From contig CAVYSY010000047.1 in NCBI GenBank assembly GCA_963771175.1, positions 1 to 64,000 on the forward strand: 64,000 bases of DNA, given 5' to 3'. The position numbers and the translations under genes are program-made. The number at the start of each line of letters is the position of its first letter. Position 1 is the first letter of the stretch. Below, piece by piece: positions 1 to 64,000 of this stretch. The notes beneath the pieces were generated by a model. That model was not told the DNA's origin. It ran no database searches and saw nothing but the letters and a program-made list of their open reading frames with translations. Origin of the DNA: an uncultured delta proteobacterium. Its GTDB lineage: Bacteria > Myxococcota > Myxococcia > Myxococcales > Myxococcaceae.

Positions 1-458
1 GTCCATCGGACACGACCAGTACCCGGCCCGTGCGGCCTGGGACGAGGGCCCCCGCCGAGTCCAACGCCGCCGACAGGTCCGACGCCTCGGCGTCCACCGG
101 CCGGGTGAAGCCACCGAAGCGCCCCGCCTCGGAGAGTGGCTGCTCCACCCGGGCCTCGCGCCCGAAGGAGATGACCCCCACCCGGTCCCCGGGCCGCCGC
201 TGCGACTCCAGCAGGCCCACCAGCTCCCGAGGCCACCCGTCCCGCGTCCCCCGGCATGGAGCGCGAGCGGTCCACCACCACCACCACGTCACTGCCCGCG
301 TGGCTGAGCACCAGCTCGGGGCCGGCGAGCGCGCCCACCACGAGCAGCAGCAGCGCCCAGCGCAGGGCCATGGGAGGACCAGGGCGCTGGCCCCGCTTCC
401 ACAGGAAGAGGCCCAACGGAACGAGGAGCACCAGCGCCTGCGGCAGGGAGAAGCTCAT
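1..458 (-). CDS. VWA-domain membrane protein, N-terminal part (runs off the window edge); likely distal gene of the MoxR operon
   Basis: Own minus-strand translation from ATG at 458: MSFSLPQALVLLVPLGLFLWKRGQRPGPPMALRWALLLLVVGALAGPELVLSHAGSDVVVVVDRSRSMPG. Two hydrophobic segments, then a MIDAS-like DxSxS motif. Not in the supplied ORF track. Confidence 0.75.
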   Translation of the reverse strand, partial: MSFSLPQALVLLVPLGLFLWKRGQRPGPPMALRWALLLLVVGALAGPELVLSHAGSDVVVVVDRSRSMPGDAGRVASGAGGPAGVAAAARGPGGGHLLRARGPGGAATLRGGALRWLHPAGGRRGVGPVGGVGLGGGPRPRPHGPGTGRVRW

Positions 459-544
459 TCGTGGAGAAACCGGGCTCTCTCGGAGAGGTTCACCCCTCTA
501 CGCCACCTACCCGGGTAGGGCCGTGAAAGGGGGCGCGGGGCAAG

Positions 545-800
545 GGTGGCGGCGCGCCTCAGGCCCGCGGGACAAGCTCCCGGTAGATGGGGTTGGCGAT
601 TTCCAGTCCGCCCCCTGGATGAAACTGCAGGTCATCCTCGGACGCAAACCCCAGGACAGGCCGGCCGAGCTCATCGGCTCCAGGATGCGCCGCACCCAAG
701 GCTCGCGCAGGCGCTCGGTTGGGCGGTGTCCGGGACGAACTCCTCAACGGTCACTTGGCCAGCTTGAGCACCTCCCAGGCGGTCAGACGCCGCTCACTGC
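545..800 (-). pseudogene. Degenerate, internally deleted copy of the AAA-ATPase gene at 2741-4292
   Basis: Fragments ERLREPWVRRILEPM, EDDLQF and GGLEIANPIYRELVPRA* match the full copy. The DNA matches about 3250-3545 and 2727-2750 in separate blocks. Confidence 0.8.
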
Positions 801-907
801 GAGACAGCGCCCCGGGTCCGAGGTCCCATGTGGAACGGAGGGAGGGAGAGCTAGCTTCCGAGCCATTGATTCGGACGAGGAGCTCGCATGCCCGACGTCA
901 CGCCCAG

Positions 908-2711
908 ATGACGCCAGCTTTCCGCCTCGGGATTCCTTCCTGCTCCCGCCAGGTCGCGCTTCTCGCCCTGCTCGTGGCCGTCACCGCCTCCGCCCAGCAG
1001 CCGTCCCCCGCCAGACCTCCCTCCCAGCCTTCCTCCGGGGGAAACCTCGCCGCCTTCGAGGCCGCCTTGAAGGCAGACCATTTCAAGGTCCAGGGAGGAG
1101 GACGCTTCTTCCATCCACCCATCCTCGAATGGGGCTGGCGACGGTACGCTGCCGTCCTGCAACGGCCAGAACGCCGGAAACACCCCCTACCTCGCGGCGG
1201 GCTTCCCAGGTGGCCCGGGGGAGACACCTCCCTCGGATCGACTCGACGCCGATCGGCTGAAATTCCAGATGCGTCCGGATGAGGCCCTGGTGGTGATTGG
1301 CACCACCCCCCCTCAGATGGGACTACTTCAGCTTCCGGAGCTACATCATGTTCCGCTGGGTGGAATCCGAAGGCGTCCGCCGCAAGGTGTTCGTGAGCCT
1401 GGGGGATCCCCACAACATGCTCACCCTCAAGAACGCCGGGGACTCAGAGGGGGGCTAAGCTTCAACCAGCCCTACGTCATCATCATCGCCGCGGACCAGG
1501 GCACGGAGGCCCGCGTCCGCGCGGCACTGCACCAGGCCGGCTATCCGGACGACATCATCAACACCGACGTCATTCCACCAAGCATCGCCAGGCTGGGCCT
1601 GGATCCGATGAAGGACGACGAGTTCGTCTTCTTCGTGCGTATGGCGTACAGCGCCAACAAGGACGCGGTCGACCGCTACCTGGCCCATCCCCCGGCGGAG
1701 TTGCTGCGGATCACGCCCGAGCCCGCCGTTCCCGCGGCCCGGTTGCACCCGCTGCCCGTGGAAAGGCTGCGACCGCGCGGCACCGGGCGGACGAACTCTG
1801 GAGCTGCTCCCCGAGGTGGAGCAGCTACGCCAGGCCATTCTGGCGAAGTACCGTGGGATGGCCGCGGACGAGCTCACGCCCACGGTGTGGCTGCAGGAGA
1901 GCTTCCCGGCGCTCCAGGCGGACGAAGATGTGATTGGCGAGGGCCGGGACGCGCTCTACCTGCGCAACGCGGGCACGTTCTCCCTGGCGGACGACGAGTT
2001 CCTGGTCCTCTACGGCGTGAACCACCAGGCCACGGGCAAGGCCACGTACTCCAACTTCTCCATCTACGATTCCTGCAAGGCTTGTGGTGTCACAGCGGAG
2101 AACAACGCCACCTTCGCCGGCAGCGCGCGCTCCTACTTCACCCCGGCGCAGCAGCCACCCCACGTGGACCAGCTCTATGCCTGGAGGGTGGCGCGCAAGC
2201 CCCTGCACGACAAGGACCCGAAACACAGCACATTGCTACCCACAGGCCCCTGTCCAGGCGCGGTGGCCATCGGTAACCAGCTCTTCGTGGGCTTCCGCTC
2301 CTACGTGGAGCCCGCGACGGCGATCGGCCCCGACCCCGCCGAAATCCTTTTCGACCGCGTCATCAAGTTCAGCCCCAACGCCCCCGTCCTCAGCGACATC
2401 AAGTTCTCCACGGGCCAGGTGGCGGACTCGCCCTTTCCCCTCGCGCAGGTCAGGCCCGGCACTCGGTGAAGGTCAACTTCAAGATCCATAGCCCCGACAA
2501 GCAGGACGTCACCTGGACCGCCACCTTCAAGACATACGACGGTTGCGGCGAGGCGCACCCCGCCACGGGCGTGGTGCATGGCAGTGGCACCGCTTCGTTC
2601 GTCCTCACGGCCCCCAGTAGCCAGAAGACCATACTCAACCTCTGGCTGAATGCCACGGACGCCAAGGGACGGAGGGCCAAGGTGCGTGCATTCCAGGTGA
2701 GCTACGAGTGA
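908..2711 (+). CDS. Secreted hypothetical protein (several frameshifts)
   Basis: Signal-peptide-like VALLALLVAVTASA|QQ. Protein-like sequence continues across ORFs 719..1282, 1269..2276, 1816..2469 and 2466..2711 (RPDEALVVIGTTPP; YGVNHQATGKATYSN; FRSYVEPATAIGPD). Confidence 0.7.
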
Positions 2712-2740
2712 CTCGATCACCACCACGGTGGCGGCGCGCC

Positions 2741-4292
2741 TCAAGCCCGCCGGACGGTGACGCGGCGGCCGCGCGGCGTCATCGCCTCCAGGGTGGCGTG
2801 GGTCCGCTTTCGGCAATAGGTGGCTGCTCACTTCTCCGGTCGAAGATGTCACCAGCCAGCCGCTCTCGAGCCCCAGGCCCGCCAGGTATCCATCTAGCTG
2901 TGCCAGTCCTTCGTCGAGCGGGTCCTTGCTTCCGTCGCGCCACACCTTGGCGCTCCAGGGCCAGCGTGTCCGGCCCGTAGCGCAGGCATACGTCCATGCG
3001 CCCGGTGCCAATGGCGTACTCGCGCTCCAGCGTGCCGCCCCCGTTGGCCACCCGGTGCAGGAAGGCCATGAGCACCAGATGCGGGGCAATCTCGTGATAG
3101 GGCGCGGTGCCGAGCAACGGCTGACCGTGCTGGCGCCAGAAGGCGAGGAATGCCTCCATGAGCCGCCCGGTATCCAGACGGCCATCGGCGCGCAGCCAGG
3201 TGGCGGGCAGCCGGGGCAGGGACGCCACCGCCGTGTACGACAGGGTCCGGGGGACAATCTCCCGGTAGATGGGGTTGGCGATTTCAGTCCGCCCGTTGCC
3301 GCCATGCGCACCAGAGCCGAGGTCGTGGACGAAGCGGAGATCATCCTCGGGCACTTCCCCCAAGGACGTCCCGGCGAGCATCGGCTCCAGGATGCGCCGC
3401 ACCCGGGCTCGCGCAGGCGCTCGGCCAGGCTGTCCAGGTGGGTCTCCCGGCGCTCGATGAGCAGCCGCCTGGCGCGCTCGATGTGCTCGCGGTGATGGGC
3501 TGGGCGGCGTCCGGGACGAGATCCTCGACCACCTTGGCCAGGGCGTTGACGAGCCAGGGCTGGCCCTGGGTGAGCTCGCAGGCGACGGCGAGCGCCTCGG
3601 GCTCGAAGCGCTGGCCCGTGTCGGCGGTGTGCTGCGCGTAGAGCTCGGCGACCTCTCGGCGGTGAAGTCGCGCAGAGTGAGCGACTCCACCTTGATGTTG
3701 AACGGGCTGGCGGTGCCCAGGTGGTCGCGCTCGCCGGAGCCACCTTGTAGTCGCGCACGTCCCGCAGCCCGAAGAGGACCAGCGACCAGGGGAAGTGCTC
3801 GGGGCGGTTGCGGTAGCCGGTGCGCAGCTGGCGCAGCACGGACACCAGCACGCCGTCGCGGAGCGCGTCGATCTCATCCAGGAAGACGACGAGCGGACGG
3901 GGAGAGGAGCTCGGCCCAGGCCGTGAGGGCGGAGCCGATACGGCTGCCCGCGGGCGCCTCCGGGAAGGGGGGCGGTTGCAGCTCGGGCGGGAGCTGGGCC
4001 GGCCGCGTGGCGCCAATCTCGAGCATCGCGCAGTTCGGCGGCGCCGATGTCGTGGGGGAAGGCGGCACCCACCTCCATCGAGACGAGCGCGGAGACGTAC
4101 CGCCCCTCGGCGGTCAGATCCCGGGCGAGCGCGAGCAGGGCCGTCGTCTTGCCCACCTGCCGGGGGGCGTGCACGACGAAGTACCCCTTCTGGTCGATGA
4201 GCCGGCGCACCTCGGGCAGGCGCCGCATGGCCGGCAGCATGTAGTGGTGCGGCCGGCTTGCACGGACCGGCGGTGTTGAACCAGCGAGGCAT
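2741..4292 (-). CDS. AAA-like ATP-binding protein with a C-terminal PD-(D/E)XK-like domain (frameshifted)
   Basis: MPRWFNTAGPC start; Walker A HAPRQVGKTT; Walker B VVFLDEID; C-terminal REYAIGTGRMDVCL...(E)xKVWR...GLAQLDGYLAGLG. Confidence 0.85.
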
Positions 4293-4375
4293 GGAGTGAA
4301 GGTGAGCACTCGCGTCACGCCCTGGCCCCATCTTCATCGGCACACCTCCCTTGTGCTTTCCTCGGCGGTGCGTCC

Positions 4376-5230
4376 ATGAACCCCCTCCCCTTCGCCACGC
4401 CCCCCTCCCGCCCCACGGACTTCCGGCAAGCGCTCTACGCCGGGGCCGTCTTCAAGCTGGCCCCGAGCGAGGCATCGGTGCGGCTGGCGCGCGAGGTCTT
4501 CGAGCTGCTCGCGGAGACCTTCCGGGACGTGGGAGACCCGCGCGAGGCGCAGTTCCGGCTACCGGCGGCGGAGCACCTCGAGCGCCTGGGGCGCGTGCGC
4601 CAGTGCTGACCGGGGAGGCGCGCTTCCTCGCGGGCGCTCGCGCGGTGCTGGCGGCGGCGGGACAGGCGCCGGACGAGTACGCCCTCGACAAGCCGCGGCT
4701 CCGCGGCGTCCTGCACCGGGGGCATGAGATTGAAGCGGCCGCGCCCGTCTACTTCGCCCACCGCGACACCTGGTACGCCAATCCTCGGGCACAGCTCAAC
4801 TGGTGGCTCGCGCTCCACGACGGCACCGAGGAGGAGACGTTCACCTTCTTCCCCGAGGCCTTCGACCAGCCGGTGCCCAACTCCTCCTCCACCTTCGACT
4901 ACCAGACGTGGCGCACCCAGGCGGGGTGGCAGAACCCGAAGCGGGCGGCGAGCGCCGCGTACCCCACGTCCCTCGTCCCACTCGACGGGCTCCAGGAGCG
5001 GGGTTTCGCGTGCCGGACGGGCGAGGTGCTCGTCTTCTCCGCGGCGCACCTGCACCGCACGCGACCACACGCCTCGGGGCGCACACGCTTCCAGCGTCGA
5101 CTTCCGCTCCGTCCACCTCGAGGATCACCGCCAGGGTCTCGGTGCTCCCGACGTGGACAACCGCTCGACCGGCTCGACGCTCGAGGAGTACGTCCACCCC
5201 GCGGCGGCTCCCGCCGGAGGCGCATCCTGA
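4376..5230 (+). CDS. Putative Fe(II)/2-oxoglutarate-dependent dioxygenase (PhyH-like fold), two frameshifts
   Basis: Rebuilt protein has HxD (AHRDTWY), LNWWLAL, a distal His (VLVFSAAHLHRT) and RxS (TRFSVDFR), i.e. the facial triad and 2OG-binding signature. Confidence 0.7.
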
Positions 5231-8200
5231 GCCCGCCCACCGGTACCTTCTGGGAGCACTTCCGAGCCGTCGCCGCCGCGCATCCCCACCGGGTGGCGCT
5301 GGAGTCGGAGGGCAGTCGCCTCACCTACGCGGAGCTGCTCCAGCGGGCCACCGCGCTCGGGGCGCACCTGCGGCGGCTCGGGGCGGGACCCGAGTGCATC
5401 GTCGGGTTGTTCCTCGAGAAGTCCCCGAGTACGTCATCGCCCTGCTGGGTGTGTGGGCCGCGGGAGCGGCGTTCGTGCCGTTGGAGCCCACGCTGCCCAC
5501 CGCGCGGATTGACTTCATGGCGCGCGACTCGCCGGGCTCGGGCTGGTGGTGGCGCGGCGGGGTGCGGAGCCCCGGCTGGAAGGAGTGGAGGCCCGCGTCG
5601 TGCGGCTCGAGGACGTGCCGGAGAGCGCTCCGACCGGCGAGACTCCGAGCGGGTCCTCGCACCCCGAGGACCTCGCCTACGTCATCTACACCTCCGGCAC
5701 CACGGGTACACCCAAGGGCGTGCTGGTACTGCACCGGGGCTCGTCAACCTGCTGCTCGCGCAGATCGAAGCCTTCGCGCTCGACGAGACGAGCCGCGCCA
5801 TCCTCTACCTGTCGACGAGCTTCGACGCGTCGCTGTCCGACATCGGCACGGCGCTCTGTCCGGCGCGACGCTCTGCCTGCCACCCGCGCACGCGCTCCAG
5901 CCCGGGCCGGGACTCGTGGCGCTGCTCAACGGGTGGCGCATCACGCACGCGGACCTGCCCCCCTCGCTCCGCGGATGTTCGAGCCGGAGGCCCTGGCCGC
6001 CACCCTGCGGGTCCTCGTCATCGGCGGAGAGCCCTGTCCTCCCGAGGTGGTCCGGCGCTGGGCACGGCACCTGCGCGTGGTGAACGTCTACGGCCCCACC
6101 GAGGCCACCATCTGCACCAGCCTCTGCGCGTGCGATCCGGAGACGTGGACGCGCCCGCTGCTCGGTCAGCCCATTCCCAACATGTCCTGGCATGTGCTCG
6201 ATGCGCGAGGCGAGCCCGTGCCACCGGGCACTCCCGGGGAGCTGTACCTCGGAGGCGTGGGGCTGGCGCGCGCGGACGTCGAACCGCCCCGAGCTCACCG
6301 CGGCCCGCTTCGTCGAGCGGGGCGGCGAGCGCCTCTACCGCACGAGCGACCGTGTGGTGGAGCACCCGAACGGGGAGCTGGAATTCCTCGGCCGCGTGGA
6401 TCGCCAGCTCAAGCTCCGGGGCCTGCTCATCGAGCCGGAGGAGGTGGAGGCGCACCTGCTGCGCCATCCAGGTATCCAAGACGTGGCGGTCCTCAAGCGC
6501 CCGCTCGTCCCGGACGGGGAGAAGGCGCGCGCCGTGCTGGTGGCGTTCGTCGTGCCCCGCCTCCCCGGGGAGACTCCCGCGCCGGACGCGCTGCGCGCGC
6601 ACCTGTCGGGCGTGCTGCCCCGGTGGATGCTACCGCAGCGCTTCGAGCCGCTGGAGCGCCTGCCCCGCACCGTGACGGGGAAGGTGGACTTCGAGGTGCT
6701 CTCGCGCCTGCCACTCTCGGCCCGGCGGGAGGCGGACGGAGTGGTCCCTCCCGCCACCGGGCCGGAGCGGCTGCTGTGTGAGCTCTGGGAGGATGTGCTG
6801 GGCGTGGCACCCGTGGGTGTGACGGACGACTTCTTCGGGCTCGGCGGGGACTCGCTCGGGGTGCTTCAGGTCGTCGCGGCGGCCGAGGCGCTCGGGACTC
6901 CCCCTCCGTCCAGCCGCGCTGCTCGCGCACCCGACCATCTCCGAGCTGCTGGCCCACATGGGAGCCGGAGGACCGGAGCAGCCGTCCACGGACGGAGGCA
7001 TGAGCGCGGACGAACTGCGCGCGGACGTCGCACTGGGGCCCGGTTGGGAGGCCCTCCTGCACACCGCCCGCGAGCGGCCAGCGGCACCTCCTGGTGGAGA
7101 CCTGCTGCTCACGGGAGCCACGGGGTTCTTCGGCTCGCGGCTGCTGCACGAGCTGCTCCGGCGCACCAAGGCCCGGGTGCTCTGTCTCGTGCGGGCCCGG
7201 GATGACCAGGAAGCCCGGAAGCGCCTGCTGGGCGCACTCGAGGCACAAGGCACGCCGCCCTCGCGGGAGGAGGCCGCGCGTCTGGTAGCGCTCCGGGGAG
7301 ACCTGGCACGCCCGCGCTGGGGGCTCGACGAGCTCGAGTGGGAGCGGCTCACTCGCGAGGTCGGCCACATCTACCACTGCGCGGCCCACGTCAACATGGT
7401 GCTCCCGTACCACGCGCTGCGCGAGGCGAACGTCGGAGGCACCGAGCAGGTGCTGCGCCTGCAGGCGGAAGGGGCGCGCAAGTCGCTGCACCACATCTCC
7501 ACCCTGTCGGTGTTCGTGTCGACGGACAGGAATACCGGGCACCTGGAGGAGACGGACGCACTGGAGGGCCCCCAGCGCATCTTCGGCGGGTACGCGCAGA
7601 GCAAGTGGGCGGCCGAGGCGCTCCTGCGCTCCGCTCGGGGCGAGGCGGGGCCCATCACGTACTACCGGCTGGGCCTCATCACGGGCGACACGCGCACGGG
7701 GCGCGCCTCCGCGAGCGACTTCCTGTCCCTGTTCTTCCGAGGAGTGGCCTCGCTCGGCTGCATCCCGCGCGGTGCGGACGAGGGGCTCGCGGTCGACATC
7801 ACCCCCGTGGACTACGCCGCCGCGGCGGTGGCCCACCTGTCCCTGCATGCGGCCCCGGCGGAGGGCTCGTCCACCTTCCACCTCGCCAATCCCCGGCCAT
7901 TGTCGCTGCCCGTGCTGGTGGACGCCCTGCGCTCCTTTGGAATCCCCCTCACCACCGTCTCCGAGGAGGAGTGGCGGGCCCGGCTCGCCGCGCTCGCACG
8001 GGAGGAGGTGGGCTCATCCGAGGCCGCCGCGTACCTGGCGCTCTGCCGGGGCCTGTCCGGGGGCGCCTTCGAGCGACACCGGACGATGGATCTCTTCCAG
8101 GCGACGGGGGCGGAATTCGGCATGGAGCACGCGCGCGCGGGGCTGGAGGGCTCGGGGCTCTCGTGCCCACCGGTCACCGAGGCGCTGCTGCACACCTATC

Positions 8201-8241
8201 TTGGGTATACGTTCGCGCGGGAAGCAGAGGGCACAGCATGA
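5227..8241 (+). CDS. Stand-alone NRPS-like enzyme: adenylation, thiolation and terminal reductase domains (A-T-R), frameshifted
   Basis: A motifs LTYAEL, YVIYTSGTTGTPKG, FDAS, NVYGPTE, GELYLGG, GRVDRQLKLRG, LPRTVTGKVD. T motif FFGLGGDSL. R motifs LLTGATGFFG and GYAQSKW. The start is CTG at 5227, overlapping the upstream TGA, with GGAGG 6 nt upstream. Confidence 0.92.
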
Positions 8242-9285
8242 GCACGAGGAGCATTCGAGGGGCGAGCAGCGTGCGCCAGGGGACGGGCATGGTGCTCGGG
8301 AAGTTCATGCCGCCGCATCTCGGGCACGTCTTCCTGGTGGAGTTCGCGCGCGAGTACGTGGCGGACCTCACGGTGGTGGTGGGCACGCTGAAGGCCGAGC
8401 CCATTCCCGGAGAGCTGCGCCACGGGTGGATGCGCGAGCTCTTCCCGGACACGCGGGTGGTGCACCTGACGGACGAGAACCCGCAGTACCCCCACGAGCA
8501 CCCCCAGTTCTGGGACATCTGGCGAGACAGCCTGCAGCGGGTGCTGCCGGGGCGGCCGGACTACGTGTTCGCCTCCGAGGAGTACGGCGCGAAGCTGGCC
8601 GAGGTGTTGGGGGCCGAGTTCATCCCGGTGGACATCGCGCGGGGGGCGGTGCCGGTGAGTGGCACGGCAATCCGGAATGACCCGTGGAAACACTGGGACT
8701 ATCTGCCGAGGTGCGTGCGGCCCTACTTCGCTCGGCGAGTGTGCGTCTTCGGCCCGGAGTCGACGGGGAAGACGACGCTGTCGAAGCAACTGGCGGAGCA
8801 CTTCAAGACGGTGATGGTGCCGGAGTACGCCCGACTGCTGCTGGAGCCGCGGGGAGGCAAGGTGGAGCTGGCGGACATGCCGCGCATCGCACGGGGGCAG
8901 GCGGCGGCGGAGGACGCGCTGGCGCGGAGCGCGAACCGGGTCCTCATCTGCGACACCGACGTGCTGGAAACGAGCATCTGGAGCGAGGTGCTCTTCGGCG
9001 AGTGCCCGGCGCCCATCCTCCAGGAGGCGGAGCGCCGTGACTACGACCTCTACCTGCTGACGGACGTGGATGTGCCGTGGGTGGCGGACCCGGTGCGCTA
9101 CCTGCCGGACGAACGCACCTCGTTCCTCGAAGAGCCGCGAGAACGCCCTGCGCTCGCGGGGCCGACGCTACGTGAAGCTGAGCGGCTCGTGGGACGAGCG
9201 CTTCAAGAAGGCGCGAGCGGCGGTGGAGTCGCTCCTCGTGCCCGAAGGCGGAGAGTTGCTCACTTCGCTTCCGCGCGCCGGGTGA
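8238..9285 (+). CDS. nadR: NadR-like bifunctional NMN adenylyltransferase / ribosylnicotinamide kinase (no HTH), one frameshift near 9130
   Basis: GKFMPPHLGH (HxGH), VSGTAIR, Walker A GPESTGKTT, PEYAR, ICDTD, DVPWVADPVR. ATGA overlap with the NRPS stop codon. Confidence 0.88.
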
Positions 9286-10993
9286 GGGAGAAGTCCGCGA
9301 GCAGCGCCGCCAGCAGCACCAGCAGGGGCCAGCGCGCCCGGCCGGAAGAGGACTCGCCCCCATCGTCATCGCCCTCGGCTTCAGCGGGCCTGTCGCCCTC
9401 GCCACGCCCGCGCAGGTCCGACTCGCGGGCATCCAGCGCGAGCACCTCCACCGCATCCACCGGCTCGCCGTCCCGCTCCAGCACGTAGCGGCCGGGCAGC
9501 GCAGGCGGGGGCAGGCTCAAGGCGCCCGCGCCGAAGAGGGGGCGGTTCCCCTCGGGTCCCGCCAGCGTGTAGCGAGCGCCCGCCACCGTCACCAACGACA
9601 GGGGCTCGCCGAGGGAGAGCTGCCGCCGGGGGAAGCCCTCCTGGGCGCGCCGAGCCTCGCGCAGCAGGTTGCCCAGCAGCACCGGCCACGCGGCCGTGCG
9701 CTGCACGTTGGAGCGCGCGAGGTCCACGTTGAGGTGGACGCGGCCCTCCTCCTCGGAGAGGAGCACTACGGTGCCCGCCGTCACCAGGGGCCGACCCGGG
9801 GGAGCCTCGCTGCCGGCCGCCCAGCGCACGCCGCCCAGTTGCACATCATCCAGCAACGGGTGGCCCTTCTCCGCGAAGAAGGGGCCCACGAAGGTGCGCA
9901 CCGTGCCGCCCGCGCCCACCGTCACCCGCGCGTCCGTCCCCCGAGGGCCGAGCACGACGGCTCCCTCGCCGGGACCCTGCTCCACCTCGGGGGCCACCGC
10001 GAGGAAGCGCTCCAGCGCCGAGCGCGCCTGCGCATCCAGCCCCTCGGCCAGCGCCACGCGCACCCGACGCTCCGGGGCGGGCGGGAGGCGGGCCTCGCCG
10101 TCCTCGGGCAGCGCGTCCGGGGGCAGGGACACCTCCACGTCCCCGGCGTTCTCGAAGGTGAGGCGCAGCGTGGCCGCGCCCGCCTCGGGCAGCCGCATGC
10201 GCTCGCGCCGCTCGGTGCCCTCCTTCGCGCCAGGGCCGGGCCGGGCCACCACGCTCACCTGCGTCTCCTCCGGCCCCGCGCCAAAGCGCGCCAACCGCAG
10301 CGTCACCGTGGCCGTGGAGCCCTCGTCGCGGCGCCACGCGGACACCAGCGCCACGTTGTCCCGAGGCGCGCCCAGGGCCGTCCACCGCACCGCCGGGGGC
10401 ACGGCCGCGCCCTGCGCGGGCATGGCATCGGTGAGGAAGTGCACCCGCCTGCCCGGACCCGCCAGTTCCTGCGCCCACAGCAGCGTGGGCGCCACGTCGT
10501 GGTCCGCTCCGAGCGCGCGGAAGGACTCCAGCGCGGCCAGGGCCCGCGAGGGCTCCGCCTCGGGCCCGGCCAGGACACGCGGCACCGTGCCGCTGGCCAA
10601 CACCGTCACCTGCGTGGCCTTCTCCTCCTCCACACGCCGGGCAGCCTCGGCGCGCACCTTCTCCAGTACGGGGCGCCCGTCGGGCCCGCGCGCGGACAGC
10701 GAGAGGCTGCCGTCCACCACCAGCACCAGGTGCCGCGCCCGCGCCGCCTCGCCGAAGCGCACATCCGCGAGGAAGAGGGCCGCGGCCACCACCGCGAGCG
10801 CCTCCAGCAGCAGCGAGGCCTCGCGGGTGAAGCGCTCGAAGCGGGGGCCGGCCTCGGCGCGAGGGCGGGGCGTGCGCCAGAGGAAGAGGGCGCTCACCAC
10901 CACCGGATTCTGCTTGCGCCGGAGGAAGTACGCCGCCACCAGCGGCACCAGTGCGCCAAGCGCCAGCAGACCCCAGGGAAAGCCGAAGCTCAT
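9260..10993 (-). CDS. BatA-like N-terminal / VWA-domain membrane protein
   Basis: MSFGFPWGLLALGALVPLVAAYFLRRK...VVSALFLWR (BatA-type N-terminus), LVVDGSLSLS MIDAS-like motif, C-terminal TM helix; intact 577-aa ORF. Confidence 0.88.
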   Translation of the reverse strand: MSFGFPWGLLALGALVPLVAAYFLRRKQNPVVVSALFLWRTPRPRAEAGPRFERFTREASLLLEALAVVAAALFLADVRFGEAARARHLVLVVDGSLSLSARGPDGRPVLEKVRAEAARRVEEEKATQVTVLASGTVPRVLAGPEAEPSRALAALESFRALGADHDVAPTLLWAQELAGPGRRVHFLTDAMPAQGAAVPPAVRWTALGAPRDNVALVSAWRRDEGSTATVTLRLARFGAGPEETQVSVVARPGPGAKEGTERRERMRLPEAGAATLRLTFENAGDVEVSLPPDALPEDGEARLPPAPERRVRVALAEGLDAQARSALERFLAVAPEVEQGPGEGAVVLGPRGTDARVTVGAGGTVRTFVGPFFAEKGHPLLDDVQLGGVRWAAGSEAPPGRPLVTAGTVVLLSEEEGRVHLNVDLARSNVQRTAAWPVLLGNLLREARRAQEGFPRRQLSLGEPLSLVTVAGARYTLAGPEGNRPLFGAGALSLPPPALPGRYVLERDGEPVDAVEVLALDARESDLRGRGEGDRPAEAEGDDDGGESSSGRARWPLLVLLAALLADFSLTRRAEAK

Positions 10994-11002
10994 GCCGCCC
11001 CC

Positions 11003-11607
11003 TCAAGGGGAAAGCTGGCACTCCGACAGGTCGTGTCTCGCCGTGTCGCCATCAAGGCGTCCCCGCGTCAGGCGACGGGCTCCCTGCATCGGTGGAGACG
11101 GGAAGCTGACCAGCACATCCGGCGGGACAGTCACGTCGACTGCCTCGACCCCGCCATCCAGAATGACTGGCTCGGAGCCACCCGCATCGAAGCAGCCATC
11201 CTCCAGTGCGTTCCGGCTCCGGTTCTCCATCGAGCAGTCGGCGGAGGATACGGCCGTCGATGCTAATCGCATATCTCGCTCCGGAATCGAGGGAAGGGTA
11301 CGCGCGACCGCAGAAACTGGGGTCCTGCAGCATCGCCACATAGATGATCTCCCCACGCCGAACAGCGTAGTACTTGTATGCCTCTGGCGTGTCGATGCAT
11401 GCACGCGGGCCACCCCAGGCAGGGAAGAAATCGTCGGCGGCGACCTTGAGCGCTCGAAACGTCGGGCCATCAATGGGACCGCCCAGGCATGATGGACTCA
11501 TGGCTGAGCATCCGAACGCTCGAATCCTGAGGCTCAAGCCGCCCCCGGTGATGGAGACACCCCAGGGAAATGGCCATGAGCAGAAGCGCGCAAATCCTTG
11601 CCTTCAT
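11003..11607 (-). CDS. Hypothetical lipoprotein (frameshifted); paralog of 12899-13340
   Basis: MKARICALLLMAISLGC lipobox; core DGPTFRALKVAADDFFP...VRRGEIIYV...LDSGARYAISIDGRILRR. Confidence 0.7.
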
Positions 11608-11615
11608 GGCTGCTC

Positions 11616-12471
11616 CTATGCCGCCCCTGCCGGGAAGAAGAGGGGCCGCAGCGGGCCCGCCACCAGCGTGCGCAGGGCCTGGGGCGAGGGAGTCACCATG
11701 TGTGCCGCCCGGGCTCTCGCCGCCGCGGCTCCGAGGGCTTTCTGGTGCTCGGCGAAACGCCGGGCATAGGCCACCAGCACGTCCTCGGTGAGAAGCTCCT
11801 CCAGCGCCGCGTCACTCTCCGCGTCCACCAGCCGCGCGCCCTCGCCGCCCGGTGGGCTCGAGGTCCTCCGCGTCCAGCACCTGCACCAGGAAGAGGGCCG
11901 AGGCCCCCTGCGCCAACCGCGACACCAGGGCCGGCAGCGGCGCCTCGAAGAGGAAGTCGCTCACCACCACCCGGAGGCCGCACGGGCGCAGCGGGGGCAG
12001 TCGCCCGAGGGCGGCGTGCAAGTCATCCCTCGCATCGAAGGAGGCGGTGCGCAGGGCGGCGCGACACGCCTGCCCCTGCACCCGCTCCGGGCGCGAGCCG
12101 CCCACCAGCAGCGTGGGGCTGAGTCCCTGCTGCGCGCCCACCTCCGTGGCCAGCAGCGCCACCTCGCGCGCGCACCCGGCCTTGCGCGGCGACAGCGCCA
12201 TGCTGCGCGAGCCGTCCAGCAGCACCTCCACGCGCGGGGACACCTCGTCCTGGCGCACGCGGAGAATCACCTCGCCGGTGCGCGCCACCGCGTTCCAGTC
12301 CACCTGCCGCAGGTCGTCTCCGGGCTGGTAGGCGCGGAAGTCGTGCAGTTCCAGCGAGGCGCCCGCCGAGGCCGCGCGCACCTCGCCCACCCGGCCCCGA
12401 TGGGGCGTGCGCGGCAGCGCCAGGGCGAGCCCCGGGGCCAGCCGGGCCACCTCCGCCTCGTCGAAGTCCAC
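11616..12471 (-). CDS. DUF58 family protein (MoxR partner), one frameshift near 11830
   Basis: GASLELHDFRAYQPGDDLRQVDWNAVART and VLLDGSRSM, the DUF58 signature. Confidence 0.9.
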
Positions 12472-12481
12472 GGGGGCGTCA

Positions 12482-12823
12482 CGCTACCCCGATGAAAGCC
12501 TGGGCTACGTCTTCGTCGTCCACAACCATCCCGTCGGGCTTGAGCTGTCTCGTTACGACATCCAGTTCATCGTGGCGCAGGCGGCGCTTCACGGATTGAC
12601 CACGAAGGTGGGCAATCGCGAGCTACACATCAGCACCGTGGCTTTCTTTTCCAACTCATTTGGCGGCCAGAACGCCCATTGCGATGGATTCTTTCAATAC
12701 ATTCCAGCAACGGGAGAACTCCTGAAGTGGACCATGAACGCTCGCGGGGAATGGGACAAGGAGCAGTTAGGCTGAGTCATCTGGACCGGGCCCGAGAAGT
12801 TCGAGATCCGCCGAAAGAATTGA
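12482..12823 (+). pseudogene. 5'-truncated remnant of a JAB/JAMM-like (HxH..S..D) protein gene, with an in-frame TGA at 12773
   Basis: RYPDESLGYVFVVHNHPVGLELSRYD...VAFFSNS...CDGFFQYIPATGELLKW...LG*VIWTGPEKFEIRRKN*. No start codon, and A/T-richer than the flanks. Confidence 0.55.
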
Positions 12824-12898
12824 TCAACCTCCTGCTCCACCAGGCAGGCGGAGAGCTGGATTTCGCCACTCTTTCCAGTCCGCTCTTGAAATGGAATC

Positions 12899-13340
12899 AT
12901 GAAATCGAGCCTCTTCACTTTATTCTTCTGCATCACCCTGAGCGGGTGCGCGCACCGTCCATGTCAAATGCTCGGCTCCTTGTTTGGCTGCAGTTGCATC
13001 AGGGAAATGGAGCAACCGGAGTACCAGGACATGAGTGTCCAACTCCCGGTCTTCGACAGCGCCCTGCAATCGGACGCGGACCTGGATGGCTACACGCTTC
13101 AGGCCATCCGGATCGCCGCGGATGATTTCCTGGACGCCGATCCACGGGCCTCCCTTGTGCATACAAGCAGGTTTCACACAGATATCAGGCTGTTCGAAGG
13201 GGGGACGTCATCTTCGTCCGGATTAGACTTCAAGCCGGAGAACTGTGGCAGCCCTTGGCCCGCTCGATGCCGGAGTGACGTATGCCATCGGCGTGGACGG
13301 GCGCATCCTCCGCCGGGAGCGCGATGGAGGTGGACCTTGA
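12899..13340 (+). CDS. Hypothetical lipoprotein (about 3 frameshifts, possibly a pseudogene); paralog of 11003-11607
   Basis: MKSSLFTLFFCITLSGC lipobox; DGYTLQAIRIAADDFLD...AVRRGDVIFVR...LDAGVTYAIGVDGRILRRERDGGGP*. Confidence 0.7.
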
Positions 13341-13374
13341 TGAAGCGGAGTTGATGCTCCGGACCGTTCTGAGC

Positions 13375-14889
13375 TCATGAGGCGTGGGCCCGCCGCTCGC
13401 GCTCGACGAGGGCCCGGTCCGCGGCGAAGGCGACGAGCACGGCCACCACCCACACGCAGGCGAGCAGCTCCACCGTTCATCTGTCGGCTCGTCCATCGTG
13501 TAGTCGTAGTCGCCGAAGTTCGCCAGCCCGACGAAGGGGTTGAGCAGGTTGACGAGGGGGTCATCCGCCGTCTGGTCGAAGAGGACGGCCACGAGCGGGA
13601 GCAGCGCGCCGGCCAGGCCCACCAGCGAGAAGAAGAGGACGCGCACCACCGCCGGGGAGGCGAGCCGGTCCGAGCGCGGCAGCCGCCCCACCAGCAGCGG
13701 CAGCGAGAGGAAGAGGAGCGCGTACGCTGGCGCGGCGAGCACCCCGAGGAAGTGGGCCTCGGAGTGATGCCGCGAGGAGCTCGACAGACTGAAGAGCGCG
13801 ACGCACAACCCCGTCCAGAAGAGCAGCAGCAGCATGACGAGCCGGAAGCCCGCGCACGGCCCCCGGGCGCAGGAGCGACCAGGGCCGCGTGCCCGCGCGC
13901 AGGGCCCGCGCCTGGCCGTCCACGTCCGTGGCCACGAAGATGCCGGTGAGGCGCCAGGTGGAGGCAGCCCGAGGATGCTCGCCGCCATGACCGCGTCCGT
14001 GGACGGCTCCTGAATCCATCCACGCGGCCACCAGGATGAGCCCGGAGAGCAGCGTCTGCAGGGTGAGCGCCAGGCGGGGGCCCCGGGAGTAGTTCTCCGT
14101 GACCAGCGACAGGCGCGCGGCGGCCGTCTCGAAGAGCAGCCACCCGTAGGTGAGCATGGCCCACAGGAAGAGGACGGCGAAGGTGAGCAGCTCCTTCTCG
14201 CGCAGGAGGACGCGGTAGCCCTGCTCGCCGAGGATGAAGGCGCGCGGTCAGCCCGTACATCAGCGCCATGCCGAGCAGGCCCAGCAGGAGGAAGTGCACG
14301 AAGGCGCGCCCCATGCGCCCGTCGGCGAGCGTGGCCGCGCACACCGCCACCGAGGTGAGGAAGACGAGCCAGCGAGGCCGCCCAGCCCGAGCATCACCAG
14401 GATGGTCGGCAGGTCGATGCCGTTGAGGTAGTAGCTGAAGAGGAGGAAGGGCCCCGCCGCGGAGGCGTAGAGCGCCGCCTGCACGAGGAAGGAGGCCACC
14501 TTGCCGCGCAGAATCCGCCGGGGCCCCAGGCCGGTGAGGGTGAGCAGCACCCACGTCTCGTCCTCGCGCTCGCGCGCCATCGAGCGGTAGGCGCTGTAGG
14601 GAATGATGAAGAAGTGCACCAGCGCCCAGGCAGACGAAGAAGGCGATGAAGAAGCCCTGGCCCTGGGTGGTGAGGCCACTGTCGTGCGCGTGTGGCGTAG
14701 GCCACGAGCGAGATGACGAGGCAGGCCAGCAGCATCAGCGCGAAGAACACCCAGAAGACGCGCGGTGCGCAGGCCCTGGCGGACCTCCTTCACCACGATG
14801 GGGTTGAGCCTGTCGCCCAGCCGCTCGCAGCCGGGACGGGCCTCCGCGCGCGGGGCGGTGCCCGCGGTGTCCGCGGCCGTCGCGCTCAC
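13375..14889 (-). CDS. ABC transporter permease-like membrane protein (heavily frameshifted)
   Basis: LNPIVVKEVRQGLR, SMAREREDETWVLLTLTGLGPRRILRGK (ABC-2 type permease motif), many TM segments; GTGA overlap with the ATPase gene. Confidence 0.8.
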
Positions 14890-15883
14890 GCCACCCTCCC
14901 CTTCGTCACGTGTCATGAAGGCGTCCTCGAGGTCGAGCTCGCGGTGGCTGAAGGCGCACACGGGCACGCCCGCCCCCACCAGCACCTCCAGCAGCCGCGC
15001 CGCCGACCTCGTCCACCCAGCTCGCCGGCGGACGCGCCGCCCTGCGCAGCTCGAGGCGCACGCGCAGCGCGTCGCCCTCGCGCGCCACCTGCGTCACCCG
15101 CGGCTGCTCCAGCAGCAGCCGCTCGGCGCGCGCCCAGCGCCGCCTCGCGCCTCCTCGCCCGGCGAAGAGCCGCAGCCACCAGCTCCGCCGGCCGCCGTCC
15201 CGGTGGCCTGCGCGAGGATGCTCCGCCACCTTGCCCGTGGCGAGCAGCCGGCCCTGCTCGATGATGGCGCAGGTGTCGCAGATCTCGGACAGCTCGGTGA
15301 GGATGTGGCTGGAGATGAGCACCGCCTTGCCCTGGTCGGCGAGCGCGCGCAGCAGCTCGCGCAGCTCGATGCGGGCGCGCGGGTCGAGGCCGTCGGCCGG
15401 CTCGTCGAGGATCAGCAGCTTCGGGTCGTGCAGCAGCGTGCGGCCCAGCGCCACGCGCTGCTTCATGCCCTTGGAGAGCGCGCTGGTGAGCTTGTCCTTC
15501 AGCGGGCGCAGCCCGGTGAAGTCCATCACCGAGTCGACGCGCTTCGTCCGCGCCCGTGCCCTGGAGGCCGTAGGCGCGCGCGAAGAAGTCGAGGAACTCG
15601 AGGACCGTCATGTCGTCGTAGGTGCCGTAGCGGTCGGGCATGTAGCCGAGGAGCGGCCGCACCTTGTCCGGGCGCGTCCACCAGCGAGTGCCCGTCGAGC
15701 AGCACCTCGCCCGCGGTGGGCATGTCGAGGGTGGCGAGGATGCGCATGGTGGTGCTCTTGCCCGCGCCGTTGGGCCCGATGAAGCCCGAGGATGGTGCCC
15801 GCCTCCAGCGAGAAGGACACGTCGTCCACCGCGCGCAGGGCGCCGTAGTCGCGCCGCAGCCCCTTCACCTCCAGCAGGCTCAT
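14886..15883 (-). CDS. ABC transporter ATP-binding protein (frameshifted)
   Basis: GPNGAGKST Walker A, LSKGMKQR signature, LILDEP Walker B, ISSHIL. Confidence 0.92.
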
Positions 15884-15908
15884 CCCCGCACCTCGCCTCG
15901 TGTCCGCG

Positions 15909-17742
15909 TCATGGTCCGTCCACCCGTCCGCGCACGAAGTGCAGGCCCTCGTGCAGCTCCACCGGGAGCGCCGCCGTGGGCAGCAGGCCCGGGCCCTCCA
16001 GCTTCGCGACGAAGTCGCCCTCCGCCAGCGACCTGCCAGCAGCGTTCCAGGGCACGATGCTGAAGCGGCGCTCGCACGGGCTCGGGGAAGCTCACGAGCT
16101 CCGGCCAGACGGACTCGGCGTCGGAGCCCAGCGCCGCGGTGGCCACGCCCTCCGCGCCCATCGGCGAGCGCGGGCAGGGCCCACACCTTGCCGCCGAGCC
16201 GCACGTAGCCCTGCGCGAGCGGCGCGCCGAGCGCGTTCTGCACCCGCAGCCCCGTCGCCCTCGCGCTGCACGGTGAGCCGGGCCCGCGTGGGCACCACCG
16301 CCACCTCGCCCCACTCGCGGTAGGTGCGCGAGGGGAGGAAGCCTGCCCGTCACCGCCATGCCATTCGTCCAGTCCGCCTCCACGGCGTGGCGCCTCCCAG
16401 TCCATCGTCCGGCCCGAGGAGCGCGGCCAGCGCCGGCACGCCGGAGGCCCTCGGGCTCCAGGTTGGCGTAGTAGCCGCCGAGGCCCACCGTCACCGCCCG
16501 GTCCCGCTCCCTGTCCAGCCAGGTGAGGCTGTAGCGGGAGGCATGGACGGAGAAGCCCTCCACCAGCACCGACCAGCCGACGATGGCCAGGCACGTGACG
16601 AGCGCCACCGAGGGCACCGCGATGAGCAGCGCCACCGGCCCCTTGCGCCGGGCCAGGACGAGGCCGCCCGGGCCCCACCGCCAGCACGAAGAGGGTGATG
16701 AGGAGCAGGAAGCGGCCCACCGGCGCCTGGACTCCGGGCAGCAGCGGCTGCTCGCCGTTGTTCAGCACCTGGCGCGCCGCCCCGCTGCCAGCTCGGCGGC
16801 CGGCCCGGCGGGCGCGACGAGTCCCACGTGGCCCCGTGGCGGGCTCCAGCGTGCTCACGTCGGCGAGCAGCCCCTCGCCGCACTCCTCCGCCTTCGCGCA
16901 CAGCCGCACCTGGCCGAAGCCGTAGGGGAGCTGCCCCGGGGCGGTAGCTGGTGAGCAGCGGCAGGCGCGTGGCCACGTCGCGCGGCGGGCGGAGGAGGAC
17001 CAGGTGGCCTCCGGTGGCGGCGTAGGACTCGAGCGCGCTCCAGGCATCCGCCGGGAGCGGCGGTGACGTCGCCAGCCACCACCACCATGGCGTGGCCCAC
17101 GTAGGCGGCGAGCTCGCGCGGTGCGTCCTCCGGGGCGACGAAGCGGACCGACAGCTTCGGCTCCTTCTCCACGCGGGGCAGGCCGGTGCCCGACTGGAAG
17201 GCCCGCTCCGAGCCCAGCACCAGCACCGCCGCGCCCGTGTTGTCCACCGAGTAGAAGTTGAAGGCCCGGAAGTCGGCCCCGGGGCTCTGCAGGCGCACCC
17301 TGCCGCCGCGCGCGGAGATGGGGACGGGCAGCCACGCGACGAGCCGCTGGCGCGGGCCCACCTCCACGTCACGCGAGGTGGCCGCGGAGCGCCCCATCCC
17401 ACTGGACTCGAAGCCGATGCGCACGAGGCGCGGGGTGGGGCCCGGGTTGTGGAGCATCACCTCCAGCGGGATGTAGCCGCGCGAGGGGCGCAGCACGCCG
17501 TTGGTCAGCGTGGCCTTCAGGTCCCCCTCGGAGAGGCTCACGGGCTGGCCCCGCACCTCCTGGTAGCCCGGCACCCACGGCTCCTCCTTCTCGGCGCCCT
17601 CCTCGTCCTCCACGGCCGTCTCGTCCACGGCCTCGGCCTGGGCGGGCACGGCGGGAGGCGGAGCGGGCACGGGGGGCTCCGCCCACGCGGGGCTCGCGCA
17701 CAGCAGGAGCGCGAGGAGCGCGGCGGCGAGGCGCTCACGCAC
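15909..17742 (-). CDS. Conserved hypothetical exported/membrane protein of the MoxR operon (frameshifted)
   Basis: Signal peptide [21 protein letters not shown]; central TM pair FLLLITLFVLAVGP / LLIAVPSVALVTCLAIVGW; probable end HFVRGRVDGP*. Confidence 0.7.
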
Positions 17743-18732
17743 GGGGCACCTCGGGGACGGCCTGGAGCAGGGTGCGCACCACGTCCCCCGAGCCCACCTT
17801 CTCCAGCGAGGCCTCGTAGGCGAGCACCAGCCGGTGGTTGAGGACGGCGGGCGCGGCGGCCACCACCTCGTCGAAGCCGACGTTGGGCTTGCCCCGCATC
17901 AGCGCGAGCGCCCGTCCGGCCGACGGCCAGCGCCAGCGCCGCGCGGGGGCTGGCCCCGTAGCGCACGAAGCGGCGCACCGGCTCCGGCGCGCCCGGGCCG
18001 CGCGGGTCGCTCGCCTCCACCAGCCGGCCGATGAAGTCCGCCACCGGCACGGGCAGGTGCACGCGGTCCACCGCGGCGAAGAGGGAGGCGAGGCCCTCGG
18101 CGTCCGTCACCGGCGGCAGCACCGGCGGCGTCGCCGCGCACGCGCGTGGTGAGGAGCGTGGTGAGCGTCTTCGCGCCCACGGGCGGCACCTGGACGCGGA
18201 AGAGGAAGCGGTCGAGCTGCGCCTCGGGCAGCGGGTAGGTGCCCTCCAGCTCGATGGGGTTCTGGGTGGCGAGCACGAAGAAGGGCTCGGGCAGCGGGCG
18301 CGTCTGGCCGAGCACGGTGACGCTGCGCTCCTGCATGGCCTCCAGCAGCGCGGACTGCGTCTTGGGGCTGGCGCGGTTGATTTCGTCCGCGAGCACCACG
18401 TTGGCGAAGAGGGGGCCCTCGCGGAAGACGAAGTCGCGGCGGCCCTCGCCCTCGAGCACGTAGGTGCCGGTGATGTCGCCGGGCAGCAGGTCCGGGGTGA
18501 ACTGGATGCGGCGGAAGGGCAGCCCGAGCAGCCGCGCGAGCGCCTTGCACAGCTCCGTCTTGCCGAGGCCCGGCAGGCCCTCGAGCAGGAGGTGGCCGCG
18601 CGCGAGCACCGCCGCCACCACCTGCTCCACCACCTGCGTCTGGTCGAGCAGCACCTGGTTCAGCCCCTTCTGGAGCTGCGCCACCCTCTCCGCCGCGCCC
18701 TGCACCTCGGCGGGGCTCAACAGTTCCGACAC
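17735..18732 (-). CDS. moxR: MoxR family AAA+ ATPase (frameshifted)
   Basis: [75 protein letters not shown]. Confidence 0.95.
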
Positions 18733-18746
18733 GGCCGACTCCTCTC

Positions 18747-20139
18747 CTAGGGTTCCCCCCCGAAATACCGCTTCACCAAATCCCGGTTGCGGGGCAGCAG
18801 CGGCGCCGGACACGTGTCCCGCCTCCGCGCCGCCCTGGGCGCTCGTCCCCTTGCCCCCCCCGCCGCCTCCCGCCCTCGCGCTGCTCCGGGTCCGCGGAGC
18901 GCAGGCCCCACAGCCCCTGCGCCTCACCGCCCTGTCCCTGGGGCAGCGGCTTGAAGGCGAGCCGCTCCGGGTCCATCTCCGCCTCCTCGCCGAAGACGAG
19001 CGGCTGGCTCTCCCCGCCCCGCCCCGCTCCGGCGCCCTTGCCCACCCCGTCGGCTCGCGTGGCCGCCCCGCTGGCCCTGTCCCTCCCCCTCGCCCTGCCC
19101 CGTTCCAGGCCGCGTGCCGTTGCGCCCGGCGCCCTGCCCGAAGCGCCGCTCCAGCTCCCGCTGGCGCCGCTCGAGCGTCTCCCGCAGGTTGGCCACCTCG
19201 TCGCGCGAGCCCGGCGTGCCCCCCGAGCCCCGCTTCGCCTGCGCCAGGCCGGTGCCCCCATCCCCCGCGCCAGCGCCCCCGCTCCCGTTGCCGGAGGGGG
19301 AGGAGCCCTCGTTGCCCTCCTGGGAGCGAGTCGCCTCGTCGTGCCCGAGCGCCATCAGCGCGCGCTCGAGGGCCTCGCGCTCCCGGGCGGCGGCCTCGGC
19401 ACCGGAGGCGGCGTCCAGCGACTCCTCCAGCTCGCGCGCGGCCTCGGACGCGGTGGCCAGCTCGGCGGCGGCCCGGGCGGCGCGGGCCTCGAGCGACTTC
19501 TCCAGGCCGTCGGCGGCCTCCCAGTCGGCGGCGTCGAAGCGTCCCTCGGCGACCTCCTCGGCGAGCCGGCGCAATTCCTCCTCGACGGGAGAGCCCAGCG
19601 GCTCCTCGCGGGCGAGCGCCTCGGCCATGGCCTGCACGGCGGCCACCTTCGCCGCGGCGGCCGCGGTGGCCGGGCGCGACTTCCGGGCGGGCAGCGGCAG
19701 GAGGAAGCCCACCACGAGGAAGGCGAGCGCGGCGAGCAAGGCCCCGGCCGGGCGTCGCCACGGCACCGGGGGCGGCGTCACCGCGCGGGCGTACTGGTTG
19801 GCGGAGCAGCTCCCACTCGCCCACGGGCCGCTCCAGGCGGGTGAGCAGCAGCCCGCCGGCGCCGGCCGAGCGGTCCGCCAGCACCGCCGCCTGCGTCAGG
19901 GAGACGTGACGGGCGCGGGCCCGGAGGAGCCACCAGGCGCCCGCGGCGAGCAGCGGCACCGGCAGCAGCCAGGGGGCGAGCTCCCTCGACAACAGCCGGG
20001 CCAGCACGCAGCCGGTGGCGGCGGCCCACACGGGGGCCACACCGGCCTCGGCCCAGACGACGGCATTGAGGCGCCGCTGCACGCGCCGGACGGGCGCGAG
20101 GATGAGGGCCTGCAGACGGCGTTCGTCGCTGGCGGGCAT
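18747..20139 (-). CDS. Hypothetical membrane-anchored coiled-coil protein, first gene of the MoxR operon (frameshifted)
   Basis: N-terminal TM segments, E/A/R-rich helical core, G-rich linker and C-terminal VKRYF-like end; rebuilt from ORFs 17899..20220, 18924..19781 and 18773..19261. Confidence 0.65.
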
Positions 20140-20220
20140 GGGTGTCCCCGAGTCTCGGCCAGTCTGCCGGCTCTCCACAAGCAGGCAGACCCGCCTGGGA
20201 CGCGGCGGCCCCGGCGGCAC

Positions 20221-21750
20221 CTACTCCAGGGAGAAGGCGAAGAGCTTGCGGCCCGGCGTCACGCCGCCGCGCTCGTAGCCGTTGCCCCAGTACACGGTGC
20301 CGTTCACCACGGCGGCCCCGGAGTTGACCGCCCCCCCGGACGTGAAGTCCCAGAGGATCTCCCCCGTCCGCGCGTCCATGGCGTACATGCGGCCCTGCGC
20401 ACCCATCGAGCCGGCGTAGACGACGCCGTTGGCCACCGTCACCGCCCCCGACCCCCTGGAGTGCGCCGGGTCGCCCGTCTGCCAGAGGATCTCCCCCGTC
20501 TCCGCATCCAGCGCGCTCCAGGAGCCCCAGGCAATCTCCTCACCCGACACGAGGGTGTGGGCCTGGAAGGCGCCGTTGGTGTTGGCCACGTAGATGCGCT
20601 TGCCGTCGGTGGCCGAGCCCCACATCATCCCGCCCAGCGCCCCACCCGGGCCCACCTGCCGGCTCCAGACGATGGCGCCGGTGTCCGGGTCCAGCGCCCA
20701 GAAGATGCCGCTCTTCTGCCCGGCCCCGAGCAGCTCGCGCCGCCCGCCCTTGCCCTCGACGGTGAAGAGCATGGCGCCCTGGCCGAAGTCGAAGTCCTCG
20801 CCCTGGGGCTCCGGGCACCAGCCCACGTGAATCATGCAGGCATACGTCCAGGCGTCGAAGCCCGCCAGGCGCCGCCCCCACTTGATGGCGCCCGTGCTCA
20901 GGTCCAGCGCCACGAACGCATCGATGTAGTTGTCGGGGGCCATGCAGCCGTCGGCCTCCTCGAGGGGCACGGAGGCCGCGCACTCGGACACCTCCTCGGG
21001 GACCTCGTAGTTGTTGCCGGTGGTGACGTAGAGGCTGTTGCGCCTGGCATCCACCACCAGGGTGTTGCTCCACACGGCGCCCCCGCTGTAGCCCTCGGGC
21101 ACCATGTACGCCTGCCACAGCAGCGCGCCGGTCTCGAGGTCCAGGGACACCACGCTGCCGCGGAAGGTGCAGCAGACATAGCCGGGGATGGTGGCAAAGC
21201 CCTCCTCCGCGGAGGAGACGCCCACGTAGACGCGGTCGCCGTGGACGATGGGCGACTGGGTGATGATGGCCGCCGGGTGCGGGTCCACCTGGGTCTTCCA
21301 GAGCAGGTCACCGGTGTTCTTGTCCACCGCCACCATCAGGCCGTCGTTCTGCAGGCCGATGATGAGCCGCTCCCCCACCACCGCCGGAGTCGTACGCGAG
21401 AGGGAACCGGGCACGCCCGTGTACTCGGAGATGTCGCGGGACCACACCACCTGCCCCGTCTGCTCATCCAGCTTCCACAGGCGGCCGCCCCAGTCGGGCA
21501 CGTAGACGGCGCCGGAGGCCACCGCCGGAGTGGCCGAGATGTCGCCCGCCGCCGAGAAGACCCACTTCGTCGTCAGGCCCGCCACGTTCTGCGGGCGCAG
21601 CGTGTGCTCCGCGTCCTGGGAGCGCGTGTTGTGCAGGTTCTGCCCCGCCACCGTCCACTCCGCCTTCTTCGGACTGTCCGCGAGAGCCGGCGTCAGCGAG
21701 ACCAGGCCCAGTACCAGCGACATCCCAATCCGAAAATGGCTCAGCGGCAT
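20221..21750 (-). CDS. Secreted PQQ-binding beta-propeller protein (polyvinyl-alcohol-dehydrogenase-like)
   Basis: Signal peptide; repeated A(L/V)DxxTGxxxW blades; YVCCTFRGS, GGAVWS, DFDFGQG, GQKSG; intact ORF. Confidence 0.88.
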   Translation of the reverse strand: MPLSHFRIGMSLVLGLVSLTPALADSPKKAEWTVAGQNLHNTRSQDAEHTLRPQNVAGLTTKWVFSAAGDISATPAVASGAVYVPDWGGRLWKLDEQTGQVVWSRDISEYTGVPGSLSRTTPAVVGERLIIGLQNDGLMVAVDKNTGDLLWKTQVDPHPAAIITQSPIVHGDRVYVGVSSAEEGFATIPGYVCCTFRGSVVSLDLETGALLWQAYMVPEGYSGGAVWSNTLVVDARRNSLYVTTGNNYEVPEEVSECAASVPLEEADGCMAPDNYIDAFVALDLSTGAIKWGRRLAGFDAWTYACMIHVGWCPEPQGEDFDFGQGAMLFTVEGKGGRRELLGAGQKSGIFWALDPDTGAIVWSRQVGPGGALGGMMWGSATDGKRIYVANTNGAFQAHTLVSGEEIAWGSWSALDAETGEILWQTGDPAHSRGSGAVTVANGVVYAGSMGAQGRMYAMDARTGEILWDFTSGGAVNSGAAVVNGTVYWGNGYERGGVTPGRKLFAFSLE

Positions 21751-21994
21751 GATTCCCCTCCCAATCGGCATATTCCGCCGGTGCTGGAAATCAAGTTTCT
21801 AAGAATCCCACTTGAATTGCAACCTTTCACTCGGGCAACAATGCCAGTTTTGTCTTTTGCACTGCCGGTAAAACCTTCCATCTGACATGGCCAGACACGG
21901 GCGCGTGTGCGAGCGGAGCGGGCGCGTCAGGTCTTCCCTCTGGCGGCGTCTCTTCTTCCCGAGCGGTTCGAGGGACATCTCGGGCGCTCCTCGA

Positions 21995-22068
21995 GGCCCG
22001 TTCCGCCCGGGGCGGCGGCGGTCCGCAAAACCGTCTGTTGCCGGGTTCGACTCCCGGACAGGCCTCCA
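21995..22068 (+). tRNA. tRNA-Cys(GCA)-like gene with an atypical D arm and anticodon arm
   Basis: Acceptor GGCCCGT/ACAGGCC (one C-A mismatch), discriminator T, encoded CCA; T arm CCGGG-TTCGACT-CCCGG; anticodon arm GGCGGT-CCGCAAA-ACCGTC with GCA at 22025-22027; D arm CCGCC-CGG-GGCGG. Confidence 0.75.
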
Positions 22069-22075
22069 TCTGTTC

Positions 22076-22120
22076 AAAAAAGCACGGGCCCCGGCACCTC
22101 GGAGGTGCCAGGGCCCGTGC
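22076..22120 (-). terminator. Intrinsic terminator of the Q-rich lipoprotein gene (possibly bidirectional)
   Basis: GCACGGGCCC-CGGCACCTC-G-GAGGTGCC-A-GGGCCCGTGC hairpin with A6 on its left, which reads as U6 on the minus strand. Confidence 0.8.
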
Positions 22121-22146
22121 GGGCTCCGCGGCTGAGCGCGGCGTCG

Positions 22147-22917
22147 CTACTGCTGCGGTGACGGCTGCTGGAGCTGCCCCCCCTGCTGGCCGCCGCTCGC
22201 GCCCTGGCCGCTGCTCGTCACGTCCACGCGCACCGCCGTCGGCTCGCCGCCCACGTCCTGGTACGAGGCGCGCACCTGGTTGCCCTCCGAGATGTCCGCC
22301 ACCGAGCCCTGCTGCCCATTCACCAGCACCTGGGTCTGCTCGTTGAGCTGCAGGCGGATCTGCGGCTGCCCCGGGGCGCCCGCGCTGCTCAGCAGCAGCT
22401 CATCCGGGCTCGCGCTCACCACCCGGCCCGTCACCAGCTGCTGCTGCTGAGGCTGGGCCTGGGCGGCCTGCTGCTGGCCCTGGGCGGCCTGCTGCTGCTG
22501 CTCGGCGGCCTGCTGCTGGGCCTGCGCCGCCTGCTGCTGCTGCTCGCGTTGCGCCTCGAGCGCCTGCTGCTGGGACTGCTGGGCCTCCGCCTGGGCCTGC
22601 TGGGACTGGCTGCTGGCCTGCTGCTGGGTGCGCTGGGCCTCCTGGGACTCCTGCTGCGCCTTGGCCTCCGCCTCCTGGAGCTCCTGGCGGGACTCCTCGA
22701 CGTCCTGGCGTGCGCCGGCCACCTGCTCCTGCTCCTCGCTCGCCTTCGCCTGGGCCTCCTTGGCCTGCTCCAGCGCCTGCTCGGAGCGCTCCTGCGCCGC
22801 ATCCACCTGGGCGCGCGCATCCCCCTGCTCCTGCTGCTGTTGTCCCTGCTGCTTGCAGCCGGCGGTGAGTAGCAGCGCGGCCACCCCGGCGGACAACCAC
22901 CACGAGCTCCTGTTCAT
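22147..22917 (-). CDS. Gln-rich coiled-coil lipoprotein with a small C-terminal beta domain
   Basis: MNRSSWWLSAGVAALLLTAGC lipobox; Q/E/A-rich middle; VTGRVVSASPDELLL...LNEQTQVLVNG...ISEGNQVRASY. Confidence 0.82.
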   Translation of the reverse strand: MNRSSWWLSAGVAALLLTAGCKQQGQQQQEQGDARAQVDAAQERSEQALEQAKEAQAKASEEQEQVAGARQDVEESRQELQEAEAKAQQESQEAQRTQQQASSQSQQAQAEAQQSQQQALEAQREQQQQAAQAQQQAAEQQQQAAQGQQQAAQAQPQQQQLVTGRVVSASPDELLLSSAGAPGQPQIRLQLNEQTQVLVNGQQGSVADISEGNQVRASYQDVGGEPTAVRVDVTSSGQGASGGQQGGQLQQPSPQQ

Positions 22918-23268
22918 GGTCCTCTCCTGTCGAAAGCGTGACAGGAGGAAGATGGAGCGCCTTGTCGAGGCGCCAACCCATCCCGTCCCCTCGGGAAGCT
23001 CCTCCGGCCGCCACGGGAGGCTCGCGGCACGTCTCTCGCCCGAGCCCTCGCCCGCCCTGCCAACCCCGTCAGGGCGAGCGGCAACTCCCGGGCAGAGCGA
23101 GTGCCGCGCGAAAATTGCCACGCCACCGGAAGAATGCTCTCAGCATACACCGTTTTGCGTCCGATTAGCGAAGTTGACTGTAGTCCCCCTCCCCACAGAC
23201 GATCAGTCCCCAACGGCAGCCCTGTTACAGGGGGGGCCGCTCCATCCGTCATAAGAGGTGAAGAGCGA

Positions 23269-26321
<3,053 letters not shown>

Positions 26322-26326
26322 GGACC

Positions 26327-27746
26327 ATGAAGATCCGCAACATGAAGAAGATGACGAAGGTGGTCCTGGCGCTGTGCGCCACCGTGGGGCTCGGCGGGTG
26401 CGGCGACCTGACGGTGCCGGACCTGAACAACCCGAGCGTCGAGTCGCTCGAGGACAGACCCCGACGCGCACGGCCGTCCTCGACGCGGCCACCGGCCTGC
26501 TCATCGGGCACCGCGCGGGCACGCGCCACCCAGAACGGGTACGTGTCGCATGCTGGGCGTGCTCGGCCGCGAGTCGTACGTGCTGGACGTCGGCGGACCC
26601 CCGCTACATCAGCGAGATGCTGCCGGGCCCGGGCTGGACCCGGCAGCCCCGCCTTCGGCGGCAACTTCTGGACCAACCCCTACGTCAACATCCGCAACGC
26701 CAACACCCTGCTCAACGCGTTGGACAAGGTGACGGGCGTGAGCGAGGCCGAGAAGGCAGGCCATCCGGGGCTTACGCCAAGACGCTCCAGGCGCTGGACT
26801 TCCTGGTCGTCATCAACACCCGGGACGACGAACGGCGCGCCCATCGACGTCAACCGCCCGCTCGGCGGCGAGCTGGCCCCCATCGAGGGCAAGGAGGAGG
26901 TGCTCGCCCACATCGCCACGCTGCTCGACGAGGGCAAGGCGCACCTGGAGGCCGGCGGGGACAGCTTCCCGTTCCCGCTCAGCAGCGGCTTCGTCGAGTT
27001 CGACGACCCCAGCACCAAGAAGCCGCCCATGTCCGTGAAACCTTCATCAAGCTTCAACCGCGCCGTCAAGGCGCGGGTGGACGTGTACCGCAAGGACTGG
27101 AACCAGGCGCTGACCGACCTGGGCGAGTCCTTCATCGACGACCACCGCGCTCGCTCGACCGGGGCGTGTACCACGCCTTCAGCGCCGGCTCGGGTGACGT
27201 GACAGAACGAGCTCAACGACCCCAACATCTTCGCGAACCCGGCCCTCGTCGACGACGCGGAGAAGCAGGCGGGCTCACGAGACGCTCCTGGATGACCGGG
27301 TGGTCCGCAAGGTGAAGACGACGACGAAGAAGGGCGACCTGCACGGGCTCCAAGACAGGAGTTCAACCTCATCTTCGCCCAGTACGACACGGAGAATCAG
27401 AACGCGCCGCTGCCCATCATCCGCAACGAGGAGCTCATCCTCCTGCGCGCCGAGGCCCACATCGGGCTGGGCAACTCCCAGGCCGCCCTGGATGACCTCA
27501 ACGTCATCCGGACCGCTCGGGCAAGCTGGCCGCGCTGCCGGAAGACCTGGAGCGGCAAGCTCTTCGAGGACGAGCTGCTCAAGCAGCGCCGCTACTCGCT
27601 GCTCTTCGAGGGCGGGCACCGGTGGATCGACATGCGCCGCTACGGTCAAGCTGGAGCGAGCTGCGCCGGGAGGATCCGTCGGACGGAGTTCACCCGTCCA
27701 CGAGCGCTTCCCCATCCCGACCTCGGAGATGGACGCGCGCCAGTAG
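26327..27746 (+). CDS. RagB/SusD family lipoprotein (frameshifted)
   Basis: Lipobox [45 protein letters not shown]; directly follows susC. Confidence 0.88.
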
Positions 27747-27831
27747 TCCTCACGTGACGGGAGGGGGCCCCGCCGAGGGCTGCCACTCCCGCGCTCCGAA
27801 GCTCCGCGGGCGGGCATCCCCCGGCGCCGCG

Positions 27832-27871
27832 AAAACGAAGACGCCCGGGGGCCATGGGGCTCCCGGGCGTC
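27832..27871. terminator. Hairpin terminator between convergent genes
   Basis: GACGCCCGGG-GGCC-ATG-GGGC-TCCCGGGCGTC stem preceded by AAAACGAA. Confidence 0.65.
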
Positions 27872-27899
27872 CGGACTTCAGGGCTGCTTCAGCGCGAGG

Positions 27900-29829
27900 C
27901 TAGTAGGTGCCCTTCATCGTCACGTTGGTGTACGCGCTGTAGCCGCGCGAGCAGGCGTACCAGGTGCCCGCGCGCTCGGGCTGCTGATGGTGCAGGTCTC
28001 GGTGCTGCCGGAGAGGTACGGGCGGCAGTTGTAGCTGCTGGTCGTCGGAGCGAGCCTTGTACTTGACGTACAGGTCCGCGTCGCCCGTGGTGCCCGTCTT
28101 GCCCGTCTGGTTGAAGACCACCGAGGTCTTCCCGCTCGGCACGTCCAGCGTGTAGCAGGTCACGAGCTCGCGGCGCCCGAGTACTGGGCCGACTCCACGC
28201 CGTTGGTCAGCGACGCTGCCGCCACCACCACCGCCGGTGGTGTACGAGCCCTTCAGGCTCATGCCCGAGGCGGCCGAGTAGCCGTTGAGCTTCACGTAGT
28301 AGGTGCCGACGCTCGGGGTGGCGAAGGTGCAGGTCTCCGTGTTGCCGGACGCGTACGGACGGCAGTCGTAGGAGGAGCTGGTCGGCTCGGCGCCGAACTT
28401 CACGTACATGTCCGCGTCACCCGTGCCGCCGCTCAGGTTGAACGTCAGGTTGCTGGCGCCCGCGGGCACCGCCAGGGTGTAGTTGCAGCTCCACGCGCCC
28501 GCGTCCACGGCGACGCCGGTCACCGTCACGCCGTTGGAGAGCGTCGACCGGCGTGCACGCCGGGGGCGGCGTGCCACCACCGTCCGTCGGCGGCGGGGTG
28601 TTGCCCGTCGTCGCGCCCTTGGCCACCTCGCCCAGGAAGGCCACGGCGAGCTTGGCGAACTTCACCGAGTTGTTCGCGGTGCCGCCGGCATAGGTCAGGG
28701 TGTCGCCCGAGGTGTGGATCTGCGGGTTGTCCGTGCTCATCGTCGCCTCGAAGGGCATCGTGGCCGGGTAGCCCGCGCTGTTCCACGAGGCGTGGTCCGA
28801 GCAGCCGTAGCCGCAGGTGATGTTGGTCCACGTCAGCCCCGGCAGGTACGTGGAGATGAGGCTGGTGGTGAAGCTGTTCAGCGTGGCGTTGGTGTTGTCC
28901 GTCACCATGCCGAAGTCGTAGCTGGAGCCCTTGTAGTTGGTCATGTCCAGCTGGAGCACGCCCACCACGTTCACCGCGTTGTTCTTGTACGAGGTGGCGA
29001 TGGCGGTCGAGCCGTACAGGCCCACCTCCTCGCCGGCGTAGGCCATGAACTTCACCGTGCGCGCCGGCTGGTAGCCATTGGCCATGGCCACGCGGAAGGC
29101 CTCGGTGACGCGAGGCCACGCCCGAGGCGTCGTCATCCGCGCCCGGCGCGGCGCCGCGTGGGGCTGCTCTGGTTGATGGAGTCCAGGTGGCCGCCGATGC
29201 ACCACCACCTCGTTGGGCAGCGTGGTGCCGGTGATGGTGGCGATGACGGACGGCTGCAGCCAGGTGTGCGTGAAGAGCTGCCACCGAGACGTCCGTGCGC
29301 CCGTTGGCGATGCGTCGTCCACTGGTTCTTCAGCCAGGTGGCCGCGTCCGCGCCCGACTGCATGTTGTAGTGGCGCGTCGTCTAGTTGGTGGACAGCGAG
29401 TTGATGGTGTTGCGGATGTTGAGCTCCTGCACCCCACCCAGCATCGCGTTGACGGACGGGCCGTTGTTGATGTTGTAGTTGATGAGCGCAGGGCGCCGGC
29501 GCCAGGGAGGCGGCGGCGCGCGTCCACCTCCGCCAGGGCCTGCGCCTCCGAGTCATGGGCGATGAAGCCCGCGCACCGGTTGAGCTTGCGTGCATCACGC
29601 CCGGCGAGCTTGTCGACCTGCGACTCGGGGCAGCGCAGCGCCGCCACGCCGCCCTTCTCGCGCAGCGGGGCCGGCAGCGTCAGCCCCTGCGCCTTGAAGG
29701 CCTCGCGCACCGGCTCGGCAGCGCGTCCGTACCGATGGTGATCCACACCTTCTTCTCCTGCTGGGGGGCCTGCGCGAACGCGGGGGCGGCACACGCGAGC
29801 CACACGACGACTGGACCAAACTTCTTCAT
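27900..29829 (-). CDS. Secreted M28 family leucyl aminopeptidase with two C-terminal PPC domains (frameshifted)
   Basis: MKKFGPVVVWLACAAPAFA signal; GGHLDSIN, PGADDDASG, YAGEEVGL, QLDMTNY, CGYGCSDHASW, IHTSGDT; PPC motif GGTGDADMYVKFG...YDCRPY. Confidence 0.92.
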
Positions 29830-30024
29830 ACGCTTCTCCTCGGCGCTGGATGCTTCTTCGGGGGGATTCCGTGAGCCGGGTCTATCCCGGCACACCGGAA
29901 AGGCATTCTTATCAGCCTACACTTGAACTTATGACATAGACTGAATACCGGGAATAATTTTGAGTGTAGGATGAAGGATGCAGACCGGGAGGTCTCCGAC
30001 CCTGGTTCGTGGTAGGTCGCGGGG

Positions 30025-30447
30025 ATGCTTTCAGACGAAGCGCTCTTCGTGCACCCGGGGCTGAAGGTCCGCCCGTGCGAGTGGGGCTATGGGGTCTTCA
30101 CGGACCAGCCCATTCCCGAGGGGACCATCATCGAGGAGTGCCACTATCTCAAGGTGCCCTTCCGCGCGGTGCGCAACTCGGATGTCTCGGACTACGTGTT
30201 CAACATCGAGTGGGGCCCGCACGAGGAGGATCGGGGCGGAGAGTGGGTGGCGATCGTGATGGGGTTCGGGATGATCTACAACCACTCGCAGGAGAACAAC
30301 GTGTCCTATTACCGGGGCTTCCAGACCGGGAAGGGGACGAGGGACGTGTTCACCTTCTACGCCACGCGCGACATCGAGGCGGGCGAGCAGCTGTGCATCA
30401 GCTACGGCGAGAACTGGTGGAAGACGCGCGGCCAGGACATGCCCTGA
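30025..30447 (+). CDS. SET domain protein (putative lysine methyltransferase)
   Basis: WGYGVFT, IYNHSQENN, ATRDIEAGEQLCISYG. Confidence 0.9.
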   Translation: MLSDEALFVHPGLKVRPCEWGYGVFTDQPIPEGTIIEECHYLKVPFRAVRNSDVSDYVFNIEWGPHEEDRGGEWVAIVMGFGMIYNHSQENNVSYYRGFQTGKGTRDVFTFYATRDIEAGEQLCISYGENWWKTRGQDMP

Positions 30448-30500
30448 GCCCCCGCCCGCTCGCTTTTCCTGCACTCCCGCGCGTGCCATAACCCTCTCCC

Positions 30501-32185
30501 ATGCGCATTGGACGTCTTGGACTCGTGGGTCTGGCCGCCCTGGCGGCCTCGTGTGGCAAGGATGAGCCAGCGGAGTTCCGCGTAGGGGGAACTGTCACCG
30601 GCCTCGCCGGCAACCTCACCCTCCAGCTCAACGGGCAGGAGAGTCTCCCCCGGAATGCCGACGGGCCGTTCTCGTTCGAGACGCAGCTCGCGGACAAGAG
30701 CGACTTCACGGTGGCGGTGACCGCCCAGCCCCAGGAGCAGGACTGCTCCGTGGAGGGCGGGACGGGCAAGGTGGCCGGGGCGGACATCAGCTCCGTCCAG
30801 GTGCGCTGTGCGCCGAAGACGTACACGCTCGGGGGCACGGTGGAGGGCCTGCGCGGGACGCTCGCGCTGGGCCTCGACGGGGGCGAGGTCCTCCAGGTCA
30901 CCCAGGCAGGCCGCTTCACCTTCACGACCAAGCGCCCCAAGGGCGGCGCGTACTCGGTGAGCGTGACCACCTTGCCCCAGGGCCAGCGCTGCACCGTGTC
31001 GAACGGAAGCGGGACGGTGGCCGGCAACGTGGAGGGCATCTCGGTCCAGTGCCATGACTGGTTTGAGCTCGTGAGCACCCAGGCCGCCGGGGTGGTCATC
31101 GGACAGGTCGACTTCAACACCAGTGTTCCGAACCAGGGCGGCGCCCTGGGCCGCAACACCCTGAACGGTCCCTGGGGCAATCCGGCGCTCGCGAATGGCC
31201 GGCTCTACATCTCGGACCAGAACTCCAACCGCATCCTCGGGTTCATCGGAGTCCCCTCGGCGGATGACGCGAGCGCGGACTTCGTCCTCGGTCAACCGAA
31301 CTTCTCGAGCACCAACTACGGCGGCGGGCAGGCCGGCCTCGACACCCCGGCGGGCCTCTCCAGCGACGGCACCCTGCTGGCGCTGGCGGACACGGGCAAT
31401 AGCCGCGTCCTCCTCCACACCACCGCCCCCACGAGCACCGACGCCAGGCCGGCGCGGGTCGTCGGGCAGCCGGACTTCAACACCAACATCCCCCAGTGCG
31501 ACCAGAAATCGCTCAACTACCCGGAGGACGTCTTCATCGGCCACGGAAAGCTGATTGTCGCGGACAGCGGCAGCAGCCGTGTCCTGGTGTGGAACACCAT
31601 CCCCGCCACGGACGAGGCGCCGGCGGATCTCGTCCTCGGGCAGAGCACATTCACCACCTGTGCCGAGAACGATGCGAACGGCGATCGTCGTGCCGGACAG
31701 CGCTCCGATCCGCCTCCACGCTCTGGAACCCTACCGGGGTCTGGACGGACGGACACCGCCTCGTGGTGGCCGACAGCTTCAACAACCGGGTGCTCATCTG
31801 GAACCAGTTCCCCACCCGGAATGGGCAGCCCGCGGACGTGGTCCTGGGCCAGGCGTCCTTCACCTCGAGCGCCGCCGCCACCACCGCGACGGGGCTGAAT
31901 GCACCCACCACCGTCACCTCCACCGGTCTCCAACTCCTCGTGGCGGACAACCAGAACAACCGGGTGCTGGTGTGGAACCAGTTCCCCACCACCCAGGGGA
32001 GCCGGGCGGACATCGTTCTCGGGCAGCCGGACTTCACCTCCGCCCTCACGCACGACCCAACCACCATCGGTGGCAACCCGAGCGAGCGCAGCCTCTATCA
32101 GCCGGGCGGGGTGCTCCTGGCCTGGCCCCATCTGCTGGTGTCGGACAACAAGAACAACCGCGTCCTCGTGTTCAAGAGCCGTTGA
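30501..32185 (+). CDS. Lipoprotein with two Ig-like repeats and an NHL-repeat beta-propeller (one frameshift near 31700)
   Basis: LAASC lipobox; two xGGTVxGL...VTxQP...CxV repeats; repeated AD(S/N)xNxRVLxWN...ADxVLGQxxF. Confidence 0.85.
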
Positions 32186-32459
32186 GCCGTCCCTGCAGCT
32201 CCGCCTGCCTGGCCGCGCCCCCCCGGGGGGCTGGCCTGGCGGGCGTGAGCCGCTGGCGTCTGGGAGGGAAGCACCTCGTACTGGGAGTGTGATCCGGTCC
32301 GGGAGGTCGCCGACTATCCGATTTCCACCATCCATGTATGATTCCACTCATGGGTGGGGAACAGAGGATGGCGCGGGATTCCCGGTGGTCGGGGCTTCTC
32401 TCGTTGAGTCCTCGCATTGCCCCTGGTTCGTGAACGCTTCGTAGGGGACGTCGCTGGAC

Positions 32460-35466
<3,007 letters not shown>

Positions 35467-35470
<4 letters not shown>

Positions 35471-36681
35471 GAAGAGCCGTGAGAATGGTGATGAACAGGT
35501 CCAGGGTCGCCCTCACCGTGACGATGGCATTGCTGGCGCTGTGGGCGGAGCCAGCGGAGGCGCAGCGGTCGCGCGCCAAACAGCGGACGGGCACCGCGCA
35601 ACAGTCCGTCTCCAAGAAGAAGCCGCGCGGCAAGCAGCCTTCCACGGACGCGTCCAACCCCGAGCCCGTAGCCGCCACCCAGGAGGCCGCCCCTCAGCAG
35701 CCCGCCTCCACGCCCCCGCCCTCCTCCACTCAACAACGGATGGGCACGACGCTCGAGCCGGCGGGCAATCGCCCCTGGGCCCGGAACGTCACGAAGAATG
35801 ACCAGGAGGCCGCGTACGCGCTCTTCCAGGCGGGCAATACCCTCCTGAAGGAGTCCATCTTCCTCAAGGCCGTCGAGAACTACCGCAAGGCGCTCGCGCA
35901 CTGGAACCACCCCGCCATCCACTACAACCTGTCGCTGGCGCTGATGAACCTCGACCAACCCATCGAGGTCCACGAGCACCTGGTGGAGGCGATGCGCTAC
36001 GGCCCGGAGCCCCTGGAGCTCGAGAAGTTCGAGTACGCCCGCAACTACAAGACGCTCATGGAGAAGCAGCTCGCCCAGGTGGAGATCTCCTGTGACTCGC
36101 CCGGCGCCATCGTGACGATGGACGGCAAGACGCTGTTCGTGGCCCCCGGTCGCCACGAGGCGCTGGTGCGTCCCGGCGCGCACAGCATCCTCGCCACCCG
36201 CGAGGGCTACCTCCCCGCCGACATGAGCCGCACCATCCTCCCCGGCGAGACGACGAAGCTCGACCTGAAGCTGTACACCGAAGAAGACCTCATCCATTAC
36301 AAGCGGCGATGGTCGGCGGCGACGCCCTGGCTGGTGGTGGGCGCGGGCGTGGCCGTGGCCGCCGGCGGCGGCTTGCTCCACCTGCAGGCTCGCGACAACC
36401 TGGTTGCCTTCGACAGGGGCATCGACGAGCGCGGGGGCATCCAGCTCGCGCAGGTTCCGGACCTCCAGAGCACGCTGAACCGCGGCAACGCCTTCCAGAC
36501 CGTCGCCATTGGCGGATACGCCCTTGGCGGGGCCGCGCTGATCACCGGCGCGGTGCTCGTCTACCTCAACCAACCCCAACCCTACCGTGTCGACCCCAAC
36601 CAGAAGCAGGCGGAGGCGGTGACCATCGCCCCTCTCCTGGGTGACGGGACGCACGGTGCCCAGGCCCTTTTCCGTTTCTGA
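35467..36681 (+). CDS. Secreted TPR + PEGA-like domain protein
   Basis: Signal peptide; AYALFQAGN...YRKALA..HPAIHYNL; SPGAIVTMDG...PGAHSILATREGY; C-terminal hydrophobic segments and a terminal F. Confidence 0.8.
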
Positions 36682-36689
36682 GGTGACCG

Positions 36690-39627
36690 ATGAGACGAGA
36701 GTTCCCCTTCCACCTCGGCCACATCGCCACGCTCGTACTGGCGCTCCTGGCCCTCCCCTCCTGCTTCGAGCCCGTCAGCGTGTTCTGCCCCTCGGGCCTG
36801 GTCTGCCCCGCGGGCCAGAAGTGCGCCACCAAGCAGGACGTCTGCCTCAAGACCGACTGCGGCGACGGCATCATCCAGGCGGGTGAGTCCTGCGACGACG
36901 GCAACATCGTCGATGGCGATGGCTGCAGCCTCGACTGCAAGTCGACGGAGATCTGCGGCAACAGCGTCGTGGACGTCGCCGCGGGTGAGAAGTGCGACGA
37001 CGGCAACACCCAGAACGGAGACAGGTGCAGCGCGGACTGCCGCTCCAATGAGGCGTGCGGCAACGGCATCTCGGACACGGCCATCGGCGAGAAGTGCGAC
37101 GACGCCAACAACACCAGCGGCGACGGCTGCAGCGCGGACTGCTTGTCGAGCGAGATCTGCGGCAACAGGTACGTGGACACGGTCAAGAACGAGAAGTGCG
37201 ACGACGGCAACAACGAGAGCGGTGACGGCTGCAGCGGTGACTGCCGCTCCGAGGAGATCTGCGGCAACGGCTACGTGGACGTGGCCAAGGGCGAGGCCTG
37301 CGACGACGGCAACAACGTCAGCGGCGATGGGTGCAGCGTCGACTGCAAGTCCAACGAGACGTGCGGCAATGGCATCAAGGACACCGCCGCCGGGGAGCTC
37401 TGCGACGACGGCAACAACGTGAGTGGCGACACGTGCAGCGCCGATTGCAAGTCGGGCGAGGGCTGCGGCAATGGCATCGTCGACTCGGCCAAGGGCGAGC
37501 AGTGCGACGACGGCAACACCAGCGACGAGGACGACTGCCTCAACACGTGCGTGTTCGGCATCTGCGGTGATGGGAAGACCGACCGCGTGGAGCCGCGCGT
37601 CGAGCAGTGCGACACCTCGGTAGAGACGAGCACCTGCAACAACAACTGCACGGTGCAGAAGTGCGGTGATGGCATCGTGAACTCCAAGGCCGGCGAGCAG
37701 TGCGACAATGTCGGCCCCACGAACAGCGCCACCTGCGACAGCAACTGCACCATCGCCTACTGCGGCGACAGCTTCACCAACCCCCTGAACAGCGAGGTCT
37801 GTGACACGGGAGGCAACTCCACGACGTGCGACTCCGACTGCTCGCCGGCCGCCTGCGGCGATACCTTCCTCAACACGGCGGCGGGTGAGCAGTGCGACAC
37901 CGGTGGCGCGGAGACCTCGCTCTGCGACAGCAACTGCACGCTGGCCGCCTGCGGTGACAGCCACACCAACACGTCGGCGGGCGAGCAGTGCGATGACGGC
38001 AACGCCGGCAACGACGACGACTGCCTCACCAGTTGCAAACCCAACGTCTGTGGCGACGGACTGCGCAACACCCTGGGGCCGGCTCGCATCGAGGCCTGCG
38101 ACGACGGCAACACCACCACCGAGTCCGCGTGCCCCTATGGCACCCCCACCTGCTCCGCCTGCAACTCCATCTGCTCGGCCTCCCTGAGCCTGACGGGCAA
38201 CTACTGCGGCGACACCAAGGTCACGAACGCCGAGACGTGCGATGACGGCAACACCACCACCGAGTCCGCGTGTCCCTACGGCACGCCCACCTGCTCCGCT
38301 TGCGACGCGGCCTGCTCGGCGAACCTCAGCCTCACGGGCAATTACTGCGGCGACACCAAGGTCACGGACGTCGAGGCGTGCGACGACGGCAACACCACCA
38401 CCGAGTCCGCGTGCCCCTACGGCACGGCCACCTGCACCCCCTGCAACTCCACCTGCTCCGCCACCCTGAGCCTCACAGGCAACTACTGCGGCGACACCAA
38501 GGTCACGAACGCCGAGACGTGCGACGACGGGAACGCCGTCGACGAGGCCTCCTGCCCCTACGGCACGGCCACCTGCACCTTCTGCAACTCCACCTGCACC
38601 GCCAACCTGAGCCGCACGGGCAATTACTGCGGCGACACCAAGGTCACCGACGGCGAGACGTGCGACGACGGCAACACCACCACCGAGTCCGCGTGCCCTT
38701 ACGGCATGGCCACCTGCACCCTCTGCAACTCCACCTGCTCCGCCACCCTGAGCCTCACGGGCAGCTACTGCGGCGACAGCATCGTCAGCGATGGTGAGGT
38801 CTGTGACGAGGGCGACACGGTCGACGAGACCTCGTGCCCCTACGGCACGGCCAGCTGCACCCCCTGCAACAAGACGTGTACGGGCAGGCTCAACCTCACG
38901 GGTAACTACTGCGGCGACACCAAGGTCACCGATGGCGAGACGTGCGACGACGGGAACACCATCGACGAGGCCTTCTGCCCCTACGGCACGGCCACCTGCT
39001 CCCCCTGCAACTCCACCTGCTCCGCCACCCTGAGCCGCACGGGCGCCACCTGTGGCGACAAGGTCGTCAACGGCCCCGAGGCGTGCGACGACGGCAACAC
39101 CAACGCCTGCGGCACCTGCAACAACACGTGCATGGCGTCCCAGCTCTCGGCGGCCAGCGGTACCCTCACCTACGAGGCCAGCTCGTACAGCAGTTCCCTC
39201 AACGATCGCGAAACCTTCATGATCAGTGACGGCATCAACCCGCCCGTCACCTTCGAGTTCGACAAGAATGGGAGCTACGACAGTGCGCGGGTTCGCGTGA
39301 ATGTGGCGAACATTCTCGGGCAACCCGCTCTCGGCGAGCCAGGTGGCCACGGCCATCACGGATGCCATCAATGGCTCGGCATTCACCTTGAACATCACAG
39401 CGGTGGCCAATGCGAACATCGTGCAGCTCACGAACAACCAAGCGGGTTCGTTCGGCAACCAGGCCATCACCGAATCGGTCAACACCAGCCGCTTCACCGT
39501 GAGCGGGATGAGCGGTGGCGCTGGCTTCGACTGCTCGAGCGGCACCGGGTGCACGCGAAACGAGGACTGCGCTCCCGACCTGGTGTGCCTGGCCGACAAC
39601 ACCTGCGGAGTCGCCCCTCCTCCGTAA
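36690..39627 (+). CDS. Large Cys-rich repeat lipoprotein (myxococcal CGxG..CDDGN repeats, DUF4215-like); one frameshift near 39320
   Basis: Lipobox-like LPSC; many CG(N/D)G..GExCDDGN..GDGCS.DC units; the C-terminus continues in ORF 39301..39627. Confidence 0.9.
38097..39083 (+). repeat. Seven tandem 141-bp (47-aa) coding repeats
   Basis: Unit [47 protein letters not shown]; consecutive starts at 38097 and 38238. Confidence 0.9.
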
Positions 39628-39759
39628 GACGTAGCCAAGGCTGAGAGGCCGCCGGCACGACCTGACGCCTCCCCCGCGGGAGCCTCTGGCCGTTGCCGGC
39701 GGTGTCGTTTCCACCTTCACTCCCAGGATGGGCGCGCGCTTCGGATAGAGTCCGCGCCC

Positions 39760-40581
39760 ATGTCATTCCAGCGAATCTGGAAGGTGGGCCTCTGCCTCCC
39801 CCTCCTCTCCGTCGGGGTGTTCCATCCCCGGGTGGCTCGGGCCGAGTCCCCCGCCCGGCAAGCCAACGAACTGCAGACGTACCTCCAGGCCGCGCTCCGG
39901 CTGTACGAGAGCCTGGATTACGAACAGGCCCTGGAGAAGCTCGCGCGCGCCAAGGGCTACGTGCGCGACCTGGAGGACGACGCCCTCCTCTCCTTCCATG
40001 AAGGCATCATCCTCTCGGAGCTGAACCGCTGGGAGCAGGCCAAGGCTGCCTTCCGTGCGGGTCTGCTGTTGAAGCCGGAGGCACGGCTTCCGCTGAAGGT
40101 ATCGCCCAAGGTGGAGAAGGAGTTCGAGGTGGTACGCGCCGAGGTGCAGCGGGAGCTGGCCGCGCAGCAGGCCAGACAGGGGCCAGAGGCCCGTCGCCCC
40201 TCGCTGGAACCCACCGTCTCCACTCCCGGCCTCACGGCGACCTCCATGTCGCGCCCCCGGGTGCTCTCCTATGCCCTGATGGGCGGCGGGGTGGCGATGA
40301 CCGGAGCCGGCGTCTACCTGGGCCTGTCCAGCCTCTCCTTCAACGCCCGGAAGCGGGAGATGACGATTGACGAGGCCGTGGGGGCTCGGGCCACGGCCGG
40401 GACCCAACTGACGGTGGGCTCGGTGCTGCTGGGAGCGGGGCTGGCGGCGCTCGGTACCGGCACGGTGCTGCTGCACCTGTCGGAGGGCGGCACTGGAACC
40501 GCCGCTACCGACTCGAAGACCCTTCTGGTCCTGGTCCCCCAGCCCGGCGGCATCGCCCTGGGCTCGGCGGGGAGTTTCTAG
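39760..40581 (+). CDS. Secreted TPR-like protein
   Basis: Signal peptide; LYESLDYEQALEKL...AKAAFRAGLLLKPEARLPLKVSPKV; C-terminal hydrophobic segments ending AGSF. Confidence 0.8.
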   Translation: MSFQRIWKVGLCLPLLSVGVFHPRVARAESPARQANELQTYLQAALRLYESLDYEQALEKLARAKGYVRDLEDDALLSFHEGIILSELNRWEQAKAAFRAGLLLKPEARLPLKVSPKVEKEFEVVRAEVQRELAAQQARQGPEARRPSLEPTVSTPGLTATSMSRPRVLSYALMGGGVAMTGAGVYLGLSSLSFNARKREMTIDEAVGARATAGTQLTVGSVLLGAGLAALGTGTVLLHLSEGGTGTAATDSKTLLVLVPQPGGIALGSAGSF

Positions 40582-40604
40582 CTCTGGCTCCGCTCGAGGA
40601 AGAA

Positions 40605-41897
40605 ATGCGTGCTTGGCTGTTTCGCTGTTGGGGGTTGTGTCTCGTCGTACTGGCGGGCTGTAGCGGGCTGCTGACGGATTACGAGGGCACGCTCTGCAAT
40701 CCGGGGGGCGGCTGTATCGAGGGCTACCACTGCGTGGAGCAGACTGGGCGCTGTGAGCCCGACACGGAGAAAGAGTCCGTGTGCGGCAACGCCACCGTCG
40801 AATTCGCGGGGGGTGAGAAGTGCGACGACGGCAACACGCACTCGGGCGATGGCTGCAGCGCTGACTGCCTGTCCAACGAGCTGTGCGGCAACGGCATCGT
40901 GGACCGGACCGTGGGCGAGGTGTGTGACGACAGGAACACGCGCTCGGGCGACGGCTGCAGCGCCGACTGCCTGTCCACAGAGTTCTGCGGCAACGGCTAT
41001 CTGGACTTCAACAAGGGCGAGCAGTGCGACGACGGCAACGCCGAGAGCGGTGACGGCTGCAGCGGCGACTGCAAGTCCAACGAGACGTGCGGCAACCGCA
41101 TCGTGGACACGGCCAAGGGCGAGGTCTGCGACGATGGCGGCCCCACGAGCGGCGACGGCTGCAGCTCCGACTGCAGGTCCAACGAGACGTGCGGCAACGG
41201 AGTCAAGGACACGGCCAAGGGCGAGGTCTGCGACGACGGCAATACCGTGAGCGGCGACGCCTGCAACTCCGACTGCAAGGGGGGCGCGGGCTGCGGCAAC
41301 GGCGTGCTCGACCCCGGGGAGCAGTGCGACACGGGAGGCCCCCCCTCCGCCACCTGTGACAGCGACTGCACCATCGCCTATTGCGGCGACGGCAGGGTCA
41401 ACACCCCGAGGGGCGAGCAGTGCGACACGGGAGGCAACTCCAAGACCTGTAACGCCGACTGCACCATCGCCTCCTGCGGCGACAGCAGGGTCAACACCGC
41501 GGCGGGCGAGTTCTGTGACGATGGCAACACCGCCAACGAGACCTCGTGCCCCTATGGCACCCGCGAGTGCGCCCGGTGCAACTCCTCCTGCTCGGCGGGA
41601 CTGAACCTCACGGGCCGCTACTGCGGTGACAACATCGCCACGGACAACGAGGCCTGCGACGATGGAAACACCGTCACCGAGACCACGTGCCCCTATGGCA
41701 CCGCCAATTGCGTCACGTGCAACTCCTCCTGCTCGGCGGCACTGTCCCTCACGGGCCGCTACTGCGGCGACGGCAACACCACGGACGCCGAGGCGTGCGA
41801 CGACGGGAACACCGTCACCGAGACCGCGTGCCCCATGGGCGTGCCGAGCTGCACCGTCTGCAACGCGAGCTGCTCCGCCACGGTGAGCCTCCCCTGA
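40605..41897 (+). CDS. Cys-rich repeat lipoprotein, shorter paralog of 36690-39627
   Basis: LAGC lipobox; the same three repeat types in the same order; intact ORF. Confidence 0.9.
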   Translation: MRAWLFRCWGLCLVVLAGCSGLLTDYEGTLCNPGGGCIEGYHCVEQTGRCEPDTEKESVCGNATVEFAGGEKCDDGNTHSGDGCSADCLSNELCGNGIVDRTVGEVCDDRNTRSGDGCSADCLSTEFCGNGYLDFNKGEQCDDGNAESGDGCSGDCKSNETCGNRIVDTAKGEVCDDGGPTSGDGCSSDCRSNETCGNGVKDTAKGEVCDDGNTVSGDACNSDCKGGAGCGNGVLDPGEQCDTGGPPSATCDSDCTIAYCGDGRVNTPRGEQCDTGGNSKTCNADCTIASCGDSRVNTAAGEFCDDGNTANETSCPYGTRECARCNSSCSAGLNLTGRYCGDNIATDNEACDDGNTVTETTCPYGTANCVTCNSSCSAALSLTGRYCGDGNTTDAEACDDGNTVTETACPMGVPSCTVCNASCSATVSLP

Positions 41898-41900
41898 CGG

Positions 41901-41945
41901 AAAAGACGAAGGCCCCCGGAGCGCGTGTCCCCGGAGGCCTTCTTC
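41901..41945. terminator. Hairpin terminator between convergent genes
   Basis: AAAAGAC-GAAGGCCCCCGG...CCGGAGGCCTTC-TTC. Confidence 0.6.
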
Positions 41946-41972
41946 ACTTCAGCTCGGCGTTACGTCAGGGCC

Positions 41973-44225
41973 TCACTGGGCCTTGAGGTCCACACCGGCG
42001 TACGCGGAGTAGCCGCGGAGCATGATGTGGTAGGTGCCCGTGGACGGAGCCGTCAGCGTGCACGTCTCCGAGTTGCCGCTCTTGTAGGGACGGCAGTCGT
42101 ACGAGGTGGTGGTCGGCTGCGTGCCGAACTTCACGTACAGGTCCACGTCGCCCGTGCTGCCCGCCGCGTTCGGGGTGATGGTGATGGACACCGACTGGCC
42201 CGCCGTGGCGTTGTAGGTCCAGTACTGGGTCGAACCAGAAGCACCCGAGATGTTGCTCACGGACAGCGGAGTGCTACCACCCGAGCCCGCCGTGTACGCG
42301 CCCTTCAGGCTCATGCCCGAGGTAGCCGTGTAGCCGTAGATCTTCACGTACCAGGTGCCGGCGCTCGGGGCGGCGAAGGAGCAGCTCTCCGTGTTACCGC
42401 TGAGGTACGGACGGCAGTCATACGCGGTGCTGGTCGGCGCGGCGCCGAACTTCACGTACATGTCGCCGTCACCCGTGCCACCGCTCAGGTCGAACTTCAG
42501 GTTGGTGGAGCCCGCGGGCACGTTCAGCGTGTAGGTGCAGCTCCAGGTAGCCGAGGCCACGGAGATGTTGGACACCGTCCCACCGTTGGTGAGCGCCACC
42601 GGCGACGAGCAGCTCGGCGGCGGAGTGGTGCCGCCGCCCACGCCCACGGCCTCCCAGGTCTTGGTCACAGCGACCTGCTCAGCCGAGCCTGCGCCGTAGA
42701 GCGTGCCAGCGGCCTGCTCCGTGTAGGTCTTCGCCTGGGCGAAGGTGGTGGAGGACGTGAAGAGGTCCACGTTGGCCTTGTAGAAGATGGCACCGGCCTT
42801 CTGCACGCCGAGGCTCGGCACGCTCACGGTCGTCTTGGAGCGCGGGTGCGTGCCGCCCGTGGACAGCAGCTTGAACGCCAGGTTGGCGATGCCCGAGTTC
42901 CAGTGCACGCCGCCGTTGTCGGAGGCGCCCGTGTAGCGCTCGGGGTAGTAGTCCTTCGACGAGCCGTCCTGCGTCGGGTTGCCCATGTAGCGCAGGGCGT
43001 CACCCGCGGTGTTCGGCGTCCACACGTCGTCGCCGATCATCCACACCGCCGAGTCCATCGCCCAGCTCTTCGTCCAGCTCTCGCAGTAGGCGGAGAAGAT
43101 GTCGCTCATGCCCTCGTTGAGCGCGCCGGACTCGTTGGCGTAGGTGAGGTTGGACTCGGAGCTGGTCACCGCGTGCGTCAGCTCGTGCACCGTCACGTCC
43201 AGCGACTTGCCCAGCGGCGCGGACTGCACGCCATCGCTGTCGCCGTACACCATCTGGCTGCCGTTCCAGAAGGCGTTGGTGTAGCTGCTGCTGTAGTGCA
43301 CCGTGCTCTTCAGCTGCGCGCCCGCGTTGTTGTACGAGTTGCGGCCGAAGTTGGTGGAGTAGCAATTGTAGGTGGTGCCCAGGTGGTCGTAGTTCATGTC
43401 CACGTGGGTGTCACCGGTGGCCGCGCCGCCCTCGGAGCGCTTGAGCGAGCCGGGCAGGCTGCTGCCGTTGTTGGCCGAGTACACCGCGCGGTTGAGCACC
43501 GTGTGGATGTCGGTGGCGCGGCCGAGCACGGCGCCGTCGCGGGCGCTCACGAACACGTGGTCACGGATGGGCAGCGCGGCGCCCTCGCCCGCCACCACCA
43601 CCTCGTAGGCCAGCTTCAGGCGGTTGTCGCCCTCGGTGCGGTAATAGACGAGCTTCGCGCCCTCGGCGGACAGGCCCGTGCCCTCGGTGGCGCGCAGGGC
43701 CGCCTGCGTGGCCGCCTCGGGGGAGAGACGCGCCTGGGCCGACACGCTCTCGCCGTCGCGGGCCGAGCCGTTGGCGGCGTAGATGCGGCCGTCCTGGTCC
43801 ACGTGGACGATGAGCTCCTGGCCCACCACCTCCAGACCGTTCTTCGTCTGGGCATAACGGAGGTGGGTGTGACCCTGCTCATCCACGGTGGTGCGCAGCA
43901 CCACCAGGTCCGCCGCCTGGAGACGGAAGATGGGAGCAATCCGGTTGAGCGCCTCGCCCACGCGGGCGTGCGCGTCGCGGGCCGCGAAGCCACGCAGCGA
44001 CTGGCCGGTGGAGCCGAAGTCACCGCGCACGAAGTAGGGCACCTCGTCCGCGTGCTTGCCGAGGACCTCGGAGCCGGGAATGGCACTCAGAGCGGCCTTC
44101 ACATCGGAAGTGGACAGGGTGCCGATGTCGGCACTCTCCGTCAGCGCCTCGTTCGAGCCCTCCACACCACACGCCGCCAGGGGCAGGGCAAGGAGAGCAG
44201 CAGCCAGGAAACGATTGCGGACCAA
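41973..44225 (-). CDS. M4 (thermolysin-like) metalloprotease lipoprotein with FTP/PepSY propeptide and two PPC domains
   Basis: LAAC lipobox; NAFWNG, VHELTH, ESGALNEGMSD, DNGGVHWNSG; TTG start with AGGAGG 5 nt upstream. Confidence 0.95.
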   Translation of the reverse strand: MVRNRFLAAALLALPLAACGVEGSNEALTESADIGTLSTSDVKAALSAIPGSEVLGKHADEVPYFVRGDFGSTGQSLRGFAARDAHARVGEALNRIAPIFRLQAADLVVLRTTVDEQGHTHLRYAQTKNGLEVVGQELIVHVDQDGRIYAANGSARDGESVSAQARLSPEAATQAALRATEGTGLSAEGAKLVYYRTEGDNRLKLAYEVVVAGEGAALPIRDHVFVSARDGAVLGRATDIHTVLNRAVYSANNGSSLPGSLKRSEGGAATGDTHVDMNYDHLGTTYNCYSTNFGRNSYNNAGAQLKSTVHYSSSYTNAFWNGSQMVYGDSDGVQSAPLGKSLDVTVHELTHAVTSSESNLTYANESGALNEGMSDIFSAYCESWTKSWAMDSAVWMIGDDVWTPNTAGDALRYMGNPTQDGSSKDYYPERYTGASDNGGVHWNSGIANLAFKLLSTGGTHPRSKTTVSVPSLGVQKAGAIFYKANVDLFTSSTTFAQAKTYTEQAAGTLYGAGSAEQVAVTKTWEAVGVGGGTTPPPSCSSPVALTNGGTVSNISVASATWSCTYTLNVPAGSTNLKFDLSGGTGDGDMYVKFGAAPTSTAYDCRPYLSGNTESCSFAAPSAGTWYVKIYGYTATSGMSLKGAYTAGSGGSTPLSVSNISGASGSTQYWTYNATAGQSVSITITPNAAGSTGDVDLYVKFGTQPTTTSYDCRPYKSGNSETCTLTAPSTGTYHIMLRGYSAYAGVDLKAQ

Positions 44226-44393
44226 GGGGACCTCCTGCTGGCCGGTGACGAGGATGCCACCGCAGCCGGGGGGTGCTTTCAGCAGGATGCATGCCGTTCC
44301 ATGAAGGCACGACCTCCCTCGGAGCCCGTCTTTACAGGGAGTGCGAGTGGAGCATGGGTGTCCCACGCCCCGGCGGCCCGATGTATGTAAACC

Positions 44394-44410
44394 TTACAAG
44401 AACGGTGCCA
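44394..44410 (-). promoter_or_regulatory. Candidate sigma-54 promoter upstream of the M4 protease gene
   Basis: Minus strand TGGCAC-CGTTC-TTGTAA has -24/-12 spacing with one deviation (TTGT for TTGC); overlaps the palindrome TGTAA-ACC-TTACA. Confidence 0.45.
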
Positions 44411-44751
44411 CGGGCCTGAAAAGACAAGAGTTTCTGACTCTCGTGCTGGCTGTCCTGAATGAATACACCCCAGGCTGGGAGGTGGTTCATTTCAACACAA
44501 ACAACCACTCAGGCGCTCGCATGCCCGTCTGGCCAATGCACGACCTGCACCACTATTCCCAGATTATCACATCTCGCGCGTGCATCGAAGCCCCCCAAGC
44601 CGCTCCGGCGCGTTGGAGAAGGCACACTGCGGCCAGGAGAGCGAGGGCCCAACCTCCCGATTCATTTGACTTTGCTCCTTCTGCGGAAGAATGGATGCGG
44701 CGCGTCGGCGGTATGCTGGGGCGTTCCCTCACCTCACTTCACCAGGTCTCC

Positions 44752-45472
44752 ATGACGTCATTCTTCCTCCTGGCCCAGATGGGCAACGAGCATGTCGGTT
44801 GGCTCAGCCACAAGCTGCTCAGCGTGACGCTCTCCAGCGCCGAGTGGGTGCTGTGGCTGCTCGTCGTGCTCTCCGTCGCTCTCGATCGCGGTGATGCTGG
44901 AGCGGGCCGTCTACTTCGCCACGCACCGGCTGCCGAACTCCGAGGAGCTGGCGCTGCAGCTGGCGCGCGGCGAGTTCGACGGCGGTGACGAAGGCGCCGT
45001 GGGCGACCACAAGGGCATGGAGGCCGCGGTGATCCGCGAGGCGCTCGCCGCGGTCGCGCAGGGCCCGGACTCGGTGGAGGAGGTCATCGCCTCCACGGTG
45101 GCGCGCGAGCGCCCGCAGTACGAGCGCTTCCTCTCCTTCCTGGGCACGCTGGGCAACAACGCCCCCTTCATCGGCCTGTTCGGCACGGTGCTCGGCATCA
45201 TCAAGGCCTTCCACGACCTGGGCGCAGGTGGGCGCCAAGGGCGCGGCCGTCCAGCAGACGGTGATGGCGGGCATCTCCGAGGCGCTGGTGGCCACGGCGG
45301 TGGGCCTCGCGGTGGCCATCCCCGCGGTGGTGGCCTTCAACGTCTTCAACCGCCAGCTCAAGACGCTCACCGCGCGCACCAACGCGCTGGGCCACGCGCT
45401 GGTGGCGCCTGCGCCCAGGCCACGCGCGGCGAGTCCGGTCCGCGCGCCGTGGCAGCCGGGGAGGCTCGCTAG
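44752..45472 (+). CDS. exbB: MotA/TolQ/ExbB proton channel protein (frameshifted)
   Basis: [43 protein letters not shown]. Confidence 0.9.
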
Positions 45473-45474
45473 CC

Positions 45475-45917
45475 ATGGCCGGCGGCGCGCAGGACGAAGC
45501 GACGAGGAGATCACCGGCATCAACGTCACCCCGCTGGTGGACATCGTGCTGGTGCTGCTCATCATCTTCATGGTGACGGCGAACTTCATCGTGCGCGAGA
45601 CGGTGGAGGTCGACCTGCCCCGCGCGGCCAACGGCGGCGAGACGGTGCAGGGCCTGGTCAACGTGGTGCTGGACAAGGACGGGCAAGCTCTTCTTCGACG
45701 GCGCCGAGGTGACGCGAGGACGAGCTGCAGGCGCAAGGTGGTCGAGGCGCTGGAGAAGGACAAGGACACGCGCGCCATCATCAGCGCCGACCAGACGCTG
45801 AACTACGGCACAGGTGATGCACCTCATCGACGTGGTGAAGGGCCAGGGCATCGCCAAGTTCGCGCTCAACATCCAGAAGGACGCGGCGCCCGCGGCTGCG
45901 CCCGCGGCCGCGCCTGA
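45475..45917 (+). CDS. exbD: ExbD/TolR family protein (frameshifted)
   Basis: INVTPLVDIVLVLLIIFMVT, VDLPRA, IISADQ...YG.VMHLIDVVK. Confidence 0.9.
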
Positions 45918-45934
45918 ACGGGCGCCTCAAGGCC

Positions 45935-46745
45935 ATGAGCCAGGCCGCGCTCGACGAGGCCCGCTGTCCAGTCCCGCCGCGACGCGCTCGTCGCTGGCGG
46001 TGCTGCTGTTCCTGCTCGTGTCCCTCGGGGTGCACGGCGTGGGCTTCGTCCTGCTCTCGCGCATGCAGGAGCGCACGCCCGCGCCATGGTGCAGCGCCCG
46101 GTGGAGCTGGTGATGGTGGAGGTGCAGAAGCCGCCCCCGCCGCCGCCTCCGCCGAAGGAGGAGCCCAAGCCCGAGCCGCCTCCAAGCCGAAGGTGGCCCC
46201 GCAAGCCGCCGCCGGTGAAGGTGGCCAGGCGGAGAAGCCGCCTCCGCCGCCGCCGGACGACGCGCCGCCGCCGCCCAACGACACGCCTCCGCCCGAGCCG
46301 CCCTCGAAGCCGGTGCCGCTGGTGGTGGGCATCTCCATGTCCTCCACCACGAGCGCGGGCGGTTTCGCCGCGCCGGTGGGCAACACCGTCTACGGCAAGA
46401 CCGCGGACAAGGCGACGGACCCCAAGGAGGTGAAGGCCTACTCGGCGCCCAAGTACATGCCGGTGTACCAGGTGGACTCCGAGCCTCGGGTGGCCGGCGG
46501 AGGTGAAGATTCCCTACCCCGACGAGGCCCGGCGCGCGGGCATCGAGGGCCCGGTGGTGCTCTCCATCACCGTCGACAACGAGGGCCGCGTGGTGAAGGC
46601 CGTCAAGGTCATCACCGGCCCCGGCTACGGGCTCAACGAGGCGGCGCGCGACGCCCTGCTGCGCTTCCGCTTCAAGCCGGCCATCAAGAACGGCGAGGCC
46701 GTCTCCACGGAGATGAAGTACACGTACACGTTCCTCCTGGATTGA
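45935..46745 (+). CDS. tonB: TonB family energy transducer (frameshifted)
   Basis: TM with SxxxH (VSLGVH), Pro-rich linker, YPDEARRAGIEG.VVLSITVD...FKPAIKNG. Confidence 0.9.
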
Positions 46746-46758
46746 TCGAGGTTGCCGG

Positions 46759-47098
46759 ATGACGCTCTCCACCGAAGACCGCTTCAACATCGAGGTCATC
46801 AAGCTGCTGCTCCAGGTCGCCTGGGTCGACCGCGAGCTCTCCCAGTCCGAGCGCCTGGTCATCATGGGCCTGGGCCGGAGCTGGAGCGTGCCCGAGGGGG
46901 AGCTGAACACCCTGCTGGACGTCCTCAAGGCCGGCGGCAGCCATGCCCGAGCCCGACCTGGAGGTGCTGCGCACGCGCCCGGACGACGTCCTGGAGGCCG
47001 CGCGCGCGATGTGCGTCTCCGACGGTCAGCTCGCCCAGGGCGAGAAGGCCCTGCTCGAGCGCATCACCGGCCTGCTCGGCGCCCCGAAGCAGGGCTGA
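46759..47098 (+). CDS. Small TerB-like hypothetical protein (frameshifted)
   Basis: LLLQVAWVDRELSQSE ... MCVSDGQLAQGEKALLERITGLLG; two AxxD..E metal-binding-like motifs. Confidence 0.65.
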
Positions 47099-47122
47099 GC
47101 CAAGCGGAGGCCCGGGCGGGGC

Positions 47123-47542
47123 TCAGGCCACCGCCGGCTTCGCCGTGGGCGCCAGGTGCACGTTGATGTTCTGCGTGCCCGTCACCCCCAGGAACGTCTC
47201 CACGCTGCCCTTGCCGCCCTGCTCGAAGGTGATGACCTGCGAGCGCGAGCCGTACTTCGCCTCGATGGTCAGCTTGTTGCTGGTGGCGGTGTACGTGGCC
47301 TGCGCCGCCCTGTTGCCGTTGAGGCTGAGCTCGGCCTTGCCATCCTCGAGCAGCTTCAGCGTGAGCGACAGTTCCCCCTTGTAGAAGACCGTGTCGATCT
47401 TCCCCTTGAAGGCCGCCTGGGTGGAGCCCAGGTCCAGGAACTCGCCGCTGCCCACGTTCACGAAGAAGAGAACCTGTGCGAGGACGTTCAGCTTCGTGCC
47501 CGCCGCGGTGCCACGCCCGATGAAGTTGCGAAGGTCGACCAT
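47123..47542 (-). CDS. Hypothetical protein (139 aa, beta-rich)
   Basis: Intact ORF with G/C-ending codon bias; no recognisable motif. Confidence 0.7.
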   Translation of the reverse strand: MVDLRNFIGRGTAAGTKLNVLAQVLFFVNVGSGEFLDLGSTQAAFKGKIDTVFYKGELSLTLKLLEDGKAELSLNGNRAAQATYTATSNKLTIEAKYGSRSQVITFEQGGKGSVETFLGVTGTQNINVHLAPTAKPAVA

Positions 47543-47728
47543 GTTGTGCTCGTACGATGTCGCGATGAGAAGCGGGCTTCAGCTCCCGCCAGGATCGCGC
47601 GCATCGTAAGCGAGGCCCCCCGCCCCCGCCGGGCTTTCACACCGGGCGGCGACCCGCGCCGGGAGGGCCGCCTGCTCTGGGAGCGGGCCTCGCGCGCCCG
47701 CTCGCCCACCAGGGACCCACCGGCTCAC

Positions 47729-48349
47729 TCACTGGACATCGGCCTTCCCGCCCAGGGCCACGTTGCGCGGCCGGGCGAAGCGGGCCAGCGAGACGGTGGG
47801 CGAGTAGGTGTTCGTCGTGTTCACCAGCATCAGCGTCATCAGCGCGGCCCTCTCGCCGAGCGGTCGCTCCATCAGGGGCGCGGGGAAGGCCACCTGGAGA
47901 TCCGCCTCCAACGGCCCGCCGCAGCTCCGCCGCCCCGAGTACCCGGCCTCGGTGCGCTTGAGGACGTAGCCGCAGCCCCCCACGTGACCGTGGAGCCAGT
48001 CCTTCTCCACGATGAAGTCCACCGACGCGCCGCCGAAGATGCCCGAGACGCGCGTGTCATCGCCCTCGGCGAGCTCCAGGTACGTGCCGCAGTTCCCCAC
48101 CGCCCCGGAGATCTCCTGGTAGTTCCACTTCAGGGACACCGGCATGTCGCGGAAGCGGCCACGCATCGCGTCATCCGAGACGACCAGGGACGAGGTGGGG
48201 CCGGTGATCGCCGAGCCCTGAACCAGGAGCGGCTCGCCCGCGGGCTGTCCCAGGGGTAGCGCCGGCTCTCCAGCGCGTGAAGCGGAACCGGTGCTCGCAC
48301 AACCAGCGCCGAGGATGATGAGACTCGACAGCAACATCAGACGCGACAT
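47729..48349 (-). CDS. Hypothetical lipoprotein
   Basis: MSRLMLLSSLIILGAGC lipobox; intact ORF. Confidence 0.78.
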   Translation of the reverse strand: MSRLMLLSSLIILGAGCASTGSASRAGEPALPLGQPAGEPLLVQGSAITGPTSSLVVSDDAMRGRFRDMPVSLKWNYQEISGAVGNCGTYLELAEGDDTRVSGIFGGASVDFIVEKDWLHGHVGGCGYVLKRTEAGYSGRRSCGGPLEADLQVAFPAPLMERPLGERAALMTLMLVNTTNTYSPTVSLARFARPRNVALGGKADVQ

Positions 48350-48530
48350 GACAGACCCCTGGGTATCTGGAGGTTTCACCCGGAGAACGCAGGGGCGGGA
48401 AACGGCATATCGGCGGGCCCCGGCGCGAAAAAAATTCGGGGAAATACGGAATGAAATCCGGCACGCAACTCACCGCCTACCCGCGCGGACAATTCAGCAG
48501 TCCATCCCCTCAAGCGCCCCGAGGTCCCCC

Positions 48531-49580
48531 ATGTCCAACATTTCTCGCGCCTCCCGCTCCCCGGCCCACGGTGGCCTGTCCCGAGCCCAAGGCCACGACA
48601 AGACCCACGGGCCGCACCACGAGAAGCACGCCCACAAGGCCGGCTCCCGCGAGGACAAGCTCCAGCGGCTGGCCGAGGCCCTCAAGCAGGACGGAGCCGG
48701 GCGTGCCGGTGAGGCGAACGGCAAGAAGGGGCACAAGTACGAGGCCGACCAGGGCGACACCCTCAAGCTCATCGCCGAGCTGCTCAAGTCCCTGGGCTTC
48801 CCGGGCTCGGTCGAGGACATCGTCAACCAACTCAAGTCCCTCAACCCCCAGCTCAAGGACGGGAAGCTGAACGCGGGTCAGCCGCTGCGCCTGCCCAGCC
48901 CGGGCGGCATCAACGGGGACAGCACCTTCACCCCGGCGCCGAGCCGCTCCGGTCCGGACCTCGGCAGCCCCGTCTCCTCCGCTCCGGCGGCGCCCTCGAC
49001 CAGCCCGTCCTCGCCGCTGTCGGGCACCTCCGGCTCCGCCCCCATCTCCGGCGGCCAGCACGTGGTGGGCCGTGACCTGCCCTACATCAGCCAGCTCAAC
49101 CCGGTGGGCGCGGAGGGCGGCTACACCAACGGCGCCATGAACTGCGGCCCGACCGCCATGGCGATGATCGCCCGCGGCATGGGCTTCGGCGAGGGCATGA
49201 CGGATGCCCAGCTCATCAACTACCTGGGCCAGATGGGCGGGACGACGGCCGGGGGCACCACCACCAACGGTATCGCCGCCATGGCCCAGGCCATGGGCAC
49301 CAACGCGCAGATCCACCAGGGCACGGACGTGTCGTGGATGGCGGAGCAGCTCCGCCAGGGCAAGCAGGTCGTCGCGCTCGGTGACTACCACGCCATGCCG
49401 CCGCACCAGGACGAGTCCCGCACCTCCGGCCACTTCGTGACCGTCACCGGCATGGACGCCAACGGCAACTTCCTGGTGCGCGACCCGGCCGACCCGAACG
49501 TGCGCACCGTCAGCCCCGAGCAGATGGCCCACTTCCTCGGCTCGCACGAGGCCGGTGGCCACCAGATTGCGGTCGGCTGA
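48531..49580 (+). CDS. LysM-like + C39-like (papain-fold) peptidase domain protein
   Basis: YEADQGDTLKLIA...LNPQL...LNAGQPLRLP (LysM-like); LPYISQ, NCGPTAMAM, GHFVTVTG, VRDPA (Cys-His-Asp triad). Confidence 0.82.
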   Translation: MSNISRASRSPAHGGLSRAQGHDKTHGPHHEKHAHKAGSREDKLQRLAEALKQDGAGRAGEANGKKGHKYEADQGDTLKLIAELLKSLGFPGSVEDIVNQLKSLNPQLKDGKLNAGQPLRLPSPGGINGDSTFTPAPSRSGPDLGSPVSSAPAAPSTSPSSPLSGTSGSAPISGGQHVVGRDLPYISQLNPVGAEGGYTNGAMNCGPTAMAMIARGMGFGEGMTDAQLINYLGQMGGTTAGGTTTNGIAAMAQAMGTNAQIHQGTDVSWMAEQLRQGKQVVALGDYHAMPPHQDESRTSGHFVTVTGMDANGNFLVRDPADPNVRTVSPEQMAHFLGSHEAGGHQIAVG

Positions 49581-49602
49581 GCGCATCCTCTAGGGTTGGC
49601 CC

Positions 49603-49821
49603 ATGACCACCCAGAAGAACGCGGCGAACAAAGAGGTGTGCCTCTCCTGTAAGCGGGAGGCCTCACCCCAGCTTATCGGTGCCTGGTACAACGCCAAGGG
49701 CTCCAACGGGATGCTCGTCTCCTTCTGGATGTGCAACCCGTGCGCGATTCCCCTCGGCGTGAGCCAGGGCGCCATCGACATGGAAGGCGTGGGAAAGCCC
49801 GCCGCCGGTCAGAAGAAGTAA
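49603..49821 (+). CDS. Small putative Zn-ribbon protein
   Basis: 72 aa with CLSC and CNPC. Confidence 0.6.
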   Translation: MTTQKNAANKEVCLSCKREASPQLIGAWYNAKGSNGMLVSFWMCNPCAIPLGVSQGAIDMEGVGKPAAGQKK

Positions 49822-49878
49822 CGCGCCCCGCCCGGGCTCAGCGCCGGTGCCGCTCCACGCGTACCGCGGAGCGGCCCG

Positions 49879-50847
49879 CTACTCGGCCGGGATGAGGAAG
49901 TCCTTGATGACGGCCATGTGCTGCATGTTGGTGGCACCGCTGTCGGTGCTCAGCGCCGGGGAGATGTCCGAGAGTGGCGAGTACACGCGCGTGTCCACTA
50001 CGAGGCCCGCGCTGAAGGAGCTGGAGCCGATGACGGTGGACGTCTGGTAGGCGCGCAGGTCCGAGTCCACGAGCACATGGTCGTACGGCTTGGCGCGGGT
50101 GGCGTTGGTGTTGCCGTTGCCGTTCTTGTCGACCGGGTACGGGCCGCTGGTGGTCACCACCTGGCTGAAGGTGCTGAAGCAGCTCTCGGTGCGGGTGCCG
50201 GTGTTGAGGTCCCCGCCGATGGCCAGGTAGTCGCCCGCGGGGATCTTCGACTTGATGAACGACACCAGCGAGGTGGCCTCGTTGTTGCGCGTGGTGGCGT
50301 CCGAGGTGAGCAGATGCACGCTCACCACCCAGAGGTCCTTGGGCCCCGGCACGTCGATGCGCGCCCAGGCGAAGTCGCGGTTGGTGACGTACGGGTCATC
50401 CCACTCGCCCGAGGCGAGGATGGGCCAGCGGCTGATGACGCCGTTCGGAATCTGCGCGCCGGCCTCGCGGTAGAAGGAGAAGCTCGTCCCGAACGCCGTA
50501 TCCACGAAGCCCCGGATGGCGCTGGCCGAGTTGTCGCCGTAGTTGAACTCCTGAATCATCACCACGTCCGGCTTCGTGCCCTGGAAGATGCGGAGGCCGT
50601 GGCCGGGGTCATAGCTCTGGTAGTTGCCGCTGGAGGTATTGGCGGCCATCAGCCGCACCCGGGCGGTGATGAGCAAGGACTCGGGGGAGGTGGCCTCGGG
50701 GGAGGTGGCCTCGGGGGAGACCTCGTTGCCCGGCTGGGGCTCGACGTCCGTGCCGACACCGCACGCCGAGAGTGAGAGGGTGAACAGGGAGAGCAGCAGC
50801 TTGGAACCGAAGCGGGTCTTCTTCGAGAGGGGGGAGAGCTGGCGCAT
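49879..50847 (-). CDS. Endonuclease/exonuclease/phosphatase family lipoprotein
   Basis: LSAC lipobox; MAAN, PDVVMIQE, SVHL, GGDLN, YDHVL, QH; 15-bp SPEAT tandem linker at about 50680-50722. Confidence 0.88.
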   Translation of the reverse strand: MRQLSPLSKKTRFGSKLLLSLFTLSLSACGVGTDVEPQPGNEVSPEATSPEATSPESLLITARVRLMAANTSSGNYQSYDPGHGLRIFQGTKPDVVMIQEFNYGDNSASAIRGFVDTAFGTSFSFYREAGAQIPNGVISRWPILASGEWDDPYVTNRDFAWARIDVPGPKDLWVVSVHLLTSDATTRNNEATSLVSFIKSKIPAGDYLAIGGDLNTGTRTESCFSTFSQVVTTSGPYPVDKNGNGNTNATRAKPYDHVLVDSDLRAYQTSTVIGSSSFSAGLVVDTRVYSPLSDISPALSTDSGATNMQHMAVIKDFLIPAE

Positions 50848-51009
50848 GAGTTCCATCCTGTCCGCGGGAGTGTGGCGCGAGGGGAAGGCTACGCGCAAAC
50901 CCCGGCAAGCCACAGGTGTGTGTCAACGGATGGAGGCCGCACGGGTTCGTTCCCGGCGGCCTCAACCCTGTCGCACCTCGGCGCGAGCGCCTCGTGGGCA
51001 GGTGGAGAC

Positions 51010-52155
51010 TCAGTTGGACTCGGGCTCCGGGGCCAGGCCATGGCAGGTGGCCGGCATGGCATCGAGGCGTCCGTACAGGCCGTGCGTCTCGTCATCCGGA
51101 CCCGACGTGAAGAACAGCGTCTCGGTGGGCTGGTTCAGCACGCCGTTGCCGAAGCTCAAGCCCCACAGGCCATCGATCTTGATGGGCTTCCCGTCGGGCC
51201 GCTCCAGCCGTCCCTCGCAGTGACCATTCTGCGGATCGTAGACGTTGATGATGCCGTCGCCGAAGTTGCCCACCAGCAGCTTGTTGCCGAACTTCCCGAA
51301 GCTGGCGGGCGCCAGCGCCAGGCCCCAGGGCGCGTTCAGCTTGCCGCGAGAGATGAGCCGCCGGACGAGGCGGCCGTTCGTGTCGAAGATGTTGACGTAG
51401 CCAAGCCCCTTGCCGGTGACATCATCCTCCCGGTCCTCGTCCTGCTTGGCGTAGGTCACGTAGAGGGCGCCGTTGATGTTCTGGATGCCGAAGGGCGCGA
51501 AGCCGGCGGGAATGGTCGGGTCCGAGAACGAGCCCGACAGCGTGGCCGGCGCGAACGTCCTGTCGAAGACGTCGATCTTCCCGTTGTGGAAGTCCGTCGC
51601 GTACAGGAAGAAGCCCGTGCCGTTGCCCGCGAGGGCGAGGCCCTTGTAGATGGCGCCCGACGCGGAGTTGTCCACGGCGAGGATGGCGTGGGTGAGATCG
51701 ACACCCGGAGACCAGCCCGAGATGGTCCCGTCCTCGGTCGCGAAGATGAAGCGGCTGGGGCCAGAGGCCCCGCCACTGGTGACGACGAAATCCGCCGAGA
51801 CGCTGAAGACGATGCCGGTCGGGCTGCCCGTGCCCGTGTTGCCCGGAGCCGTCGGGATGGAGACGACGAGGCTCTCGGGAACACCGTCCCCGGTATAGAG
51901 CGTCGAGACGCCCGTCTTGTTGTCGGAGACCCACACGTCGCCCACGGGGTTGAATGCGATGCCCCACGGATTGACCAGGTTCGGGTCAACGTGCGCGGCG
52001 AACCCCGGCCTGTCCGCGACGAGGTTGCGCTGCACGTAGGCGTTGGGCGCCCGGCACGAGTTCTCCGCGGCGCTCACCGCGGGCACCAGGGACGCGGCGA
52101 GCGTCAGTGCCAGGACAGGGCTCCGCCACGACAGTCGATTGAATGAAGCCTTCAT
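51010..52155 (-). CDS. TIGR03118 family secreted protein
   Basis: DPNLVNPWG, PTGIVF, FIFATEDGTISGW, AIYKGLA, LNAPWG, GNFGDG, IDGLWGL. Confidence 0.9.
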   Translation of the reverse strand: MKASFNRLSWRSPVLALTLAASLVPAVSAAENSCRAPNAYVQRNLVADRPGFAAHVDPNLVNPWGIAFNPVGDVWVSDNKTGVSTLYTGDGVPESLVVSIPTAPGNTGTGSPTGIVFSVSADFVVTSGGASGPSRFIFATEDGTISGWSPGVDLTHAILAVDNSASGAIYKGLALAGNGTGFFLYATDFHNGKIDVFDRTFAPATLSGSFSDPTIPAGFAPFGIQNINGALYVTYAKQDEDREDDVTGKGLGYVNIFDTNGRLVRRLISRGKLNAPWGLALAPASFGKFGNKLLVGNFGDGIINVYDPQNGHCEGRLERPDGKPIKIDGLWGLSFGNGVLNQPTETLFFTSGPDDETHGLYGRLDAMPATCHGLAPEPESN

Positions 52156-52460
52156 GTGTCTCCCCCCTCACGAGGCAGCCAGGATGGCGGCCTCGACGGA
52201 CGGGAACCTGGGGGTAGACACGGGGGCCGACAACCGGCCCTGGAGAACGTGAGCGCGGAGGAAGGCCCCTCGCCCCACCCGCGAGGGTGAGCCCCGAAAT
52301 CCCCCCAGCAGGGGCACCGCCGCGCGCCTGGAATACGAGCGGACAGGCGGGGCCCTGTGCTTGTTGCCCTGTCTTCCCGTGCACATCTCGGAGACGACGA
52401 CGGCCGCATGGGACGGCGGGTCAGGGTCCCGCTCGCGGCCACTCGGGGGAGCGACGAGCG

Positions 52461-52820
52461 ATGCGAAAGGCAATCGTGGGCGCGGTGCTGCTGCTGGGAC
52501 TGGTCGGCTGTGCCACGGCGCGGCCGGTGCCAACGGAGCAGTTGGTGGACTCGGAGGTCTCCATCCGCCAGGCGGAGGAAGCCGGAGCCGCGCAGGTGCC
52601 GGACGCGGCGCGCCACCTGCAGTGGGCCCAGGAGCAGACGCGAGAGGCGCGCAGGCTGCTCGAGAAGAACAAGCGCGACCAGGCGGCGCTCTACCTGAAG
52701 CGGGCCGAGGCGGACGCGGAGCTGGCCCTCGCCCTGGCCCGTGAGGCCCCGGCTCGCGCCGAGGCCGAGCGCGTGCGTCAGCAGGTGCAGCAGCTCCAGC
52801 AACAGAACACGGTGCAGTAG
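52461..52820 (+). CDS. DUF4398-type small lipoprotein
   Basis: LVGC lipobox; AEEAGA...LKRAEADAELALALARE. Confidence 0.85.
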   Translation: MRKAIVGAVLLLGLVGCATARPVPTEQLVDSEVSIRQAEEAGAAQVPDAARHLQWAQEQTREARRLLEKNKRDQAALYLKRAEADAELALALAREAPARAEAERVRQQVQQLQQQNTVQ

Positions 52821-52871
52821 CCACGGACACACGGAAGGCGCATCGAGCAATCGATGCCGGAGGACACGGTC

Positions 52872-54023
52872 ATGTGGGGATGGAAGCGTCTGACGTGGGG
52901 CGTGCTTGGCGCCGCTGTCATCGCGGGATGCGCGGCGAGCACCCCGCGCGAGCTGCTGGATGCGCGCTATGCCTATCAAAAGGCCTCCACGGGGCCCGCG
53001 GCCCAGTACAGCCCCGAGTACCTCGCCGAGGCACGCGAGGCGCTCGATGCGGCCAACCGCTCCTTCGAAAGCGAGCGGGACTCGGAGCGCACACGCTCGC
53101 TGGCGTACATCGCGCTGCGCAAGGCCCAGACCGCCGAGACGCGCGCCCAGCTCGCCCTCTCCGAGCAGGAGCGCCAGCTCGCGGAGCATCAGCTCGCCGC
53201 GGCCCGCTACTCCGACCAGGAGCGCATGCGCCAGGAGCTGGACAAAGCACGCGCCGAGCTCGCCGAGGCCCAACGCATCCGCGAGGAGGCGGAGCAGCGG
53301 CAGGCCCAGCTCCAGCAGGAGCAGCAAGCGGCGGCACAGCAGGCGGCACAGCAGCAGGAGGTGGAGCGGGCCCAACGCGAGGAGGAGGAACGACAGGCGC
53401 GGCTCGCCGAGGCCCAGGCGCACATGGACCAGCTCAACACCCAGCTCGAGCAGGAGCGCCAGGCGCGTCTCCAGGCCGAGCAGCGCGCGACCCAGGCCGA
53501 GGCCGAGGCACGCGCCCAGGCGCAGGTCGCCCAGGAGTTGCGCAACATCCAGCAACTGCGCGTGACGGAGGAGCCGCGAGGGCTCGTGCTGACGCTCTCC
53601 GGCAGCGTGCTCTTCCGCTCGGGCAGCTCGGACCTGCTGCCGTCGGCGAAGCGGCGGCTCAATGAGGTGGCCGAGGCCCTGAAGAAGGCCCAGAACCCGC
53701 TGGTCATCGAGGGCCACACCGACAGCCAGGGCCCCGATGAGTTCAACGAGGAGCTCTCGCTCTCACGTGCCGACTCCGTGCGCGACTACCTCATCGACCA
53801 GGGCGTGGACAGCGAGCGCATCCGCACCACGGGCATGGGCGAGGCGCGCCCCATCGCCTCCAACAAGAACCCCGAGGGTCGCGCGAACAACCGCCGGGTG
53901 GAGATCGTCATCGAGCGCGGTGTGGGTGGTGCCGGTGCCCAGCAGGAGCAGGAGCAGGAACAGGAGCAGGCTCCGAGCACTCCAGAGCAGTCGGCCCCGG
54001 AGCAGCCCGTGCCGACGCCGTAA
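52872..54023 (+). CDS. OmpA-family peptidoglycan-binding lipoprotein (DUF4398 + coiled coil + OmpA C domain)
   Basis: IAGC lipobox; IEGHTDS...NEELSLSRADSV...GRANNRRVEI. Confidence 0.92.
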   Translation: MWGWKRLTWGVLGAAVIAGCAASTPRELLDARYAYQKASTGPAAQYSPEYLAEAREALDAANRSFESERDSERTRSLAYIALRKAQTAETRAQLALSEQERQLAEHQLAAARYSDQERMRQELDKARAELAEAQRIREEAEQRQAQLQQEQQAAAQQAAQQQEVERAQREEEERQARLAEAQAHMDQLNTQLEQERQARLQAEQRATQAEAEARAQAQVAQELRNIQQLRVTEEPRGLVLTLSGSVLFRSGSSDLLPSAKRRLNEVAEALKKAQNPLVIEGHTDSQGPDEFNEELSLSRADSVRDYLIDQGVDSERIRTTGMGEARPIASNKNPEGRANNRRVEIVIERGVGGAGAQQEQEQEQEQAPSTPEQSAPEQPVPTP

Positions 54024-54043
54024 GCCGCGCTGCGTTTTCAAAT

Positions 54044-54079
54044 GAAACGGCCCCGCCACCTCGAGGGCAGCGGGGCCGA
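54044..54079. terminator. Hairpin terminator between convergent genes
   Basis: CGGCCCCGC...GCGGGGCCG stem with GAAA on the left. Confidence 0.6.
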
Positions 54080-54101
54080 TGGCTACCGAACGGCGTGGGC
54101 C

Positions 54102-55313
54102 TTACGGCTTGGCCGGGGCGGCGGTGAGCTGCGAGGGGTGCGTGGGCACCTGGAGCTCACCGGAGACGATCTTGCCGCGCAGCTCCTCGACCTTCTGGAG
54201 GGCCTCGGCCTTGCCCGGGAAGTCCACGCGCACGGGAGCGTAGGTGACGCCGCCCTCCTTCAGGCCCAGCACCACGTCCCCGCCCTGGAGCTTGCCCTCG
54301 GCCAGGTCACGCACGGCCTCGTAGACGCCCAGGTCCACGCGCTTGATCATCGAGGTCAGCACCGCCTCCGGGGCCACGTGGGACTGGTCCGAGTCCACGC
54401 CGATGACGAACACGGGCTTGCCGGCGGCGCGCGCCTCCTTCACCGCCTGGATGACGCCCAGGCCGTCCGAGCCGGCCGCGTGGTAGACGATGTCCGCGCC
54501 CTTCGTCACCAGGTCCTGGCCCACCTGCTTGCCGGCGGCCACGTTGTCGAAGCTACCGGTGTAGTTCACCAGCACGGTGGCCTTGGGGTTGGTGGCGGCC
54601 ACGCCCGCGCGGAAACCGGCCTCGAACTTCTTGATGAGGGGCACCTCCATGCCGCCCACGAAGCCCACCTTGTTGTTCTTGGTGGTCAGGCCGGCCAGCG
54701 CGCCCACCAGGAAGCTGCCCTGCTCCTCGCGGTACATCACCGAGCGCACGTTGGGCAGGATGTAGGGCTTGCCCTCGGCATCGGCCAGGGTGCTGTCGAT
54801 GAGCAGGAACTTCGTGTCCGGGTTGCGCTTGGCCACCGTCTCCACGGCGTTCTCGAGCATGAAGCCCACGCCGATGGCCAGGGACACGCCCTGGTCCACC
54901 AGGAGCTGCAGGTTGGGCTCGTAGTCCTCCGGCACCTTGCTCTGCAGCACCACCGGGGTGACGCCCACCGGGGCGATGTTGCGCGAGGCCAGGTCCTGCT
55001 GGAGCGTCTCCTTCAGCTCCTCCGGGGTGGCGTCCTTGTAGCTGCCACCCTCCATCTTCTTGCCCGCGCCCCACAGCTCCAGGCCGCGCAGCGCCGAGTC
55101 GTTGAAGGAGTGGTCACCGCGGCCGCCCACGTCCGTCACGAGGCCAACCTTCAGCGCCTTCTCCTTCGGAGCGGCGGCCGGAGCGTTCACGGCGGCGGTG
55201 GTCTCTGCGGGCTTGGCGGCCTCGGGCTTCGCCTCCTCCTGCTTCTTGCAGGCGGACACGAGCAGCAGGCCAGACATCAGGGAGATGCGCAGGGCGGAGC
55301 GAGCAGTAGGCAT
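54102..55313 (-). CDS. BMP/PnrA family ABC substrate-binding lipoprotein (nucleoside-type)
   Basis: VSAC lipobox; DVGGRGDHSFN, YREEQGSFLVG, IGVDSDQ, TSMIKRVD. Confidence 0.92.
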   Translation of the reverse strand: MPTARSALRISLMSGLLLVSACKKQEEAKPEAAKPAETTAAVNAPAAAPKEKALKVGLVTDVGGRGDHSFNDSALRGLELWGAGKKMEGGSYKDATPEELKETLQQDLASRNIAPVGVTPVVLQSKVPEDYEPNLQLLVDQGVSLAIGVGFMLENAVETVAKRNPDTKFLLIDSTLADAEGKPYILPNVRSVMYREEQGSFLVGALAGLTTKNNKVGFVGGMEVPLIKKFEAGFRAGVAATNPKATVLVNYTGSFDNVAAGKQVGQDLVTKGADIVYHAAGSDGLGVIQAVKEARAAGKPVFVIGVDSDQSHVAPEAVLTSMIKRVDLGVYEAVRDLAEGKLQGGDVVLGLKEGGVTYAPVRVDFPGKAEALQKVEELRGKIVSGELQVPTHPSQLTAAPAKP

Positions 55314-55351
55314 GGCGCGGCCTCTAGCAGAGCCGCGCCCTCCTCTTCAAG

Positions 55352-56281
55352 TCACGCCAGGAGTGCCGCGCCGATAAGACCACTGTCGTCGCCCAGCTCG
55401 GCATCGCTGATGAGCAGCCCCTCGCGCGAGGTGTTGGAGGCATAGGCCTGCACGCCCTCCAGCACGCGCCGCCGCATGCCCGGGCAGTGCGACAGCACGC
55501 CGCCTCCCAGGATGAGCCGCGCCGGGTTGAGCACCGTCACCTGGTTGGCCACGGCGAGAGCCAGCATGAGGCTGGCACGCTCGTAGATCTCCCGCGCCTC
55601 CAAATCACCCGCGTCCGCCGCCTGCTCCAGCATCACCGGCGTCACCCGGGAGGGGTCTCCGTCCGTCAGCTCCTTCAGGATGAGCGAGTGCCCGGTGGCC
55701 AGCAGCTCGCGCGTCTGCGCGATGAGGTTGTGGCCGCCCGCATACGCCTCCAGGCAGCCCAGCTCGCCGCAGCCGCACCGGCGCCCGTTGGGCACCACCT
55801 TGATGTGGCCCAGCTCGCCCGCCACGCCCCCGCCACCATTCACCAGCCTGCCGCCGGCGATGATGGCGCTGCCCACGCCCGAGCCCACGAACACCGTGAA
55901 CATGTCCAGGGCCCCGCGCCCGGCTCCGGCGTTGAGCTCGCCCCAGGCGGCGGCGGACAGGTCGTTCACCACCCGGACGCTGAAGCCGAGCCGCACCCGG
56001 AGCATTTCCCCCAGCGGCACGTTGCGCCAGCCGAGGTTGGGCGCCACCGCCAGCACACCCGACTCACCGTGGATCTGCCCGGCGGCACCCACGCCACACG
56101 CCGTCACCGGCATTCGGGCCGACGCCACCGCGGACTCCGCCGCGTGGGCGATGGACTCCACCACCGCGGAGGGGCTGCGCTCGCCGAGCGCGACCTTCGA
56201 GGCGACGATGATCTTCCCCTGCTCGTCCACCACCGCCGCGCGGGCGAACGTGCCTCCCAGGTCGATTCCGAGCGTGGGCAT
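55352..56281 (-). CDS. ROK family sugar kinase (glucokinase-like)
   Basis: GIDLGGT, VNDLSAAAWGE, GELGH...CGCGELGCLE. Confidence 0.92.
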   Translation of the reverse strand: MPTLGIDLGGTFARAAVVDEQGKIIVASKVALGERSPSAVVESIAHAAESAVASARMPVTACGVGAAGQIHGESGVLAVAPNLGWRNVPLGEMLRVRLGFSVRVVNDLSAAAWGELNAGAGRGALDMFTVFVGSGVGSAIIAGGRLVNGGGGVAGELGHIKVVPNGRRCGCGELGCLEAYAGGHNLIAQTRELLATGHSLILKELTDGDPSRVTPVMLEQAADAGDLEAREIYERASLMLALAVANQVTVLNPARLILGGGVLSHCPGMRRRVLEGVQAYASNTSREGLLISDAELGDDSGLIGAALLA

Positions 56282-56350
56282 GTGGGTCCTCCGGTCGGGC
56301 AATCAGCCCTTGAGCATGGAGACGAGAGCCGCGAGGCAGGTGCGCCTGCC

Positions 56351-57721
56351 TCAGGTGCCGACTTCGCGCTGCATCTTCGCCACCGTGCCCTCGATGAGCT
56401 GGCGGATCTCCTCCAGCCGCTCGGGAGTACGGGCCTCGAAGCGCAGCACCAGGATGGGCTGGGTGTTGGAGGCGCGGATGAGGCCCCACCCGTCCGGGAA
56501 GGTCACTCGCACGCCGTCCACGTCCACCAGCGAGTAGCCCGCCGCGCGCAGCCACTCGGTGGCGCGCTTGACGATCTCGAACTTCTTCTCCTCCACCGTG
56601 TCCACGCGCAGCTCGGGCGAGGCGTACGTCTTGGGCACGTCCGCCAGCAGCTCGGACAGCGTGGCCTTCTCGTGGGTGAGGATCTCCAGCAGGCGCGCCG
56701 AGGAGTACACGGCGTCGTCGAAGCCGAAGTAGCGGTTCTTGAAGAAGATGTGGCCGCTCATCTCGCCGGCCAGCTCCGCGTGCTCCTCCTTCATCTTCGC
56801 CTTGATGAGGGAGTGGCCCGCCTTCCACATCACCGGCTTGCCGCCGTGCTTCGCGATGTCGTCATAGAGGGTGTAGGAGCACTTCACCTCGCCGACGATG
56901 GCCGCGCCCGGGCTCTCCTTCAGCACGTAGCGGCTGAAGAGGATCATGATCTGATCGCCCCAGAGGATGTTGCCCTGGTCGTCCACCACGCCGATGCGGT
57001 CGCTGTCGCCGTCGTAGGCGATGCCCACCTCGGCCTTCTCGCGCTTCACCGCCGCGATGAGGTCCTGCATGTTCTCCACCACCGTGGGGTCCGGGTGGTG
57101 GTTGGGGAAGGTGGCGTCCATCTCGCAGAAGAGCGGGACGACGTCGAAGCCCATGGCCTCGAAGAGCGGCACGGCGATGGCGCCGCCGGTGCCGTTGCCC
57201 GCGTCGATGACGATCTTCATCCCCTTGCGGCCCACCTTCACCGTCTGGCGGACGAAGTGGTTGTACGGGGTGATGATGTCGAACTCGCTCACGGTGCCCG
57301 GCTTGTCGGAGTGCTCGAAGTCGCGCGCCTCGATGAGCCGGCGCAGCGCCTGGATCTCGTGACCGTGGAAGGTCGTCTTGCCGGCGCCAATCTTGAAGCC
57401 GTTGTACTCGGGCGGGTTGTGGCTGCCGGTGATCATCGCCAGGCCGTCCACCGGCAGGGTGTTGGCGGCGAAGTAGGTCAGCGGGGTGGGCACCACGCCG
57501 ACGTCGAGCACGTTGAGACCGGTGGAGGTGAGGCCACGGCAGAGGGCGTCGCGGAAGCGGGTGGAGGACTCGCGGCAGTCGCGGCCGACCACGATGGAGC
57601 GTCCGCCCTGGCGCCGCACCACGGTGCCGAGTCCCTTCCCCAGCAGTTCCACCACCTCGACGGTGAGGTCCTTATCCACCAGGCCACGGATGTCGTACTC
57701 GCGGAAGATGTGCGCGTTCAT
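56351..57721 (-). CDS. Phosphomannomutase/phosphoglucomutase
   Basis: IFREYDIRG, ITGSHNP, DGDSDR, GEMSGH, RASNTQP. Confidence 0.95.
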   Translation of the reverse strand: MNAHIFREYDIRGLVDKDLTVEVVELLGKGLGTVVRRQGGRSIVVGRDCRESSTRFRDALCRGLTSTGLNVLDVGVVPTPLTYFAANTLPVDGLAMITGSHNPPEYNGFKIGAGKTTFHGHEIQALRRLIEARDFEHSDKPGTVSEFDIITPYNHFVRQTVKVGRKGMKIVIDAGNGTGGAIAVPLFEAMGFDVVPLFCEMDATFPNHHPDPTVVENMQDLIAAVKREKAEVGIAYDGDSDRIGVVDDQGNILWGDQIMILFSRYVLKESPGAAIVGEVKCSYTLYDDIAKHGGKPVMWKAGHSLIKAKMKEEHAELAGEMSGHIFFKNRYFGFDDAVYSSARLLEILTHEKATLSELLADVPKTYASPELRVDTVEEKKFEIVKRATEWLRAAGYSLVDVDGVRVTFPDGWGLIRASNTQPILVLRFEARTPERLEEIRQLIEGTVAKMQREVGT

Positions 57722-57893
57722 GAGGCTGTTTCCTGAAAGCCCTCGGGGGGCATGTCGAGGGCGGCGCACTGTACACAAGCGCGGGGCGGTGGAGTATGCA
57801 AGCGAGGTCTTTCCAACCCCTTGAAATCCGAGCCTTTCAGGTGGCGGACATGAGCGGGCCTTCTGACCTGCTTGCACTGGGGACGGGGGAGGC

Positions 57894-59045
57894 TCAGCCG
57901 GCGGTCCGGGCCTCCAGCTCGCGGTCGAAGTCCACGAGCGCCCGGACGATGTGCTCCCGCGAGTCGGAGAGCAGCAGGTACCGCGCGTAGTCGTGCCCCC
58001 GGGCGAGCTGCTCCAGGAGCGGGTAGACCGGGCGCGTCCGCGTCCAGAACTCCTGGCCCAGGAAGATCATCGGGCTGACCACGCCCACGGTGTTGTAGTG
58101 GTTCTGGCAGGCATCCTGGAAGACCTCCTGGATGGTGCCAGCGCTGCCCGGGGAGTAGATGACGCCCCCCTTCGCGATGGTGAGCAGGCCGTCCTCGCGC
58201 ACGCTGTTGGCGAAGTACTTGGCGATGTGGGTGGCGAAGGGATTGGGCGGCTCGTGGCCGTAGTGCCAGGTGGGGAGGCCCAGGCTCTCGCAGGCCGGGC
58301 GGTCCTCGTCCCGCAGCGGCCAGGCCGCGCGCACCTCGAAGGCCCGCGCGAGCCACTCCCGGTCCTGGTAGCTCGGGGCCTTGGACAGCAGCGCGAGGGC
58401 CGAGTCCAGCTCCGCCTCGCTCCGGCGGGCGAACCAGGCGCCCAGGTGCGTGGCCTCCATGGCGCCCGGTCCCCCGCCGCTCACCAGGAAGAAGCCGAGG
58501 CGCGCCAGCTCGCGGGCCAGCTCCGCCACGGCGCGGTAGTCGGGCTGTCCCCGGCGCATGGAGTGGCCGCCCATGATGGCCACCACCTTGCGCGGGCGAC
58601 CCTGGTGGGCGAGCACATCCTCCATGGCATCGGTGACGGCATGGTCATGGAGCCGCTGCGCCAGCGTCTCCAGCAGCGAGGGAGGGTTGGCCCCGCCGCG
58701 CGAGTTCCAATGGGCGTAGATGCGGGCGTCGGGCGTGTCCGCGTAGCTCTCGGGGCGCGCGGGGTCGAAGCCGGCGTACAGCTCCTCCGGGGTGTAGAGG
58801 CTCCCCCGGTAGGGCGAATAGGGCAGCCCCGAGAAGGGCGGGAAGACCATGGCCCCGTGCGCGAGGACGGCCTGCAGCGTGTCCTTCTCGAGCTGGCAGC
58901 CCAGGAAGACGGTGCCGGTGAGGTCCGCGGCCAGCAACGCCCGGGTGCGCCCCGTCAGGTCGAGCCCCTGCAGGATGACGTTGGCGAGGCTCCTCCCGCT
59001 CGCCAGGTGCTGCTCGAATACCGCGAGGCTCTCAATCTCGACCAC
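57894..59045 (-). CDS. LOG-like (Rossmann-fold) nucleotide monophosphate nucleosidase family protein
   Basis: SGGGPGAMEA, FANSVREDGL, PGSAGTIQE. Confidence 0.85.
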   Translation of the reverse strand: MVEIESLAVFEQHLASGRSLANVILQGLDLTGRTRALLAADLTGTVFLGCQLEKDTLQAVLAHGAMVFPPFSGLPYSPYRGSLYTPEELYAGFDPARPESYADTPDARIYAHWNSRGGANPPSLLETLAQRLHDHAVTDAMEDVLAHQGRPRKVVAIMGGHSMRRGQPDYRAVAELARELARLGFFLVSGGGPGAMEATHLGAWFARRSEAELDSALALLSKAPSYQDREWLARAFEVRAAWPLRDEDRPACESLGLPTWHYGHEPPNPFATHIAKYFANSVREDGLLTIAKGGVIYSPGSAGTIQEVFQDACQNHYNTVGVVSPMIFLGQEFWTRTRPVYPLLEQLARGHDYARYLLLSDSREHIVRALVDFDRELEARTAG

Positions 59046-59158
59046 GCCAACCTCCCGTGAGTGCGAAGAGCATCGAGGCTATCAGGAGACCCTCGCCTCC
59101 GGGATGAATCCTCGGGCCTTCATGACCAATCCCGAGAAGCCGTGTTCGAGGGAGCACC

Positions 59159-60199
59159 TCATCTCAGCCTGTCCCGTCTTTGCCGTGTCAGCTCCGCTTC
59201 GAGTTCCTGGACGGAAGGCAGGCTCCTGGCAAGGTTGTTGGGCAATCGCTCGGTCAGCCTGTATGCGGAGACTCCGATGGGCCTTTTCGTGTCCCTGAGG
59301 GCGTACTCGACGATGACCCGGTCCCGCTCCTTGCAGAGGATGAGCCCGATACTGGGCTGATCACTCTCATGGCGGAGAGTGTCGTCCACAGCCGACAGAT
59401 AGAAGTTCATCTTCCCGGCGTATTCTGGCTCGAACTCGCCCGTCTTCAGCTCGATGACGACGAAGCAGCGCAGGCGCAGGTGATAGAAGAGCAGATCGAT
59501 GTAGAAGTCCTTCTTTGCTACTTCGATGGGCACCTGGCTGCCGACGAAGGCGAAGCCAACCCCCAGTTCCAACAGAAAGTCTCGAATGTGGACCAGCAAC
59601 TCACGCTCGAGCTCCCGCTCTCGAAGTTCCAAGCCGAACGGCAGGAAGTCGAGGGTGTACGGATCCTTGAGCGTCTGTTGAGCGAGATCTGACTGGGGCG
59701 GGGGCAGAGTCTGGGCAAAGTTCGTGATGGCATGACCCTGCCGCCGGTGCAGTCCCCCATCGATCTGGTGCACCAACACATTGCGAGACCAACCATGCTC
59801 GAGGGTCTGGCGCACGTAGAAGAGCCGGTGCTCCGGGTCACGGACACGGTCAAGCAACCGCACATGGTGGCCCCAGGGGATTCGTGCAACAAGTTGTTGC
59901 ACAATTGGCTCATCAGGCCACGCCTCGGCGAAAGCCCGCATGTACTGCAGATTGCGGACGGAGAAGCCCTTGTTCGAGGGGAAGGCCCGCCGCAAATCCG
60001 CGCTGAGCCGGTCAATGACCTGGGCGCCCCACCCTTCCCGGGCCTGCTGATCCAGGAGCTTCCGTCCAATCCGCCAGTACAGCAGGACGAGTTCGGAGTT
60101 CGCCGAGAACACCGCGCGAACCTGCGCTTGGCGGATACCAACCTTCAGATCCTCCAAGAACCTGGCGTAACCGGGGGGAACGAATGAGCGGGGAGACAT
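59159..60199 (-). CDS. YhcG/DUF1016 family PD-(D/E)XK nuclease-domain protein
   Basis: YWRIG, GFSVRNLQYM, KDPYTLDFL, FLLELGVGFAFVG, IDLLFYH...VIELK, GKMNFYL; A/T-richer than its neighbours. Confidence 0.92.
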   Translation of the reverse strand: MSPRSFVPPGYARFLEDLKVGIRQAQVRAVFSANSELVLLYWRIGRKLLDQQAREGWGAQVIDRLSADLRRAFPSNKGFSVRNLQYMRAFAEAWPDEPIVQQLVARIPWGHHVRLLDRVRDPEHRLFYVRQTLEHGWSRNVLVHQIDGGLHRRQGHAITNFAQTLPPPQSDLAQQTLKDPYTLDFLPFGLELRERELERELLVHIRDFLLELGVGFAFVGSQVPIEVAKKDFYIDLLFYHLRLRCFVVIELKTGEFEPEYAGKMNFYLSAVDDTLRHESDQPSIGLILCKERDRVIVEYALRDTKRPIGVSAYRLTERLPNNLARSLPSVQELEAELTRQRRDRLR

Positions 60200-60327
60200 T
60201 CCAGACCACGAACCCTACTCTTCTGGTTCCCTATAGGCAACCCACCTTTCTCGTCACCCACCGAGCAGTCACACCTCTCGCAAGGAGGTGCCCGTCCATT
60301 CCAGCAACCATCCCACCTCCCAGGCCC

Positions 60328-62206
60328 TCAAGGCCCGGGCTGGCCGCCGAAGGACTCGGCGCCACGGGGCTGACGCCCGTACGCCTCGCCCGGCTTCAGC
60401 GGTGCCAGCCACAGCAGGTCCAGGGCCTGCATCCCGTCGGGCGAGTAGAGGGACACCTCGGGGCGCTCCGGGCTCATCGTCGCGCCCAGCCCCTCCGCGC
60501 CGGAGGCCCCCTGGCGGAAGGTGACGAGCTGCCCGGGCGCCACGGTGAGGGCGGGCAGCCGCCACTGGGTGGTCATCCGGGTATGTCCCGAGAGGTAGAG
60601 GCCGTCCAGGGACACCGACGCGCGCCCCCGGTTGTAGAGCTGCACCCAGAAGGCGCCGGAGGCGTCGCGGCCCACCCGGTCGATGACGAGCGGCCCGTTG
60701 CCCAGCGCCTCGATGGCGTGGAGGTGGCTGTGCAACCACGCGTTGCGCTCGTGCACGAAGCGGCGGAGGTAATCGGCACTGCGCGCGGCGTGCTCGGGGC
60801 TGACGTACGGGTCCACCGTCTTGCCGTCCTTGCCGGGGAGGATGTACGGAGCGAGCAGCTTGTGCATGGCCTCCACGCGCGGGCGGATGTTGGCCTCGGT
60901 GAACCAGGTGTCGAGCAACAGGCGCAGCCGGGCGACATAGCGGGCGCGCAGGGCCGAGTCATCGTAGATGCGCGTGGTCAGCGTGCTGTACGTGGGCTTC
61001 ATGTCCGTCACGCCGAGCACGTCACGGCGGAACACGAAGAGCTCGTACACTCTCGGGTCATAGGCGGTGTACGAGAAAAGCGGGTGCTCACCCTTCACGC
61101 CCTGGATGACGGCGTTGGTGCGGTTGTAGAGGGACAGCGCGTTGTTGAGGTCCCACGGCACGTACGTCCACCTGCCCAGCTCGCGGTCGTAGACGAGATA
61201 GCTGCGCGAGTCGCCCTGGAGGTCGTTGGCGATGAAGGCGTCCAGCGCCATCCACGTGAGGTAGTCCTCCAGCTCCAGCTTCTGCTCGGCGAAGGCGGCG
61301 AACCGGTGCGGCGGCGTGCGGTTCACCCCCTCGAGGAAGCTCCACAGCCCATCCCACGGCTCCTTCTCGTGGGTCTTCTTGTCCCACTTCTCCTGGTACG
61401 GCTCCTGGGGCGGCTGGCGCAGCTCGCAGTCGACCATGCCACAGCGGTAGAGGTCCCCGTCATCATCGAAATCGTGGGCCGCGAGGAAGTCCTTGTTGAT
61501 GGACTCCAGCTCGGTGAAGACGCCCTCGTACTTCGTGAGGACGCTCCCGTTGACCTGGACGATGTGGAGCTTCACGTGGACGTAGCGGGCGCTCGGCACG
61601 CGCAGGCCCACGCTGGCGGCCAGGTCGTACCAGAGCTTCTCGGTGAGGTAGCCCGAGTCCTTCCACGTCGCGAGCAGCTCGATGTTCTTCTTCCCCTGGA
61701 AGCGAGCCTCCTTGTCGAAGCGCACGTCCCAGGACTTCTTCACGATGCGCGGGTCCGTCTTGGTGGAGCGCCCGCGGAAGCTCAGCTCCACCGGGTACGT
61801 GCGGCCCTCGTGGAGGAACTGGCCCTTCACCTGGAATTTCCTCGAGGGAGGATCCGGAATGTGGTCGTAGAGGGCCTGGTAGTCCGCCTGACTCAGCGTC
61901 AGCTCGTAGGTGGGAATGGACGTCTGCAGTGCCGGCCACCGGGGCTTCGAGGGCGAGGGCCTCGAGCCCGTATGAGTCCCCGAGTCGGGATTGCCGGCAT
62001 CCGGTGAACCCGCGTCCGGTGTGCCCGCATCCGGTGTGCCCGCGTCCGGTGTGCCCGCGTCCGGCGGCTCGGGGCGCGTCCCGGAATCGGGAGGCTCGGA
62101 GTCGAAGAGGTCCGTGGGGTCCTCTCGCACGTCGCGTCGGGTCGCTCGAGCCACCGACACACGCCCCCAGGAGGAGGAGCAGTCCAGTGAGGAACGCGAT
62201 TCTCAT
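60328..62206 (-). CDS. CotH kinase family lipoprotein (one frameshift near 62130)
   Basis: MRIAFLTGLLLLLGAC lipobox; FRGRST, KKSW, E.INKDFL, PWDLNN; C-terminal lamin-tail-like domain. Confidence 0.88.
61985..62070 (-). repeat. 15-bp tandem coding repeat (PDAGT linker)
   Basis: CCCGCGTCCGGTGTG-type units, about 5-6 copies, encoding PDAGT/PDAGS/PDAGN. Confidence 0.85.
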
Positions 62207-62258
62207 ACACCCGCCCAGAAACAAGTGATGCGCCAGGGTCGCGGCCCTCGGAGGGCAC

Positions 62259-63986
62259 TCACGGGGAAGGCGTCGCATGGCGCTCGGGGGCCTCGGCGGA
62301 GGCCGTGCGCAGGCGCTGCGCGAGCGAGTGGTAGTAGCGGTGCAGCGAGAGGTTGAGCGGATCGACGGTGAGGGCCTCGGCGTAGCGCGCCAGGGCGGCG
62401 TCGAGCACATGCTGGGCCTCCAGGAGGATGCCCTCGTCGAAGAAGGAGCGCGCGCGGGCCTCCGCGTCCGGACGGGTGGCGAGGAAGGCCTGACGCAGGC
62501 GCTCCACCGCGCTCAGCGACACCCCGGCGACGATGCAGCGGGCCACGCCCCGGAAGTTGCCCCGGGCCGCATCGAAGCGCGCGCGAGAGAGCGGATCGCC
62601 CAGCGTCCTCCGGGCCATCTCCAGCCGGTCGCGGAGCGACGTGAGGGCCTGGCGCTGCTCGGGAGGCAGGGGTCGATGCCAGAAGGGCTCGAGCCGGCGG
62701 TGGGCCTGGGTGACACGCTGTAGCACCTCGGCGAAGTCCGAGTGCGGGTGGATGGCCAGGAGGGTGTAGGGGTCCTGGCTGCTCGCGGCCGCGCGGGCCA
62801 GCAGTTGGGCGAGCTCCGGATCCGGCGTCGGCTCCGCGGGAGGAGGCGCCAGCGCCTGGGCCACCAGGCGGCGCACGTCCTCGGAGGGCTCGGAGAAGTG
62901 GAGGATGAAGCACTGGCGGCCGCCCCAGGAGCGCGCCTCCTCCGCGGGCAGCAGGCGCACCACGTCGCACGCGCATTCGAGCGCCCAGCCGTTGAGGGAC
63001 AGCTCCACCCGGAGGCGGGCGCCGAGCCTCGGCAACGGCGCGTCACTGGCGATGCGCAGGCCCTCCTCGCTCACGTCGTTGACGAGCACCGACTGCAGCC
63101 CGGGACGGTGCGGATCCTCGACCCGCACGCGGAAGGCGGGAGGCGCGATGCAGCCGAAGGCGGGACGCCGCATGGCCTCGCGCAGGGCCGAGCGGAAGGC
63201 CCGGGCGCTGACGAAGCGCTCGTCGGGGCGCAGGGACATGGCCTGCATCAGCAGCGTGGAGAGGGCCGGCGGCACGCGCTCCTCGAGGACGTGCGGCGGC
63301 AGCGGCCGGGTGGGCTTGTGGACGAGGAGCATCTCGCCCATGCGCCCGCCACCGCCGAAGGGCAGCCGCCCGGTGAGGAGCCGGTAGCCCACCACCGCGA
63401 GCGCGTACAGGTCCGCGCGCCCATCCGGCTCGGCGCGCACCCACAGCTCGGGAGCGAGGTAGGCGGGGCTGCCCACCACCATCCCGGCGGCGAGCTCCTC
63501 CTCGGAGAAGCCCGCGGCCAGGGGGCCGGCCATGCCGAAGTCGAGAATCTTCACGCGCCGCTCACCCTCCCGGTTGGTGGTGAGGACGAGGTTCTCCGGC
63601 TTGATGTCGCGGTGGATGACGCCGCACGCGTGCGCGGCCTCCAGGCCCTCCAGCACCTGGGAGAGCAGGAACACGGCCTCCTCGGGAGGCAGCGGCAGCG
63701 ACAACTTCGACAACGGGGTGCCGGTGACGCACTCCATGAGGAGGCAGTGGTGGCCGCTGGGCGCCTGACGCACGTCGAGGACACGGGCCACACTGGGGTG
63801 GATGATGTGCTGGGAGAGGTGCGCCTCCGAGTAGAAGCGGCTGAGCACGGCCGGGTTCTCGGCCAGGTGCGAGTGGAGCACCTTCACCGCGAAGTGCGCA
63901 CCCGAGGACGAGTGCTCGGCGAGGTACACGGTGCCGAGCGCCCCCGCGCCCAGCTTGCGAACGAGGACGAGTGGCCCGTAGCCCAT
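62259..63986 (-). CDS. Ser/Thr protein kinase with PilZ-like and J-like/TPR-like C-terminal regions; may start beyond the window
   Basis: LGAGALGTVY, AVK, HRDIKPEN, DFG, YLAPE; NDVSEEGLRI (PilZ DxSxxG); DPYTLLAI. The frame is open to the window end. Confidence 0.88.
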   Translation of the reverse strand: MGYGPLVLVRKLGAGALGTVYLAEHSSSGAHFAVKVLHSHLAENPAVLSRFYSEAHLSQHIIHPSVARVLDVRQAPSGHHCLLMECVTGTPLSKLSLPLPPEEAVFLLSQVLEGLEAAHACGVIHRDIKPENLVLTTNREGERRVKILDFGMAGPLAAGFSEEELAAGMVVGSPAYLAPELWVRAEPDGRADLYALAVVGYRLLTGRLPFGGGGRMGEMLLVHKPTRPLPPHVLEERVPPALSTLLMQAMSLRPDERFVSARAFRSALREAMRRPAFGCIAPPAFRVRVEDPHRPGLQSVLVNDVSEEGLRIASDAPLPRLGARLRVELSLNGWALECACDVVRLLPAEEARSWGGRQCFILHFSEPSEDVRRLVAQALAPPPAEPTPDPELAQLLARAAASSQDPYTLLAIHPHSDFAEVLQRVTQAHRRLEPFWHRPLPPEQRQALTSLRDRLEMARRTLGDPLSRARFDAARGNFRGVARCIVAGVSLSAVERLRQAFLATRPDAEARARSFFDEGILLEAQHVLDAALARYAEALTVDPLNLSLHRYYHSLAQRLRTASAEAPERHATPSP

Positions 63987-64000
63987 GCCCGACAGGGCCT

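Follow-up and report, generated by a model that had tools for sequence, protein, structure and literature searches.

Why should an Fe(II)/2-oxoglutarate oxygenase, an NRPS-like reductase and a NadR-type protein be encoded by three interlocked genes? The question is raised by positions 4376-9285 of the window, by which we mean the whole 64,000-nucleotide stretch of uncultured Archangium DNA that was analysed. An earlier note, made from the letters alone, had proposed that the trio encodes an undescribed pathway. We conclude with high confidence that the three genes are real and that they belong, as a module, to a widespread cassette of which we found no description in the literature and which is split in Archangium. 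The core claim of the earlier note survived its own refutation tests as far as these were run, although the note missed the larger cassette and an intact second copy of the trio. The features concerned are the following.

4376..5230, plus strand: PhyH-type Fe(II)/2-oxoglutarate oxygenase (intact length 284 aa; frame breaks at 4602 and 5091)
5227..8241, plus strand: NRPS-like A-T-R reductase lacking a condensation domain (intact length ~1004 aa; A ~5260-6690, T ~6771-6960, R ~7108-8235; frame-broken at 5422, 5530-31, 5735, 5856, 5970, 6280 and 6897)
8238..9285, plus strand: HTH-less bifunctional protein of NadR type (intact length 348 aa; NMN-adenylyltransferase-like domain ~8283-8735, ribosylnicotinamide-kinase-like P-loop domain ~8736-9250; frame-broken at 9130)
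9260..10993, minus strand: BatA/VWA gene (Pfam BatA and VWA_2), context outside the cassette
2301..4343, minus strand: ORF homologous to an AAA-like gene of congener G012 (blastn and tblastn synteny), the second part of the operon that the trio interrupts

The three same-strand genes overlap by four bases at each junction, exactly as the earlier note had claimed. The oxygenase gene runs from an ATG at 4376 to a TGA at 5228-5230, and this stop overlaps the A-T-R start position, a CTG at 5227; G012 has GTG at the equivalent codon, which gives a GTGA overlap. The A-T-R stop and the NadR start share ATGA at 8238-8241. The NadR-like stop codon lies at 9283-9285, and the 3' end of the gene is overlapped by the convergent BatA/VWA gene (577 aa, unbroken in every relative). 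That the trio separates two genes of an operon to which it is unrelated is borne out by G012, in which DUF58, BatA/VWA and the AAA-like ORF, which directly follows BatA, are contiguous on one strand with the trio beyond them, whereas G011 and the window have the trio between BatA and the AAA-like block. The AAA-like ORF of G012 (L010:11050-12600(-)) gave weak AAA_16 and AAA_22 matches; the window ORF at 2301..4343 had no Pfam match.

Pfam searches of the window reading frames found AMP-binding pieces in three frames, together with AMP-binding_C, PP-binding, NAD_binding_4 (203.9 bits) and AAA_28 (109.5 bits). An intact trio, 98.7% identical to the window copy, is carried by contig C30 of the same genome, where BatA/VWA is duplicated along with it. 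Intact trios also occur in 4 of 17 congeners, and all three genes are single-frame on C30 and in G006, G011, G012 and G014. The window and C30 copies are separated by 10 indel events, at the frame breaks listed above. We consider these breaks probably assembly errors, since rpoB (3 pieces), rpoC (4) and nadD (2) are frame-broken in the same assembly and other window genes are broken too (8 frame changes in 5 of the 7 ORFs orthologous to G006, ~10.5 kb, ~0.8 per kb). Several of the indels also fall in short homopolymer runs, and the region lies 4-9 kb from the contig end. The other reading, possible rather than probable, is that the duplicate in the window is decaying and its 10 indels are real, so that only the C30 copy functions. 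It draws on the lack of any frameshift in C30 and on the placement of the indels, all of them inside the 4.9 kb trio, where they are ~2.6 times as dense as frame breaks elsewhere in the window, and none in the adjoining 1.7 kb of BatA. Mismatches point the same way, with 23/44 at codon position 3 in the trio versus 20/25 in BatA; such indel density and weak codon-position bias fit relaxed constraint as well as error. Logan contigs from four public runs, which come from 3 studies and represent relatives 90-99% alike, carried the frame-restoring state at at least 7 of the 10 sites, each in at least 2 covering runs, among the matches listed; these runs cannot decide between error and decay because none is the source sample.

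Characterisation of the encoded proteins was based on the intact C30 copy. The oxygenase (L013:10510-11364(-), protein P0002) reached no Pfam cut-off, its sole match being 2OG-FeII_Oxy_5 at 15.4 bits versus a cut-off of 27, and PF05721 (PhyH) did not match at E up to 0.1, while some homologues have a precomputed PF05721 match. The 2-His-1-carboxylate triad (H129-x-D131 and H227) and R238 were invariant in 38 aligned homologues. The AF2 model (pLDDT 94, pTM 0.91) matched the fold of PtlH best (Z 16.3, rmsd 3.6, 231 residues aligned), followed by H11 proline hydroxylase, PHYHD1, EvdO2, KanJ and GriE; the PHYHD1 and PhyH structures matched with Z ~13.3. Foldseek assigned the fold a probability of 1.00. 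Distant oxygenase relatives (32-39% identical) adjoin TylF-type methyltransferases in glycan clusters.

The A-T-R protein matched Pfam AMP-binding (291 bits), AMP-binding_C, PP-binding (52.7) and NAD_binding_4 (201.6), and exceeded the NCBIfam cut-offs for TIGR01733 (395 versus 317.4) and TIGR01746 (315.9 versus 213.35). Its translation contains GGDS, GATGFFG and YAQSK, which we take to be the carrier serine (GGxS), Rossmann (GxxGxxG) and R-domain (YxxxK) motifs. The ORF begins ~10 residues ahead of the A domain, with no condensation domain. Its best NCBIfam matches were MxcG, AusA, the TIGR01746 thioester-reductase and Lys2. The best over the whole protein was the A-T-R part of MxcG, the myxochelin NRPS (NF038078, profile positions 459-1434); assignment as an MxcG equivalog was rejected at 607.3 bits versus a cut-off of 2300, with the C-A-T-R length not covered.

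Specificity positions of the A domain, read by motif offsets with GrsA numbering, were constant as D-A-S-D-[VI]-G-V-[IV]-C in 14/14 family members in which motif A5 was found. To our knowledge, D-A-S-D-V-G-V-I-C matches no known specificity code. The code appears closest to Glu/Gln codes, at a level (6/10) that a Tyr code equals. The comparison code is DAQDLGVVDK, given for both Glu and Gln in PMC12283262, with which 6 of 10 residues are shared.

The trio is co-conserved elsewhere, in distant lineages and in differing gene orders. The full cassette, which occurs in many uncultured bacteria, consists of a Zn-dependent MDR alcohol dehydrogenase (ADH), an AsnB-type glutamine amidotransferase, an optional class I SAM methyltransferase, the PhyH-type oxygenase, the A-T-R enzyme and the HTH-less NadR-like protein. 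In 25 loci the sequence extends at least 4 kb upstream and at least 4.5 kb downstream of the oxygenase gene; of these, the NadR-like gene was present in 17, the A-T-R gene in 14, ADH in 13, AsnB in 13 and the methyltransferase in 15. The corresponding counts for the 16 of these metagenome or genome loci with an oxygenase at least 40% identical were 14, 12, 11, 11 and 13; the two close loci without a NadR-like gene were L043 and L061. Locus L018 has the oxygenase and NadR-like genes without A-T-R. At least five cassette gene orders were seen, on both strands, and in L026, L045, L054 and L058 the A-T-R and NadR-like genes are 3-18 bases apart. A reverse query of 401 Myxococcota genomes showed an A-T-R gene beside all 8 places where NadR matches at 55% identity or more, and beside none of 23 loci with NadR matches of 27-41%. 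Every sampled member of this NadR subfamily lies within the cassette and in no other context. That three unrelated genes stand side by side by chance, without functional meaning, is contradicted by this co-conservation despite shuffled order, by the overlapping stop and start codons and by the cassette-specific NadR branch described below; no observation speaks for it, and we regard it as very improbable.

In Archangium the cassette is split, with the trio in the window and on C30 and an ADH-AsnB pair on contig C33. Orthologs of this pair (at least 95% identical) were found in the own genome, in 3 of 4 trio-bearing congeners and in none of 13 trio-less congeners; G012 has the trio and lacks the pair. 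The AsnB ortholog on C33 shares 57% identity with the L016 member (Asn_synthase 236 bits, GATase_7 133 bits), and the L066 member exceeds the TIGR01536 cut-off (437.9 versus 267.1 bits). No clear homologue of the cassette methyltransferase was found in the own genome. Full-text literature searches returned neither a description nor a product of the cassette, in line with the earlier statement that no characterised cluster is known to join the three activities. We likewise know of no description of a constant partnership between an A-T-R enzyme and a NadR-type gene.

The NadR-like protein (AAA_28, 132.5 bits) aligned across both domains with NadR structures 8x7f (140.8 bits), 1lw7 and 9x6f, and was 30-40% identical over its full length to the NadR proteins compared. 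It scored 301.9 bits against TIGR01526 (NMNAT/RNK equivalog domain), below the cut-off of 341.15; the L066 member scored 261.4. It lacks the N-terminal HTH: the PRK08099 match starts only at profile position 63 of 411, and no more than ~15 residues precede the NMNAT domain. The motifs PPHLGH and VSGTAIR (adenylyltransferase) and GPESTGKTT (kinase Walker A) are present, and HxGH, SxTxxR and Walker A are kept in 19 of 22 aligned cassette members, a count that excludes the L006 and L007 rows (wrong coordinates). The three exceptions, L023, L032 and L040, have a true nadD gene directly upstream, have lost HxGH and SxTxxR of the NMNAT domain and keep the kinase domain; L025 has the same layout. This variant suggests that the adenylyltransferase step is still needed there.

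A stretch that reads 'P-N/H-G-W' in solved NadRs is 'P-D/Q-F-W' in the cassette clade. A NadR tree, among the checks named in the earlier note, placed all 22 cassette NadRs on one side of a single branch (support 65/91, in 66% of bootstrap trees), moderate support for a branch of their own. The gene is accessory, occurring in 4 of 17 congeners and always within the trio, and the genome also has nadD (in two pieces), another point the earlier note had singled out; together with the cassette-specific branch, this shows that NadR is not the ordinary sole salvage enzyme. Classical NadR pairs with PnuC. PnuC, which the earlier note called absent from the window, was not found in the 82%-complete genome either (PF04973, 0 matches; the control matched in 4 of 14 genomes). 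Phage NARP3 pairs its NadR, Bas30_86, with PnuC, according to PMC13464706. Residues that mutation or structure has shown to bind NR, NMN or NAD in Bas30_86 were mapped by hand onto the cassette protein from our alignment, with an inferred 6-residue tag offset. On this mapping K10, F11, P84, F110, S112, V139, R167, E230 and D275 are kept, D115, I141 and K168 are replaced by E, V and R, and S37 and K163 by G and P, which the E. coli-type structure 8x7f also has; the placement of E80 and G89 is uncertain owing to an insertion.

What the NadR-like enzyme does in the cassette can be read in several ways. Of the three options in the earlier note, a small amino aldehyde or alcohol modified by NadR fits best, ahead of a self-resistance copy and of maintenance of the NAD pool. 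From the enzyme families encoded, the product is best read as an amino aldehyde or alcohol of Gln/Glu type, hydroxylated, which the NadR-like protein would phosphorylate and adenylylate. Each step is proposed from family membership. A Glu/Gln-type amino acid would be amidated by the AsnB-like enzyme, hydroxylated by the oxygenase, free or on the carrier domain, and adenylated and then loaded on the T domain. The R domain would release the loaded residue as an alpha-amino aldehyde, whose oxidation state ADH may adjust, most simply to the primary alcohol. The NadR kinase domain could then phosphorylate the primary hydroxyl of an intermediate or product resembling nicotinamide riboside (cationic nitrogen, carboxamide, primary alcohol), after which the adenylyltransferase domain would add AMP to give a nucleotide-activated or NAD-like compound. 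We put the whole statement, the conserved cassette plus a putative amino aldehyde/alcohol pathway with the NadR-like enzyme acting inside it, at about even chances; the in-pathway role of that enzyme, taken by itself, is offered more tentatively.

Since the catalytic motifs are kept, as are, on the hand mapping, most of the NR/NAD-contacting residues named in the NARP3 paper, ordinary conversion of nicotinamide riboside to NMN and NAD is fully possible, and this keeps the earlier options of self-resistance and NAD-pool maintenance alive. Under this textbook role the protein would keep the NAD pool up; in variants of it, it would bypass NAD synthesis where the product inhibits this, or protect the producer from such a product, or recycle the NAD that the pathway uses up. 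The two-domain alignment with solved NadRs, a TIGR01526 score close to its cut-off and the lineage in which the module adjoins a true nadD agree with it. Yet the genome yielded neither PnuC nor another gene for NR uptake, the cassette loci have no further recurrent family, all sampled subfamily members lie within the cassette, the P-D/Q-F-W change marks the clade, and it is the NMNAT motifs that the nadD-adjacent variant has lost. Taken jointly, the textbook role and its variants seem rather unlikely to us. A more remote idea comes from chloramphenicol, where a 3-O-phosphotransferase masks a product made via an A-T-R enzyme and a beta-hydroxylase. By analogy, the NadR-like protein might O-phosphorylate or O-adenylylate the amino-alcohol product and so mask it inside the producer, as self-resistance or as a prodrug. 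The combination of A-T-R, hydroxylase and P-loop kinase parallels that logic, and the A-T-R and NadR-like codons overlap or nearly abut; on the other hand, the loci share neither an exporter nor a phosphatase that could unmask the product, the residues that appear to be kept belong to an NR/NAD enzyme, and there is no known bioactivity, which makes such masking improbable. The preferred reading thus stays the in-pathway modification of an amino aldehyde or alcohol.

Set against known systems, each enzyme has relatives from which it departs. Like PtlH, H11, GriE, KanJ and EvdO2, the oxygenase has a double-stranded beta-helix fold, an HxD...H triad and a conserved Arg, but it is just 12-18% identical to any solved member. 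The A-T-R enzyme shares the A, T and R domains and all core motifs with the A-T-R part of MxcG, the second module of AusA, Lys2-type alpha-aminoadipate reductase and carboxylic acid reductases; it has no condensation domain and scores far under every equivalog cut-off. Stand-alone A-T-R reductases are expected to release an aminoacyl thioester reductively, which yields an aldehyde or alcohol. The NadR-like protein shares the two-domain layout, HxGH, SxTxxR and Walker A and, on the hand mapping, most named contacts with NadR, including Bas30_86 as described in PMC13464706. It differs in lacking the HTH and a PnuC partner, in scoring below the TIGR01526 cut-off, in its separate branch, in being always embedded with the oxygenase and A-T-R genes and in reading P(D/Q)FW for PxGW.

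At pathway level, minimycin is linked to indigoidine-type enzymes. These NRPS-like enzymes activate glutamine and build pyridine-dione rings, as PMC12283262 mentions; they resemble the cassette in that a single-module enzyme carries an A domain of Gln type, putative in the cassette, and form a six-membered nitrogen ring from glutamine, but use Ox and TE domains rather than R. In this comparison the cassette is without a ribosyl-transfer enzyme. The chloramphenicol pathway, with its A-T-R enzyme CmlP, beta-hydroxylase CmlA and chloramphenicol phosphotransferase, is similar in that an amino acid handled by an A-T-R enzyme is hydroxylated and reduced to an amino alcohol, whose primary hydroxyl is the target of a P-loop kinase. 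There, however, the hydroxylase is diiron rather than 2OG-dependent and the kinase is of a different family, and to this logic the cassette adds an adenylyltransferase domain and an AsnB-type amidotransferase.

The three genes lie on the forward strand of the window, which has a G+C content of about 72% and comes from a 9.8-Mb assembly in 58 contigs that is 82% complete. They were read as follows:

4376-5230 (+): oxygenase gene, from ATG at 4376 to the stop TGA at 5228-5230
5227-8241 (+): A-T-R gene, with CTG at 5227 as first codon, overlapping the oxygenase stop, and its end at 8239-8241 within ATGA
8238-9285 (+): NadR-like gene, from ATG at 8238 (in the same ATGA) to the stop at 9283-9285

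The codons read at 4376, 5227-5230, 8238-8241 and 9283-9285 therefore confirm the coordinates and the stop/start overlaps that the earlier note had assigned to this trio; in the congener G012, GTG stands at the A-T-R start-codon position and gives a GTGA overlap. A GC3 plot showed that the coding frame shifts many times. In the window frames, Pfam recovered AMP-binding in pieces over three frames, then AMP-binding_C, PP-binding, NAD_binding_4 and AAA_28. The oxygenase had no Pfam match in the window's own frame fragments and was recognised only via an intact copy on another contig (C30), alignment and fold prediction. Pfam was mostly empty for the flanking ORFs of both copies.

Window positions 4320-11002 are repeated on C30 (37419-30738) with 98.7% identity, and all three genes run in one frame on C30 and in the congeners G006, G011, G012 and G014. 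Within the first 20 kb, C30 and the window's contig share only this 6.7-kb segment and a 0.5-kb upstream piece. In the adjoining convergent BatA/VWA gene (BatA, 9260-10993, - strand), 20 of 25 mismatches fall in codon position 3, and this bias shows that the contigs carry truly diverged copies rather than a single locus assembled twice.

Ten indel events separate the window from C30 (4602, 5091, 5422, 5530-31, 5735, 5856, 5970, 6280, 6897 and 9130), all inside the trio and none in BatA, several of them in short homopolymers. Assembly error is the probable cause: in the same assembly rpoB is split over three frames, rpoC over four and nadD over two (C25:92475-100856 and C50:20593-21121), and at window positions 13.4-35.5 kb five of seven ORFs orthologous to intact G006 ORFs shift frame, eight times in about 10.5 kb. 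Real indels in a decaying copy are a smaller but still considerable possibility, favoured by an indel density in the trio (10 in 4.9 kb) about 2.6 times the window background and by a weaker bias to codon position 3 among the trio's mismatches (23/44) than in BatA. No public run contained the exact stretch (best word share 0.42). In Logan contigs of four runs from three studies (relatives 90-99% alike, none of them the source), 7 of the 10 sites, among the rows listed, had a state that restores the frame in two or more of the runs covering them. From this it follows only that no other sequence compared shares the indels of this contig, since Logan contigs of relatives are silent on whether the source reads carry them. 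With frame-breaking indels in essential genes and in at least five other window genes, ORF-based readings of this genome need frameshift-tolerant methods.

The surroundings of the trio are rearranged among relatives. The 3' ends of the NadR-like and BatA genes overlap by 26 bases (9260-9285), and the last ~12 residues of the NadR-like protein vary among congeners, coinciding with a rearrangement junction at 9247-9260. A block of about 1.6 kb, holding the AAA-like ORF that follows BatA (window 2725-4313; 11044-12620 in the G012 locus L010), is on the left side of the trio both here and in G011, on its right side in G012, and is missing from the C30 copy. Nothing corresponding to positions 574-2724 occurs in the loci of relatives that were compared, and 562-763 resemble a stretch inside the AAA-like block.

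The proteins were characterised from the intact C30 copy. The oxygenase (284 aa) had a sub-threshold Pfam match only, and at least 158 homologues were found, some with PF05721 or named phytanoyl-CoA dioxygenase. H129, D131, H227, R238 and S240 are invariant in 38 aligned sequences. Its AF2 model (pLDDT 94, pTM 0.91) resembles PhyH-type enzymes, the closest fold being PtlH (Z 16.3, rmsd 3.6, 231 aligned), followed at Z ~13 by proline hydroxylase H11, PHYHD1, EvdO2, KanJ, FtmOx1 and GriE. The A-T-R protein matched AMP-binding (291 bits), AMP-binding_C, PP-binding and NAD_binding_4 (201.6 bits), exceeded the cut-offs of both TIGR01733 and TIGR01746, and contains GGDS, GATGFFG and YAQSK in translation; Pfam and NCBIfam placed no condensation domain in it. 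Its best full-length match was the A-T-R part of MxcG, far under the cut-off of that model. The NadR-like protein (348 aa) scored 301.9 bits against TIGR01526 (cut-off 341.15) and 132.5 bits against AAA_28, with no HTH in the profile match, and aligned across both domains with structures 8x7f, 1lw7 and 9x6f. Most NR/NAD-binding residues named in the NARP3 paper on a phage NadR homologue (PMC13464706) are kept, as mapped by hand from the structure-sequence alignment.

A query with the oxygenase returned five genome loci; in metagenomes, at least 527 stretches encode an oxygenase relative, among the 600 candidate stretches listed, and 80 loci were kept. By tblastn, ORF clustering, Pfam and NCBIfam, the oxygenase, A-T-R and NadR-like genes recurred along with genes for an alcohol dehydrogenase, an amidotransferase and a methyltransferase.

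Cassette genes beside the oxygenase gene. Counts are for loci whose sequence extends 4 kb or more upstream and 4.5 kb or more downstream of the oxygenase gene (n = 25) and for those with an oxygenase at least 40% identical (n = 16); 2 of the 25 are Archangium relatives and therefore not independent.
Gene; all loci; close loci
NadR-like; 17/25; 14/16
A-T-R; 14/25; 12/16
Zn-dependent MDR alcohol dehydrogenase (ADH; best but weak matches to threonine or sorbitol dehydrogenases); 13/25; 11/16
AsnB-type amidotransferase (AsnB; TIGR01536 437.9, above 267.1); 13/25; 11/16
Class I SAM methyltransferase (~255 aa); 15/25; 13/16

The co-conservation that the earlier note had proposed to look for in gene neighbourhoods thus holds, the cassette genes recurring across metagenome loci in shuffled orders: oxygenase-ATR-NadR, NadR-MT-oxygenase, ATR-NadR-MT-oxygenase, oxygenase-MT-NadR-ATR and split-strand forms. 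Loci with the full cassette span 42-73% G+C and come from soil, freshwater and marine samples; among loci with a computed G+C content the values run from 42% to 68%, against about 72% for the window. ORF clustering and Pfam found no conserved flanking genes around the cassette loci. Six of the 25 loci lack any cassette partner. In five of these the oxygenase is 33-38% identical and has TylF- or CmcI-type methyltransferases, epimerases and glycosyltransferases as neighbours; the sixth, a Haliangium locus (L017, 38%), offers just a distant NRPS, encoded on the other strand. The more distant relatives of the oxygenase (33-39% identical; L062, L069, L073, L074, L084, L086-L089) are directly followed by a TylF-type methyltransferase gene and sit among CmcI-type methyltransferases, NDP-sugar epimerases/dehydratases and glycosyltransferases, neighbours which tie one branch of the oxygenase family to glycans. 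In two low-G+C loci of marine or other origin, the gene after the A-T-R gene encodes a nitroreductase-family protein and may have an accessory role; its orientation differs between the two (L066:12727-13398, - strand; L094:13861-14532, + strand).

In Archangium the cassette is split. Contig C33 carries homologues of the L016 ADH (51% identity) and AsnB (57% identity) side by side, both in one frame and next to a TetR gene. Orthologs of this pair at least 95% identical occur in the genome itself and in G006, G011 and G014; they are absent from G012, which has the trio, and from all 13 trio-less congeners, with only a 54% paralogue in G003. The pair largely follows the trio distribution, a pattern that is suggestive rather than statistical because the genomes are kin. 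In the C33 locus (L151, G000:C33:543000-562000), a convergent TetR-family regulator gene and, 2 kb upstream, a second gene for a Zn-dependent dehydrogenase lie at 4942-5919 and 11083-11745, and in G006 and G014 a paralogue of AsnB (54%) is located some 44 kb away from the ortholog.

One idea was that the methyltransferase catalyses an indispensable first step, for example as a 3-amino-3-carboxypropyl transferase making a pyridinium amino acid. This idea was dropped because the search of the Archangium genome gave no clear homologue and loci L016, L064 and L065 have no space for such a gene between the AsnB and oxygenase genes. The ESM Atlas gave only generic class I methyltransferase clusters for it, and PDB sequence searches with the methyltransferase and the ADH gave generic relatives only. 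A methyltransferase usually accompanies the oxygenase, in cassette loci and in the distant glycan-cluster relatives alike, in line with an optional tailoring sequence of hydroxylation and then methylation.

The reverse query found a NadR homologue in 30 of 401 Myxococcota genomes. Eight places are at least 55% identical to the NadR-like protein (two in the genome itself, four in congeners, one each in G090 and G105) and all eight adjoin an A-T-R gene; none of the 23 NadR loci at 27-41% identity has a cassette gene within 1.5 kb. The NadR tree and the genome search for nadD, both suggested by the earlier note, were carried out. The maximum-likelihood tree covered 43 homologues; two sequences with an internal stop (L035, L055), two partial ones (L148, L150) and the almost identical Archangium sequences of G011, G012 and G014 were excluded. 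A single branch separates the 22 cassette NadRs from the other homologues (support 65/91, in 66% of bootstrap trees), consistent with a single origin. The genome has nadD besides its NadR-like copies, and no PnuC family match was found in the 82% complete assembly.

In a reduced module (L023:1105-5400, L025, L032 and L040), NadD, a NadR-like protein with degenerate adenylyltransferase motifs, methyltransferase and oxygenase follow one another in this order, with no A-T-R, ADH or AsnB within 7 kb. The motif alignment, from which the L006 and L007 rows were left out, showed that the NadR-like proteins of L023, L032 and L040 have lost HxGH and SxTxxR and kept the kinase motifs, so the kinase is the partner that stays with the oxygenase throughout. 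Directly upstream in these three, and in the similarly arranged L025, lies a true NadD gene (NF000840 262.8, above 150); an adenylyltransferase thus also seems to be required. Within the cassette NadR clade, the NadR-like proteins of the reduced module occupy a long branch.

The specificity positions of the A domain, in GrsA numbering, read D-A-S-D-[VI]-G-V-[IV]-C by motif offsets in all 14 members with motif A5 among 19 examined, the motif registers having been checked against LgrA alignments. This constancy makes one substrate likely for the whole A-T-R family. A Tyr code shares six of ten positions with the cassette code. Equally many, with two more similar, are shared with DAQDLGVVDK, which PMC12283262 reports for Glu as well as for Gln. 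With a substrate of the Gln/Glu type, the AsnB-type enzyme would have an evident function. In the pathway that we propose, a Glu/Gln-type amino acid would be amidated and hydroxylated, reductive release would yield an amino aldehyde that the ADH then adjusts, and the NadR-like enzyme would phosphorylate and adenylylate an NR-like intermediate or product.

One specific form of this scheme, which we consider improbable but worth stating, is that the cassette turns a glutamine-type amino acid into an NAD mimic. Hydroxylation and reductive release would give hydroxy-glutaminal or its alcohol. The compound could stay open-chain, resembling nicotinamide riboside in its cationic nitrogen, carboxamide and primary alcohol, or ring closure through the amide nitrogen with loss of water could lead to a pyridone ring; the cassette NadR would next phosphorylate and adenylylate it to a dinucleotide analogue. 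The main rival to the proposed pathway, that the NadR-like enzyme simply makes NAD from NR or NMN, for supply, bypass or self-protection, is more credible than this specific form, though still a doubtful one; we retain it because the catalytic motifs and contact residues are conserved.

If the NAD-mimic scheme is true, amino acids would be converted by a widespread and previously unknown route into a pyridine-nucleotide-like metabolite serving as antimetabolite, signal or cofactor. More generally, with a NadR-like enzyme acting on the pathway product, nature would have a way of making a nucleotide-activated amino alcohol or an NAD analogue, which would bear on antimetabolite discovery and on NAD-centred microbial conflict, a topic of current interest. 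Should the enzyme do no more than make NAD, the cassette would exemplify a biosynthetic cluster with its own cofactor supply or bypass.

What the analysis shows is the gene content, its co-conservation, a cassette-specific NadR branch of moderate support and a constant A-domain code. Searches of literature full text that covers few subscription journals found no paper on this cassette. Oxygenase relatives nevertheless occur in more than 500 metagenome stretches. Each enzyme comes from a familiar family; as far as our searches show, it is the fixed pairing of an A-T-R enzyme with a dedicated NadR-type kinase/adenylyltransferase that has not been described, which would make this an NRPS-like reductive cassette whose NadR-type partner has no precedent in that literature.
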